DNA from: an uncultured Clostridia bacterium
Lineage (GTDB): Bacteria > Bacillota > Clostridia > Christensenellales > UBA1242
DNA: 52,642 nt
Reading direction: 5' to 3'
NCBI GenBank assembly: GCA_944349615.1
Contig: CALVNK010000001.1
Coordinates: 1 to 52,642 of the forward strand
Every line of letters begins with the position of its first letter. Positions within the stretch are counted from its first letter, which is position 1. Shown piece by piece: positions 1 through 52,642 of this stretch. Under the pieces are notes generated by a model. The model had not been told where the DNA came from and did no database searches. It saw nothing but the letters and a program-made list of their open reading frames with translations. The position numbers were made by a program, and so were the translations under genes.

Positions 1-1
1 T

Positions 2-679
2 TATCGTAGAATACTAATAGAATTAAGAAATTTAGGTTACAAAATCAATCACAAAACCGTGTTAAAACTAATGAAATATCTAAATATTCAAGGTAAACAA
101 AGAAAAAGTAGATACAAGTCCTACAAAGGCGAAGTTGGTAAAATTGCTCCCAATATTTTAAATAGAGATTTTGTAGCAAAAGCTCCATTTCGAAAGTTAA
201 CAACAGATGTAACAGAATTTGCTGTATGTGATGAAAAGGTTTATCTTTCTCCCATTTTAGATATATATAACAATGAGATAATTTCTTACTCAATTTCAAC
301 CAGTCCTAATTTTAATCAAACTAGAGAAATGTTAAATGGATTAATACATAAACTGCCAGCCAATGTTCAACCCATACTACACTCAGACCAAGGCTGGCAT
401 TTTACAAATTGGCAATATGTAAAATTACTTAAAGAAAATAACATACAACAAAGTATATAAAGCAAAGGAAGCTGTGTGGATAATGTGCCGATAGAATCAT
501 TTTTCTCAATATTAAAATCAGAATGTATATATCTAAAACAAAATTTACAAAAAAATGAAATACCAGAAGTTGTAAAAAACTTCATAATGTATTACAATAA
601 TGAAAGATTACAAGAAAAAATACAAGAACTTGCTCCTATGCAATTTAGGCAACAAATTCTTGCATCTCTCTCTTTTTAA
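2..679 (+). pseudogene. IS3-family transposase OrfB (DDE/rve core), truncated at the window edge and broken by an in-frame TAA at 458-460
   Basis: The frame is open from nt 2 (YRRILIELRNLGYKINHKTVLKLM...) and contains HSDQGW. After the in-frame stop the same frame continues SKGSCVDNVPIESFF...YYNNERLQ, the canonical IS3 OrfB C-terminus. The stop separates the last catalytic acidic residue (IESFF) from the first two. Confidence 0.75.
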
Positions 680-1025
680 TTTTTAGTCCGTTTTAACCCT
701 ACGGGTTAACCGCTGTGTTGTTTTTTTAAAATTTGTTAATAAATACTACTTTTGAACCAAATATACCGCTATATCTCAAAGAAAAGTCAACAAGAAATAT
801 AAAAATTTATGAAAAAGCATTTAAAATTATGGTCTAAATATGATATAATATATTTTAAATAGGGGTTCAAACATGTTAAAAGATGCTTTTAAATTTTATT
901 ACAAAGCAGTATACAAAATTAAAACCATTAGAAATAAACGATGAAACATTGACAAAGGACATTACAAAAAATAAAACTTATTAAATTACTTGTAAAATTT
1001 CGCTTGTTTTGCTAAAATCATTGCC

Positions 1026-1757
1026 ATGAAAGACTTGGAAAACATACATAGTGGACATAGATTAAGATTGACTCGCACTGTAGATAAATGCGGACTTGAA
1101 AATTTAAGTGATATACAAGCACTAGAGTTTGTATTATTTTATATTTTTCCACGCGGAGATGTAAATCCACTTTCACATAGGCTTTTAGATAAATATAAGA
1201 CGCTCGCAAATGTGCTTGAAGCGTCTGTCGATGATCTAAAACAGGTGAAGGGCATGGGTGAAATGAGTGCTATGAAACTGCATAGCATTTTATATATATT
1301 TGATATTTACATGGCACAAAAAGCTACTCAGTCATTAACTGTTGCATCGATTGGCGATATTTATGACTTAGTGGAGGCACTCTTGCGATTCAAAAGTGAA
1401 GAGCGTCTTGTCATAATCGGATTAAGCAAACGCAGTGAATTTCTAGGTTATGAGGTCATTGCAAAAGGAAGCTATGATAATATCATATTAGATCAACGTG
1501 ATATTTCTAATTTTTGCAATAAAACCAAGTCAAAAGCCGTTGTCATGGCTCACAACCACCCGCAAGGAAAAGCCATTCCCTCACAAACCGATACAGATAC
1601 TAACAGAGAATTGTTCCGTAAGTTTGAATTTGGCGGAGTTGAACTTCTAGATAATTTGATCATTGGCACAGACGGCATTTTTAGCATGAAAGACAACAAA
1701 CTAAAAAGATCGTTTAGTTTTGATGACAGACAGTTGATTTTCTCATTTAATCAGTAA
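1026..1757 (+). CDS. radC: RadC-like JAB/JAMM domain protein
   Basis: N-terminal HRLRL plus helix-hairpin-helix-like LKQVKGMGEMSAMKL. C-terminal JAMM motif AHNHPQGKAIPSQTD. Confidence 0.8.
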   Translation: MKDLENIHSGHRLRLTRTVDKCGLENLSDIQALEFVLFYIFPRGDVNPLSHRLLDKYKTLANVLEASVDDLKQVKGMGEMSAMKLHSILYIFDIYMAQKATQSLTVASIGDIYDLVEALLRFKSEERLVIIGLSKRSEFLGYEVIAKGSYDNIILDQRDISNFCNKTKSKAVVMAHNHPQGKAIPSQTDTDTNRELFRKFEFGGVELLDNLIIGTDGIFSMKDNKLKRSFSFDDRQLIFSFNQ

Positions 1758-1764
1758 GCAAAGG

Positions 1765-2577
1765 TTATTCACGATAGTTGTAATTATCTATATCTTTAAA
1801 ATAAATTTCTTCTTGACCTTCATTTAACGTTGGTCCGGTTAAGTATGCTGTTCCATTTTTTATTTTAACTTTTAGATTACCTCCCGGCATCAAAATATTG
1901 AAATCATTGCCCATTCCCTTTGAAAACAACGAAAAGGCAACGGCGGTGGCTCCAGTTCCGCAGGCTAGTGTTTCTCCGCAACCTCTTTCAAATACTCTAA
2001 CCTTTACATTATTATCTCTAATCTCGCAAAGAAATTCCACATTGATACCATTACCAGATTGTAAGAGTTGGTAAATTCGCTCCTTTTTTCTTAAAACTTG
2101 CTCGTTTGGATAAAAAACGGCGTGGCTATTCCCCACATTTACACAATCAAAAGGAAGGTTTTGTTGAAGAAAATCAAAATACTTATTTGACTCTTTTACC
2201 TTTCCTTTTCCAATTTCAGCACAACTTGAACAGATGTCACCATCTTTTCTTAGTATGTCTACTTGCTTTATCCCGCTCAATGTGTCTATTTTGTAGGATT
2301 GTTTATGTGGATTTTTGCTATTTAAATATTGTGCAACACATCTCACGCCATTTCCGCACATCTTGGCAATACTGCCATCAGAATTAATAATATTCATAAA
2401 TACATCAGCGCCCTTACTCTTTTCGAGAAAAAGTATACCATCTGGGTTATATCTACTGTTTTCGCAGATAGCCTGAGCTGATTTTACAACATTTTCTTTA
2501 AATGAGTCTTGATCACGATCCAAACCATCGATTAAAATAAATCGATTTCCACATCCACTATATTTAAAACCTTTCAT
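1765..2577 (-). CDS. dapF: diaminopimelate epimerase
   Basis: GCGNRFILID start. Both catalytic-Cys motifs are present: MCGNGVRCVA and ACGTGATAVA. Confidence 0.85.
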   Translation of the reverse strand: MKGFKYSGCGNRFILIDGLDRDQDSFKENVVKSAQAICENSRYNPDGILFLEKSKGADVFMNIINSDGSIAKMCGNGVRCVAQYLNSKNPHKQSYKIDTLSGIKQVDILRKDGDICSSCAEIGKGKVKESNKYFDFLQQNLPFDCVNVGNSHAVFYPNEQVLRKKERIYQLLQSGNGINVEFLCEIRDNNVKVRVFERGCGETLACGTGATAVAFSLFSKGMGNDFNILMPGGNLKVKIKNGTAYLTGPTLNEGQEEIYFKDIDNYNYRE

Positions 2578-2706
2578 AATTATCTCCCTAATTATTTATG
2601 GATTTTTATAAGTATTTGTTACTATTTTAAAAAAAGTAATCATAATTTAATTTTATAGTGTCTATCGACTTAAAAGTTATCAAATATATTGTAGGAGAAT
2701 TTACAA

Positions 2707-3585
2707 TTGAAAACTAGAATTGAAATTTGTAAAATCTGTGGCTTATGCTATGGTGCTCAAAGGGCACTGGATTTGACAATAGAACAGGCCAAGAATAGGA
2801 AGAATGTGGTATTGTTTAAGCAATTATTGCACAATAAATATACTGTTGATAAATTACTCAGTTTAGGGGTTTCGCAAAAAGACAAATTGGAAGATATTAC
2901 AAACAAAGATTTTGTTATTTTAAGAGCTCATGGAGAAGAAAAATCAACATATAACTATCTTAAAAGTCATCAAATTAATTTTTTAGATTGCACATGTCCT
3001 AATGTTTTAAATATTATTAAGCATGTTTATATCAAAAATGCGGAAGGATATAAAATATTAATTATAGGAAAATATGGCAAAGAAAGTGGACAAATGCATC
3101 CTGAAGTAAAGGCTATTGCTGGATGGTGTGAAAATCCTATTTTGATTGAAGATGCAGATGATATCAACAAAATAACAAGTGACAATAAAAAATACTTTTT
3201 AGTAATTCAAACAACTTTTCCACAAGAAAAATCTAAAATAATAATCAATGAAATAAAGTTAAAATTAACTAAATTAAAAAAGACTTTTGATATGGTTGAC
3301 ACCACATGTCAAGCACAATTAATGATTAAAAAGCAATCGCTTGAATTAGCAAAAAAAGTAGATATCATGCTAGTCATAGGTGGAAGTAATTCAAGTAATA
3401 CAAGAGAATTGTATTATCTTCTAAAAAAAGTTTGTCCTACTTTTTTTGTTGAAACAAAGGAGGATATATATAATCTAATTAAACAAAAAAAGGTCATATC
3501 TGGACAATATATAGGTTTGACGGCTGGTGCGTCAACAACTAAAGAAGAGATCATAAATATAAAAAAAATTTTAGACGCATTGTAA
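2707..3585 (+). CDS. ispH: 4-hydroxy-3-methylbut-2-enyl diphosphate reductase
   Basis: Three cluster cysteines in the typical contexts (CGLCYGAQRAL, CTCPNV, TTCQAQ) and GGSNSSNT. TTG start with AGGAG 9 nt upstream. Confidence 0.85.
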   Translation: MKTRIEICKICGLCYGAQRALDLTIEQAKNRKNVVLFKQLLHNKYTVDKLLSLGVSQKDKLEDITNKDFVILRAHGEEKSTYNYLKSHQINFLDCTCPNVLNIIKHVYIKNAEGYKILIIGKYGKESGQMHPEVKAIAGWCENPILIEDADDINKITSDNKKYFLVIQTTFPQEKSKIIINEIKLKLTKLKKTFDMVDTTCQAQLMIKKQSLELAKKVDIMLVIGGSNSSNTRELYYLLKKVCPTFFVETKEDIYNLIKQKKVISGQYIGLTAGASTTKEEIINIKKILDAL

Positions 3586-3685
3586 AGATTAAAATAATTA
3601 AATTGACAAATGATAGAAAAAGTTTTAATATTATAAAAATAAGAAAATTAAACACAATAAGATAAGGTTGAAAAAGGGGTGAAAA

Positions 3686-4366
3686 ATGGGGTTACGACGT
3701 GCTATATCAAATTTTTATAATAATTTTGGCGAAGAGCCACAATATGATGAAGATTATGATGAAGAAGATTACGAAGATGAAGAAGATTATGATGAGGAAG
3801 GCGCCGAAAGCGATGGCGAGATTGAAGACGAAGCAGATGATGAAAGCAACTTTGGCGATGATATCGGCGATGGCTATGGTGAAGATACAATAGATCCTTT
3901 AGATGAACAAGAAAGAGCGGAAACGAAAGAATCAAACAAAGCACAGACTAGTCCTAGATCAGTAAAAAAACAATCAAAATCTAATAAATCATCTGAACTA
4001 CAAAAACTGATAAAGAAGATTCAAGGAAAGCGTAAAAACGTTATATTGAATCGTAGGGAGGTAGAGTTAGTCAAAAAAAATCTTCTCCCCCAAAAATTTA
4101 AAAAAAAATTAGGTATGCATACAAGTTTTAAATGTGCTAAATGTCATAGTCCTAGTATATATTGTAGTTCGTCAATGCTTAGAATGACTTCAAGAATTAT
4201 AATGCGTGGTTATGGTCTTTACTATAGTTATTATTATTGCATAAATCCTACATGTAGTTGGCGTATGCAACGATTTCCGCCATATATTCAGCGTGCCAAT
4301 GGTAACAGTTATGCTGGAGGAGTAAAATGCGTAATAGACTGGACTTCTCTATTGAATGATTTTTGA
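3686..4366 (+). CDS. hypothetical protein: extremely acidic D/E/Y-rich N-terminus, basic linker, Cys-rich C-terminus
   Basis: GGGGTG-type SD before the ATG. EDYDEEDYEDEEDYDEE... tract, then K-rich segment, then FKCAKCHS...CINPTCSW (possible zinc ribbon). No family recognised. Confidence 0.45.
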   Translation: MGLRRAISNFYNNFGEEPQYDEDYDEEDYEDEEDYDEEGAESDGEIEDEADDESNFGDDIGDGYGEDTIDPLDEQERAETKESNKAQTSPRSVKKQSKSNKSSELQKLIKKIQGKRKNVILNRREVELVKKNLLPQKFKKKLGMHTSFKCAKCHSPSIYCSSSMLRMTSRIIMRGYGLYYSYYYCINPTCSWRMQRFPPYIQRANGNSYAGGVKCVIDWTSLLNDF

Positions 4367-4426
4367 TTGTAATTTATCATTTTAATTGTGATTAACATTT
4401 CTTTATATCCTTATTAAAATTGTATC

Positions 4427-4455
4427 TTGACTTAAGGACTAAGGTAGTATATAAT
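4427..4455 (+). promoter_or_regulatory. sigma-70-type promoter for the AAA+ gene
   Basis: TTGACT (4427-4432), a 17-nt spacer, then TATAAT (4450-4455). Followed by an 8-bp inverted repeat TCTAATAT/ATATTAGA in the leader. Confidence 0.5.
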
Positions 4456-4539
4456 AATTATAACTACTTTAGTTTTTTTATCTAATATTAGTACACCGCA
4501 TATTAGATAATATGCTTGCTTAAGGGAGGAGGGGGATTT

Positions 4540-6168
4540 ATGTTTGATGTAAACAAACTTGCAAAACAATACTATTTGGTAAAATGGCCAGTGTCTTTTT
4601 TTCATGACACCAATGGCGAAAACAGGATAGATCAGGCAAAGGTCAATGCACTATTTAAAAATACTGGGGTGTATGCAAAACTTGGTTACAACTTTGATCA
4701 AGCTGAACAAGACAGTCCTATTAAAGAAAAATTTAGAAATGCATACACCGACATATTGAATTTAGCTGGAAGTGCAATTCAGGTTATTATCTTGCGTGAT
4801 CTTGACTATATTATGATGCACGCATCTATTTCAACCCTAGATCAATTTGTATGTGAATATATGATAAATAGAAGTTACATGGACGCAGTTCAATCTCTTT
4901 TTGGCGTTCCTGAAAACATAATTGACAAGGTATCCTTCAAAATTGCGAATTCACCTCTTACCGAAGGAAATTTGTTATATCTTGAGAATATCAAAAGTTA
5001 TCTATCCACATTTATTAAAGAAAATCAAAATAAACTCAAATATTATAGAGAATTTTGCTTTGAGGATTTAAAGTTTTTATCTTACAAGGGATATAGCTAT
5101 GAACTCGTTTCAAAGGGAATAAGTAGGATTGTAGAGAACTCTGCAAACGCATATGCAAAAATGCTTAAGAATGCAGAAGAAAAGGCGAAAAAGAAGGAAC
5201 AGGCAGCCCTTGAACAGCCAAAACCAAAAGATACGAAAAATGATCAACAGGATTCAGATTTATCAGCAAAATCGAAAGAGGAAAAAAAGGCAAATCAAGA
5301 GCCTAGAGTGATACTTTCTATTGATGAGGCAATCGCTAAAAACTTTGAAATGTTTGTTGGGCTTGATAAAGTTAAAGAGCAACTTAAGGCAAAGTACGCG
5401 CTCATCATGAAATATCCACACAAGACAGACCTAAATCTCAACTTTAGACTCGTAGGCAATCCAGGTGTTGGCAAGTCTACTATGGCTGAAGTGATGGGAA
5501 AAACCTTCTATGATAGTGGTTTGCTTGCAAAAGATACATTCAATGAGTATAACGGAGCAGACTTAAAAGCAAAGTTTACAGGACATACAACTGCAAAAGT
5601 TAAAGAAATTATAGATGATTCCATAGGCGGAACACTTCTTATTGACGAGGCTTATTCATTAAATCAAGAAGATGGCAGAGGTGACGCCTTTACTCAAGAC
5701 GCGACAAGCCAAATTGTAAAATCAGTTGAACAGCTTCTTAAAAGTCAGGCTAAAAATCCAGACCTTCGTACTTGTATAATCCTTGCTGGCTATGCTGACA
5801 AGATTGAAGCACTTATGAAAACAAACTCAGGTTTCAAGCGTAGATTTCCAAACCTTATAAGCCTTCCAGATTATACCGACAAACAGCTTCTTGACATTTT
5901 CTGCTTCCACATGAAAAAGGACGGACTCACCTTGTCAAAGACCGCTAAGAGCGAACTATTAAAATTGTTTAAAGAAGAACGCGAGAAAAAAGATTTCTCA
6001 AATGCAGGCTTTGCTATGAACCTTCTTCAGCTTACAGAAGAACAGCAAGCTGTGCGCACACTTGAAAGACTAAACGATTTTCTTATCAAGCCAGAAGATA
6101 TTCATAAAGCAAGCGAAGTGCTTATAGAACATGAAGAAGAACGCAGACTAATCGGCTTTGGAAATTAA
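4540..6168 (+). CDS. AAA+ ATPase, SpoVK/CbbX type, with an unrecognised about 290-aa N-terminal region
   Basis: Walker A GNPGVGKST, Walker B LLIDEAYSL, and the GFKRRF segment typical of the SpoVK/CbbX clade. ATG at 4540 is preceded by GGGAGGAGGGGG; the track ORF starts upstream at 4516. Confidence 0.7.
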   Translation: MFDVNKLAKQYYLVKWPVSFFHDTNGENRIDQAKVNALFKNTGVYAKLGYNFDQAEQDSPIKEKFRNAYTDILNLAGSAIQVIILRDLDYIMMHASISTLDQFVCEYMINRSYMDAVQSLFGVPENIIDKVSFKIANSPLTEGNLLYLENIKSYLSTFIKENQNKLKYYREFCFEDLKFLSYKGYSYELVSKGISRIVENSANAYAKMLKNAEEKAKKKEQAALEQPKPKDTKNDQQDSDLSAKSKEEKKANQEPRVILSIDEAIAKNFEMFVGLDKVKEQLKAKYALIMKYPHKTDLNLNFRLVGNPGVGKSTMAEVMGKTFYDSGLLAKDTFNEYNGADLKAKFTGHTTAKVKEIIDDSIGGTLLIDEAYSLNQEDGRGDAFTQDATSQIVKSVEQLLKSQAKNPDLRTCIILAGYADKIEALMKTNSGFKRRFPNLISLPDYTDKQLLDIFCFHMKKDGLTLSKTAKSELLKLFKEEREKKDFSNAGFAMNLLQLTEEQQAVRTLERLNDFLIKPEDIHKASEVLIEHEEERRLIGFGN

Positions 6169-6220
6169 ATATTAATTAATACAATATTTATTAATTAACG
6201 AATTAATATATAATAAAATG

Positions 6221-6247
6221 GCGAGGAAAAATATTTTCTCGCTTTTT
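6221..6247 (+). terminator. rho-independent terminator candidate
   Basis: GCGAGGAAAA-ATA-TTTTCTCGC stem (one bulge) followed by TTTTT. Confidence 0.5.
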
Positions 6248-6417
6248 AAAACGAAAAAATTATTGTTAAAATCAAATTTTCAATATTTTTAATAATTTTT
6301 AATATTTTTTTCTTAATTTTTTTATTTAATTAATTTTAATTTTTATTTAATTATTTTTTTAAATTTTATTTTGCTTTTAATTATCTTTTTATTATAATTA
6401 TCAAAAAAGGGAAAAAT

Positions 6418-6957
6418 ATGGAAGCATTATTTGAAAATACAACTTTTCTTAATAGAGATGATTTATATAAGTATCAAAAAAGTGAAGTCAAGAAATTTAT
6501 ATTGCTTGCAAGTGGACTACTGCTTTTAGTCACTGTTGGTATAAGCGTGCCACTTGCCTTGTTTGTGGAGATATATCTTGGTGCAATTATGCTTATCATT
6601 GGTGCGGTATGTTCTGTTGTGCTTCTTCCTTACATAATCAATGATGGCATCAAAAAACAGAATGCACAGTTATTTTCTCAATCCGACATTGCAATTGAGT
6701 TTGCTTTTTTTCAGGAGGAGTTTCAAGTCCAAGCAAAACAAAATGGAGATAGTGGAAAGAGGGCAAGTGAAAGTTATAACTATAGTCAAATAACAAAGGT
6801 TTCTCTTTACAATGTCTATATGTTTATCTATACATCTCCGCGCACAAGCCTTGTACTCGACAGACGCAACATGACTAAAGGGACGAGCGGAGAAGTCGCA
6901 AGTCTATTTAAAAGTCACGGAGTAAAAGTAATCGACAAAACAAAGGCTGTCAAATAG
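6418..6957 (+). CDS. membrane protein (YcxB-like topology: two TM helices plus a soluble C-terminal domain)
   Basis: Good SD (AAAGGGAAAAATATG). Two adjacent hydrophobic helices at aa 27-75. Family assignment is tentative. Confidence 0.45.
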   Translation: MEALFENTTFLNRDDLYKYQKSEVKKFILLASGLLLLVTVGISVPLALFVEIYLGAIMLIIGAVCSVVLLPYIINDGIKKQNAQLFSQSDIAIEFAFFQEEFQVQAKQNGDSGKRASESYNYSQITKVSLYNVYMFIYTSPRTSLVLDRRNMTKGTSGEVASLFKSHGVKVIDKTKAVK

Positions 6958-6976
6958 AGTGGCTTAGCCACTTTTT
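6958..6976 (+). terminator. rho-independent terminator
   Basis: AGTGGC-TTA-GCCACT followed by TTTT, immediately after the stop codon. Confidence 0.55.
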
Positions 6977-7127
6977 CGAGCGTGGGGTCTTCGCTTGTTT
7001 GTCTATAGATTGTTAATTTGTCGACGCATAAAGTCTGCTTTTAAAAGTAGGCTTTTTTTAAATAAAAGTTTTTGGACAAGTGTCATAAAAATAGATGCTA
7101 GGCTGTATATTAATTTAGGGGTGTAGT

Positions 7128-7904
7128 TTGGAAATACTCGTGCTTATCGTTTTAGGACTTGTGCAAGGCTTATGCGAATTTTTACCAATTTCATCAAGCG
7201 GACATTTGGTGCTTCTATCAAACCTTTTTGGCATTGAAGATTCGCTTTTTGTAAGCATAATTCTCCATGTTGCGACCCTTCTTTCAATCTGTGTTGTGCT
7301 TCGCAAAGAGATCTTTGCTTTAATTCGTCGTCCATTTTCAAGCGAAAGCATGAATATCTATATCGCAACAATTCCAACTTGCCTTTTTGCACTTATCTTT
7401 ATGTCACTTATAAACTCATCTTTTGAAGGAAGTTTTTTGCCATTCGCATTTTTGATAAGTGCGGTCGTGCTTTTCGCAGGCGAGAAACTTGCAAAAAAAG
7501 ATAAATATCCGTGGCAAAGTAAGGAGAGAACTATAGACTCTAAAAAGGCCTTTCTTATTGGCGTAAGTCAAGGTATAGCCATCTTTCCCGGGATATCTAG
7601 ATCAGGCATGACAATTTCAACAGGACTTATGCTTGGCGCTGACAAAAGTGAAGTTGCAAAATTTTCATTTTTGCTTTCTGTGCCTGTGATATTACTTTCA
7701 CTTGTGATGGAAATTTCAAAAATGGTGCTTTTTGACTATTCAATCTCTGTCAGTGCAATAGGCATTTCTCTATCATTTGCTGTCGCATTTTTAGTCGGCA
7801 TTCTTTCAATCAAAGCAATGCTCTCGCTTACTCAAAAAGCAAAATTCAAATACTTTAGTCTTTATCTTATTATCATGGCAGTTATTGCCTTCTTTGTGAT
7901 ATGA
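7128..7904 (+). CDS. uppP: undecaprenyl-diphosphate phosphatase
   Basis: LPISSSGHL motif, GISRSG motif, polytopic membrane protein of the right length. TTG start after AGGGG. Confidence 0.85.
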   Translation: MEILVLIVLGLVQGLCEFLPISSSGHLVLLSNLFGIEDSLFVSIILHVATLLSICVVLRKEIFALIRRPFSSESMNIYIATIPTCLFALIFMSLINSSFEGSFLPFAFLISAVVLFAGEKLAKKDKYPWQSKERTIDSKKAFLIGVSQGIAIFPGISRSGMTISTGLMLGADKSEVAKFSFLLSVPVILLSLVMEISKMVLFDYSISVSAIGISLSFAVAFLVGILSIKAMLSLTQKAKFKYFSLYLIIMAVIAFFVI

Positions 7905-7957
7905 CTATAAATTTTGATTGATTTTTAAAACTTTACTTAAATTATAAAAAACACTTT

Positions 7958-10606
7958 TTGTACTTAAAGCAAATGAAATCTCTTATAAAGGAAAGGCGTG
8001 TGAAAGAATTTTATACAAGGTCAATATCAGATGTTTTAAATGAGTTTGGTGTAAGTCCAAATGGGCTTACTTTATCACAGGTCGAAGAGCGAAAAAAAGA
8101 ATTGCCAAAAGATGAAGTCTATAAAAAATCTAATATCGTTTCAAAGTTTTTCGAACAGTTTTTTGATTTAATGATAATAATCTTGCTTGTTTCATCATTT
8201 ATATCTATTCTTATTGGCATAATAGAAAACACAAGCGAAGAGATCATTGACGGCGTACTTATCTTAATTATCGTACTTATGAATGCAATATTTGGCGTTG
8301 TCCAACAATACAAAGCAGAAAAATCGCTAGAGGCACTTGGCAAGCTCATTATGCCAAAGACTATAGTAATAAGACAAGGCAAGGCTGTCAAGATTTCCAC
8401 TAGTGATCTAGTCCTTGGTGATATAGTAGTGCTGGAAGCAGGTGGCATAGTGCCTGCAGATCTAAGACTTATCGAGAGCGTTCAACTCAAGATTGATGAG
8501 TCAAGTTTGACAGGAGAAAGCCACGCGGTAATCAAAGATTGTCAAAAGGTACTTGACGGCGATACTCTCCTAGGCGAGCGTGTCAATATGGCATACAAAG
8601 GTACGACGGTCAGTTTTGGCAAGGGCAAGGGAGTTGTGAGTGCTATATCAAATCAAACAGAATTTGGCAAGATTGCAAACGCACTAAAGGATAGCGCCAA
8701 AGAGCAAACTCCACTTCAAAAGAGTATTAAAGATGTCGGCAAGGTGCTGACATATCTTGTTTTGATTATAGCAGTGATCACATTCGTTATGGAGATATGT
8801 ATCAATCCGCACAATATCATGGAAGCATTTTTGACGGCGGTTGCCATTGCAGTTGCTGCCATCCCAGAAAGTATGCCGGCAGTGATTACAATCATCATGA
8901 GTCTAGGTGTCAGCCGTCTTGCAAAACAAAAAGCCATAGTAAGACAAATGCATTCGGTGGAAACGCTCGGTTGTTGTGATGTAATTTGTTCAGATAAGAC
9001 TGGTACAATTACACAGAACAAGATGACAGTAAAAGGTTGCTATTATGATGACAAGGTGCAGGGCACAGAGTTTAATAAAAGCATGGCGTTTGCCAAACTT
9101 ACTAAAGCCTGCTTCTATTGCAATGATGCTGTTGAAGGTGAGAAGGGCTTGATCGGCGATCCAACAGAGATTGCTCTTATGAATTTTGCAAAGAAATTCA
9201 ACAAATCTCAATTTACAAAATTGAACGAGTTGCCATTTGATTCTGGCAGAAAACTCATGAGTGTTCTTGTCGATGAAAACGGCAAAACCATGTACACGAA
9301 AGGCGCGCCAGACATCATCTTAGAAAAGTGCGATAGGGTGTTAAAAGACGGTAGAATATTGCCACTTGATAATGCTAGCAAAAATAAAATCTTAAGCGGA
9401 AATGAAAAGATGAGCGGAAAGGCTATGCGGGTACTCGGTTTCGCCTTTAAGCCAAGTTGCGGTGACCGCGACTTCTATGAAGATGGCTTAATCTTTATAG
9501 GGCTTGTTGGTATGATTGATCCGCCTAGACCAGAGATTGAAGAGGCTGTTCAAAAATGCAAGGATGCTGGCATGAAGCCTGTAATGATTACTGGCGACTA
9601 TAGTCAAACCGCCTTTGCGATTGCAAGTGAAATAGGCATTGCTTCTTCAATGAAACAGGTGCTAAGCGGACATGAACTTAAAAAAATGAGCGAAGAAAAA
9701 CTTGCTAAGGTTATTGACCAGTTTACAGTCTTTGCCCGCGTTTCGCCAGAAGATAAGGTACGCATTGTGGAAGCATTTAAAAAGCGCGGTCATGTTGTAG
9801 CCATGACAGGTGATGGCGTCAATGATGCTCCATCAATCAAAAAAGCCAATATCGGTATTGGTATGGGTATAAGTGGAACAGATGTTGCAAAGCAGGCAAG
9901 CGACCTTATAATTACCGACGATAACTTTGCAACCATTGTGATTGCAGTCGAAGAAGGGCGCAAGATCTATGAGAACATTCAAAAGACAGTCAAATTTCTC
10001 TTTTCGGCAAATATGGCAGAGCTCTTTTCGCTGTTTATTGTAACCTTAATCTATCCACAATTTGTTTTCCTGCTCCCTGTGCAAATTCTCTTTGTTAACT
10101 TAATAACCGATTCATTTCCTGCCATTGCACTTGGACTTGAAAACCCTGAAAAAGACCTTATGAAACTTCCGCCGCGCTCCTCTAAGAAAAGTCTATTTGC
10201 AAATGGAATTGGCGTGTCGATAATTGTGCTCGGACTTGTGCAGACAGCCCTTGTCGTCTTGAGTTATGTCCTTGGAATTTGCCTATACGATGACAAGATC
10301 GCAATGACTATGGGCTTTTACACTTTAAATATAATTCAAATGTTTTACCTTGCGTCAATGCGAACCAATGTCAATATCTTCAAATCTAAACCACACAAAA
10401 ACATATTCTTTCTGATTGCAGTAGGCTTCTGTTTCCTGATCGTTATTCTTCTTGCCTTTACTCCTTGCGGAGCACTTTTGCAACTTGAAAAATTGAATCT
10501 CTCGCAGTGGCTAATAATATTTGGACTTTCAATGGCTATGCTTGTGATAAGTGAAATATACAAATTTATAGCAAAGCGAGTTATGAAAAGAATTACAAAA
10601 AAATAA
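7958..10606 (+). CDS. calcium-translocating P-type ATPase (P2A/PMCA-SERCA-like)
   Basis: TGES, DKTGTITQNKM phosphorylation site, MITGD, TGDGVNDAP, 10-TM layout. The true start may be GTG at 8000 (SD AAAGGAAAGG), giving MKEFYTRS... Confidence 0.9.
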   Translation: MYLKQMKSLIKERRVKEFYTRSISDVLNEFGVSPNGLTLSQVEERKKELPKDEVYKKSNIVSKFFEQFFDLMIIILLVSSFISILIGIIENTSEEIIDGVLILIIVLMNAIFGVVQQYKAEKSLEALGKLIMPKTIVIRQGKAVKISTSDLVLGDIVVLEAGGIVPADLRLIESVQLKIDESSLTGESHAVIKDCQKVLDGDTLLGERVNMAYKGTTVSFGKGKGVVSAISNQTEFGKIANALKDSAKEQTPLQKSIKDVGKVLTYLVLIIAVITFVMEICINPHNIMEAFLTAVAIAVAAIPESMPAVITIIMSLGVSRLAKQKAIVRQMHSVETLGCCDVICSDKTGTITQNKMTVKGCYYDDKVQGTEFNKSMAFAKLTKACFYCNDAVEGEKGLIGDPTEIALMNFAKKFNKSQFTKLNELPFDSGRKLMSVLVDENGKTMYTKGAPDIILEKCDRVLKDGRILPLDNASKNKILSGNEKMSGKAMRVLGFAFKPSCGDRDFYEDGLIFIGLVGMIDPPRPEIEEAVQKCKDAGMKPVMITGDYSQTAFAIASEIGIASSMKQVLSGHELKKMSEEKLAKVIDQFTVFARVSPEDKVRIVEAFKKRGHVVAMTGDGVNDAPSIKKANIGIGMGISGTDVAKQASDLIITDDNFATIVIAVEEGRKIYENIQKTVKFLFSANMAELFSLFIVTLIYPQFVFLLPVQILFVNLITDSFPAIALGLENPEKDLMKLPPRSSKKSLFANGIGVSIIVLGLVQTALVVLSYVLGICLYDDKIAMTMGFYTLNIIQMFYLASMRTNVNIFKSKPHKNIFFLIAVGFCFLIVILLAFTPCGALLQLEKLNLSQWLIIFGLSMAMLVISEIYKFIAKRVMKRITKK

Positions 10607-10644
10607 AGTAAAATTTATTTAAAAAAAGTTAAAATTATAAAAAA

Positions 10645-10679
10645 ATCGTCAATATTTAATAAAATTGGCGATTTTTTTT
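10645..10679 (+). terminator. rho-independent terminator
   Basis: ATCGTCAAT / ATTGGCGAT stem (one G-U) followed by a T7 run. Confidence 0.55.
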
Positions 10680-10767
10680 GAAGATGTTCGTTTTTCTAAA
10701 TATCAGAAATAATTTTTATTAATTTTGATTTTGCAAAATACCGCTATTTGTGATATCATATAGATGT

Positions 10768-11712
10768 ATGGAACTGATAGACATAATAAAAGACTCGCTA
10801 GATTTTAAATCGCTATTAAACGAATATCAAAAGGGACTTTTGTCAAAATCAATACTGCTTATAAGTCCTGATGTAGACTATATGCGTGCCTTTGCCAAGG
10901 CGCTTGCTATATTAATAGAAGATGGACAAATCGATAAAAACAGTGCAAATTATAAAAAGATTGAAAATGAACTGCATAGCGATGTTCTATTTTTTCCAAG
11001 CAAAGATAAACTGCTTGTTGCAGACAGCGAAAAGATAGTTGAAGAAAGTTTTGTCAAACCTACTTCTTCGCCAAAAAAAATCTTTATCATATTGTCAATC
11101 GATAATTCTATGGAAAGCGCACAAAACAAACTGCTTAAGACGCTTGAAGAACCGCCAAAGAATGTCTATTTTTTGCTTACCTCTTCACAGATTGAAAAAG
11201 TGCTTCCAACAGTTAGGTCAAGATGCAATAAGATAGCCTTGCAAAAATTAAGTCCAAAACAGTTGAGCCTTATCACAGGTTTTGACGAAAATGACAACAT
11301 TATAAAGGCCAGTGATAATTTATTAACAAATGTCAATCAGTTTGCAAAGATGTCAGATTTTGATGATTTCTTTTCTTGCACAATGGGCGTGCTGAGCGAA
11401 CTTAAAAATACCAAACAGGTGCTTGCTTATTCAAAGAACTTGCAAAGATATCTTGATCGATTTGATATAATTATGAATATCCTATTGCTTGCCGTGGAAG
11501 ATATGATTTTAATTAAAAGTGGAATTGAAGCACAAAATTTGAAAGATGAAAATCTTTTAAAAGTCAGCGAGGAGTACACAATAAAGGCACTTATTGAAAT
11601 TCAAAATTTGATCGATAAAGCAAGCCGTGAAAAAAACTTGAATGTAAGTCCGCTTACAATAATAGAAAATTTACTTTTAAAGATATTGGAGGTTAAATAC
11701 TTATGCAGATAG
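10768..11712 (+). CDS. holB: DNA polymerase III delta-prime subunit
   Basis: LLKTLEEPP and SRC (RSRCNKI) motifs. Conserved position upstream of yaaT. Start taken at ATG 10768; the track ORF begins at 10750. Confidence 0.7.
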   Translation: MELIDIIKDSLDFKSLLNEYQKGLLSKSILLISPDVDYMRAFAKALAILIEDGQIDKNSANYKKIENELHSDVLFFPSKDKLLVADSEKIVEESFVKPTSSPKKIFIILSIDNSMESAQNKLLKTLEEPPKNVYFLLTSSQIEKVLPTVRSRCNKIALQKLSPKQLSLITGFDENDNIIKASDNLLTNVNQFAKMSDFDDFFSCTMGVLSELKNTKQVLAYSKNLQRYLDRFDIIMNILLLAVEDMILIKSGIEAQNLKDENLLKVSEEYTIKALIEIQNLIDKASREKNLNVSPLTIIENLLLKILEVKYLCR

Positions 11713-12530
11713 AGGTTGTGACTGCAAAATTTTTAAACGGAGTCCATGGTTATTATTTCAGCCCAAATGGACTAAATCTTAAGAAAAACGATCTTGTGAT
11801 TGTAGATACCGAAAAGGGCAAGGATATTGCAAGGATTATAAAAGAAAAAGAAGAAATTGATCCACATTCTCTAAGTGAACCGCTAAAAAATGTAATAAAA
11901 CTTGCAGACGAAAAGGAACTTGACTTATATTATCAAAATCAAGAAAAGGCAAAAGCACTTTTGCCAGAGATAAAGGCTCTTGTCAAAAATGAAGGGCTTG
12001 ACATGAAGGTTATAAGTGCAGAGTGTAACTATAACTTTTCTCGACTTACCATCAATTTCACCGCTGAAAACAGAGTTGATTTCCGCGATCTTGTCAAAAA
12101 ACTTGCCGACAATTATAAGGTGCGAATAGATTTGAGACAGATAGGTCCACGTGACACCACGCGTATTTTAGGTGGCTATGGACCTTGCGGACTAGAATGT
12201 TGTTGCCACAAAGGTTTTGGTATCAATGATCATATTTCAATTAAGATGGCAAAAAATCAAGGGCTAAGTTTAAGTCCAAATTCAATAAGTGGTCTTTGCG
12301 GAAAGATGCTTTGCTGTCTTGCCTATGAAAATGAATATTATCAAGAGATAGTAAAAAAGATGCCGAAATTAAATGCTATTGTCCTTTCTAGCGATGGCGA
12401 AGGTAAGGTTATTTATAACGACCTATTGCATCAAACTGTATCTGTTAAGTATCAAACAGAGCAGTCAAGCGAGATCAAAGAGTATACATTGGAAGAATTT
12501 AATTTGCTAAAAAATAAAAGTAAAAATTAA
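11703..12530 (+). CDS. yaaT: PSP1 domain protein (YaaT/RicT family)
   Basis: PSP1 signature with a Cys cluster (GPCGLECCCH, LCGKMLCCLAYE). Overlaps the holB stop. Confidence 0.8.
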   Translation: MQIEVVTAKFLNGVHGYYFSPNGLNLKKNDLVIVDTEKGKDIARIIKEKEEIDPHSLSEPLKNVIKLADEKELDLYYQNQEKAKALLPEIKALVKNEGLDMKVISAECNYNFSRLTINFTAENRVDFRDLVKKLADNYKVRIDLRQIGPRDTTRILGGYGPCGLECCCHKGFGINDHISIKMAKNQGLSLSPNSISGLCGKMLCCLAYENEYYQEIVKKMPKLNAIVLSSDGEGKVIYNDLLHQTVSVKYQTEQSSEIKEYTLEEFNLLKNKSKN

Positions 12531-12627
12531 AAAATTACAGCAAAAATTGACAAAATTCATTAAAAAACCTAAAAATTTGCCAAAAAAAGAAAAAAAACAA
12601 AAAAATTTATTTAATAAGGGATGAATT

Positions 12628-13365
12628 ATGGATGTAACACTTGAAAAGGGAGAGCGAATTGAAGATCTGCAATGCAAGGGGTTAAAGATAATTCAAAATA
12701 AGAATTATTATACCTTTACTTCAGACTCAGTCATTCTTGCAAACTTTATAAATCTTAAGAAAGACGATTTTGCCATTGAGATAGGCACAGGTTGTGGTGT
12801 GATAAGCGTGCTTCTCTCTGCAAAAGTAGATTTCAAAAAGATAGTTGCCTTTGAGTTGCAAGACAAGATGGCACACCTTGCTGAAAAGAATGTCATTTTA
12901 AATGATCTGCAAGATAAAATTCAAATTATAAGTGATGATGCTAAAAATTTCAAAGATTACATAGATTGCTATGCAGATGTTGTTTTTTCAAATCCGCCAT
13001 ATATGCACGAGGGTAGTTTAAATAAAAACGATGTAAAGTCAATTGCTAGGCATGATAGCACCTTGCCACTTTCTGATCTATGTAAGATTGCCTGTCAAAT
13101 GCTAAAATTTGGTGGCAAATTTTATATGACTTTTCCAGCAAGCCGATGTGCAGAAGCCATCCATACCTTGATAGAAAACGGGCTAGAACCCAAACGCATG
13201 TTTTTCACCGAAAACAATAAGCGCGAAATAAAACTTATAGTCATTGAAGCGGTCAAGGGTGCAAGGCATGGAGTGAAAGTACTTCCAAACCTTGTCACAA
13301 ATGACATTGATGGACAATATCTTAAAATTTTACAGACGAGATATTTTTTGAAAAATGAAAAATAA
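12628..13365 (+). CDS. SAM-dependent N6-adenine methyltransferase, tRNA1(Val) m6A37 (YfiC/YabB-like) family
   Basis: Motif I EIGTGCGV and the catalytic NPPY. Conserved holB-yaaT-methyltransferase neighbourhood. Confidence 0.7.
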   Translation: MDVTLEKGERIEDLQCKGLKIIQNKNYYTFTSDSVILANFINLKKDDFAIEIGTGCGVISVLLSAKVDFKKIVAFELQDKMAHLAEKNVILNDLQDKIQIISDDAKNFKDYIDCYADVVFSNPPYMHEGSLNKNDVKSIARHDSTLPLSDLCKIACQMLKFGGKFYMTFPASRCAEAIHTLIENGLEPKRMFFTENNKREIKLIVIEAVKGARHGVKVLPNLVTNDIDGQYLKILQTRYFLKNEK

Positions 13366-13418
13366 ATCTTTTAAATTTTTTTTCAAAATTTTCGGTCAAG
13401 CCCTTTGTCTATAGTTTG

Positions 13419-13441
13419 AAATGCCATAATGGCATTTTTTG
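13419..13441 (+). terminator. rho-independent terminator
   Basis: AAATGCCA-TAA-TGGCATTT followed by TTTTG. Confidence 0.6.
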
Positions 13442-13512
13442 TTGCAATTTTTTGATATGTATTTATTCTAAGATTGTTTGACAAAATTCTATAATATGTT
13501 AAAATATTCTTG

Positions 13513-16500
13513 ATGAAACTAAAGATATTTCAAAACTACGCAATTTTTGATGCTACTTGCGATATGGTTGCCTCTATTGACAATCGCGATAGCGAAATTG
13601 AACATATAGTAGTTGTGCCTGACAAATTTTCATTGCAATGCGAGAAGATGATCCTTGAAAAAATCAAGGATAGTCTTTTTAATGTCAATGTTCTTGGTAT
13701 CAGTCAGGTGGCAGACCGTGCGTTCGAAATGCTTGGTAAAAGTGTAAAGGTCTTGCCATCAAGCGAACTTTTGCTTTTAACGATGAAGGCGATTGAAAAT
13801 GTTCGGGACAAGTTTTCAACTTTTCAAAAAAGTGGAATAAATTTTTGCTATGAGATTTGTAAGATTATAGGTCAGTTAAAAAGTTCACTCATCTCGCCCG
13901 AGGAGTTAGATAGACAAGGAGATGACCTTAGCGGAAAGAAATATCATGATTTAAAACTTATATATGAAGAATATCAAAGATTGTTAAATGAAAACTTTGA
14001 TGAAAACGCACGCCTTAAATTTTTGATCGAACTTTTAAATGAAAGTGACATCTTTAAAAATACATATTTCTATTTTGGCATGTTTGACTCATTTACTCAA
14101 GAAGGCTATAGTTTAATTAGTGCCTTGGTCAAGGCAAGCAAGGGTGTGTCGGTTGCCATAGCAATGCCTATAAGTATAGCAAACGACTATATTTACGAGC
14201 AAGACATATTTAATAAACTGCAAAAGATTGCTTTAGACTATGAATTGCCAGCGGAAGTGATAACTAACTGCTCTGATAAAGAAAGCGTCAAATACTATAT
14301 GGCGTCAAATCTTTTCGGACAGGGAGAAAAAAGCAAAATTAAGAGTGATTTTTATTATAATTTTTCTTCTAGTTCTATCTCCGATCAGGTCAATGCTTGT
14401 GCAAAACTTATCTATAACTTTGTTCATGCGGGCATGAAGTATAGTGATATCAAAATAGTTTTATCAAACGAAAGCGATTTCTCTCTCAATCTTGAAGAAA
14501 CTTTTGCGCGATATGATATTCCTATCTACATCTCTTCATCACTACTTGCCATCGAACTTCCTTTAATAGACCTTGTCATCAAATTTTTGCAGGTTATATA
14601 TTTTAATTATGCAAAGGACAGTCTGCTTGCATTATTTAATCACAGCCTAGTCAGCGCAAGCGAACTTGTCGATCTTGTGCAAGTTTACAATGTGTCAAAT
14701 AAGAGAAAATTTATAAAATACATAAAGGAAAAATTTAAGTTTTCTTTCATTTTTGACGAGCTTGAAAGTTGTCAGTCAGCCAGCGATTATCAGAGTGTAA
14801 TTGAGAAAATTTGCGAGAATTTCATGCAAAAACATGAAAAAATGCTAGAAAAACTTGAAAATTTGTCATATTTAAAAGAAAAACAGATAAATGAGCAGGC
14901 TTATGATATCTTGACAGAAGCCGTCAAATTGATTTCTAAATATAATGATGCGATCGAGCTTGATGAGTACTATAAACAGCTTTCACTTATCTTATCCTTT
15001 AAAAATGTTGAAAGTGTGCCTGCCTTTGTTGACAGTGTGATTGCTGTACAGGCAGAAGAAAACTATGCAGGATCATGCAAAGTGCTCTTTGTTTTAGGGG
15101 GCGAAAATTTGCCGAACGTTCAAAGTGACAGTGGACTTTTAAACGATGATGACATTTTTTCATTTATCCATAAAAAGAAGATTGAGCCGACAATTCGCAT
15201 GATCAATAGGCGAAATCGATTTAAACTCTTCAATCTCTTGCTTTCTCCAACAGAAAAACTGATAACATTCTATAACGCCAGTACCGATGAAGGTAAGAAA
15301 AATGAAGTGCCTGCCTTTATTCAAAGTTTAAGCGATATTTTTGATGCTGAAAATATATCTTCAAATATTTTCAATCTTCAAAATTTAATAAGTCGAGGTT
15401 TGATCGAAAAAGAAAGAGATGTTTTTCTTCTTTCACTTGGCAACAAGAAAAATATAATCAATGAGTACCACAAAAACTTAAGCGATGACCTTAAGACAAA
15501 AATAGGCTGTGAATTTCTAGAGTTTAAGGCGGACAAAAGTTTTATCCAAGATGGAGAAAAGGTGTTCTTTGATAGAGGATATATTTCGCCATCACAACTT
15601 GAAACATTCTTTAATTGTCCTTTCAAACATTTTGCAAGATACGGTCTTCGTATTAATGAAAAAAGCACAAGTGAGTTTTCTTATGCTGATGCTGGAACAA
15701 TTATTCACAAATATTGCGAAGATTATGTAAGAGAAAACATGACAGGAAAAGAGAGTAAAATCGAGCTCTTTGTAGAAAAAAACTTTGAAAGAATAATAAA
15801 GGAATGTGATCTTAAAGAAAAGATAGAAAGCGAAGACGCGAAACGCTCTCTTATCAACTTTTTGAAAAGACAAGCCTATCTTGTTTTAAAAGATGTGAAG
15901 GACGAACTTGACCTATCACTTTTTAAGCCATATAAACTAGAATATAATGTCAAGGCAAAACTTTGTGACAATGTTGATCTTGTTGGAAAGATTGACAGGA
16001 TCGATAAAAGCGATGACTATTTTCGCATTATCGACTATAAATCTGGCAAGGTTGCATCCCCACTTCGAGAGCTTTACTATGGCACAAAACTGCAATTATT
16101 CTTATATAGCGCACTTGTGCAAGAAAAGCTCAAAGCTAGACTTGCGGGAGCAATCTATTTCAATGCAAGAAGTGAATATTTTTCGCCTCGTGATGAAAAA
16201 AAATTATTTAAGGGACTTATTTCAAATGATGAGAGTGTGATAGAGAGGTTTGATAGAAATTTGCATGCTTTTGGCGAGAGTAAAAAGCTTGGCATATCAC
16301 AAGGAAAAAAAGGCTATAGTGGCAGTTTGATTGCCAAGGATGATTTAGAAAAATATCAACAATATTCGCTTAAATTATCAAAAAAAGGGGTAAATCTTGC
16401 AAAAAAAGGATATATTTTGCCAAATCCTATCGATAATACTTGCGAAAATTGTCCTTACAAGGCACTTTGCTTAAATGATTCTAAGTCCTTTAGAAAAAGT

Positions 16501-16557
16501 CAAATTGTAAATAGTTTTAAAGATGTTAAATTAGGGGAAGATGATGAAGCCAACTGA
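13513..16557 (+). CDS. addB: helicase-exonuclease AddAB, subunit B (RexB-like)
   Basis: C-terminal RecB-type nuclease motif GKIDRID...RIIDYKSG, terminal Fe-S cysteines (CENCPYKALC), and overlap with the addA start. Confidence 0.8.
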   Translation: MKLKIFQNYAIFDATCDMVASIDNRDSEIEHIVVVPDKFSLQCEKMILEKIKDSLFNVNVLGISQVADRAFEMLGKSVKVLPSSELLLLTMKAIENVRDKFSTFQKSGINFCYEICKIIGQLKSSLISPEELDRQGDDLSGKKYHDLKLIYEEYQRLLNENFDENARLKFLIELLNESDIFKNTYFYFGMFDSFTQEGYSLISALVKASKGVSVAIAMPISIANDYIYEQDIFNKLQKIALDYELPAEVITNCSDKESVKYYMASNLFGQGEKSKIKSDFYYNFSSSSISDQVNACAKLIYNFVHAGMKYSDIKIVLSNESDFSLNLEETFARYDIPIYISSSLLAIELPLIDLVIKFLQVIYFNYAKDSLLALFNHSLVSASELVDLVQVYNVSNKRKFIKYIKEKFKFSFIFDELESCQSASDYQSVIEKICENFMQKHEKMLEKLENLSYLKEKQINEQAYDILTEAVKLISKYNDAIELDEYYKQLSLILSFKNVESVPAFVDSVIAVQAEENYAGSCKVLFVLGGENLPNVQSDSGLLNDDDIFSFIHKKKIEPTIRMINRRNRFKLFNLLLSPTEKLITFYNASTDEGKKNEVPAFIQSLSDIFDAENISSNIFNLQNLISRGLIEKERDVFLLSLGNKKNIINEYHKNLSDDLKTKIGCEFLEFKADKSFIQDGEKVFFDRGYISPSQLETFFNCPFKHFARYGLRINEKSTSEFSYADAGTIIHKYCEDYVRENMTGKESKIELFVEKNFERIIKECDLKEKIESEDAKRSLINFLKRQAYLVLKDVKDELDLSLFKPYKLEYNVKAKLCDNVDLVGKIDRIDKSDDYFRIIDYKSGKVASPLRELYYGTKLQLFLYSALVQEKLKARLAGAIYFNARSEYFSPRDEKKLFKGLISNDESVIERFDRNLHAFGESKKLGISQGKKGYSGSLIAKDDLEKYQQYSLKLSKKGVNLAKKGYILPNPIDNTCENCPYKALCLNDSKSFRKSQIVNSFKDVKLGEDDEAN

Positions 16558-19500
16558 CGAACAACTCAAAATTCTTTCAAGCGACAAAAAAAACATGATT
16601 GTTTCCGCTTCTGCAGGTAGCGGAAAAACTTTTGTCGTGATTGAATATCTTTTGATGCTTATCACACAGCGCCATGTTCCACTAAATCAAATACTTGTTT
16701 TAACTTTTACCAAAGCTGCGGCAAACGAGATGCGAACGCGTGCATTAAAGGCAATTCAAGCTTCTCCAAAAAGCGAATTCATGACTCGTCAACTTGACGA
16801 GATCTATACTAGCGATATTTCAACAATCGACTCTTTTTGTGAAAAGCTAATAAGACGAAATATAGACAAGTTAAACATAAGTGAAGGCTTTAGTGTGATT
16901 GACGAAAATGTAGCTTCATCTCTAAAAGCCAAAGCCTTTGCAAAGACCATTGAGAAGGTGGCGGATGAAGAATATTTTGATCAAATTTATTTCACATTTA
17001 AAAGAAATAAAGATGAAATTTTTGCACTCCTATCTTCTATGCAGAGCTATCTAGATAGCCAAGATGACAGCGAAGAATTGCTAGACAACGTCGAACAGAA
17101 TATTCTTGAAAACAGCAAAAAGGCAGAAGATTATATAATTGAAAGAATTAAAGGCTTGCAAGCTAAGGCAAATAAGTCGCTTGAAAACATTTTTGAAGTG
17201 GATGAAAAATATTCTGACTTTTATATGCAACTTTTAAATATATCAAAAATTGAAATTGACGGTGATTTTTGCAAGATTTGCAAGGTTTGGAATGATATAG
17301 TAATGCCCTCTTTGCCTCGTTTTAAGACGGATAAAGAGTCTGATAAAGAGAAGATGAAAAAGGCAAGAGATTATTTGTCTCAAATAAAGGGTATCACGCA
17401 AAATTATCTTGACTTAGATAAGGAAAAGTATGATCAGCTTATAAATAATCAAATAGCAAAGAATGTCATCAAAATGTACAGAGTTTATTATGCTTTCTAT
17501 CAAAAATTGAAAGAGGAAAGAGATGGTATAGATTTTGCCGATATTGAAAAGATTACAAGACAGCTTTTGCAAGATGAGGGCATTTTAAAACAATTGCAAG
17601 ATAAGTATAAATATATCTTTATAGACGAATATCAAGATACAAATCCTCTGCAAGAGGCAATTATCAAGCCTATTGCCGAAAAGGGCGCATTTATTGCAGT
17701 GGGCGATCAAAAACAGGGGATTTATGGCTTCCGTAATGCAAGTATGGAAATCATGCAAAAAGATATTGAAAACTTTACGATAGATGATGACAGTGTCGCC
17801 TTGAACTTAACCGGCAATTTTAGAAGTGATGGTCGTGTTCTTGAATTTATCAACTCAATATTTGAAAAGGTCATGACAAAGGAAAGTATGGGCATAGACT
17901 ATAAAAATACATCTATGCTCAAGGGCATGAAAAACTTTGAAAAGGTTTCTTTGCCTTCGGTTAACGTTGATTTAGTCGCTAAGGACACGCAAAAGAGAGA
18001 AAATCTTGAAAGCATCTATGACATAGAAAAAGATTTAGGGATCAATCTATCAAAAAACAAGCGTGAAGTAGATACAATTCTTGCTCGCATTGACGAACTT
18101 TTAAATAGCGAGATCTATGATGGTAAACTTGAAAGAATGAGAAAAGTAAATCAAAGCGATATTGTCGTTCTCTTTAGGTCGCGTGGATCAATCATGAACG
18201 AATGCTACTATGCGCTCATTGAAAAAGGCTTTTCTGCAGTAGCCAACGCCAAACTTTATCTGCTTGATGATTATCATATAAGGGTGGTGCAGAGTTTGCT
18301 TTCGCTTGCCTTAAATTTTAAAAATGACATAGCACTTGCAAGTGTCCTTAATTCTCAATTTGGGCAAATAACCCTGGAGCAGCTTTTGCATATAAAAGGG
18401 CAAGAAAAGTTTTTATATGAAGCAGTACAGAAGAGTGACAATGAAAAGGTTATCAAATTTTTAGCTGATTTTGAAAAACTCAAGTTTGATATGCAAATTT
18501 TTGGTATCAATAAAGCCCTTCGCCTTTATTTTGAAAAAACTTCATACTATGCTTATATCAATTCGCTGGCTGACTCTCAATCAAGACGAGCAAATCTTGA
18601 AAAGTTTTTAAATGTGATATTGTCTAGTGGAAATGATTTTAATTTGCCTAGATTTTTAAGTTATCTAGACGACAATAAAATTCCATGTACAATGGCAGAA
18701 AATAGTGTTGATGCCATAACGCTTACCACCATTCACGCAACTAAAGGGCTTGAATTTCCTATTGTTATCTTGGCGGGCGCGGGCGAGAGTTTAGCGGGTC
18801 AAAATATGCATGGCTTCAATTTTAACAGCACCTTTGGACTAGGTACAAGTATGGTCGACCTTGAAAGTAACATCAAATATCTTTCGCCTATCTATATTGC
18901 AAACAATCTCTATAAAAAGCGAAAAGAGTTTATAGATGAGATCATGATTTTCTATGTTGCGTTGACGCGCACGCAAAATCATCTATATATAATAGGACAA
19001 GCGCAAGAGAAGGATATAGAATTTACTTCAGATATATTTGACAGAAAGAATTATCTTGAAATCATCTTAAATGCACTTGGCGAAAATTTTACTTCGCAAG
19101 TTTTCTCTCAAGGGCAAGTTGAAACCGAAAATTATCGTTTCAGCGTAATCGATGAAGATATGCAATATATTCACGAGCAAAAAAATATAGCAAATGATAA
19201 AAAGATAGAGAGTTTTGATGAAGAAATACAGCAATATATAAACTTTTATTATCCAAACAGCGAAATTTGCAAACTGCCTTTCAAAAATTCTGTAACCGCA
19301 CTTTTGAATTTGAACAAAGATTACAGTGCAAGCGAAAAAGAATATATTTTAAACAACATAGATGATTTTGGAATAGGGCAAGTGACAAATGTTATCAAAG
19401 TATCTAGAGAAGATAGGATAAAACAGGGACTTGCATACCACGAGGCATTAAAGCTTTTAGACTTTGATAAGATTTCTTGTGCTTTAGATTGTCAAAGACA

Positions 19501-19903
19501 GTTGAGCGAGATTGCCTTTGTCATGCATGAAGGATATGCACAGCTTATCGATGCAGATCTATTATATAAAAATATTGCACGCGTTAAGGATGTCCTAAAA
19601 GGGCAAAAGCCTCAAAAAGAGAAACAATTTATTATGAATTGCACGCTAAAAGAAATCGGCGTAAAAGATATAGATGAAAAGGTGATTGTCCAAGGAATTA
19701 TCGATTTATTTTCACTTGGCGAGAATAATATTTTAATAGACTTTAAATATACATCCACTTTTGATGAAGAAAAAATTGTAGAAAGATATATTCAGCAAAT
19801 CAAACTATATCGCATGGCTCTAGTTAAGGCATATGATATCAAAATCGATAAATGCTATATTCTTTCGCTAAAAAATGCAAATTTAATTAAGGTTGATTTA
19901 TAG
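16541..19903 (+). CDS. addA: helicase-exonuclease AddAB, subunit A (UvrD/Rep SF1 helicase + RecB nuclease)
   Basis: SASAGSGKT Walker A, FIDEYQDTNP, TIHATKGLEF, VALTR, and C-terminal nuclease GIIDLF...LIDFKYT. Confidence 0.85.
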   Translation: MMKPTDEQLKILSSDKKNMIVSASAGSGKTFVVIEYLLMLITQRHVPLNQILVLTFTKAAANEMRTRALKAIQASPKSEFMTRQLDEIYTSDISTIDSFCEKLIRRNIDKLNISEGFSVIDENVASSLKAKAFAKTIEKVADEEYFDQIYFTFKRNKDEIFALLSSMQSYLDSQDDSEELLDNVEQNILENSKKAEDYIIERIKGLQAKANKSLENIFEVDEKYSDFYMQLLNISKIEIDGDFCKICKVWNDIVMPSLPRFKTDKESDKEKMKKARDYLSQIKGITQNYLDLDKEKYDQLINNQIAKNVIKMYRVYYAFYQKLKEERDGIDFADIEKITRQLLQDEGILKQLQDKYKYIFIDEYQDTNPLQEAIIKPIAEKGAFIAVGDQKQGIYGFRNASMEIMQKDIENFTIDDDSVALNLTGNFRSDGRVLEFINSIFEKVMTKESMGIDYKNTSMLKGMKNFEKVSLPSVNVDLVAKDTQKRENLESIYDIEKDLGINLSKNKREVDTILARIDELLNSEIYDGKLERMRKVNQSDIVVLFRSRGSIMNECYYALIEKGFSAVANAKLYLLDDYHIRVVQSLLSLALNFKNDIALASVLNSQFGQITLEQLLHIKGQEKFLYEAVQKSDNEKVIKFLADFEKLKFDMQIFGINKALRLYFEKTSYYAYINSLADSQSRRANLEKFLNVILSSGNDFNLPRFLSYLDDNKIPCTMAENSVDAITLTTIHATKGLEFPIVILAGAGESLAGQNMHGFNFNSTFGLGTSMVDLESNIKYLSPIYIANNLYKKRKEFIDEIMIFYVALTRTQNHLYIIGQAQEKDIEFTSDIFDRKNYLEIILNALGENFTSQVFSQGQVETENYRFSVIDEDMQYIHEQKNIANDKKIESFDEEIQQYINFYYPNSEICKLPFKNSVTALLNLNKDYSASEKEYILNNIDDFGIGQVTNVIKVSREDRIKQGLAYHEALKLLDFDKISCALDCQRQLSEIAFVMHEGYAQLIDADLLYKNIARVKDVLKGQKPQKEKQFIMNCTLKEIGVKDIDEKVIVQGIIDLFSLGENNILIDFKYTSTFDEEKIVERYIQQIKLYRMALVKAYDIKIDKCYILSLKNANLIKVDL

Positions 19904-19992
19904 TCAATTGCTCATTTGTAAAAATCGGTCAATTTTTCTATTTAAGAAACATACTTCTTGCTTAATACTTATTTTAAAGCAGTAAAATTATT

Positions 19993-20079
19993 AAAAAATA
20001 ACTAAAAAAAATTATCAAAAAAATAGTAAAAAAAATAATTAAAAAATAGTCAAAAAAAATAAAAAAATATTAGTAAAAA
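19993..20079. repeat. degenerate about 12-nt periodic A-tract repeat upstream of the AT-hook protein gene
   Basis: A5-8 tracts start at 19993, 20004, 20017, 20028, 20041, 20052, 20061 and 20075 (unit roughly AAAAAAATARTM). Confidence 0.5.
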
Positions 20080-20124
20080 TTTTTTTAATGTGTTATACTA
20101 ACCTTAAGTTAAAAGGAGTTTGAT

Positions 20125-22563
20125 ATGTTTTCGCTAATAAATACTATCGATTCTTCACTTAGGGTATTTTTCAATCAGCTTACCGAAGCACTTGGCTTTG
20201 GTGGCTATCTTGGAATTATTCTTGGTGTTGAAGCATTATTTATCTTGCTTTTTGTCATAAAGACAGTTTTTTCTTATGAAGCAAGACTTAAAAGAAGCCT
20301 TGATAAATCGAATAAATGGCTTTTTAAATACAAAAAAATTGACACAAATAATATAAAAGATTTTAACAATGTTATAAAATCAGGACCCAAAAGATTAGTA
20401 TATTATTGGCAACAATTTATTCTCTATCGTGATGGCGGGCCAAGTGCCTATATGACAGAGGAAAATGTAATAGAAAAACCACTCAAAACGAGCAGTTGGC
20501 TTAACAATATTCGCAACCTTATGATGCTTACAGGAGTGTGGGCAATAATTGCATTCTTGTTTGGTATTGCATCTCAAGCAGGACAAACTCTCACTTTCCA
20601 ATCAATTGCAGTTACTCTTTTCTTTCCTTGCATAGTCCTTGTAACAGGGGCGATTGCGATTATAATTTTGAAAGGTAAACGTGTATTAAATCTTGATGAT
20701 ATATATCACTTATTCCATATCTTCTCAAGATTTGTAACAAACGCATGTGTTGATCTTCCTCCATATATTGACTTTGACCTGCTATTCACTGCTAAAGAAA
20801 TTGAAAATGGCAATGCTCAACTTCGTGAATACTATGAAGCGCGTGCAAGAAAAGCTAAGGAAGAATTTGAAAAGGCAAAAGTATCAGAAGAGGAAACTAA
20901 ACAATTTGATTTTGGCGATGTTGGCGTTGAAGGCACACTTCTTCTCAACCGTGCAATGAAAGAAAGCGGAACATATCTAAATAAACAAAACCAGGCACTT
21001 TCTCAAATTGCTCAAATTGAAGGGCAGAAAGATGCTTTAAAGCGTAACTTTGAAAATGTCCAGATGGACTTGCAACGAAAAATACAAGCTGCTAAGGAAA
21101 ATATACAAAAACTTATTGAACAACAGGCTGCGACAACAAGCCGTATTGATATAGGCTTACTTAGACAACAACAGGATAAGGAAGCCAAGAAAAAAGCGCA
21201 ACTCGAACTTGACTATGAACATGAAGAGCAACGCTATAACTCATCAAAGAAAGAACTTGATGACGATATTGCAGAGCTTAATAAGATCCTTGATCAAAGC
21301 TTGCAAGACGCACAGAAAGGTATGGCGAGCGAATATAAAACCTTCTTTGAAAAGGTTATGCAAAGTGCATACAAGTCGGCTGCTAATAAAGTTAAGGAAG
21401 AAAAACAAACGCTTATTGATGAGCGAGATAAGAATGAGCAAGAACTTATCAATGTTCAAACACAAATTAAGCGCTTAATGGACGAAAATGCAACTTTAAG
21501 AGAAAAATTAGAGAAAATAGAGCCTGATTATAAAGCGCAAGACTCGACTCAAAACAATGGTCACTATGACGAAAACGGAAACTACATCTATGAAGATGGT
21601 TCATATCATGATAAGGATGGAAATTTCCATGACACAAATGGTGATATATATGACATGAACGGTGTACTCGTTTATTCTCACGCGCAGAAGATCGCCGAAG
21701 AAGAAGCCAAGGTTAAGGAAATAGAAAATAGTCAAAAGACCGATTTTGGCGCTTATCTTGACGACCAAGGCAATGTTGTAAGCATCGTGCAAGAAAGCGA
21801 AGATCAAACTTCACAGCAACCTGAAAATGAAAAGGTTGAAGAAAATAAAGAGGGTGAAGAAACAAAAGAAAATGTTGATGCTAAAGCCGATGACGAGAAG
21901 GATTTAGCGCAAGATACACTTTCAGAGCAAGAGAAAACAGCTCAAACAACTGACGAGCCACTGACTGAGCAGGCTGAAGTTGCTACTGAGCAACCTAAAG
22001 AAGAAAACGCTACACAAGAAGAAAAAACGCCTATGAAGCGCGGCCGACCACGAAAGATCGCCACGGAAAAAGCGGAAGATGAGCAGAACGCTTCAGCACA
22101 GACAGTGCCTAAGAAACGCGGTAGACCTAGAAAGGAAGTGAGCGACGAACCAGCAGAAGAAAACACATCTCAAACTCCAAAGAAACGTGGCAGACCAAGA
22201 AAGACAACTTCAGATTCTCAAGAAGATAAAAAAAATCAAGATACACAACCAAAAAAGCGTGGCAGACCTAGAAAACAAACAGATGAAGGCAATGTCAGCG
22301 ATATCAATGAAATGATTATGAAAATGGAAGAAAAGTTGAGCGATATTCAAAATAAACTCAACTCAACTCTTGACCAAGCATTTCAGGATAAGTCAAGCGA
22401 TAGTCAGGACAAAGATAATCTTTTAAAGGAAGTGGAAGACTTGCAAATTCAAGCACAAAAAGCAAAGGAAAGCGGAAGTGAAGAAGAACTTGCCGAAGTA
22501 AATAAAAAACTTGAAAATGCAATTTCCTCACTCTCGGCGCTCAATTCAGATGATAATAAATAA
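20125..22563 (+). CDS. membrane-anchored coiled-coil protein with four C-terminal AT-hook (KRGRPRK) repeats
   Basis: Strong SD (AAAAGGAG). N-terminal TM helices, long heptad-rich E/K/Q region, D-x-[ND]-G-x-[YF] mini-repeats, and four K(K/R)GRPRK repeats at nt 22036-22275. Confidence 0.6.
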   Translation: MFSLINTIDSSLRVFFNQLTEALGFGGYLGIILGVEALFILLFVIKTVFSYEARLKRSLDKSNKWLFKYKKIDTNNIKDFNNVIKSGPKRLVYYWQQFILYRDGGPSAYMTEENVIEKPLKTSSWLNNIRNLMMLTGVWAIIAFLFGIASQAGQTLTFQSIAVTLFFPCIVLVTGAIAIIILKGKRVLNLDDIYHLFHIFSRFVTNACVDLPPYIDFDLLFTAKEIENGNAQLREYYEARARKAKEEFEKAKVSEEETKQFDFGDVGVEGTLLLNRAMKESGTYLNKQNQALSQIAQIEGQKDALKRNFENVQMDLQRKIQAAKENIQKLIEQQAATTSRIDIGLLRQQQDKEAKKKAQLELDYEHEEQRYNSSKKELDDDIAELNKILDQSLQDAQKGMASEYKTFFEKVMQSAYKSAANKVKEEKQTLIDERDKNEQELINVQTQIKRLMDENATLREKLEKIEPDYKAQDSTQNNGHYDENGNYIYEDGSYHDKDGNFHDTNGDIYDMNGVLVYSHAQKIAEEEAKVKEIENSQKTDFGAYLDDQGNVVSIVQESEDQTSQQPENEKVEENKEGEETKENVDAKADDEKDLAQDTLSEQEKTAQTTDEPLTEQAEVATEQPKEENATQEEKTPMKRGRPRKIATEKAEDEQNASAQTVPKKRGRPRKEVSDEPAEENTSQTPKKRGRPRKTTSDSQEDKKNQDTQPKKRGRPRKQTDEGNVSDINEMIMKMEEKLSDIQNKLNSTLDQAFQDKSSDSQDKDNLLKEVEDLQIQAQKAKESGSEEELAEVNKKLENAISSLSALNSDDNK

Positions 22564-22597
22564 TTTTATTATATATCTAAAGGTTTAATAATCAAAA

Positions 22598-22647
22598 AAT
22601 GCTTAAAGCGAAAAAATCATTAAAATGGCTTTAAGCATTTTTTTATT
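22598..22647 (+). terminator. rho-independent terminator
   Basis: 12-bp stem AATGCTTAAAGC / GCTTTAAGCATT with an 18-nt loop, then a T7 run. Confidence 0.6.
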
Positions 22648-22846
22648 TTTTTTCTATATAAAATTAAGCATTTTTATACAAAAAAACATATTTGTTTTTA
22701 TCTTAGCGATATTTCGTTTTTAAATTGTTGTCATATCTTAGCAAATTTTGTTTTTAAATACAAATTTTGTCTTTTTTTGTCCTTTTTTGTTTTATATAAA
22801 TATTTTTAAATTGCGGTGACAAATTAATAGAAAAGGAGAAGAAAAC

Positions 22847-24430
22847 ATGAAAAAATTAATCGTTTCCGCGCTCGCGCTTACTATGCTGACAAGTGGATTT
22901 GGAATTGCGAAAATGAATTTGCCACAAGAAAAATATAATTATCAAAATGCTCTCGCTTGCTACCAACAATCCATGAAAGAGAGTAATCATGAAGATGGCA
23001 TTGAGAAAATGGTAGATACTATTTTTAAAGATACAAAGAAGGAAGAAAATGAAAGTCATTTAAAGGAAGTGCAAATATCTTCTTCGTTAGACAATGACAC
23101 GTCTGTTTGCAATACAAATGAAGATATGGTGAAAGAAAAAGCACAAGATGACAAGAAGAATGCTGGTGATTTAGAAGACAATCAAATTTCTGAAACTTTG
23201 AATCTTTTTGATAACGAAAGCAAGCAGGATCTAAAAGATAATGCTAGCGACAATGATAATGTAAAAGTAATTTCAAAGTTAGAAGAAGATAACAGCGAAA
23301 AAGTCAAAAATGTGGATGAAGAAGAAAGGGCAGTTGATACTAAAAATGCAGATCAAATTGAAATGATAGAAAATATCAATGATACCTTGACTCAAGATCA
23401 AAACGAGGAAAGCGAAAACTCTAGTAATAAAATTGACGAGCAAGTCAAAGACAAAGAAAATGTTTCGGATGAAGAAGACAAAAAGTCTTTTAAAGATCTT
23501 TTAGAAAAATTTAAAAAACATTCGCCCAAGAAAGTAGAGAATGCCTTTAGAGAGAAAGTTAAGCCTAGAAAAAAGGAAAAACTTCTTCCATTTGCACAAA
23601 ATCTATCACTTTTCGCAAATGCAGATGAAGGAGAAATAAGTAGTCCTAATAATGAAATAAACAAATCATCTGATAGCAACAAAAATATAGAAAAAGCGCA
23701 AAAAGAGAATGGTGCTTTAAATGCTGAAAGCAATGGCAGGGCAAACACAACCACTCAAAATCAAAATGCAAATATATCGCTAAGCGACAATGCAAGGAAT
23801 TCTTCTTCAAGCACCTCAACGGTAGCAGATGAAAGTCAGCAAAATTATTGTGTAACAGTGATAGGCAATGCCACTAGCTCTATGAAACCAGACAAAGCCT
23901 ATGTAACTGTACAAATCGAAACATTAGACAGTGATATGAAAAAATCTAAAGATGACAACTTTGCTCTCTTTGATAAGATAACAGGTGTATTAAAAGAAAA
24001 CGGTTTAAATGATAGTGATATTGTTTTTGATAGTTTTTATTCTTATCCAAGCTATGATTATAGCGGAATAAGGACGCTTAATGGCTATTATTGTCAAACT
24101 ACAATGACCTTTGCAGTAAGCAATCTTGAAAACTTGCAAAATTTAATTTCGGTTGTGTCTGAAAATGGGATTACCAAAGTTAGCAATATTAGATATGAGA
24201 TATCAACCAAAGATCAAGTCTATTCTGATGTCATGCTCAAAGCTCTTGAAAATGCAAGAGAAAAAGCAAAGATCTTGACTGGGAAAGAAGATGTTTCTAT
24301 CAAAAGTATAAAGGAAGAATCTGTTTATTCATCATCATGCCTTTATAAAAATTATTATGAGGGTGCAAACATTGCAGATTTCCTTGGAGATATTGAAGTT
24401 GAAGCCCGCGTAGTTGTGGAATTTGAATAG
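22847..24430 (+). CDS. secreted/lipid-anchored SIMPL (DUF541) domain protein with a long acidic low-complexity linker
   Basis: Signal-peptide-like N-terminus (MKKLIVSALALTMLTSG). C-terminal about 200 aa follow the SIMPL pattern (VIGNATSSMKPDKAYVTVQIE...). Confidence 0.6.
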   Translation: MKKLIVSALALTMLTSGFGIAKMNLPQEKYNYQNALACYQQSMKESNHEDGIEKMVDTIFKDTKKEENESHLKEVQISSSLDNDTSVCNTNEDMVKEKAQDDKKNAGDLEDNQISETLNLFDNESKQDLKDNASDNDNVKVISKLEEDNSEKVKNVDEEERAVDTKNADQIEMIENINDTLTQDQNEESENSSNKIDEQVKDKENVSDEEDKKSFKDLLEKFKKHSPKKVENAFREKVKPRKKEKLLPFAQNLSLFANADEGEISSPNNEINKSSDSNKNIEKAQKENGALNAESNGRANTTTQNQNANISLSDNARNSSSSTSTVADESQQNYCVTVIGNATSSMKPDKAYVTVQIETLDSDMKKSKDDNFALFDKITGVLKENGLNDSDIVFDSFYSYPSYDYSGIRTLNGYYCQTTMTFAVSNLENLQNLISVVSENGITKVSNIRYEISTKDQVYSDVMLKALENAREKAKILTGKEDVSIKSIKEESVYSSSCLYKNYYEGANIADFLGDIEVEARVVVEFE

Positions 24431-24583
24431 ACTCAAAGCCTACTAAATAGCCGAGTATAACGACGTAACTTTAATAATCATCAATTGTTAATTTATGTTT
24501 TTTATAAATGGTGGATTAAATTAGTATATATTTAAAATTATAATTATATAAATTAAAAATTATAGCAAATTTTTCAACAAAAA

Positions 24584-24609
24584 AATCAAGGGATTAGACC
24601 TTGATTTTT
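24584..24609. terminator. bidirectional terminator between convergent genes
   Basis: AATCAAGG-GATTAGA-CCTTGATT flanked by an A-run and a T-run. Confidence 0.6.
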
Positions 24610-24624
24610 ATAAATTTATATTAA

Positions 24625-25215
24625 CTACTCTTTTTCTTGAATTTGATCGAAGATTTGATCTAATTGATAATTTAATCCATCAATTTGCTTATTAAGAGAA
24701 TAGCCTTTTTCTTCCGCCATCTTACTAAGATCATTTTCTGTTTTAGCTACAATTTTCACAGCATTAAGCATTCTTGCCAAAATACCATATTGTTTTTCTA
24801 AAGATAAATCTTGAAAAGCAAGCAATTTTTCAGCGCCGATTTTATCGATACCTTCTTGACCTAAATATAAATATAAATCAGAATGTTCTCTTTCTGGCAA
24901 ATTCTTGCCTTGCGCTTCATCTTTTGTTATTGTACCTGAAAAGAATGCAACATCAGGATCGAGTAGGGTATTTGAAGCAACATCAATGGCTACAAACCAA
25001 TTTTGTAGGATTTCGCCAATAACATCACTGTATTTTTCCATATCATTACCGCGCTTTATACAAAGATCAATATTGTCAAGGATGACTTTTGCTTTTTGAC
25101 TATATATACTCTGTTGATTCAGCGAAAGTTTATTAAAATCGCCATCCTTAACATCAAGACCATATAGCCAACCAGCCACCATTTTTTGCAGTTGTTGTTT
25201 GTTTAATTTCGTCAT
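24625..25215 (-). CDS. hypothetical helical protein, paralog A of 25355-25960
   Basis: SD GGGAGGAAAATT before the ATG. Central about 90 aa are almost identical to the neighbouring paralog. No family recognised. Confidence 0.6.
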   Translation of the reverse strand: MTKLNKQQLQKMVAGWLYGLDVKDGDFNKLSLNQQSIYSQKAKVILDNIDLCIKRGNDMEKYSDVIGEILQNWFVAIDVASNTLLDPDVAFFSGTITKDEAQGKNLPEREHSDLYLYLGQEGIDKIGAEKLLAFQDLSLEKQYGILARMLNAVKIVAKTENDLSKMAEEKGYSLNKQIDGLNYQLDQIFDQIQEKE

Positions 25216-25320
25216 AATTTTCCTCCCATGTTATGGATAGTATAGTACATTTGTATTATAAAATCAATATTTTATTTAAAAAATAACAATAAAACTCACA
25301 GCAACTAATTACTAACAAAA

Positions 25321-25346
25321 AATCAAGGTTCGAAGCCTTGATTTTT
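25321..25346 (-). terminator. rho-independent terminator
   Basis: AATCAAGG / CCTTGATT stem with a T-run on the minus strand. Same stem sequence as the 24584 terminator. Confidence 0.6.
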
Positions 25347-25354
25347 CTAAAAAG

Positions 25355-25960
25355 TTATTCTTTATCTTGTCCTTTTTCAAATCGTTCTTTTAGTTTATTA
25401 AGTTCGTTATTTAGTCCTTTTAGTTGATCCTCTAGTGAATAACCTTTTTCTTCTGCCTTTTTACTAAGATCATTTTCTGTGCTGGCTACTAGTGTTACAG
25501 CTTTACGCATATTTTGTAAAATTTCATATTGTTTCTCTAAAGGCAAATCTTTATAAGCAAGCAATTTTTCAGCGCCGATTTTATCGATACCTTCTTGACC
25601 TAAATATAAATATAGATCAGAATGTTCTCTTTCTGGCAAATTCTTGCCTTGTGCTTCATCTTTTGTTATTGTTCCTGAAAATAGTGCCACCTCAGGACTG
25701 AGCAGTGAATTTGAAGCAACATCAATGGCTACAAACCAATTTTGTAGGATTTCGCCAATAACATCGCTGTATTTTTCCATATCATTACCGCGCTTTATAC
25801 AAAGATCAATATTATTAAGGATGACCTTGGCTTTTTCTTTATATATCATTTGTTGAGATAGTGGAAGATTTGCAAACTTCTTAAGGTGCTGTTCATCAGC
25901 ACAAAGCCACTCAGCCACTGAATTTTGAAGTTCTTGTTCGTTAAATTTCATTTTTTCCAT
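25355..25960 (-). CDS. hypothetical helical protein, paralog B
   Basis: The track ORF starts at 25975, overlapping the upstream stop as ATGA. However, GAGGAG sits 7 nt before the ATG at 25960, and that start aligns with paralog A (MEKMKFNEQELQ vs MTKLNKQQLQ). Confidence 0.6.
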   Translation of the reverse strand: MEKMKFNEQELQNSVAEWLCADEQHLKKFANLPLSQQMIYKEKAKVILNNIDLCIKRGNDMEKYSDVIGEILQNWFVAIDVASNSLLSPEVALFSGTITKDEAQGKNLPEREHSDLYLYLGQEGIDKIGAEKLLAYKDLPLEKQYEILQNMRKAVTLVASTENDLSKKAEEKGYSLEDQLKGLNNELNKLKERFEKGQDKE

Positions 25961-25971
25961 AATTTTACTCC

Positions 25972-27498
25972 TCATAATTCTTGAATATTGTTATTTTCAA
26001 TATCATCTAAACTTAAAATATAATCTTCAAGTGTTTGATAACGCACGCCAAATTTATCTTGATTGACTGAATATATATCGTCAGGGCTAACTAGGTTGTA
26101 AACTTCCATTTTACCATCTTTTTCATTTGCTATGGTTGGAATTACCTTTGATACATATGTGTCTTCTTGGTCATTAACTTTTACATAGCGATTTTTAAAT
26201 TCTTGCTCGCTAACACCATAGGGTTTAGATACTCCGTCAATATCTTGAACAAGGAAATCGCCTTTTTTAAGGTAAATAACGCCATCTTGTGTTTCATATA
26301 ATCCGTCTTTCTGAATTATTGTTGCTTTGATTTGAGTAGGGCGCTTGATATAAATATCTTTAAAATCAAAATTTTTATCGTGAACCTTATAGAAATTTTG
26401 CAAGAATTTTACTAAGTCTTGTTTTGTTTGTGCTTTTTCACTTGTTGAAATCAATCCCTTTTTGAATTTTGCAAGTTCTCTTTCATTGATTTTAAGTGTA
26501 AATCTTTTTACTACCTCATCTATAAAGTCATCTATCTTTTTTCTCAACTCGTCATTTTCTCTATCATATAGACTTTTATTAGAAGAAAGTTCATAAGTAT
26601 TAAGTCCATTTCTTTCATCCAACACGCCTTCTTTTGTGACATCATTTGGTATTATCATTAATTGAGCAAGACCAATATTTGTGCTAGCGAGAGAAGTCTC
26701 TATTTGAATAAAAGGACTTGTTGATCCATTGCCTTTATTGAAAGCAAGAGAAAGAATTCCATCGCTTTGTTTCAATGCTGTAGATATATCTTTTATCAAG
26801 TGATTACTACCTTCAGTTATATTTCTTATATTTATTGCTTTAATACCTTGATAGTTGATATACTGAATAATTTCACGCATTAATTGTTGATCTTCTATCT
26901 TATCATAAGGATAAGCAACGCTCAAAAAGATTTGTGGTTTATTTTTTAATGAAACATGAGATAAATTTTCTTCAAGCATAGATATGGCGTCAATTCCCTC
27001 TATAACATTATATGAATTTTCAAATTCATACTTCTGTATGCCATAGATATCATTGGCATCGATTGCAACCAAAACACCGCCAGCTTTTATATATTGAAGT
27101 TCACCCCAACTTGTTTTAATAGCAACATTTTGTTCCAGTCTAATCATTGGTCTGTATTTGCCACTTGGCTTGAGTTCTTCACCTTCCTTATAGTCATTTG
27201 GAACTTCATAAAGGTTGTTAAATTTTGAATCACTTACAATCTGTTCTTCACCAGTTGCTTGTGTTACTATCCAGTCTGGCTTTCCAGTTGCGGTATCGTA
27301 GGATACCACATTGTGTGTTTCAAAATGATTATTTTTCATAATTGTTGACACTATTTCGCCGACATAGCCTAGTCTTGCTTTAATATTTGCATATTTTGAA
27401 CCAACTAATGCTTTTTCTGTATTTTGTAAAATGAATTGTTTTGGATTGTCGAGCATTAGATATTTTACATTATCTTTTACTACATATTGAACATTCAT
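25972..27498 (-). CDS. hypothetical 508-aa protein: central TIR-like (flavodoxin-fold) motif pattern flanked by two copies of a short beta-rich motif
   Basis: aa 188-270, IFLSVAYPYDK...QGIKAINIRNITEGSNHLIKDISTALKQSDGILSLAF...GSTSPFIQIETSLA, follows the bacterial TIR pattern (F-I-S, G-I-x-V/I, G-x-x-x-x-x-x-I, S-D-x-x-I/L, S-x-W/F-x-x-x-E). The motif G-[GD]-x-LV-x-D-x(4-6)-YG-[IV]-x(3)-EF-x-N-x-Y occurs at aa 139-163 and near aa 410-440. Confidence 0.35.
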   Translation of the reverse strand: MNVQYVVKDNVKYLMLDNPKQFILQNTEKALVGSKYANIKARLGYVGEIVSTIMKNNHFETHNVVSYDTATGKPDWIVTQATGEEQIVSDSKFNNLYEVPNDYKEGEELKPSGKYRPMIRLEQNVAIKTSWGELQYIKAGGVLVAIDANDIYGIQKYEFENSYNVIEGIDAISMLEENLSHVSLKNKPQIFLSVAYPYDKIEDQQLMREIIQYINYQGIKAINIRNITEGSNHLIKDISTALKQSDGILSLAFNKGNGSTSPFIQIETSLASTNIGLAQLMIIPNDVTKEGVLDERNGLNTYELSSNKSLYDRENDELRKKIDDFIDEVVKRFTLKINERELAKFKKGLISTSEKAQTKQDLVKFLQNFYKVHDKNFDFKDIYIKRPTQIKATIIQKDGLYETQDGVIYLKKGDFLVQDIDGVSKPYGVSEQEFKNRYVKVNDQEDTYVSKVIPTIANEKDGKMEVYNLVSPDDIYSVNQDKFGVRYQTLEDYILSLDDIENNNIQEL

Positions 27499-28078
27499 TT
27501 TTTCCTCCTAAAGAAATATTAGCATAAAACTATTAGATTTGCAATACAAAAAATTATTTTTTTTGAAATCATAAAAAAATGAATCCATTTCAAATATCAT
27601 CAAAAATCAATTTAATATATTTGCTAAAAATTTATCAATATTAAATTTGAGTTTCTTGATATAAATAATAATTTAGATATTAATATAAATAACGTATTTT
27701 ATTATTTATTCAGATTTAAGAGTAAAAATAAAATTCACTGAAAAAAACTTACATTACTTTAAAAAAAATTCTATAAATGGTTACAAACGATGTCGACAAT
27801 ATTTCTTAAATTGTTCGGATTTTTTTCGGTGTCTAAAATATCTAATTTAAAGTTTCAGTATATATATTGGGCGATGCAACAGATTTTTAGTCATGCAATT
27901 ATGTACAAACCGCGTCTAGCAAAAATAACAAAGCACATAAAATAGTTTTAATAGTTATTTTTATTTTAAATACATTTTCATTAATTAAAATAATCAATTT
28001 AATTTATAATAATAAAAATTTAATAAAAAAATGACTAATTATTACAAAATTTATCAAATCAGTCATTTTTAATCAGCT

Positions 28079-29338
28079 TTATTTAGTAATTGTTTTTACT
28101 CTGCCTATATCGGTATTATCACTTTTTCGAGAAGCAAGTGACTTAATAGGGTGTGGTTTATCTTGAACTCTATAATCTTGTCCATAAAGGTTGATGTGAG
28201 AGTCTATTATTTTATGACAAGCATCGTCTTTAGGATTTTTTACTACTCTCTTTTGATATCCAAAGAAATCAGCATTGTCTGGAAGTTTGTTAACTTGAAT
28301 AAAACCTTCTCTATTTGCAGTCATAGTCACAGAGTCTTTGATGACATTACGGATATATTCCTTATTCGACTTGAAAGAGATAAGAGTAGGGAAGTTGCCT
28401 TCAGGAATTACTTCTTGCCATGATTTTTTCTCATATTTTTCAAGGTTTTGCTTTGATGCGTGAAGGTGAGCAATCTCTTGCTCGAGAAGCATTTGCCATA
28501 TATCTTTGATATAGCCTTCGCTCTCATCGCAGTACATTGAATAATAGAGATAACATTCAATATATTCGTGCATCAAGCACATTTCAAACCAACTTGCAGT
28601 CGGGTCGATCAATGAGCCATACTGTGTGACATGTTGTTCTTCTATCATTGCAATTTCGGTATATATTTCTCGTCCTAATTTATTTTTGTAAAATCCGCCA
28701 AGGTTCATATAGTAATTCATGGTCTGTTGTTCGGCTGCAGTGATAATATTTACTGCACACTTATCAAAATGAGTGGCGGTTTTATTATTAATTGGTTTTT
28801 TTACACTATCATAGGGGTGACGATGATGAGCAATCGTTGGTCTTGCCGGCATGATTTCAGTGTAATCACCTACATAATCTTCTGCCTTTAATTTCATATC
28901 CACTTCAAGAAGATTTGCATATCTATAAAGGTGATCAAAATCTTCAAGCAAGGCAAAGTCAAGTGATGCCTTGACATTTTTGTCGGTCACATGTTGCGCC
29001 AAAAATGCTGTCAAATCGACCGCAAGTTGCTCATAGCCTATTGTTGTCTCAAGCAGGTTTTCATCAAGTGGTTTGAGTGATGAGATGAGTTTCTGTTGTT
29101 GCTGCTCATTCCTGCGAACTAATGCAAGCGTTCTTCGCAAATCGTTGTCAAGAGCATGTCTATGGAATTGATGACCAAACCATACCGACTCATATTCGGT
29201 GCCGTTCATAAGTATTTGGCGTACGCGAGTGTATGGACTCGCCTGCAGTTTGTTGTATGGCTTTGCATTTAGTTTTTTAAAATCCATAAGACAACTTTCT
29301 AGACTCTTTGGTTTTTCTTCAAAGGGATTAAATTTCAT
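28079..29338 (-). CDS. ferritin-like di-iron carboxylate protein (function unknown)
   Basis: Paired E...ExxH-type motifs (LEDFDH, MIEEQH, EQEIAH) in predicted helices. Confidence 0.45.
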   Translation of the reverse strand: MKFNPFEEKPKSLESCLMDFKKLNAKPYNKLQASPYTRVRQILMNGTEYESVWFGHQFHRHALDNDLRRTLALVRRNEQQQQKLISSLKPLDENLLETTIGYEQLAVDLTAFLAQHVTDKNVKASLDFALLEDFDHLYRYANLLEVDMKLKAEDYVGDYTEIMPARPTIAHHRHPYDSVKKPINNKTATHFDKCAVNIITAAEQQTMNYYMNLGGFYKNKLGREIYTEIAMIEEQHVTQYGSLIDPTASWFEMCLMHEYIECYLYYSMYCDESEGYIKDIWQMLLEQEIAHLHASKQNLEKYEKKSWQEVIPEGNFPTLISFKSNKEYIRNVIKDSVTMTANREGFIQVNKLPDNADFFGYQKRVVKNPKDDACHKIIDSHINLYGQDYRVQDKPHPIKSLASRKSDNTDIGRVKTITK

Positions 29339-29491
29339 TTTTTTACCTCCATAAAGAAAGTATTTGCAAAATTTAATTAATTTAATCTTTTATTATATAA
29401 TAAAATCAAAAATTTCTTAAATTTACAGAAAAGGCACTCTTGACAAGCAATATATTTATTTGTTATTATTTATTTTGCTAAAGGAGTAAAT

Positions 29492-30760
29492 ATGTTAAAG
29501 AAACTTGCTAAAGGTGAACTTAATGAAATTATAGATATTATTATAAGAGGTACCGATAATTCATTTGAATATGAACAAGGGGATATTACTGATATTTTGA
29601 TAAGTGCACCACATGCTGCTAATCAAACACGAGAAGGTAAAATTAAATATTCCGAACGTTTCACTGGTGTTATAGCTAAAATTTTGCATAAATATTATGG
29701 TTATAGTATTATTTATAAAACGAAAAATTGCGGTGATGATGCAAACTATGATGAAGAGTCTTCTTACAAAGATTTTTTATTTAAAAAATGCAAGGAATTT
29801 AAGCCCTTGATAGTATTAGATTTGCACGGTTTATCAAAAAATCGTGCAGCACAGATAAATATAGGTACAAATTTTGGGAACAGTGTTTTTCAGGACAACG
29901 AAATTATTACCTGTTTAATTAATTGTTTTAAAAAATTCAAAATTATGAATATTGTTATTGATCACCCATTTTCTGCAGGGGCTAGGACAATTACGGGAAG
30001 TGTATCCGAAAAAGTTGGTACTAAGGCTATACAAATCGAGATGAATTATGGATTTTTGTCAATTGGTGAAAAAAACATATTGAAGGTTGTTAATGCTATT
30101 GATGAATTTTGTAATATTTTAAGAAGACAAAGCGCAATAAGAAACAAATTAGTTAACATAGAAAAACTGAAAGAAATAGATGAAATATTTTACAATAGTC
30201 AAGGTGATAGTGATTTTGTATGTATTGATAATGATAGTAATGTGATTTTAAGTGCACCACATGCAAAGGCTGGGGTGGTTAACAAAATGACAAAATTATC
30301 TGAGACTATGAGTGGAAGTCTATGTCAAATCTTACATAATGAATTTAAATTTTCTATCATATATAAATCTCGAGATAATGATTTAGATTATATGAACAGT
30401 GATTCAAATCTTTATAAAGATGCTTTAAGACAAATGCTCAAGAATAAAAAAACTAGGCTTCTTTTAGAATTACATATAATAAATTCTTCGAGAAGTGACG
30501 ACATGCTTTTATTTTTACCTAAAAGATATGATCAGTACATTTTTTATCAAATTATCAATATATTAAACAAACAAGGAATAAAAAAATTTTCTATCAATTC
30601 AGTATTTGATTCTAACAAAAAAGCCAGAGTAACAAATCAATTTAAAGGAAAATATTTCGTTATGCAATTATGTATAAACCAGCGTCTTGTAGAAAATGAT
30701 GAAGGATTAAAAATTGTTTTAAGTACAATACAAAATATTGCATCAATTTTTATATATTAA
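29492..30760 (+). CDS. protein with two tandem N-formylglutamate-amidohydrolase-like domains
   Basis: Internal duplication: ILISAPHAANQTREGK...IVLDLHG (aa 35-112) and VILSAPHAKAGVVNK...LLLELH (aa 251-328). The pattern resembles the FGase/carboxypeptidase-like fold. The second copy looks degenerate. Confidence 0.4.
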   Translation: MLKKLAKGELNEIIDIIIRGTDNSFEYEQGDITDILISAPHAANQTREGKIKYSERFTGVIAKILHKYYGYSIIYKTKNCGDDANYDEESSYKDFLFKKCKEFKPLIVLDLHGLSKNRAAQINIGTNFGNSVFQDNEIITCLINCFKKFKIMNIVIDHPFSAGARTITGSVSEKVGTKAIQIEMNYGFLSIGEKNILKVVNAIDEFCNILRRQSAIRNKLVNIEKLKEIDEIFYNSQGDSDFVCIDNDSNVILSAPHAKAGVVNKMTKLSETMSGSLCQILHNEFKFSIIYKSRDNDLDYMNSDSNLYKDALRQMLKNKKTRLLLELHIINSSRSDDMLLFLPKRYDQYIFYQIINILNKQGIKKFSINSVFDSNKKARVTNQFKGKYFVMQLCINQRLVENDEGLKIVLSTIQNIASIFIY

Positions 30761-30897
30761 TCATGAGATTAAAATGACTAGTATGCAGATAAAAATTATT
30801 GTTATTATTGCTTAATTATTTAATTTTGTGTAAAAATAACTCTTGACTTAAATACTATATTTTGATATTATTTAGATAGAGACTAATTAAAGAAAAA

Positions 30898-32700
30898 ATG
30901 AAAGAAAAAGATTTTAAACAAAAGAATCCGAGTATAGCAATTTATTTAAAAAAGTATAAACTGCAAATTTTTCTTTACATACTTATTTCGCTAATTGCAA
31001 CAGCGTTTGAAGTTTTTATGTCAATATTACTAGCAAACGCTATCGAGCAGATAACACTTTCAGAGTACAATAAAGCAATCACAACATTTCTCATAGTCAT
31101 TGCACTTGAGCTTGCAAGTTTAATTTGTTATTATTTGATTAATTTTATATATTACAAATATTCAAGTAAGATTATGTCAGAATTAAATCTTGATCTTGCA
31201 AAACAGGCATTTAAGTTAAACTCAAAAACATTTAATGATCATGACACCGGCACTTTTGTTCAACGCATTGTTGAAGATCCTGCGCGTATAGTTGACAATC
31301 TTGCATCTGTTGTCGATCAAATTATGACTTTGATAAGCTCTCTTGTAATTCTTATCTATATTACAACCTTAAATCTCTATGTATCAATATGTCTTTTGGG
31401 ACTGTTGATAGTAGGTATGGTTATTGAATATTTTCGCATTAAAACTAGACGCAAAAATAGAGTTGTTGTACGAAAGGAAAATGACAAGATTAATTCACTT
31501 ACAACTGAAATTGTACGAAGTGAAAAGGATATCAAATCTCTTGGACTTGAAGACAAGCTCAGCGATGTTTCTAAAGAAAATTACAATATATACAGAAAAG
31601 CAAGATATAAATTTGATTTCACCGATTTGAATTTCTGGGTCAGTCGTGCAATTTGGATAGAAATTGGCACACTTGCAACTTTGGTACTTGGTATCGTGCT
31701 TATGCAAAAGTGGATGCTTACCATTGCAACCTTTATGATCATTTATTCAAATAGACGAGATTTGACAAACACTGTCTTTGGCTTTGCACGTATGGCAAAC
31801 AGCTTTATCGACATAAAAGTTTCACATAATCGAATGTTCTCGCTCTTTGATGAGTATGAGTTTGTAACCGAAAAGTTTGGAAACAAGCACCTTTCTGATG
31901 TAAGTGGCGATATTGAATTTCAAGATGTTTCTTTTACTTTTAGAGAGTATGAATTTCGGTATGAAACCGTGCGCGAGGGAAGGAAGAAAAGATCAAAGAC
32001 TGTCAAGGTTGAAACAAGTAAGAACAAGATATTTGATAAATTATCTTTCAAAATACCTGCAAATTCAACAGTTGCCTTTGTTGGAAAGAGCGGAAGCGGA
32101 AAGTCGACGATTTTAAATCTTATCTCCAAGATGTATGAAGCGGACGAAGGCAAGGTTCTGATAGGTGGAGAGGATATAAAAGATTTTGATAAGGAGAGTT
32201 TACGTCAAACAATCTCACTTGTAAATCAATTTCCATATATATTCGATATGACTATAAAGGAAAACTTGATTTTGGCAAAAGCAAATGCAAGTGACGATGA
32301 AATTGCTGACGCTCTCAAAAAATCATCACTTGACGAGTTTGTTTATTCGCTTCCAAAAGGCATAGAAACTAAGGTTGGAGAAAGCGGAATTAAACTCTCG
32401 GGTGGACAGAAACAACGCCTTGCGATCGCTAGGGCAATGCTTAGAAAAACAAAGATCACCATCTTTGATGAAAGTACATCATCTCTTGACAATATCGCGC
32501 AGGAGCATGTCAAACGCAGTATTGACCTTATAAAAGGACAAAGCACAATCATCATTGTTGCGCATAGATTATCAACTATTAAGAATGTTGATCACATTTT
32601 CTTTCTGGACGAGGGAAAGATTATCGACGAAGGGACATTTGATCAGTTATTTTCTACCAACGAGAAATTCAAAACTATGTTCCTAGCCGAAAATATTTAG
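30898..32700 (+). CDS. ABC exporter, fused permease/ATPase (MsbA/LmrA type)
   Basis: Six N-terminal TM helices, Walker A GKSGSGKST, signature LSGGQKQR, Walker B ITIFDE. Confidence 0.85.
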   Translation: MKEKDFKQKNPSIAIYLKKYKLQIFLYILISLIATAFEVFMSILLANAIEQITLSEYNKAITTFLIVIALELASLICYYLINFIYYKYSSKIMSELNLDLAKQAFKLNSKTFNDHDTGTFVQRIVEDPARIVDNLASVVDQIMTLISSLVILIYITTLNLYVSICLLGLLIVGMVIEYFRIKTRRKNRVVVRKENDKINSLTTEIVRSEKDIKSLGLEDKLSDVSKENYNIYRKARYKFDFTDLNFWVSRAIWIEIGTLATLVLGIVLMQKWMLTIATFMIIYSNRRDLTNTVFGFARMANSFIDIKVSHNRMFSLFDEYEFVTEKFGNKHLSDVSGDIEFQDVSFTFREYEFRYETVREGRKKRSKTVKVETSKNKIFDKLSFKIPANSTVAFVGKSGSGKSTILNLISKMYEADEGKVLIGGEDIKDFDKESLRQTISLVNQFPYIFDMTIKENLILAKANASDDEIADALKKSSLDEFVYSLPKGIETKVGESGIKLSGGQKQRLAIARAMLRKTKITIFDESTSSLDNIAQEHVKRSIDLIKGQSTIIIVAHRLSTIKNVDHIFFLDEGKIIDEGTFDQLFSTNEKFKTMFLAENI

Positions 32701-32909
32701 AGATATTATGAATAAGCTAGAAGTAATATTTAGAAAAGGCGACAAAATTTAAAAGTAGAAAAAATAAGTAAGTCAAAGAATGCTATTACAAAATAATATT
32801 CTTTACAACAATGATATATTGTTATTTTAAGAAAATACTATTCAAAATTATCTAAATAAATTTTTTAAAAAACTAGTTTTTGATTATAATTAAAAATGTG
32901 AGGCGGAAT

Positions 32910-33446
32910 ATGGAGTTTGTTTATAAACAACTGGATAAAAGTTATTTGGAAAAAATTTTTGAAATTCAAGACGAAGTTTTTCAAGAAGGTTATGATGAAA
33001 ACATATTGAGATACCATACTAAAGAGATTTTACATAATGCGCTTAGCCATGATAATTATTCACTTGGTGCTTTTTATCGTGGAGAGCTCGCAGGTTTTAT
33101 AATGCTTCAATACTATGATGCACTAAAAATGGATAATGAAGATCTTGTGAAAATTAAATCAGCAAGCGTTGGGAATATTAATACAATATATTTAATAATT
33201 GTTAGAAAGCATTTTCGCGGGTTTGGCTTGCAACGCAAACTCTTACATGAAATAGAGAAGATTTTAGATAAAAACTCAGTTATTAATGCAACCGTTTCGC
33301 CCAGCAACAAATATAGTCTTGACAATTTTTTGGCTTGCGGATATAAGATACTTTCTTTAAAAAAGATGTATGGTGGTTATGATAGATTTTTGGTATATAA
33401 AGAGGTGAAAAATGAATTTAAAATTGATAAAGCAATATCTGAATGA
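32910..33446 (+). CDS. GNAT family N-acetyltransferase
   Basis: Acetyl-CoA motif VRKHFRGFGLQRKLL. ATG at 32910 is preceded by GAGGCGG; the track ORF starts at 32880. Confidence 0.7.
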   Translation: MEFVYKQLDKSYLEKIFEIQDEVFQEGYDENILRYHTKEILHNALSHDNYSLGAFYRGELAGFIMLQYYDALKMDNEDLVKIKSASVGNINTIYLIIVRKHFRGFGLQRKLLHEIEKILDKNSVINATVSPSNKYSLDNFLACGYKILSLKKMYGGYDRFLVYKEVKNEFKIDKAISE

Positions 33447-34593
33447 AAACAGAATTGATTTATGGCTTATATATTCATTTAAAAGTAGCAATCCTATCAT
33501 CAAGTATTTTATAAAAGACCAATTTTTGACTAGAAAAGTTTTTATTTTTGTTTATCCAAATAAAAATGGAGTTATTTTATGTCATGAACTTGACAAACTA
33601 GAGATAGATAAAAAAGTTGACTTTCAAGTTGTTGTATATAAAAATTTACAGCAAATGAAGGATATAATAAAAAACTTACTTTCAAACTGTCAAAATGTGA
33701 TTATGGAGATAAGTGAAGATGGCATGCTTGCAGGTTGTAATTATTTGGATTATGGCACAGGCAAAATGATTGAAAACATGGGCAAAAATATACTTTCTTC
33801 TGCCGACATAATACAGCGGTTATCGTCAACTATAGACGATCAATCATTAATCTTACATAAAAAAGCAAGTGAAGAAATAGATAAGATAAAGAATAAAGCA
33901 ATACAATTTATCTTTGAAAAAGTTCAAAACGATCAGATTGTAACAGAATATATGGTGCAACAATTTATCTTACAGGAATTTGAAAAGGCAAATCTTATTA
34001 CAGATGACCCTCCAATTGTGGCAGTAGGCGAAAACACTAAAAATCCTCATTATCAGCCGAGTGTCAACTCGTCTGCAACAATAGGCAAAAACCAACTTGT
34101 CATGATTGATCTTTGGGCAAAGTTAAAAGAGGAGAAGGCAGTCTTTGCTGATATAACATGGATGGCATTTACTGGCTATGATCTTCCAATGCGCTATAAA
34201 GAAGTGTTCGATATTATAAAACTTGCCATTGATAAGACTTTAGATTTTATTTCTTCTCACTTACCGAAAGAGAGGATGGAGGGCTGGCAGATTGATGAAT
34301 TTTGCAGGAATATTATTAAAAGTTATGGCTATCAAGATTTTTTCATTCACCGCACAGGACATAGTTTGTCGTTAGGCGAACATGATCATGGCAATGGCGT
34401 AAATATTGATAACTATGAAAGTAAAGACACAAGATCGCTTCTAAATAATATTGCCTTTTCAATCGAGCCAGGTATTTATTTAAATGATTTTGGCATAAGA
34501 GAAGAAATTAATGTATTTATCTCTAACTATCAGCCAGTTGTTACAACTTCTAGGCAATCACATATACTTACTTTTAAAGATTTTAAAATTTAA
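33412..34593 (+). CDS. M24 family metallopeptidase (Xaa-Pro aminopeptidase-like)
   Basis: Metal-ligand contexts DLWA..D, HRTGHSLS, SIEPG, EE. Creatinase-like N-terminal domain. Confidence 0.75.
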   Translation: MNLKLIKQYLNENRIDLWLIYSFKSSNPIIKYFIKDQFLTRKVFIFVYPNKNGVILCHELDKLEIDKKVDFQVVVYKNLQQMKDIIKNLLSNCQNVIMEISEDGMLAGCNYLDYGTGKMIENMGKNILSSADIIQRLSSTIDDQSLILHKKASEEIDKIKNKAIQFIFEKVQNDQIVTEYMVQQFILQEFEKANLITDDPPIVAVGENTKNPHYQPSVNSSATIGKNQLVMIDLWAKLKEEKAVFADITWMAFTGYDLPMRYKEVFDIIKLAIDKTLDFISSHLPKERMEGWQIDEFCRNIIKSYGYQDFFIHRTGHSLSLGEHDHGNGVNIDNYESKDTRSLLNNIAFSIEPGIYLNDFGIREEINVFISNYQPVVTTSRQSHILTFKDFKI

Positions 34594-34736
34594 TTGATTT
34601 TTTTGTAAATATATTGCGAAAACATTCTAAAGACCTAAATAAAAATTTTATTATTGAAACTAAATTTATATTTTATTTGAAAAATTGGCTCTCTTGTGAT
34701 AGAATAAACAAGAGAGTTTTAAAACTTGGAGTTATT

Positions 34737-36014
34737 ATGAAAAGAATACTGATTTTAACCGTCACTGCTGGAAATGGGCATAACGCCTGCGCAAAGGCAA
34801 TGAAGGAAAAACTTGAAAGTGAATATGGACAGGTCGAAGTTAAGATTATTGATCTGCTTAAAACATACTCATCAGCAATCAAGATATGGGTGGCTGATAA
34901 GGGATATAGTATTGCTATAGGCAAATTTCGACACCTTTACAATATGTTCTATGAATACTATCTTTCGCGTAAGCCATCGCAAAGATATAGATGTGCAGCC
35001 CAAGGGGTTGCCATGAGTTTGGTGGAAGGACTGTATCGTGAAATAAACGAATTTAAGCCTGATGTAATCTATTCTACGCATTTCTATGGGGGGATCGCTA
35101 TAAGCAACTTAAGACTCGTCTATGATATACCTTGTAAGGTGATAGTTGCTAATCTTGACTATGTCAATTCGCCATTTTGGGAAGCAAGTATTGGTATTGA
35201 TTATTTTATCATTCCTAATGACGATTTTATTAAGCCATCACTCAAAATTGGATACAAGGAAAGTCAATTGAAAAGCTTTGGCCTTCCTGTAAACGAGAAA
35301 TTTTATAAGGAAATTGATAAAAGCACAGCAAGACAAGAACTTGGACTTGATAAAGATATCTTCACCATTATGATCATGTATGGTGGTGGAAGATGGGGCG
35401 GCGGCTTCAATATATTCAAGGATGTACTTTCTTGCTTTAAAGATAGAAAAGTGCAGATTATAATGATCAATGGTCACAACGAAAAGGACTATGAAAGAAT
35501 AGGCAAGATGAAATTTAAGCCAAACATCAAAGTACTCAATGTTGGCTTTACAAATCAAGTTGATCTTTATATGTCCGCAAGTGATATAATCATCAATAAA
35601 CTTGGCGGAACAAGTGCAACTGAAATGATAAATAAAAGGTTGCCTGCTATTGTTACGCCTGTTGTATCTGGACAGGAAAAGCACAACTTAAAATATCTTA
35701 TGAAGAAGGGTGCTGTTAAGACATTTAAAGATAAAAAGGAACTTAAAAAAGTCATCTTTGATCTTATGGACAATCCTAAGCACTATCAAGAAATGGTCGA
35801 GAATATTGAAAAATTAAGAGTAAATGGTATTGATAGGCTTGCAAAGTTTATTATGGATCAGCCTACTGCCATGTATGACCAGGAAAAGATCGATAAAATT
35901 GATTACAATCAGGTCACCAAAAATGTAATCAAAGCGAAACGCAAAGCACATAGGAGTGAACAGATAAATTACAAAAAGGAGCTCAAGCATGAGAAATATT
36001 GCAATTGTGGTTGA
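34737..36014 (+). CDS. MGDG-synthase/UgtP-type diacylglycerol glycosyltransferase
   Basis: ILILTVTAGNGHNACAKAM N-terminus and GT-B C-terminal half (KLGGTSATEM). Start chosen at ATG 34737 (GGAG 6 nt upstream), not the track start at 34614. Confidence 0.7.
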   Translation: MKRILILTVTAGNGHNACAKAMKEKLESEYGQVEVKIIDLLKTYSSAIKIWVADKGYSIAIGKFRHLYNMFYEYYLSRKPSQRYRCAAQGVAMSLVEGLYREINEFKPDVIYSTHFYGGIAISNLRLVYDIPCKVIVANLDYVNSPFWEASIGIDYFIIPNDDFIKPSLKIGYKESQLKSFGLPVNEKFYKEIDKSTARQELGLDKDIFTIMIMYGGGRWGGGFNIFKDVLSCFKDRKVQIIMINGHNEKDYERIGKMKFKPNIKVLNVGFTNQVDLYMSASDIIINKLGGTSATEMINKRLPAIVTPVVSGQEKHNLKYLMKKGAVKTFKDKKELKKVIFDLMDNPKHYQEMVENIEKLRVNGIDRLAKFIMDQPTAMYDQEKIDKIDYNQVTKNVIKAKRKAHRSEQINYKKELKHEKYCNCG

Positions 36015-36855
36015 TACAAATTCAGGAATTAAACATGGAGAATTTGAAGATGTCTATGTTGTACCAATGCCATTCATGATAGACGGCGAAGAGTATTTCG
36101 AAGATGTAAATCTTACGCAAGAGGAGTTTTATAAAAAACTAGAAGAAGATGCTCAAATTTCTACCTCACAACCATCTATTGCTCAAGTTGTGGAGTTATG
36201 GGAAAAATTACTAAAAAAATATCAACAAATAATACATATTCCAATGTCAAGTGCCTTAAGTCAAACTTGTGAGACGGCCAAAAATTTTGCAAGAGATTAT
36301 AAAGGCAAAATTCTTGTTGTAGACAACAAGAGAATAAGCGTTACCTTAAAACAGTCTGCTTTGGATGCTTTGAAAATGATTGATCAGGGCAAAACAGGAG
36401 AGGAAATTTTAGATTATCTTGAAAAAACAAAGTTTGATTCTAGCATTTATATTATGGTCAGCACTCTAAAGTATTTGAAAAAAGGTGGCAGGGTGACGCC
36501 TGCGGCTGCTGCAATTGGTACACTTTTAAAAATTAAACCAGTACTTCAAATACAGGGTGGAAAACTTGATTCTTTCGCAAAGGTGATGAACGAAAAAGTT
36601 GGGCGAACTAAGATGATTGAAGCTGTGAAAAAAGATATTGAAACGCGTTTTAAAGATTATCGAGATAGAAAAGAATTACAACTTGCAGTTGCCTACACCA
36701 ATTGTAAAGAAAAAGCCGAAGATTTTGCAAATCAAATTAGATCTGAAATTCCTGATATAGATCTTGAATATGTTGAACCATTATCGCTCAGCATTTCATG
36801 TCATATTGGATCGGGGGCTCTTGCAATGGCGGTTTCAAGGATTGTGAAAAAATAA
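35989..36855 (+). CDS. DegV family fatty-acid-binding protein
   Basis: IAIVVDTNSGI, STSQPS and LKYLKKGGRV motifs. Confidence 0.85.
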   Translation: MRNIAIVVDTNSGIKHGEFEDVYVVPMPFMIDGEEYFEDVNLTQEEFYKKLEEDAQISTSQPSIAQVVELWEKLLKKYQQIIHIPMSSALSQTCETAKNFARDYKGKILVVDNKRISVTLKQSALDALKMIDQGKTGEEILDYLEKTKFDSSIYIMVSTLKYLKKGGRVTPAAAAIGTLLKIKPVLQIQGGKLDSFAKVMNEKVGRTKMIEAVKKDIETRFKDYRDRKELQLAVAYTNCKEKAEDFANQIRSEIPDIDLEYVEPLSLSISCHIGSGALAMAVSRIVKK

Positions 36856-36886
36856 TGATATGTTACAATAAATCAAGACAAAAAAT

Positions 36887-36912
36887 AATCCGGAGATTTG
36901 CTCCGGATTTTT
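36887..36912. terminator. bidirectional terminator between DegV and YitT genes
   Basis: AATCCGGAG-ATTTG-CTCCGGATT with flanking A- and T-runs. Confidence 0.7.
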
Positions 36913-36928
36913 AGTGTAATGTGAATTT

Positions 36929-38062
36929 TTATATATGATTTTTATTTTTTCTAAAATTTTTTTTCTTTTTGTTCGTAGATTTAATATATTTAGTCTTAGG
37001 CAAATATCTTTTGGTGTTTTTCTTTTGACTATATTCATCACTTTGAATTTTATCAAATCTTTTTAATTTTAAACTTTTTGCAAGCCTTTTCTTGTTTTTA
37101 AAGCTAGTACGCCTATATTTTTGACAATCTTTTAATTTAGAGATTGAACTTTTTACTTTTGTCTTAAATGGGGATTTTTTGTCAACAATATATCCTTCTC
37201 CAATTGTCTCCATAGCTATAGATGAAAACATAAAAGCGTCTTTATCAATCTCGACAATTGCCTTTTTAAATTGTGCAAGTTTACTATGTGGAATTAAAGT
37301 AATAAGAATTGATTTATTTTTCTTGGAAAATTCTCCAACGGCATTGATTTTTGTTACACCACGATGAAAATTATTTAAAATAAGCTGTGATATTTCCTCA
37401 TCCTTATCGGTGACAATATACATAAAGACAATTCGTTTTGAACCATCAAGGATGAGATTAGTAGTTAATGAAGAGATTACTGTAATTACAAGTGCATAAA
37501 GACAAGTTGATATTCCTGCAGATATGGCGGTTAAAATAATTATAAATATATTGAACACCATAAGACAATATCCAGTTTTGAGCTTAGGAAAAAATTTGTT
37601 CAATATTGTTCCGCTTACTTCACTTCCTCCAGTCGATCCACCAAATCTAAAGGCAACGCCAATTGACAATCCGTAAATCATTGCGCCGACAATCGCGTAC
37701 AAAAGTTTATCATTGTTTCCGCCTTGCAGTAAATAAGAGAAATCTCCAAATTGCATGCTTAGGCTATATGTTACTGTACCTATGATTGACAAGACCAAAA
37801 ATTTCCAGCCGAACAATTTTAGGGCAACAGAAAAAATTATCACATTAATCACTGTATAAACAATTGATGTTGGAATATTAATAGAAGCGTTTGCAAAAAG
37901 ATTGTGTATGATAAGCGAAAGACCGGATATACCGGTAGGAATTATCCCATTACTTTCAAAAAAGGTATTGAAGGTAATTCCTCCAACGATACCAGCCATT
38001 GCCACCATTAAAACTTGCAATGTAAATTTTTTTATTACTTTTGCTTTTATCTTAGTTAACAT
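36929..38062 (-). CDS. YitT family membrane protein (DUF2179 C-terminal domain) with a K-rich tail
   Basis: Five to six TM helices, then LITLIPHSKLAQFKKAIVEIDKDAFMF, typical of YitT/DUF2179. Confidence 0.75.
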   Translation of the reverse strand: MLTKIKAKVIKKFTLQVLMVAMAGIVGGITFNTFFESNGIIPTGISGLSLIIHNLFANASINIPTSIVYTVINVIIFSVALKLFGWKFLVLSIIGTVTYSLSMQFGDFSYLLQGGNNDKLLYAIVGAMIYGLSIGVAFRFGGSTGGSEVSGTILNKFFPKLKTGYCLMVFNIFIIILTAISAGISTCLYALVITVISSLTTNLILDGSKRIVFMYIVTDKDEEISQLILNNFHRGVTKINAVGEFSKKNKSILITLIPHSKLAQFKKAIVEIDKDAFMFSSIAMETIGEGYIVDKKSPFKTKVKSSISKLKDCQKYRRTSFKNKKRLAKSLKLKRFDKIQSDEYSQKKNTKRYLPKTKYIKSTNKKKKNFRKNKNHI

Positions 38063-38189
38063 AATAACAATATAACAAATATGATATTTTTTTTCAATAA
38101 ATTTGACTTTTTTATCTAAATTTTTGGAATTTTGTCAATCTTTTAAATAATCTTGACTTAAAAATTTTTTTGTTGTATACATTTACTAT

Positions 38190-39125
38190 ATGGAAAAATG
38201 TTTATTGATATATAACGCTTATAGTGGACGTGGGAAGATTGCAAAAAAAGAGAAAAAAATTATAAAGCTGTTAAGTCAAAAATTTCAAACGACAGTATGT
38301 AAAACTGAATATGCTGGTCATTTAGGAGAAATAGTCTCTCAGTATGGACATGAAAATAATATTATTGTTGTTGGCGGTGGTGATGGGACGATTAATGAAG
38401 CGGTCAACGCAATTGCAAAGCTTGGTGAAAGAAAGAAATTAGGAATTATACCGAGTGGGACCGTAAATGATGTTGCGCATTCTTTGAAAATTCCTATAAA
38501 TGTAATTAAGGCAACGAAAAATATTATAAAAGGTCAAACTTTTGCCCATGACATTTTTAAGATGAATGATAGATTTGGGATATATGTTTGCTGTGCTGGG
38601 TTATTCACTGAGTCAAGTTATGCAACAAGTCAGTCACAGAAGAAAAAACTCGGTGCGCTTGCATATGCTTTGCATGGTGTAAAAAAAGTGTTTTCTACAA
38701 AAGCAGTAAATCTTAAACTTACCTACGAGAATGGAGAGATAGAGGGAAAATTTGCTTTGATGCTGCTTATAAATTCACGGCGAGTTGCAGGCTTTAAATT
38801 GAATAAAAAAGCAATATTAAATGATGGATTTATTGATGTAGTATTAGTGAAAAGTGAGAATGATATTGTTAAATTTGGTGCAATAAAGAGAGTGGCTTTT
38901 CTTTTTTTAAGAGGGATTAGCAAAGGCAAAATCAAAGGAGTGACAATCTTAAAATTGAGTAATTTCAAGGTTGAAACTTGTGACGAGGTTGTTATTAATC
39001 TTGATGGAGAAAAAATTGGAGCAGGAAGCTTTGAGTTTTCGGTTGTAAAAGAAGGCATAGATATCATAGTGCCAAGTATAACAAAACTTAGGAAAAACAT
39101 GATTCCAAAGACGAGCATAAAATAA
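38190..39125 (+). CDS. diacylglycerol/lipid kinase (DagK/YegS family)
   Basis: GGGDGTINEAVNA and GIIPSGTVND motifs. Confidence 0.8.
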   Translation: MEKCLLIYNAYSGRGKIAKKEKKIIKLLSQKFQTTVCKTEYAGHLGEIVSQYGHENNIIVVGGGDGTINEAVNAIAKLGERKKLGIIPSGTVNDVAHSLKIPINVIKATKNIIKGQTFAHDIFKMNDRFGIYVCCAGLFTESSYATSQSQKKKLGALAYALHGVKKVFSTKAVNLKLTYENGEIEGKFALMLLINSRRVAGFKLNKKAILNDGFIDVVLVKSENDIVKFGAIKRVAFLFLRGISKGKIKGVTILKLSNFKVETCDEVVINLDGEKIGAGSFEFSVVKEGIDIIVPSITKLRKNMIPKTSIK

Positions 39126-39251
39126 AAAAAATCTGCAATTTAATTACAACTTTTAAAGATTGTTTAAATATTTAAATGCTTTATAATTTTTATTTTTAAA
39201 AAAATCCATTTAAAAATTTGACAAATTATATTAAAATGCTAAAATATTATC

Positions 39252-39665
39252 ATGAAAAAAATTTTAAATAATATGGCACATTTTAGAGTGTGGTTTCTAA
39301 AAGGCTTAAATGATCTAAAAGATTATAATTGTCTTTGCGTTAATCTTTATGATGATGAGGATGAAGGGGTATATTCTTGTGAACTTGTCGGCACAAATAA
39401 ATTTTGTAAAGATGGTAGTGACTGGAATTTTGATGAAGAAAAGGTATACAGCCGAAAAAATCCATTCATTCTTTGTGATAAAACGGAAATTGATGACGAC
39501 ACAAAAGTATTGCTTTTATGCAAAACTTTAATTGAGACTATTTTAGCAGATAAAAAAATATCACAAATTACAAAAGATAAATCACTTGCTTTCGGTTTTG
39601 TGAACGGTAAAATGTATTTTGTCAATTTGGAAGATGGGAAGGATCAGTATAGATATATGGACTGA
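39252..39665 (+). CDS. hypothetical protein, possibly on a leaderless mRNA
   Basis: No SD. TTGACA (39218-39223), a 16-nt spacer, then TGcTAAAAT (39237-39245), ending 6 nt before the ATG. Confidence 0.45.
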   Translation: MKKILNNMAHFRVWFLKGLNDLKDYNCLCVNLYDDEDEGVYSCELVGTNKFCKDGSDWNFDEEKVYSRKNPFILCDKTEIDDDTKVLLLCKTLIETILADKKISQITKDKSLAFGFVNGKMYFVNLEDGKDQYRYMD

Positions 39666-39779
39666 TGAGATTAACAAGACAAAAATCTCTATAATAAAAC
39701 AAGGAAATTGTAATATATAAAATTTTCAGATATAGGCTTTTAAATATTATCGAAACAAAACTATCTTTAAGGGGAAATT

Positions 39780-40349
39780 ATGATTACTATAAAAAATAAA
39801 AAAGACTCTATCATAAAAATGAAAGAATTAAAATTGAATTATTTTCCTCTTGATTATTTTAGCACTGAGGATATTAATGGGATAAGAGCGTTCTTTGAGA
39901 AATATACAGCAAAAGAATATGTATTACGTACTATCAACAAAGCAAAGGGACAATATTTTTATGTATACAGTTTCCAAGAGGCAGTCGAAAAATTGAAAAA
40001 TTTTGATAAAGAGTTGACAATCAGTGTCTCATACAATCCCTACAAAGAAAATATAGTACTAGTCGGTGATATAAAGGTACACAAGGGCTACGATGGAGAG
40101 ACAGTTGACCTTACCGCCAGAACTGATCAGGATGCGACGCATAGAAATATCTATGAAAATCCACAATACAATCTTCATGCATCACTAGAAGACGACAAGG
40201 TTTGGCGTATACCTGGTTTTTCAAAAATTATGAGATATATAATAGATCACGAACTCTATGATGTTATAGTTGAATTTGCCGTTTACAATTGCAAACTTGG
40301 CATAAATAATGAAAATGTGGTTGTGACAGAGCTTCGAACAGGTTATTAA
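39780..40349 (+). CDS. hypothetical protein
   Basis: Good SD (AAGGGGAAATT) before the ATG. No family recognised. Confidence 0.5.
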   Translation: MITIKNKKDSIIKMKELKLNYFPLDYFSTEDINGIRAFFEKYTAKEYVLRTINKAKGQYFYVYSFQEAVEKLKNFDKELTISVSYNPYKENIVLVGDIKVHKGYDGETVDLTARTDQDATHRNIYENPQYNLHASLEDDKVWRIPGFSKIMRYIIDHELYDVIVEFAVYNCKLGINNENVVVTELRTGY

Positions 40350-40402
40350 TCAAATGGTTTAATATAAAAAACCAAAAATTTAATATTGTTAGCAATTAGA
40401 TA

Positions 40403-40435
40403 GCCGATTTCTGCATCGGCATTTTATATTTTTAT
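40403..40435 (+). terminator. rho-independent terminator
   Basis: GCCGAT-TTCTGC-ATCGGC followed by a T-rich tract. Confidence 0.55.
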
Positions 40436-40512
40436 GTTTAAAAATTTAGTTTTTTTGCTTTTTTTCTGCCATAATACTTTATAAATTAATATCATTATGT
40501 AAGGGTGACTAC

Positions 40513-41157
40513 TTGAAATTTAAAGAGTTTATTTTGTCTTTAAAAGATAAATCAAAAAGAACTGTTGTAATAACATTTTTAACGATGTTATACAATTTTT
40601 TTTGGTCTATTGCAAAGATCCTCCTTGGTGCATTAAGTGGAGGTTATTTCTTTTGTGCGAGCGGTGTTGTCACATTATTAATCGGATTTATAAAATATAT
40701 ATTCTATAGAAATCATGATCATGACAGCATGAATGTCAAAACACAAAAAAGCATCAAAATATGTATATTGCTTATAGTGATTGGACTGCTTTATGCCGGC
40801 TATATGTCTACGCTTTTTATTTATCCACAACTTGAGCAATATGATTTGATTGTTGCCATTGCAATTGCCACTTTTTCTTTTATAGAACTTGCCATCTCAA
40901 TCAGGAATGCTTTGATTGATAGAAAAAAAAGGGACACGCTTTTGTCAGCACTACGAAATTGTAACCTGGCATCTGCAATATTTGCGATTGTGCTTACTCA
41001 GGTTGCGCTAATGACAGCACAGGGAGAAGATGCATCAGTAGGTTGTGCAATATCTGGGATTATTGCAGGGGCAATTGTTTTAATAATAGCGCTCATCTAT
41101 ATAATCAAATTGAAAAAACGACAGAAGGAAGCAATGATGTTTGAAGAACAAAATTAA
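40513..41157 (+). CDS. hypothetical polytopic membrane protein
   Basis: Five to six hydrophobic helices. TTG start after AAGGGTG. Confidence 0.5.
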   Translation: MKFKEFILSLKDKSKRTVVITFLTMLYNFFWSIAKILLGALSGGYFFCASGVVTLLIGFIKYIFYRNHDHDSMNVKTQKSIKICILLIVIGLLYAGYMSTLFIYPQLEQYDLIVAIAIATFSFIELAISIRNALIDRKKRDTLLSALRNCNLASAIFAIVLTQVALMTAQGEDASVGCAISGIIAGAIVLIIALIYIIKLKKRQKEAMMFEEQN

Positions 41158-41182
41158 TCTTAATGTTTATGCAAAAAATCAA

Positions 41183-41211
41183 TTGACAAAAAAAAACAAA
41201 TATGATAATAT
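41183..41211 (+). promoter_or_regulatory. promoter candidate for tRNA-Ser
   Basis: TTGACA (41183-41188), a 17-nt spacer, then TAATAT (41206-41211), 19 nt upstream of the tRNA 5' end. Confidence 0.45.
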
Positions 41212-41229
41212 AAAAAAGTATTGAAAAAA

Positions 41230-41320
41230 GGGGAGATACTCAAGTGGTCGAAGAGGCGGCCCTGCTAAGGCTGTAGGTCGGGAAACCGGCGCGAGGGTTC
41301 AAATCCCTCTCTTCCCGCCA
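41230..41320 (+). tRNA. tRNA-Ser (anticodon GCU), class II with a long variable arm and encoded CCA
   Basis: Manual fold. Acceptor GGGGAGA/TCTTCCC. Anticodon stem CGGCC/GGCTG with loop CTGCTAA. Variable arm about 19 nt. T-arm GAGGG-TTCAAAT-CCCTC. Discriminator G + CCA. Confidence 0.85.
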
Positions 41321-42879
41321 AACAATTGTCGTTTGAACTCAAACGGCAATTTTTTATTTTCTTCTTCAATTATCTCGACTTCTTTATTATAAATTGTTGT
41401 TCCATCATCATTATCATCAGTAGTATCATTCTTTGTGTTTATGTGATAAATTTCTTCGCCTGGATTAAGACTTGTGTTATACACAATTGTAATTTTATTA
41501 TCATACAAAACTACTTTTGTTATAAAGTTATTAAAAAAATCATTTCTATCAGTGGAACTATTAAACTTTTTCTTAGCATAAATGTTTAAAAAGTTAATAA
41601 TTTGTTGTTTTTCTAGTGGTTTTATTTGATGTGCTTCTTCATAAGCAATTTGTTCTTCAATTTTCTCTTTTTCATTTTCAAGTTTTAAAAGTCTTTCTTG
41701 TGTGGATTTTGTGCAAATTCCTTTTTCAAGAGCATCTAATATTGCATTAATTGCTTTATCTTTTGTTTTTAATTCTTCCTTTAATTTAGCTAAAATTGCA
41801 TTTTCACTTATCTCACTATTAAATCTTGATACGACAACTTCTGCAATACTATCAATTACTTTTGGCTCTAATACAAATTTTTTTGTTTTTTCAAAAACAA
41901 AGTTCTCTATATCATCTTTTTTAACATTATGCTTATTACATTTACATAATTTTTTCTTTTTACCTGAGCATTTATAATATTTATATATTCTTCCTGTTGC
42001 GCTTGTTCCTGTTTCTGCTGTCATCAAATGATAACATTCTCCACAATAAAGTTTTCCACTTAAAATATATATTTCATCTACTTCTTTGCAAGTTCTTTGT
42101 CTATGTTTGTGTTTATTCATAATTTCATTGCAAATTCTAAAAGTATTTTCATCTATAATAGGTGGAAAAACATTATTATATTCTTCGCCATCAATTACAC
42201 ATTTCCCTGTATATTTAATGTTTCTTATCATTTTAGATATTATATTTATTGAGAAAGAATAGCCGTTTTTAGTTTTTAAACCCTTATTATTTAGGTCGTC
42301 TACAATTTCTTTTATTTTCTTTCCATTAGCATAACTTTCAAAAATACTTTTAACTATTGCACTTTCACTTTCGTTTAAAACATATTTCTTATCAACAACA
42401 TCAAAACCATATAAAATATATCCGCCAATATAGTTCCCTTTCATTAAACTTTCCCTAATACCTCTTTTTACTTTTTGAGACAACTCTGCCGAATAGTATT
42501 CTGCCATACCTTCAAGAACACTTTCCATTAAAACACCGCTCGCATCGTTTGAGATATTTTCTTTTGCTGAAATTACTCTTACATTGTTCTTTTTAAGTTT
42601 TGCTTTATAAGTTGCACTGTCATATCTATTTCTTGCAAATCTATCAAGTTGATAAACTAGCACAAAATCAAAATCATGACTTTTGCTATCTTCTATCATT
42701 TTTAAGAACTCTGGTCTTTTGTCTGTTGTTCCAGATAAAGCTCTATCTATATATTCACCAACAATAATTAAATTATTTCGTTTTGCATAAGCATAACATT
42801 CACGAAGTTGACCTTCAATAGATTGTTCTGTTTGACTATGAGAACTAAATCTCGCATAAATAACTGCTCTTTGTTTCAT
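41299..42879 (-). CDS. large serine recombinase (resolvase catalytic domain + recombinase/zinc-ribbon domains + coiled coil)
   Basis: AVIYARFSSHSQ (catalytic Ser), DRFARN, CGECYH...YYKC zinc ribbon, C-terminal coiled coil. The last 7 codons overlap the 3' end of tRNA-Ser. Confidence 0.9.
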   Translation of the reverse strand: MKQRAVIYARFSSHSQTEQSIEGQLRECYAYAKRNNLIIVGEYIDRALSGTTDKRPEFLKMIEDSKSHDFDFVLVYQLDRFARNRYDSATYKAKLKKNNVRVISAKENISNDASGVLMESVLEGMAEYYSAELSQKVKRGIRESLMKGNYIGGYILYGFDVVDKKYVLNESESAIVKSIFESYANGKKIKEIVDDLNNKGLKTKNGYSFSINIISKMIRNIKYTGKCVIDGEEYNNVFPPIIDENTFRICNEIMNKHKHRQRTCKEVDEIYILSGKLYCGECYHLMTAETGTSATGRIYKYYKCSGKKKKLCKCNKHNVKKDDIENFVFEKTKKFVLEPKVIDSIAEVVVSRFNSEISENAILAKLKEELKTKDKAINAILDALEKGICTKSTQERLLKLENEKEKIEEQIAYEEAHQIKPLEKQQIINFLNIYAKKKFNSSTDRNDFFNNFITKVVLYDNKITIVYNTSLNPGEEIYHINTKNDTTDDNDDGTTIYNKEVEIIEEENKKLPFEFKRQLFGGKRGI

Positions 42880-42895
42880 GTGACCTCCTTAATTT

Positions 42896-42969
42896 ATTCC
42901 TAATACGGAACAATTATATCATTCCTATATAGGAATGTCAATGACTTTATTCCTAAAAAGGAATATAAT
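42896..42969. promoter_or_regulatory. divergent promoter/operator switch between the recombinase and XRE genes
   Basis: Three ATTCC-N6-GGAAY dyads at 42896-42911, 42921-42936 and 42949-42964. Minus-strand promoter: TTGACA (42941-42936), 17-nt spacer, TATAAT (42918-42913), with the perfect palindrome ATTCCTATATAGGAAT filling the spacer. Plus-strand promoter: ATGACT (42941-42946), 17-nt spacer, TATAAT (42964-42969), ending 6 nt before the XRE ATG. Confidence 0.65.
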
Positions 42970-42975
42970 ATAGTT

Positions 42976-43179
42976 ATGGAAAAGTTTGCAGAAAGATTAA
43001 AGGAATTAAGATTAGAAAAAGGACTTTCAATATTTGCACTTAGCAAGGCGACAGGGCTTGGTGTTGCTTCCATTTGCCGTTGGGAAAACTGCCAAGCCGA
43101 TGTCAAAGGTTCACAGCTTGTTATTCTTGCCAAATTTTTTAAAGTTTCAATAGATTATTTAATGGGGCTGGAGGATTAG
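42976..43179 (+). CDS. XRE-family helix-turn-helix transcriptional regulator (cI-like)
   Basis: LKELRLEKGLSIFALSKATGLGVASICRWENCQ is the HTH_3 pattern. No SD; apparently leaderless. Confidence 0.85.
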   Translation: MEKFAERLKELRLEKGLSIFALSKATGLGVASICRWENCQADVKGSQLVILAKFFKVSIDYLMGLED

Positions 43180-43180
43180 T

Positions 43181-43735
43181 ATGGTGGTTGAGATTATAAG
43201 TATCGTTTTAAGTTCGGTTTTATCATTAATTGCGGTTGCTGTTTCTATAATATCAATCAATAAACAAACCAAGAGTCAAAATATAAATGCAACAATACAA
43301 CTTTTTGATAAAAGGTTTGAGATTTACAACTTTATGACAGATGCTTGGTATATTGTTGGATTTTTTGAAGGTTTTAAGAAAGGCTTAAATATTAATGACA
43401 ATAATAACACCTATAACACGATAATACAGTTAGTTAAGAAATGTAAACTTTCGCAGGACATATTGAACAGGATTGAACTCGCAAATGCAAATAGCAAAAG
43501 ATATCAATATATGCAGGGGCTGTTATTTTCTGGGAAAGTCAGAGATTATTTAGGTAAGTTTTTATCTAATTTTTCGATATATATAAATGGAATATATTTT
43601 AAAAGAATTACAGACAAAGAGAAGACTGAAAAGGCATATTGCGAAATTATGAAACTTCATAAAACTCAAAAATTAGATATGGAAGAATTGATGAAATTTA
43701 TAAATCTATCTGATGTAAAAAGATTAGATATTTAG
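43181..43735 (+). CDS. hypothetical protein with a single N-terminal TM helix, co-transcribed with the XRE gene
   Basis: The ATG is 1 nt after the XRE stop. VVEIISIVLSSVLSLIAVAVSIISI is a TM helix. No family recognised. Confidence 0.5.
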   Translation: MVVEIISIVLSSVLSLIAVAVSIISINKQTKSQNINATIQLFDKRFEIYNFMTDAWYIVGFFEGFKKGLNINDNNNTYNTIIQLVKKCKLSQDILNRIELANANSKRYQYMQGLLFSGKVRDYLGKFLSNFSIYINGIYFKRITDKEKTEKAYCEIMKLHKTQKLDMEELMKFINLSDVKRLDI

Positions 43736-43950
43736 TCTTTCTTAAACAAATTTTCAGGTGCGAGATTATTTATATCTCCACCTTTTTTTGTGTAGTCAAT
43801 AATACGATTTGCAAGTGTTGTTCCACATGACTTTAAAACAGACGGATAAAAATTTGTTTTGCCTTTTCTTTCTCTATTATATTTGAAATATATCGTTTGC
43901 ATATTCTTTGCATAATATGGCTCTGTTTGTCTTTGTTTTTTATTAGTCAT
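43732..43950 (-). CDS. small basic hypothetical protein (72 aa)
   Basis: The internal ATG at 43950 has the SD AAGGAGAATT. The track ORF (to 44052) extends upstream without an SD. Its stop overlaps the stop of the convergent gene. Confidence 0.4.
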   Translation of the reverse strand: MTNKKQRQTEPYYAKNMQTIYFKYNRERKGKTNFYPSVLKSCGTTLANRIIDYTKKGGDINNLAPENLFKKD

Positions 43951-44133
43951 AATTCTCCTTTTATATAATAAGTCGAAAACGGGTGTCCCGTTTGTCGCAA
44001 TAAGGGGAACTGATACAAATTGATACACTGTTTGAGAAGATGTGATGCACAAAATCTCTTGATAAATAAAGGGATTTGAAACATGTAATGTGCAATTTGA
44101 GTCAGTTCCTTATCCTGCCTCTTATAAATTTTA

Positions 44134-44634
44134 CTAATTTTTATCATCTTTTTGATTTATGTCAACTTCATAATCATAATAAGCAAACATCTTTTCTTTG
44201 CTGTCAACAAGTTTTTTTGGCAGTTTATTAAAATAACTTTCAAGATATTTATTAAAAACTTTCTTATCATTTTCTTCCATTTTAAACATTAAAAAGTTAT
44301 ACATCTGCCTTAACATTACTTGATTTACTTCTTCATTTGCATAGGTATTCTTTATAAAAGGTTTGCTAAATTTTATAAAGTAATTCATTCTTTTTGTGTG
44401 TTCATGTATCGCATCTAAAAGAGTTTGTTTTTCATTCTTCAAAGTCCAGTTATCGTTTTCTTGTTTTTCTAAAACATCAATTCCAATTTTTATAACAGTG
44501 TTAAAGAAATTATTTTTTGATACATTGCACGGCTTATAAAACTTGTTATACACTTCATTTAATTTACACAATACCTTTTCGCTTTTAATTCTTATTAAGT
44601 TTTCTTTTGTGATTGCATTGTTTTGATTTTTCAT
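44134..44634 (-). CDS. hypothetical protein with a ribbon-helix-helix-like N-terminus
   Basis: LIRIKSEKVLCKLNEVYNKF...SKNNFFNTVIKIGIDVLEK fits a strand-helix-helix pattern. GGAG is 6 nt from the ATG at 44634 and abuts the ATG at 44640, so 44634 is preferred. Confidence 0.4.
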   Translation of the reverse strand: MKNQNNAITKENLIRIKSEKVLCKLNEVYNKFYKPCNVSKNNFFNTVIKIGIDVLEKQENDNWTLKNEKQTLLDAIHEHTKRMNYFIKFSKPFIKNTYANEEVNQVMLRQMYNFLMFKMEENDKKVFNKYLESYFNKLPKKLVDSKEKMFAYYDYEVDINQKDDKN

Positions 44635-44672
44635 TTTCATCTCCTTTTAAGTTATTTACGAAAGTGCTTTTT

Positions 44673-44736
44673 TTACATAATTATCCTCCTTTTAAATTAA
44701 AATTTTTAAAATTTAATTTTACATTTCACACCTCCT
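44673..44736 (-). promoter_or_regulatory. two start-stop mini-ORFs (AGGAGG-N6-ATG-TAA) in the leader of the RHH-like gene
   Basis: Minus strand: AGGAGG (44736-44731)-N6-ATGTAA (44724-44719), and AGGAGG (44690-44685)-N6-ATGTAA (44678-44673). An 8-bp AT-only inverted repeat lies between them. Confidence 0.5.
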
Positions 44737-44753
44737 ATATTCATTCTACAATT

Positions 44754-45067
44754 GTCGTTCGGACACCATTTGTCACAGCGGAAAAAGTTTTTTTAATTTT
44801 TAACTTTTTCTATTTCCTGACAAAAGATATTTTTTAATAAAGTGATTTTTAACCACATCTTAGCATTCTCGCGGGGACACCATTTGTCCCCACGGGAAAA
44901 TATTTTTATATTTTTACATAGTCGCGTGTTCACCATTTGAACATGCGAGAAAAGCTTTTTCTAACTGCAAGTATAACAATGTCGCATTATCACCATTTGA
45001 TAATGCGGAAAATTAATTTTCACTTGTATTATAAAAAAGTCGCATGGACACCATTTGTCCACGCGAC
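44754..45067. repeat. array of five stem-loops with an invariant CACCATTTG centre and covarying arms
   Basis: Copies at 44754-44781 (degenerate), 44868-44896, 44921-44949, 44981-45008 and 45039-45067. Consensus GTCGC-N5-CACCATTTG-N5'-GCG-(A/G)-(G/C)AAAA. Centres are spaced 114, 53, 60 and 58 nt. Confidence 0.8.
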
Positions 45068-45075
45068 AAAAATTT

Positions 45076-45107
45076 AATAAAAAAAGCTTAACTTTTTGTT
45101 GAGCTTT
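45076..45107 (-). terminator. terminator candidate for the MazG-helicase-methyltransferase operon
   Basis: Minus strand: AAAGCTCAAC / GTTAAGCTTT stem (one mismatch) followed by TTTTATTAAATTTTT. Stem-loop copy 5 (45039-45067), followed by T6 on the minus strand, could act as a second terminator. Confidence 0.45.
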
Positions 45108-45730
45108 TAGTTTTTCTTTTGAACTAAAATTTCAAAAACCTTTTTGGGTTTAGAATATCTTAGCATATCTGCTTCTTTTACTTTTGTATCACCAATAATT
45201 GAGAAAAATTTAACGGCATCTTGTATTGTGAAAAATCTTTTATTATATCCTTCAACATAGTAAAAATTTTCTTCCAGCTTTTTACCTTGACCTGCACCAT
45301 GATTTATATCTTCAACAGAATTAACCCTAGCAATTAAATAGCCATTTGGAGTAAGAATTCTTTTAATTTCTCTCATTATATTTTTTGTGGTGTTTTCATC
45401 AAAATAATGCAAACTTAAATCGGCAATAATTAAATCAAAAGAATTGTCTTCAAAGGGCAAGCGCTTTGAAATGTCAACAATTTTAGTTTCAATATTGTTA
45501 AATTCTTTATTTATTTTTTCAATTGCAACATCAGAATAATCACAAGCAATAACACCAAAACCTTTTTCTGTTAAATAAAGAGTGTCATTCCCCGTGCCAC
45601 AACCTAAATCCAATACTTTTGTTTTACACTTATTTAAAACATCTTTGTAATCATCAAGCCAATTATCATAAACAATTTTGCCCGATGAAAATTTTTTGTG
45701 AGTTTCATTCCAATAATCTTTAAACTGCAT
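45107..45730 (-). CDS. class I SAM-dependent methyltransferase (Methyltransf_11/25-like, small-molecule/RNA type rather than DNA MTase)
   Basis: Motif I VLDLGCGTGNDT, acidic post-I residue (ACDYS), DLIIADLSLHY. No (D/N)PP(Y/F) or cytosine-5 PCQ/ENV motifs. Its ATG overlaps the upstream stop as TAATG. Confidence 0.75.
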   Translation of the reverse strand: MQFKDYWNETHKKFSSGKIVYDNWLDDYKDVLNKCKTKVLDLGCGTGNDTLYLTEKGFGVIACDYSDVAIEKINKEFNNIETKIVDISKRLPFEDNSFDLIIADLSLHYFDENTTKNIMREIKRILTPNGYLIARVNSVEDINHGAGQGKKLEENFYYVEGYNKRFFTIQDAVKFFSIIGDTKVKEADMLRYSKPKKVFEILVQKKN

Positions 45731-48222
45731 TATAGTCCTCCCATATTTTTGTAATAATCTTCCAGAAACTTTCTCTCTTTTGAAATTATTTTATCTTTTA
45801 TTTCATCAGTAAGTTTGCTCCATAAGTTTGGATTAAATGATAATATGTTTAAGTCTTTACTAAAATAGACAAATCTTTTTCTTTCAAACTTTTCAAATGG
45901 ATTATCCAAAATTGATTTCTTCATTTTTGTTCTATCATTCAAATATTCCATATCATACACACAACCGGACCTGTCAACTTGTAAATTTCTTTCTATCCTG
46001 TCTTTATAAAATGCAGAATATTCGTCAATAAGATTATCCATATTAACTTCACCTTCTTTATCGGCGAGTCTAAACATATTTAATAGGAAAATCAATTTGA
46101 AAGAATATGTTAAAGTGTTTTCATCAACAAAGTCAATAAAGTCTTGCAATATTGTTTCTTCATTGTGGTCTTTTAGTTTCTTGATTTGTTTTATGTTTTG
46201 TATGTCAGCACTTGAAAAATATGGCATCATTTTGCTACCAATAGGTAAATATAAACTTGAAAAATTTGGGCTTTGTTTTACCCATTTACTTAAAGTGTTA
46301 GTTCCAATAAACAATTCTCGTGCTGTTTGTTCAAGTGATTTATAATCTTTATATTTTTCTTCAAATGTAAACACATCAATTGCTTGCATTGATATTTCAT
46401 TTTCCGAAAGTCCTAAAATGTTAAGATAGTCAAAATTATTGTTGATAACACCAGCAAAATCAGAATAGTTTGCTATTTTAAAAAGTGAATTAAAATTCCA
46501 AGGTGTTAGTTTCCCAGCATAGTTGTCAACAACATCAATAACATACAAACATTCTTTTCCTGGATAATTTCTTACACCTCTTCCAATTTGTTGAAGATAT
46601 AAAACCTTGGACAAAGTAGGGCGAGCCATCACGACAACTTCAGTTTGTGGACAATCCCAGCCTTCACTTATTATTTGGCAACTAAGCAAAAACTGAATTT
46701 CTTTATTTTTATACTTCTCAAAAATCTCATCATTACTTTTATTTGAACCATATACGGCCTTTGCTGTGATACCTTGCTCGTTTAACATTTTTTCTAGCTT
46801 TTTACAATGGTTTATGTTTACACAAAAAACAATGCCTTGTTTATAAAAATCTTTTTTAGGAGAAAAGTATTTTTTAATAGTTTTAACAATAAGTTCATTG
46901 CGAGAGTCAACAATAAGGTTTTTTTCCAAATCTGCATAGTTGTAATCTTTTCCATTATATCGAACTTCACTTAAATCGATATTGCTGATAAGGCGATAGC
47001 ATCTTATATTAGAAATTACACCTTTCTCAATTGCTTCCCTAAGGGTTAGTTTACTTTCATATTCTCCGAAAATCTCATCAAGTTTCTTTCTATCAAGTCT
47101 TTCAGGGGTGGCAGTAAGACCAATTAAATATTTAGGAGTGAAATATTGGAGTGTTTTCTTGCAGTTTGCTGCTTGTGCATGATGAGCCTCATCAAAAACA
47201 ATATAATCATAATAACTTTTATCAAGTGAATTCTTTTCTTGAAAAACGGTGTTATAAAATTTAATTTCAATACTCAAAGACTTGTCTAAATTTTCAACTC
47301 TTTTCTTCCAATCGTTTTTTAAAGTTGTGGTCGGAACCATTATAAGAACGTTATGTATTTCATTTTTCTTCGCAAGGTCTTTAATGTCTTCAATAACAAT
47401 TTGTGACTTCCCTGTTCCTGTTGGAATGACAATAAGGGCAGTGTTTATGCCTTCTTGTCGTGATTTATGTAAATCATCAAGTATTTGCTCTTGGTGTTCA
47501 TATAACTTAAACTTTCTTTCTTGCTTAACTACAATGGAATTTATAAAGGTTTCCTTATCTCCAAGATAAGTTTTTATATTGTCAATCGCTTGTTCTTTAA
47601 AAGTTAAATTTTGTATTGAAAAACGAAAAACTTTAAAATCATATAAATTTAGTGTGTTTTGTTTTTCAAGTTGCCTATCATAAGCTTTGTTTCCAATAAT
47701 GCATGGGTGATGATAATGCACACCATTTTCTTCAATCGCGTAATTGCCGTTTTTAGTTTCAATAACATAGTCAACAAAAGCATTCCTTCCGTTTGCTAAC
47801 GAAACAGAATATTCTTTCTTTAAATATTCGGTAGCATTGTCACCATAAGTGTCAACAAACAAGTCTTCAAAAGTTTTTTCTAGTGGAGTGTTATCGGTAT
47901 GGGCGACATCAAAAGAACCACCATCATCTTTAACTTCAATATCTTCGACAGTCTTACATAACCATTCTTTGATTTTATCATAGCAACTGTTATCAACATA
48001 GTTAAATCGATAGAGTTTTTGAAATTCTGCCATATATTTGTTTTGCATTTCACAATATTTTGAATAGTCAAAAATTGTTTCTTGATTGTTCTCGCATATG
48101 TTATCATCAACTATAACGCATATATCATCTTTTTTCAATACGAAAGAATGATGGGTATCATCATAAAAATACTCATCAACAAATTTTAAACCAAGATTTT
48201 CTAACTTCTCTTTATTTATCAT
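45730..48222 (-). CDS. 830-aa fusion: N-terminal PD-(D/E)xK (Vsr/DUF559-like) nuclease motif + SF2 DEAD/DEAH (type III restriction Res-like) helicase + unrecognised about 230-aa C-terminal domain
   Basis: VDYVIETKNGNYAIEENGVHYHH (D...E-x-x-G pattern). Helicase motifs I VIPTGTGKS, II FDEAHH, III GLTATPER, VI QQIGRGVR. Confidence 0.7.
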   Translation of the reverse strand: MINKEKLENLGLKFVDEYFYDDTHHSFVLKKDDICVIVDDNICENNQETIFDYSKYCEMQNKYMAEFQKLYRFNYVDNSCYDKIKEWLCKTVEDIEVKDDGGSFDVAHTDNTPLEKTFEDLFVDTYGDNATEYLKKEYSVSLANGRNAFVDYVIETKNGNYAIEENGVHYHHPCIIGNKAYDRQLEKQNTLNLYDFKVFRFSIQNLTFKEQAIDNIKTYLGDKETFINSIVVKQERKFKLYEHQEQILDDLHKSRQEGINTALIVIPTGTGKSQIVIEDIKDLAKKNEIHNVLIMVPTTTLKNDWKKRVENLDKSLSIEIKFYNTVFQEKNSLDKSYYDYIVFDEAHHAQAANCKKTLQYFTPKYLIGLTATPERLDRKKLDEIFGEYESKLTLREAIEKGVISNIRCYRLISNIDLSEVRYNGKDYNYADLEKNLIVDSRNELIVKTIKKYFSPKKDFYKQGIVFCVNINHCKKLEKMLNEQGITAKAVYGSNKSNDEIFEKYKNKEIQFLLSCQIISEGWDCPQTEVVVMARPTLSKVLYLQQIGRGVRNYPGKECLYVIDVVDNYAGKLTPWNFNSLFKIANYSDFAGVINNNFDYLNILGLSENEISMQAIDVFTFEEKYKDYKSLEQTARELFIGTNTLSKWVKQSPNFSSLYLPIGSKMMPYFSSADIQNIKQIKKLKDHNEETILQDFIDFVDENTLTYSFKLIFLLNMFRLADKEGEVNMDNLIDEYSAFYKDRIERNLQVDRSGCVYDMEYLNDRTKMKKSILDNPFEKFERKRFVYFSKDLNILSFNPNLWSKLTDEIKDKIISKERKFLEDYYKNMGGL

Positions 48223-48538
48223 CTTTTTCGCTTACACTTTCAAGAAAAATCTTCTTTTTGAAAGCACCTCTTTTGTTAACTTTTGCTTTTCTTATTTTCT
48301 CAAATTCATCGTAAGAAACTTTTTTAACATCAAGAATTGCTCTTAACACTTCTTCTAAATCTGCAAGTTCTTCAACATCACTACTTTCTAAATATTCTTT
48401 TAACTCTTCTTGCATTTTAGCGTTAAGAGCTTTCAAATACTCATCATCTTCCATAATCCTTATCACGCAAGTTTTCCCATTATCTCCAGCAATTATCTCT
48501 GGAATTTTATCTCTAACTAACTTATTATAAATTTTCAT
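48212..48538 (-). CDS. MazG-like all-alpha NTP pyrophosphohydrolase (PRA-PH/COG4997-type)
   Basis: MKIYNKLVRDKIPEII start, EELKEY...EELADLEEVL acidic metal-binding helices, KRGAFKKKIFLE end. SD GGAGAAAG before the ATG at 48538. The stop overlaps the helicase start by 11 nt. Confidence 0.7.
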   Translation of the reverse strand: MKIYNKLVRDKIPEIIAGDNGKTCVIRIMEDDEYLKALNAKMQEELKEYLESSDVEELADLEEVLRAILDVKKVSYDEFEKIRKAKVNKRGAFKKKIFLESVSEKDDK

Positions 48539-48722
48539 AATCTTTCTCCGTAACAACATTATAACATATATTTGAATAAAAATGAATAAAAATTTATTAT
48601 ATTACAAATAATTACTTTATTAAGTATTAAACGAATTTTTCACAATTTATTATTAAAATAATGTCATAAACCCTTGTATTTTTTATTATAATGTGATAAA
48701 ATCGTTATAAAAGGAGTAAATT

Positions 48723-50069
48723 ATGTTAATTAGATATTCAGTAGAAAATTATCTTTCATTTGACAAACGTCAAATATTATCTATGGCCGCATCACAAGGA
48801 ACAAGGCATAAAGACCATATTATCGAAAAGTCAAATCACAAGCTGTTAAAGAGCGCTGTAATCTTTGGGGCAAATGCTAGTGGTAAATCAAATTTAATTT
48901 ACTCTATTGCTTTTTCTACAAGTATTGTTTTAAACGGCTTAGAAAAAGTTGATTTAAATAACAAATATTTTAAAATAAAAAAACAACATTATAAGAAACC
49001 AGGTGTTTTCCAATACGACTTTCTCATAGAAGATAAAATTTATAGTTATGGCTTCGCGATATCGTATGAAAGAAAACAAATTATTTCTGAGTGGCTTTAT
49101 ACAGGAGAAGAAAACGATATTTGTGTTTTTGAAAGAGTATGGGAAGATGAAACATATTCTATTCGTACGGACATGAAATTAAAAGGATCAGATGCAACTA
49201 GATTTAAGATCTATTGTGAAGACTACAAAAATAGTAAAAATTTAGCGATTTTAAAAAAGTTGTTCCTATCAGATATTGCATTAAGAGCATCAAAAGATTC
49301 TGAGTATTTTAGAAATTATATCGAAGTACTTACTGAATTAGCAAATGTGATAATTTTATTTCCAGAATCAAAATATCAACAACTAGGCAATGTAGCAAAA
49401 AATCAAGACTTGAAGGAACTATTTGAGAAATTTTTATTATGTTTTGATACAGGAATCGAAAAAGTTGAAAATATGAAAATAGAATTTGATAAAATGTTTA
49501 ATGATGCTCCAAAAGAACAGATTGATAGAATTAAACAAGATATATCAAATAAAATTCATAAAAAAGGAACACTTAATTTAAGAGTTAATGATGATGTTAT
49601 TTCATTAAATTTAGATAATCAAGGCAATATACTTGCCTCAAAAATGTTATTAAATCATGGTAATGATGAAAATTTATTTGAGTGTTCAGAAGAATCTGAT
49701 GGAACTCAAAGATTATTTGATTTAATCCCATTGTTTTTCAGAGAAAATAATAATAGGCTTGTTATTATAGATGAAATTGATAGAAGTTTGCATAATAAAT
49801 TAAGTAGAAAATTTTTAGAACTATATTATGAATTGTCGAAAAATAACAAGTCACAAATCATTGTGACAACACACGAGACATCATTATTAGATCTCGATTT
49901 ACTAAGACAAGATGAAATATGGTTTATAGAAAGAGAAAAAGACCATAGTAGTTTGCTATACTCACTAAATAAATTTAAAGAAAGATATGATAAATCAGTA
50001 GAAAAAGAATATTTACTTGGTAAATATGGGGCAGTTCCAGTTTTTAACCAATTTGCAGAAGAGGACTAG
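48723..50069 (+). CDS. AAA_21/ABC-type ATPase (RloA / AbiLi-like)
   Basis: Walker A GANASGKSN, ESDGTQRL signature-like segment, Walker B LVIIDEIDRSLH, TTHE. Confidence 0.75.
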   Translation: MLIRYSVENYLSFDKRQILSMAASQGTRHKDHIIEKSNHKLLKSAVIFGANASGKSNLIYSIAFSTSIVLNGLEKVDLNNKYFKIKKQHYKKPGVFQYDFLIEDKIYSYGFAISYERKQIISEWLYTGEENDICVFERVWEDETYSIRTDMKLKGSDATRFKIYCEDYKNSKNLAILKKLFLSDIALRASKDSEYFRNYIEVLTELANVIILFPESKYQQLGNVAKNQDLKELFEKFLLCFDTGIEKVENMKIEFDKMFNDAPKEQIDRIKQDISNKIHKKGTLNLRVNDDVISLNLDNQGNILASKMLLNHGNDENLFECSEESDGTQRLFDLIPLFFRENNNRLVIIDEIDRSLHNKLSRKFLELYYELSKNNKSQIIVTTHETSLLDLDLLRQDEIWFIEREKDHSSLLYSLNKFKERYDKSVEKEYLLGKYGAVPVFNQFAEED

Positions 50070-50072
50070 CAT

Positions 50073-50918
50073 ATGACAAATATATATAGATTAAAATCTA
50101 ATTCTTTTGCAAGAGAAGAAGAGTCAGAAAAAATTAACCCGTATAAAACAATTTTTCTTTCGATGGAAGGAACCAATACAGAAAAAGAGTACTTTAACGG
50201 ATTTAATAAGTATAAAAATGAATTTGGATATAGTCCTAATATAGTAATAGAGCCTTTATCTCGAAGAAAAAAAGATGGAAGTTCAGCGCCAAAATTAGTA
50301 ATAGAACTACTTGAAGAATATCTTAATTTAAGAAATGAAGGAGTTTACTCAGAAATAAAAAAAATCTTAAACGAAGATTATAATGATAAAATTATTTCCG
50401 ATTATATATACAATACAAAAAATTTAGATATAAACATTGTAAAAGAAATAGATTTAAAACTAGAAAAAATTGGTTATGATTTACAATATAGAAAATCATT
50501 GGCCTCTATACAAAATTCAGATGATATTTTTGGAATAGTTATTGATAAGGATAATTGGCACAATTTAGATGAAATAATTTCATATTGTAAATTAAAAAAT
50601 TATAAAATTTATATTTCAAATCCATGTTTTGAATTATGGTTATTGTTCCATTGGTTAGATGTTTCGACCTGTTCAACAGAAGAACAGGAACAAATTTTAT
50701 TAAATAAGGTTGTGTCTGATAAACATACTTACATTAGTAAAAAACTTAGCGAACTTGCACATCATGGAAAAAGTGGTATAGGATTTAAAACAAAGTATTT
50801 ACCCAAAATTGATATTGCTATCAGCAATTCGGAAAAATTTTCAACTAATGTTGATGATTTAAAAACTCATCTTGGTACAAATATGTCTGACCTAATTATC
50901 TTATTAAAAAATGGTTAA
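50073..50918 (+). CDS. RloB-like protein (AbiLii-like partner of the AAA ATPase)
   Basis: IFLSMEGTNTEKEYF N-terminal motif and ISNPCFELWLLFHW C-terminal motif, both typical of RloB. The ATG is 3 nt after the ATPase stop. Confidence 0.8.
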   Translation: MTNIYRLKSNSFAREEESEKINPYKTIFLSMEGTNTEKEYFNGFNKYKNEFGYSPNIVIEPLSRRKKDGSSAPKLVIELLEEYLNLRNEGVYSEIKKILNEDYNDKIISDYIYNTKNLDINIVKEIDLKLEKIGYDLQYRKSLASIQNSDDIFGIVIDKDNWHNLDEIISYCKLKNYKIYISNPCFELWLLFHWLDVSTCSTEEQEQILLNKVVSDKHTYISKKLSELAHHGKSGIGFKTKYLPKIDIAISNSEKFSTNVDDLKTHLGTNMSDLIILLKNG

Positions 50919-52489
50919 ATTAAATTGATTTTTTTTATATAAAAGTTCAATCTGAATAGTGTTGGCTCCGCCAATTGTGAGCAATCCGAACCCTTTGTGT
51001 TTGATTGCTCCTTTTTATTTTCTATATATTCAATTTCTTGTAATATATCTGGCTTTTCACTTAACTTTAATTGCTTGCTTTTATCACTTGTTATATTAAA
51101 GTAAATTTCACAATGGTCATCATATAAAACAACTCTATTTACAAACATATCAATCAGTCTTTGTTTTGCATTTTCAAGAGAATAATCTAAATTTTTAAAA
51201 GATTTCAAATATTCATATACAAGTTCTTCACTTAATGGTTTGATTGTTAGCATTTGTCTGCTAGCAATTTTTTCTTTTATTTCTTGTATTCTAACTTCAA
51301 GTTCTTTCATTCTATCGTTTGTTGTGTCGTTAAATATTCCATTTTCAAGAGCAGTTAAAATATTCTTTAACTTTTTGTTATTGTCTTGAAGTTCTTTATT
51401 TAAACTTTCTAAAATTGTATCTTTTTCAATGCTTTTGTTGTATGTATCAGCCAATACTTTACTTATACTTTTTAAGTTTGTATGTTGCATAAATTCTTGC
51501 GTTGCAAATAAAACTATTTCTTCTATATAATTTTTAGAAACAGATTTTTTATCGCATTTAGATTTATTTTTCTTTTTTGTAAAGCATTTGTAATAATTGT
51601 AAATTGTGCCAAGTTTACCTTTACCACTATCTCCGGTCATTAAACTACCACATTTGCCACAAATTAACTTGCCACTTAAAAGATAATTAACTTCTGTTTT
51701 ATGATGAGCAGAAGTCCTTTTTGAGATTTTTAATTTTTCATTTACTTCATCAAAAAGTTGTTCACTTATTATTGCAGGAAAAATATTTGTGTAAACAGTA
51801 TTGTCTGCATATACACAACCTTTGTAGTTTTCATTTCTTAATATTCTTGAAACAGAGTTTATTGTCCATTCTTTGCCATATGCGTTCTTTATTCCTTTGT
51901 TATGTAAAATCTTTACAATGTCTTTAATACATTTACCACTTATGTATTCATCAAACATTAACTTAACAATGTTTGCTTGTTCTTCGTTAACACTTACTTT
52001 CTTATCTATAACATTATATCCATAAGGAGTTCTGCCACCTGTAAAGAGTCCTTTTATTCTGCTCTCTTTTAGTCCACGTTTAACCTTTTGAGATAGTTCA
52101 ACAGAATAATACTCTGCAAGTCCAACGAGCACACTATCAAGCAAAATGCCTTCTGGTGCGTCTGAAATGCTTTCTGTTGCCGAAATCAGTTTAACACCAT
52201 TTTTAAGTAGTATTGCACGATTAACAGAGCTGTCATATCTTGACCTTGAAAACCTGTCCAACTTATATACTAAAACAAAATCAAATCCCTTGTTTTTGCT
52301 GTCATAAAGCATTTGTTGAAGTGCTGGTCGCTTATCATTTGTTCCTGTCATAGCCCTGTCAATATATTCATTAACAACAATCAAACCATTTCTTTCAGCA
52401 TATTCCTTGCACACTCTAAGTTGTCCATCAATACTTTGTTCGTTTTGACTATCACTTGAATATCTTGCATATATAACAGCTTTGTTCAT
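50915..52489 (-). CDS. large serine recombinase, paralog of 41299-42879
   Basis: AVIYARYSSDSQ, DRFSRS, CGKCGS...YYKC zinc ribbon, coiled coil. By eye about 60% identical to the first recombinase over the catalytic domain. Confidence 0.9.
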   Translation of the reverse strand: MNKAVIYARYSSDSQNEQSIDGQLRVCKEYAERNGLIVVNEYIDRAMTGTNDKRPALQQMLYDSKNKGFDFVLVYKLDRFSRSRYDSSVNRAILLKNGVKLISATESISDAPEGILLDSVLVGLAEYYSVELSQKVKRGLKESRIKGLFTGGRTPYGYNVIDKKVSVNEEQANIVKLMFDEYISGKCIKDIVKILHNKGIKNAYGKEWTINSVSRILRNENYKGCVYADNTVYTNIFPAIISEQLFDEVNEKLKISKRTSAHHKTEVNYLLSGKLICGKCGSLMTGDSGKGKLGTIYNYYKCFTKKKNKSKCDKKSVSKNYIEEIVLFATQEFMQHTNLKSISKVLADTYNKSIEKDTILESLNKELQDNNKKLKNILTALENGIFNDTTNDRMKELEVRIQEIKEKIASRQMLTIKPLSEELVYEYLKSFKNLDYSLENAKQRLIDMFVNRVVLYDDHCEIYFNITSDKSKQLKLSEKPDILQEIEYIENKKEQSNTKGSDCSQLAEPTLFRLNFYIKKINLI

Positions 52490-52642
52490 AAAATTTTCTC
52501 CTTTTCAAATATAATAACATGTTATAAAATTTTTTCCTGCTACTTTTTTACAATTTGATAAAAAATTTAAAGTTTATGATATAATATCTACGGAAAGTAG
52601 AGGAAAATTTTGTATGTGTTTAAACTCTACAAATCGTAGGTA

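What the first reader, a model, noticed from the sequence alone, without database searches (positions are those of the whole stretch)
45107..48538. MazG-like NTPase / PD-(D/E)xK-SF2 helicase / small-molecule-type SAM methyltransferase operon: candidate undescribed defence system
Three minus-strand genes are translationally coupled: an 11-nt overlap at 48212-48222 and a TAATG overlap at 45730. They sit inside a recombinase-bounded island, back to back with an AbiL-like pair. The 830-aa protein combines a Vsr/DUF559-like nuclease motif (VDYVIE...AIEENG) with a complete Res-type SF2 helicase core and an unassigned C-terminal domain. Nuclease-helicase fusions of this kind are typical of restriction and abortive-infection effectors. 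The partners are unusual. One is a COG4997-type MazG-like NTP pyrophosphatase. The other is a 207-aa methyltransferase that has the Methyltransf_11/25 motif I but lacks DNA-MTase catalytic motifs, so it is probably not a classical self-protecting modification enzyme. I do not recognise this three-gene combination as a named system; the single-gene Hhe helicase + Vsr system is the nearest I can recall. Possible logic, as inference only: nucleotide-pool surveillance or depletion by MazG coupled to a translocating nuclease, with the MTase acting on a nucleotide, RNA or the adjacent stem-loop transcripts.
Basis: partly seen in the sequence, partly recalled or inferred. Interest (0 to 1): 0.75.

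Follow-up and report, generated by a model that had tools for sequence, protein, structure and literature searches.

The report
Nuclease-helicase with methyltransferase partner, defence candidate
The three genes are real and sit in a defence island, but the conserved unit across bacteria and archaea is an unnamed nuclease-helicase paired with a small non-DNA-type methyltransferase, with the MazG-like gene as an optional extra; this makes it a credible, untested new anti-phage module.

Summary
Three translationally coupled minus-strand genes lie between an AbiL pair and a hairpin array, in an island bounded by serine recombinases next to tRNA-Ser.

The 830-aa protein has six parts:
- a novel N-terminal domain
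- a Vsr/MTES_1575-like nuclease
- a complete SF2 motor, closest to SauUSI
- a MerR/excisionase-type wHTH
- an unannotated C-terminal domain, also found in a McrB-like protein

The methyltransferase (MTase) is a TehB/phosphoethanolamine-MTase-like class I enzyme without DNA-MTase motifs. The 108-aa protein belongs to a family that PGAP names nucleoside triphosphate pyrophosphohydrolase.

The triad is not the conserved unit. In 44 related loci:
- a ~200-aa class I MTase adjoins the helicase in 36
- the MazG-like gene adjoins it in 14
- both are present in 8
- neither is present in 2

MTase-helicase fusions exist. So do variants carrying a LexA-like S24 domain or a SLOG domain. Neighbouring genes are overwhelmingly known defence genes, and the family is almost absent from phage contigs and plasmids. 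PADLOC v2 and the literature searches found no name for it.

Verdict: a probable, undescribed restriction-like defence module, best classed as a new variant of nuclease-helicase systems. The methyl acceptor and the self/non-self logic are unresolved. The adjacent hairpins are a separate element.

The parts
48596..48623 (-). Promoter-like site (TTAATA-16-TATAAT) upstream of the first gene, in the divergent intergenic region shared with abiLi
   Evidence: Consensus scan. The number of promoter-like sites in the region is not above the shuffle expectation, so this is only a plausible site.
48212..48538 (-). 108-aa all-alpha NTP pyrophosphohydrolase-like protein (MazG/HisE superfamily, COG4997-type); a facultative accessory gene
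   Evidence: The family has more than 7900 members. Homologues are annotated as nucleoside triphosphate pyrophosphohydrolase. E44, E45, E48, E57, D60 and E63 are invariant. There is no Pfam model for the family.
45730..48222 (-). 830-aa nuclease-helicase; the constant component of the module
   Evidence: 657 and 619 relatives were found in the two searches. The AF2 model has a mean pLDDT of 81.
47923..48222 (-). N-terminal alpha/beta domain (aa 1-100) of unknown family; D39, Y53, Y56, Q60 and N61 are invariant
   Evidence: no Pfam match
47557..47895 (-). Vsr/DUF559-like (MTES_1575-type) restriction-endonuclease-fold domain (aa 110-222)
46513..47514 (-). SF2 ResIII/Helicase_C motor (aa 237-570); the closest solved relative is SauUSI
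   Evidence: (7clg, E 1e-37)
46177..46350 (-). MerR/excisionase-type winged helix-turn-helix (aa 625-682)
   Evidence: AF2 secondary structure. Weak MerR_1/HTH_17 hits in 9 of 10 diverse members.
45733..46167 (-). C-terminal domain (aa 686-830, NPFEKFERKRF motif) with no Pfam or PDB match; probably a DNA- or partner-binding module
   Evidence: 335 representative proteins carry it, including short stand-alone proteins and the McrB-like protein P0485.
45107..45730 (-). 207-aa class I SAM-dependent methyltransferase (Methyltransf_25/11, TehB-like); the usual partner of the helicase
45039..45067 (-). Terminator-like hairpin followed by TTTTTT, about 40 nt after the MTase stop. It is also the first unit of the separate hairpin array.

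Best explanation
This is a restriction-like anti-phage/anti-MGE module carried on a mobile island.

The 830-aa protein is the effector. It is proposed to bind DNA through its wHTH and C-terminal domain, translocate with its SauUSI/HsdR-type SF2 motor using ATP, and cut with its Vsr-fold nuclease domain.

The small class I SAM methyltransferase is its normal physical partner. The two genes are translationally coupled here, and in some relatives they are fused. The MTase is not a classical sequence-specific DNA methyltransferase. The most likely role is to place a non-canonical methyl mark, on DNA or on the enzyme complex, that licenses or restrains cleavage.

The MazG-like NTP pyrophosphohydrolase is an optional third component acting on a nucleotide. 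It could clean non-canonical dNTPs or remove a nucleotide signal. In some lineages it stands in for the MTase.

Shown: the genes, domains, motifs, conserved linkage, fusions and defence-island context. Inferred: defence function, DNA as the target, the role of the methyl mark, and the MazG substrate.
For: Effector anatomy. The motor motifs and nuclease residues are complete and invariant across 96 relatives from many phyla. The best solved relative of the motor is the type IV enzyme SauUSI, followed by type I HsdR and RadD. The nuclease domain hits MTES_1575, which was defined as a Vsr-fold REase. The C-terminal domain also occurs in a protein with MrcB_N and AAA_5 domains.

Linkage. An MTase adjoins the helicase in 36 of 44 loci, upstream, downstream or divergent. 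Two MTase subfamilies are involved, only 24-34% identical to each other. P0316 is an MTase-helicase fusion. At least one of the MTase and the MazG-like gene is present in 42 of 44 loci. A second, bona fide Pfam MazG-like gene (PF12643, 1e-18) sits in the same co-directional gene block in L018 and L020.

Context. Neighbouring genes match AbiLi/AbiLii, PDC-S53, MzaC, PDC-S68, HerA, PDC-S37/Hhe, PD-Lambda-4_A, ZacC, a SauUSI-like enzyme, SLFN helicases, SIR2, BrxR, NERD, Mrr, HicAB and HipBA. The loci lie on integrative elements.

Distribution. The family is patchy and horizontally transferred; the Methanomicrobium copy is 78% identical to the Clostridia copy. It is essentially absent from viral contigs and plasmids. 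Several relatives have a disrupted helicase next to an intact MTase.
Against: - There is no experimental evidence.
- The MTase lacks DNA-MTase catalytic motifs and a target-recognition domain. Its closest solved relatives are small-molecule enzymes and an uncharacterised protein, 3e23.
- Helicases with an intact nuclease motif occur without any MTase or MTase remnant in 8 of 44 loci. The MTase therefore cannot be an obligatory antidote.
- The MazG-like fold rests on annotation, motifs and sub-threshold hits. The single-sequence AF2 model failed, and hhalign against PF12643-type MazG gave only 4% probability.
- LexA-type S24 fusions and the similarity to RadD would also fit a damage-response role.
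- The loci sampled are not phylogenetically independent.
Confidence: 0.5

Rival explanations
1. Nucleotide-licensed effector. The nuclease-helicase is switched on or off by a nucleotide-type small molecule. The MTase and the MazG-like enzyme are interchangeable 'erasers' or modifiers of that molecule, or of phage non-canonical dNTPs, rather than DNA-modifying enzymes.
For: - Both accessory enzymes belong to small-molecule or nucleotide enzyme classes.
- They partly substitute for each other: there are six MazG-only loci, none with an MTase remnant.
- One relative carries a C-terminal cpYpsA SLOG domain, which is a nucleotide-binding module.
- An unrelated MazG family member sits in the same gene block in L018 and L020.
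- The same MazG-like gene pairs with another MTase (Methyltransf_21) in a different cassette.
Against: - The loci contain no cyclase, synthetase or other signal generator.
- The MTase-helicase fusion and the tight coupling suggest the MTase acts in the complex.
- No nucleotide-sensor domain is recognised in the window protein itself.
Confidence: 0.2
2. Ordinary restriction-modification logic with an unusual enzyme. The MTase methylates host DNA, using the helicase's C-terminal domains for targeting. The nuclease-helicase destroys unmethylated incoming DNA, as in type I, type III or type ISP systems.
For: - The operon is coupled and a fused form exists, as in type IIG and type ISP enzymes.
- The motor is HsdR/Res-like.
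- Several loci keep an intact MTase next to a frameshifted helicase, which is the decay pattern typical of R-M systems.
- One locus adds a PAPS-reductase-like gene, a family used in DNA modification.
Against: - There is no DNA-MTase motif IV, no target-recognition domain and no S subunit.
- Eight loci have an apparently active nuclease-helicase and no MTase. Under classical R-M logic that arrangement would be lethal.
Confidence: 0.15
3. Not immunity. The module is a DNA-damage or repair function, or serves maintenance of the mobile element: a RadD/XPB-like helicase-nuclease regulated by the SOS response.
For: - The helicase core is similar to RadD and XPB.
- About a fifth of one clade carries a LexA-type S24 domain that keeps the Ala-Gly site and the Ser-Lys dyad.
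- The module always sits on islands or integrative elements.
Against: - Distribution is patchy, horizontally transferred and often decayed.
- Neighbouring genes are almost all defence genes, not repair genes.
- The nuclease fold and C-terminal domain are shared with restriction-type proteins.
- SOS-type sensing is also used by defence systems (own knowledge).
Confidence: 0.1
4. The genes are neighbours only by island packing, with no functional link among them.
For: The MazG-like gene does occur in many unrelated contexts.
Against: The helicase-MTase adjacency persists from 96% down to about 40% helicase identity, across phyla and in both gene orders. A gene fusion and start/stop overlaps also link the two.
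Confidence: 0.03

Closest known systems
SauUSI (type IV ATP-dependent restriction enzyme, PDB 7CLG)
   Same: It is the best solved relative of the motor (profile E 1e-37; top Foldseek hit). The overall layout also matches: an N-terminal nuclease, an SF2 motor and a C-terminal DNA-reading region. The best PADLOC hit is mREase_IV.
   Different: SauUSI has a PLD nuclease and a DUF3427 reader. This protein has a Vsr-fold nuclease and a different, unannotated C-terminal domain. The PADLOC and PDB matches cover only aa ~243-622. SauUSI has no MTase partner.
Hhe (Gao et al. 2020: helicase + Vsr endonuclease, single gene)
   Same: Both combine a helicase, an MTES_1575-type Vsr nuclease and wHTH modules (for the domain definition). 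Both occur in defence islands; a PDC-S37/Hhe-like gene even neighbours this family in L023.
   Different: Hhe uses an SF1 helicase with the nuclease C-terminal to it. The PADLOC Hhe model does not hit this protein. Hhe has no MTase or MazG partner.
Hma (HmaA Snf2 helicase-nuclease + HmaB methyltransferase + HmaC ATPase; PMC11232893)
   Same: A nuclease-helicase effector genetically linked to a methyltransferase. HmaA alone protects, which shows that such helicase-nucleases can act without their MTase.
   Different: The families are unrelated: a Snf2 helicase with a C-terminal PD-(D/E)xK nuclease, a DUF1156 MTase and a DUF499 ATPase. No PADLOC Hma model hits here.
Type I / III / ISP restriction-modification
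   Same: A ResIII/HsdR-like motor with an N-terminal nuclease, an MTase partner, and fused variants.
   Different: The MTase is a TehB/phosphoethanolamine-MTase-like class I enzyme without the (D/N/S)PP(Y/F) motif or a target-recognition domain. There is no specificity subunit. Some loci lack an MTase altogether.
Solitary nuclease-helicase defence proteins (Nhi, Hna, DdmD)
   Same: The same general kind: a helicase fused to a nuclease acting on invading DNA (for the published comparison).
   Different: The domain families and order differ, and those proteins have no conserved MTase or MazG partner.
All-alpha NTP pyrophosphohydrolases (MazG, HisE, iMazG; CDD group COG4997 from own knowledge)
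   Same: The metal-binding motifs EExxE and EELxD, the ~100-aa helical size, and the PGAP product name of homologues.
   Different: No curated Pfam or NCBIfam model matches. No activity or structure is known for this subfamily. It has an N-terminal YNKLVRDxIPEII segment that is specific to the subfamily.

Membership tests
Type IV restriction enzyme, SauUSI family | N-terminal PLD (HKD) nuclease domain | tested here: not met
   No PLDc hit was found. The N-terminal region instead gives MTES_1575/Vsr-like hits. A genuine PLD + DUF3427 enzyme in L018 was detected by the same scan.
Type IV restriction enzyme, SauUSI family | C-terminal DUF3427 modified-DNA reader | tested here: not met
   No DUF3427 hit was found in the window protein or in 10 diverse relatives.
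Type IV restriction enzyme, SauUSI family | SF2 ResIII/Helicase_C motor related to SauUSI | tested here: met
   7clg at E 1e-37; PADLOC mREase_IV at 6e-34, over aa 243-569.
Hhe | SF1 (AAA_11/AAA_12, DUF4011) helicase carrying a Vsr nuclease and DUF3320 | tested here: not met
   The helicase is SF2 (ResIII/Helicase_C). There is no PADLOC Hhe hit, although Hhe models are in the library, as shown by a hit for an L023 neighbour.
Classical R-M (types I/III/ISP) | DNA methyltransferase of the N6/N4 amino-MTase or C5 class with a target-recognition element | tested here: not met
   Only Methyltransf_25/11/31/12/23 and TehB-type hits were found. The region after strand 4 reads ADLSLHY or ACASLLH. The protein is 190-210 aa with no extra domain.
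Classical R-M (types I/III/ISP) | The restriction subunit is never kept without its cognate MTase | tested here: not met
   Eight of 44 loci have a helicase with intact motifs but no MTase or MTase remnant.
Classical R-M (types I/III/ISP) | Host DNA carries a sequence-specific methyl mark | not testable with these tools
   This needs methylome or nucleoside mass-spectrometry data from carrier strains.
MADS (methylation-associated defence system) | Multi-gene mad1-mad8 locus with a full-length Mad2 | tested here: not met
   Only the SAM-binding core of mad2 matches (profile positions 292-399 of 492; 7e-21, the same strength as generic Methyltransf_25). No other mad genes are present; the mad3 hit belongs to AbiLi.
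Hma | HmaA Snf2 helicase-nuclease, HmaB DUF1156 MTase, HmaC DUF499 ATPase | tested here: not met
   No PADLOC Hma hits for any of the three proteins. The architecture is described in PMC11232893.
MazG/HisE all-alpha NTP pyrophosphohydrolase superfamily | Helical ~100-aa unit with EExxE and ExxD metal-binding motifs | tested here: met
   E44, E45, E48, E57, D60 and E63 are invariant in 16 sequences at 39-86% identity to the window protein.
MazG/HisE all-alpha NTP pyrophosphohydrolase superfamily | Significant profile or structural match to a family member | tested here: inconclusive
   No Pfam or NCBIfam hit. PDB profile hits to a HisE domain (E 0.16) and iMazG (E 1.2). hhalign against PF12643-type MazG gave 4% probability. 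The AF2 single-sequence model had pLDDT 43. The PGAP name of homologues supports membership.
Vsr/DUF559-like (MTES_1575) REase fold | alpha-beta-beta-beta-alpha-beta core with a D ... (I/V)E-x-(D/N)G-x-x-H motif | tested here: met
   The motif is conserved and the secondary structure fits. MTES_1575 hits are all below the gathering score; the best is 3e-5.
Anti-phage defence system (generic) | Enrichment next to known defence genes | tested here: met
   Full-length known or candidate defence proteins flank the module in the window and in most loci inspected. No statistical background model was run.
Anti-phage defence system (generic) | Protection on expression | not testable with these tools
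   Requires experiment.

The most novel reading that the evidence does not exclude
A widespread bacterial and archaeal immunity family in which a translocating Vsr-fold nuclease is controlled not by a DNA methyltransferase but by a small-molecule-type SAM methyltransferase and/or a house-cleaning NTP pyrophosphatase. That would mean either a new chemical mark or a nucleotide-pool-based form of self/non-self discrimination. Alternative built-in sensors in other lineages are a LexA-like self-cleaving domain and a SLOG nucleotide-binding domain.
Probability: 0.3. Interest if true: 0.85.

Novelty: new variant of a known kind. Interest (0 to 1): 0.62.

Why it matters
If it protects, this would add a broadly distributed nuclease-helicase family to the defence repertoire. 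The family is found in Clostridia, Erysipelotrichia, Bacteroidales, Spirochaetes, Campylobacterota, Gammaproteobacteria, Nitrospirae and methanogenic archaea.

It would also pose a concrete biochemical question: what does a TehB-like methyltransferase methylate when it is fused or coupled to a restriction-type motor? An answer could reveal a new nucleic-acid mark or a new way of licensing a nuclease.

The swappable accessories (MTase, MazG-like gene, S24 domain, SLOG domain) make the family a natural system for studying how one effector is wired to different infection sensors. Cultured carriers exist, so the question can be tested directly.

Tried and rejected
- AF2 on the small protein without an alignment gave pLDDT 43 and was unusable.
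- Foldseek on the whole helicase model, against PDB and BFVD, returned only helicase-core matches. The N- and C-terminal domains could not be searched separately.
- PDB profile searches for the small protein and for the C-terminal domain found nothing significant. Pfam scans of 20 carriers of the C-terminal domain found no common family.
- hhalign of the small-protein profile against PF12643-type MazG aligned only the EELAD helix, at 4% probability.
- Rfam on 44000-49000 gave no hit near gathering score.
- Viral contigs held one true family member among 80 loci. Plasmids held none over full length.
- Eight literature searches and four papers gave no description of this pair or triad.
- I considered the hairpin array as an MTase substrate or a part of the system and rejected it. 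It is absent from all but one related locus and present in seven metagenome loci that lack the operon.
- I considered the PF12643 MazG of L018/L020 as a direct helicase partner. It may instead belong to the adjacent SLFN-type helicase, so it is used only as supporting evidence.

Full report
**1. The observation**

ORF listing and direct reading confirm three minus-strand genes. The first runs 48538..48212 and encodes 108 aa. A longer ORF from 48559 exists, but the ATG at 48538 has a GGAG box, and homologues are 108 aa long and begin MKIYNKL. The second runs 48222..45730 (830 aa) and the third 45730..45107 (207 aa). The helicase start lies 11 nt inside the first gene. The MTase ATG shares one base with the helicase TAA. 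The same junctions occur in relatives.

A promoter-like site lies upstream of the first gene. A hairpin followed by a T-run lies about 40 nt after the MTase stop.

The operon is back to back with AbiLi (PADLOC 1.8e-79) and AbiLii (2.3e-18). The island is bounded by two large serine recombinases, of the TP901-1 and conjugative-transposon type. It abuts tRNA-Ser at 41230-41320.

**2. Anatomy of the three proteins**

*Helicase.* Pfam sees only ResIII and Helicase_C, covering aa 237-551. An alignment of 96 relatives, down to 37% identity, keeps PTGTGKS, DEAHH, TAT and QQxGRGxR invariant or nearly so. It also keeps D151, N166, G167 and H171 invariant, with E164, H172 and K187 nearly so, in the segment VDYVIE...AIEENGVHYHH.

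That segment gives repeated sub-threshold hits to PF18741 MTES_1575. In the window protein E is 0.009. In relatives the best values are 3e-5, 1.8e-4 and 3.5e-4. This family was defined as a novel Vsr-fold REase (PMC3710099).

An AF2 model built on the 96-sequence alignment has a mean pLDDT of 81. It shows:
- an N-terminal alpha/beta domain (aa 1-100) with invariant D39, Y53, Y56, Q60 and N61
- an alpha-beta-beta-beta-alpha-beta nuclease-like unit
- two RecA lobes
- a disordered linker (aa 598-622)
- a winged helix at aa 625-682, supported by weak MerR_1/HTH_17 hits in 9 of 10 diverse members
- a well-predicted C-terminal domain (aa 686-830)

The C-terminal domain has no Pfam or PDB match. An exhaustive search found it in 335 representative proteins. 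These include many short proteins and P0485, where it precedes MrcB_N and AAA_5, which is a McrB-type protein.

The closest solved relative of the motor is the type IV enzyme SauUSI (7clg, 1e-37). A type I HsdR fragment, XPB and RadD follow.

*Methyltransferase.* It matches Methyltransf_25, Methyltransf_11 and TehB. Its PDB relatives are phosphoethanolamine N-MTases, TehB and uncharacterised structural-genomics proteins (3e23 covers the full length, 6e-31). It has no DNA-MTase family hit and no (D/N/S)PP(Y/F) motif.

*Small protein.* No curated model matches it. The family is nevertheless very large, with more than 7900 hits. Full-length homologues at 38-44% identity in RefSeq plasmids are named 'nucleoside triphosphate pyrophosphohydrolase'. 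EExxE and EELxD are invariant. The best, non-significant, PDB profile hits are a HisE domain and iMazG.

**3. The conserved unit**

A genome scan returned 44 true relatives, from 96% down to 41% identity. They come from Clostridia, Erysipelotrichaceae, Acholeplasmatales, Lachnospiraceae, Bacteroidales, Spirochaetia and methanogenic archaea. A second search, seeded with a distant member, extended the family to Campylobacterota, Gammaproteobacteria, Deltaproteobacteria, Nitrospirae, Sericytochromatia and Methanosarcina.

ORF calling and profile searches were run on these loci and on ten further contexts. In the 44 loci that can be read on both sides:
- a ~190-210-aa class I MTase lies next to the helicase in 36
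- the COG4997-type small gene lies next to it in 14
- both are present in 8
- the small gene alone is present in 6
- neither is present in 2

No remnants of the missing partner are detectable. The MTase may lie upstream, downstream or divergent. It falls into two subfamilies that are only 24-34% identical.

P0316 is an N-terminal MTase fused to the whole helicase. About 23 of 120 distant relatives carry a C-terminal LexA-type Peptidase_S24 domain. It keeps the Ala-Gly site and the GxSMEP...VK(R/T) Ser-Lys dyad. P0308 carries a cpYpsA SLOG domain. L018 and L020 contain a different, bona fide Pfam MazG-like gene (PF12643, 1e-18) in the same co-directional block.

Conversely, the window-type small gene, at 81-87% identity, heads other cassettes. 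One holds Methyltransf_21 plus an RHS gene. Another holds two DUF488 genes plus DuOB. In distant organisms it sits in housekeeping-like contexts.

The core is therefore helicase plus MTase. The MazG-like gene is a promiscuous accessory that sometimes replaces the MTase.

**4. Context**

In other loci the immediate neighbours give full-length matches to PDC-S53, MzaC, PDC-S68, HerA, PDC-S37/Hhe, PD-Lambda-4_A and ZacC. Other neighbours include a SauUSI-like enzyme, SLFN-type helicases and SIR2. BrxR, NERD and SIR2 appear. HicAB, Mrr and SLFN/AlbA appear. HipBA, a relaxase and an integrase appear.

Only one true family member was found among viral contigs, and none over full length on plasmids. 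The Methanomicrobium mobile copy is 78% identical to the window protein, which indicates recent inter-domain transfer. Several relatives have frameshifted helicases next to intact MTases. Most of these are MAGs, so assembly error cannot be excluded.

**5. Comparison with known systems**

PADLOC v2 matches only the motor (mREase_IV, PbeA, REase_I) and the SAM-binding core (mad2). It matches nothing in the small protein. The defining parts of SauUSI (PLD, DUF3427), Hhe (SF1 helicase), classical R-M (DNA MTase, target-recognition domain) and MADS are absent (see the membership table). No PADLOC Hma model hits either.

Hma is the nearest in logic: a helicase-nuclease linked to an MTase, where HmaA alone protects (PMC11232893). 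Its families are unrelated. Literature searches found no description of this pair. The library does not cover subscription journals, and DefenseFinder could not be run.

**6. Mechanism**

I put the probability that this is a defence module, with the nuclease-helicase as a DNA-directed, ATP-driven effector, at about 0.65. That reading rests on anatomy and context.

The role of the MTase is unresolved:
- Classical self-protective DNA methylation is unlikely. The enzyme lacks DNA-MTase features, and eight loci keep an apparently active nuclease-helicase without it.
- The fusion and the tight coupling argue that the MTase works in the complex.
- The partial interchangeability with a MazG-type enzyme, and the SLOG fusion, keep a nucleotide-licensing model alive.
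- The S24 fusions point to RecA-filament sensing in one clade.

My committed reading has confidence 0.5. It is a restriction-like effector with the MTase as a bound, non-canonical licensing or marking partner, and the MazG-like gene as an optional nucleotide-directed accessory.

**7. The hairpins**

Five units of TTTTYCGC-N5-CAAATGGTG-N5-GCGAC lie at 44753-45071. The core pattern matches five times, against 0.04 matches expected by chance. Across 21 copies from the window, L029 and metagenomes:
- 93.8% of cells pair
- 7 of 10 pairs show compensatory changes
- 0 of 500 shuffles reach the observed covariation score

The array ends in a conserved GGAGG-N7-ATGTAA start-stop. It accompanies the operon only in L029, and it occurs in seven metagenome loci without the operon. 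It is a separate, unexplained element, apparently of mobile elements. Its first unit may also terminate the operon.

**8. Limits**

- No experiment was possible.
- The loci are not phylogenetically independent.
- No background statistic was computed for defence-island enrichment.
- The N- and C-terminal domains could not be fold-searched separately.
- The MazG fold is not structurally verified.

Noticed in passing
window 44753-45071 (minus strand); also L029 10200-10610 and metagenome loci L147, L148, L191, L212, L216, L218, L221: An array of five to seven 10-bp hairpins with a conserved CA-AAUGG-UG top and covarying stems. 7 of 10 pairs show compensatory changes, 93.8% of cells pair, and 0 of 500 shuffles reach the observed covariation score. 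Units are spaced about 55-65 nt apart and each is preceded by a T-run. The array has no Rfam family. It is independent of the operon and lies upstream of genes whose products start with a possible ribbon-helix-helix segment (judged by eye from the sequences). One instance lies near what looks from its sequence like an integrase gene (not profile-tested). Its function is unknown.
   Followed up: partly
window 44722-44742 (minus strand) and L029, downstream of the hairpins: A conserved GGAGGTGTGAAATGTAAAATTAAA sequence: a Shine-Dalgarno box, a 7-nt spacer and ATG-TAA, which is a minimal start-stop ORF. It lies just upstream of the next gene's ribosome-binding site and may be a translational control element.
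   Followed up: no
window 41230-41320 and 41299-42879: tRNA-Ser (GCU) overlaps the 3' end of the serine recombinase gene. The island, which runs at least to 52489 where a second serine recombinase ends, therefore appears to be integrated at the tRNA.
   Followed up: partly
L026 (Methanomicrobium mobile BP, NZ_JOMF01000009.1) 6685-9493: An archaeal isolate carries the MazG-like gene (80% identity) and the helicase (78% identity) of this Clostridia-type module, without the MTase. This looks like recent inter-domain transfer in a gut or rumen setting.
   Followed up: partly
P0293, P0298, P0268, P0344, P0357 and about 18 others; locus L049: Helicase relatives of ~1050 aa end in a LexA/UmuD-type S24 domain that keeps the AAG cleavage site and the Ser-Lys dyad. 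This suggests RecA-filament-triggered self-cleavage of a nuclease-helicase.
   Followed up: partly
P0308 / L138 5001-8033: A helicase relative has a C-terminal cpYpsA SLOG domain (3e-48). An IS element is inserted between its MTase gene and the helicase gene.
   Followed up: no
L130-L135: Small MazG-like genes 81-87% identical to the window's head other cassettes: Methyltransf_21 plus an RHS-repeat protein, and two DUF488 genes plus a DuOB/DUF1351 gene, the latter near an Eco57I-type enzyme. P0181 is a fusion of a HicB-like antitoxin domain to this protein.
   Followed up: partly
L263 2781-6637: A PAPS-reductase-family gene is packed directly upstream of the MTase-helicase pair, with gaps of 2 nt and 0 nt. 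This hints at a DNA-modification chemistry in at least one lineage.
   Followed up: no
P0485 (876 aa), aa 152-289: The unannotated C-terminal domain of the helicase also occurs N-terminal to the MrcB_N and AAA_5 domains in a McrB-like protein. It also occurs in many 130-460-aa proteins with no Pfam domain, which makes it an undescribed domain family of restriction-type proteins.
   Followed up: partly
window 43181-43735 (+) and 44134-44640 (-): Two island ORFs of 184 and 168 aa have no hit in Pfam, NCBIfam, PADLOC or PHROGs. The first follows an XRE-type HTH gene at 42976-43179.
   Followed up: no
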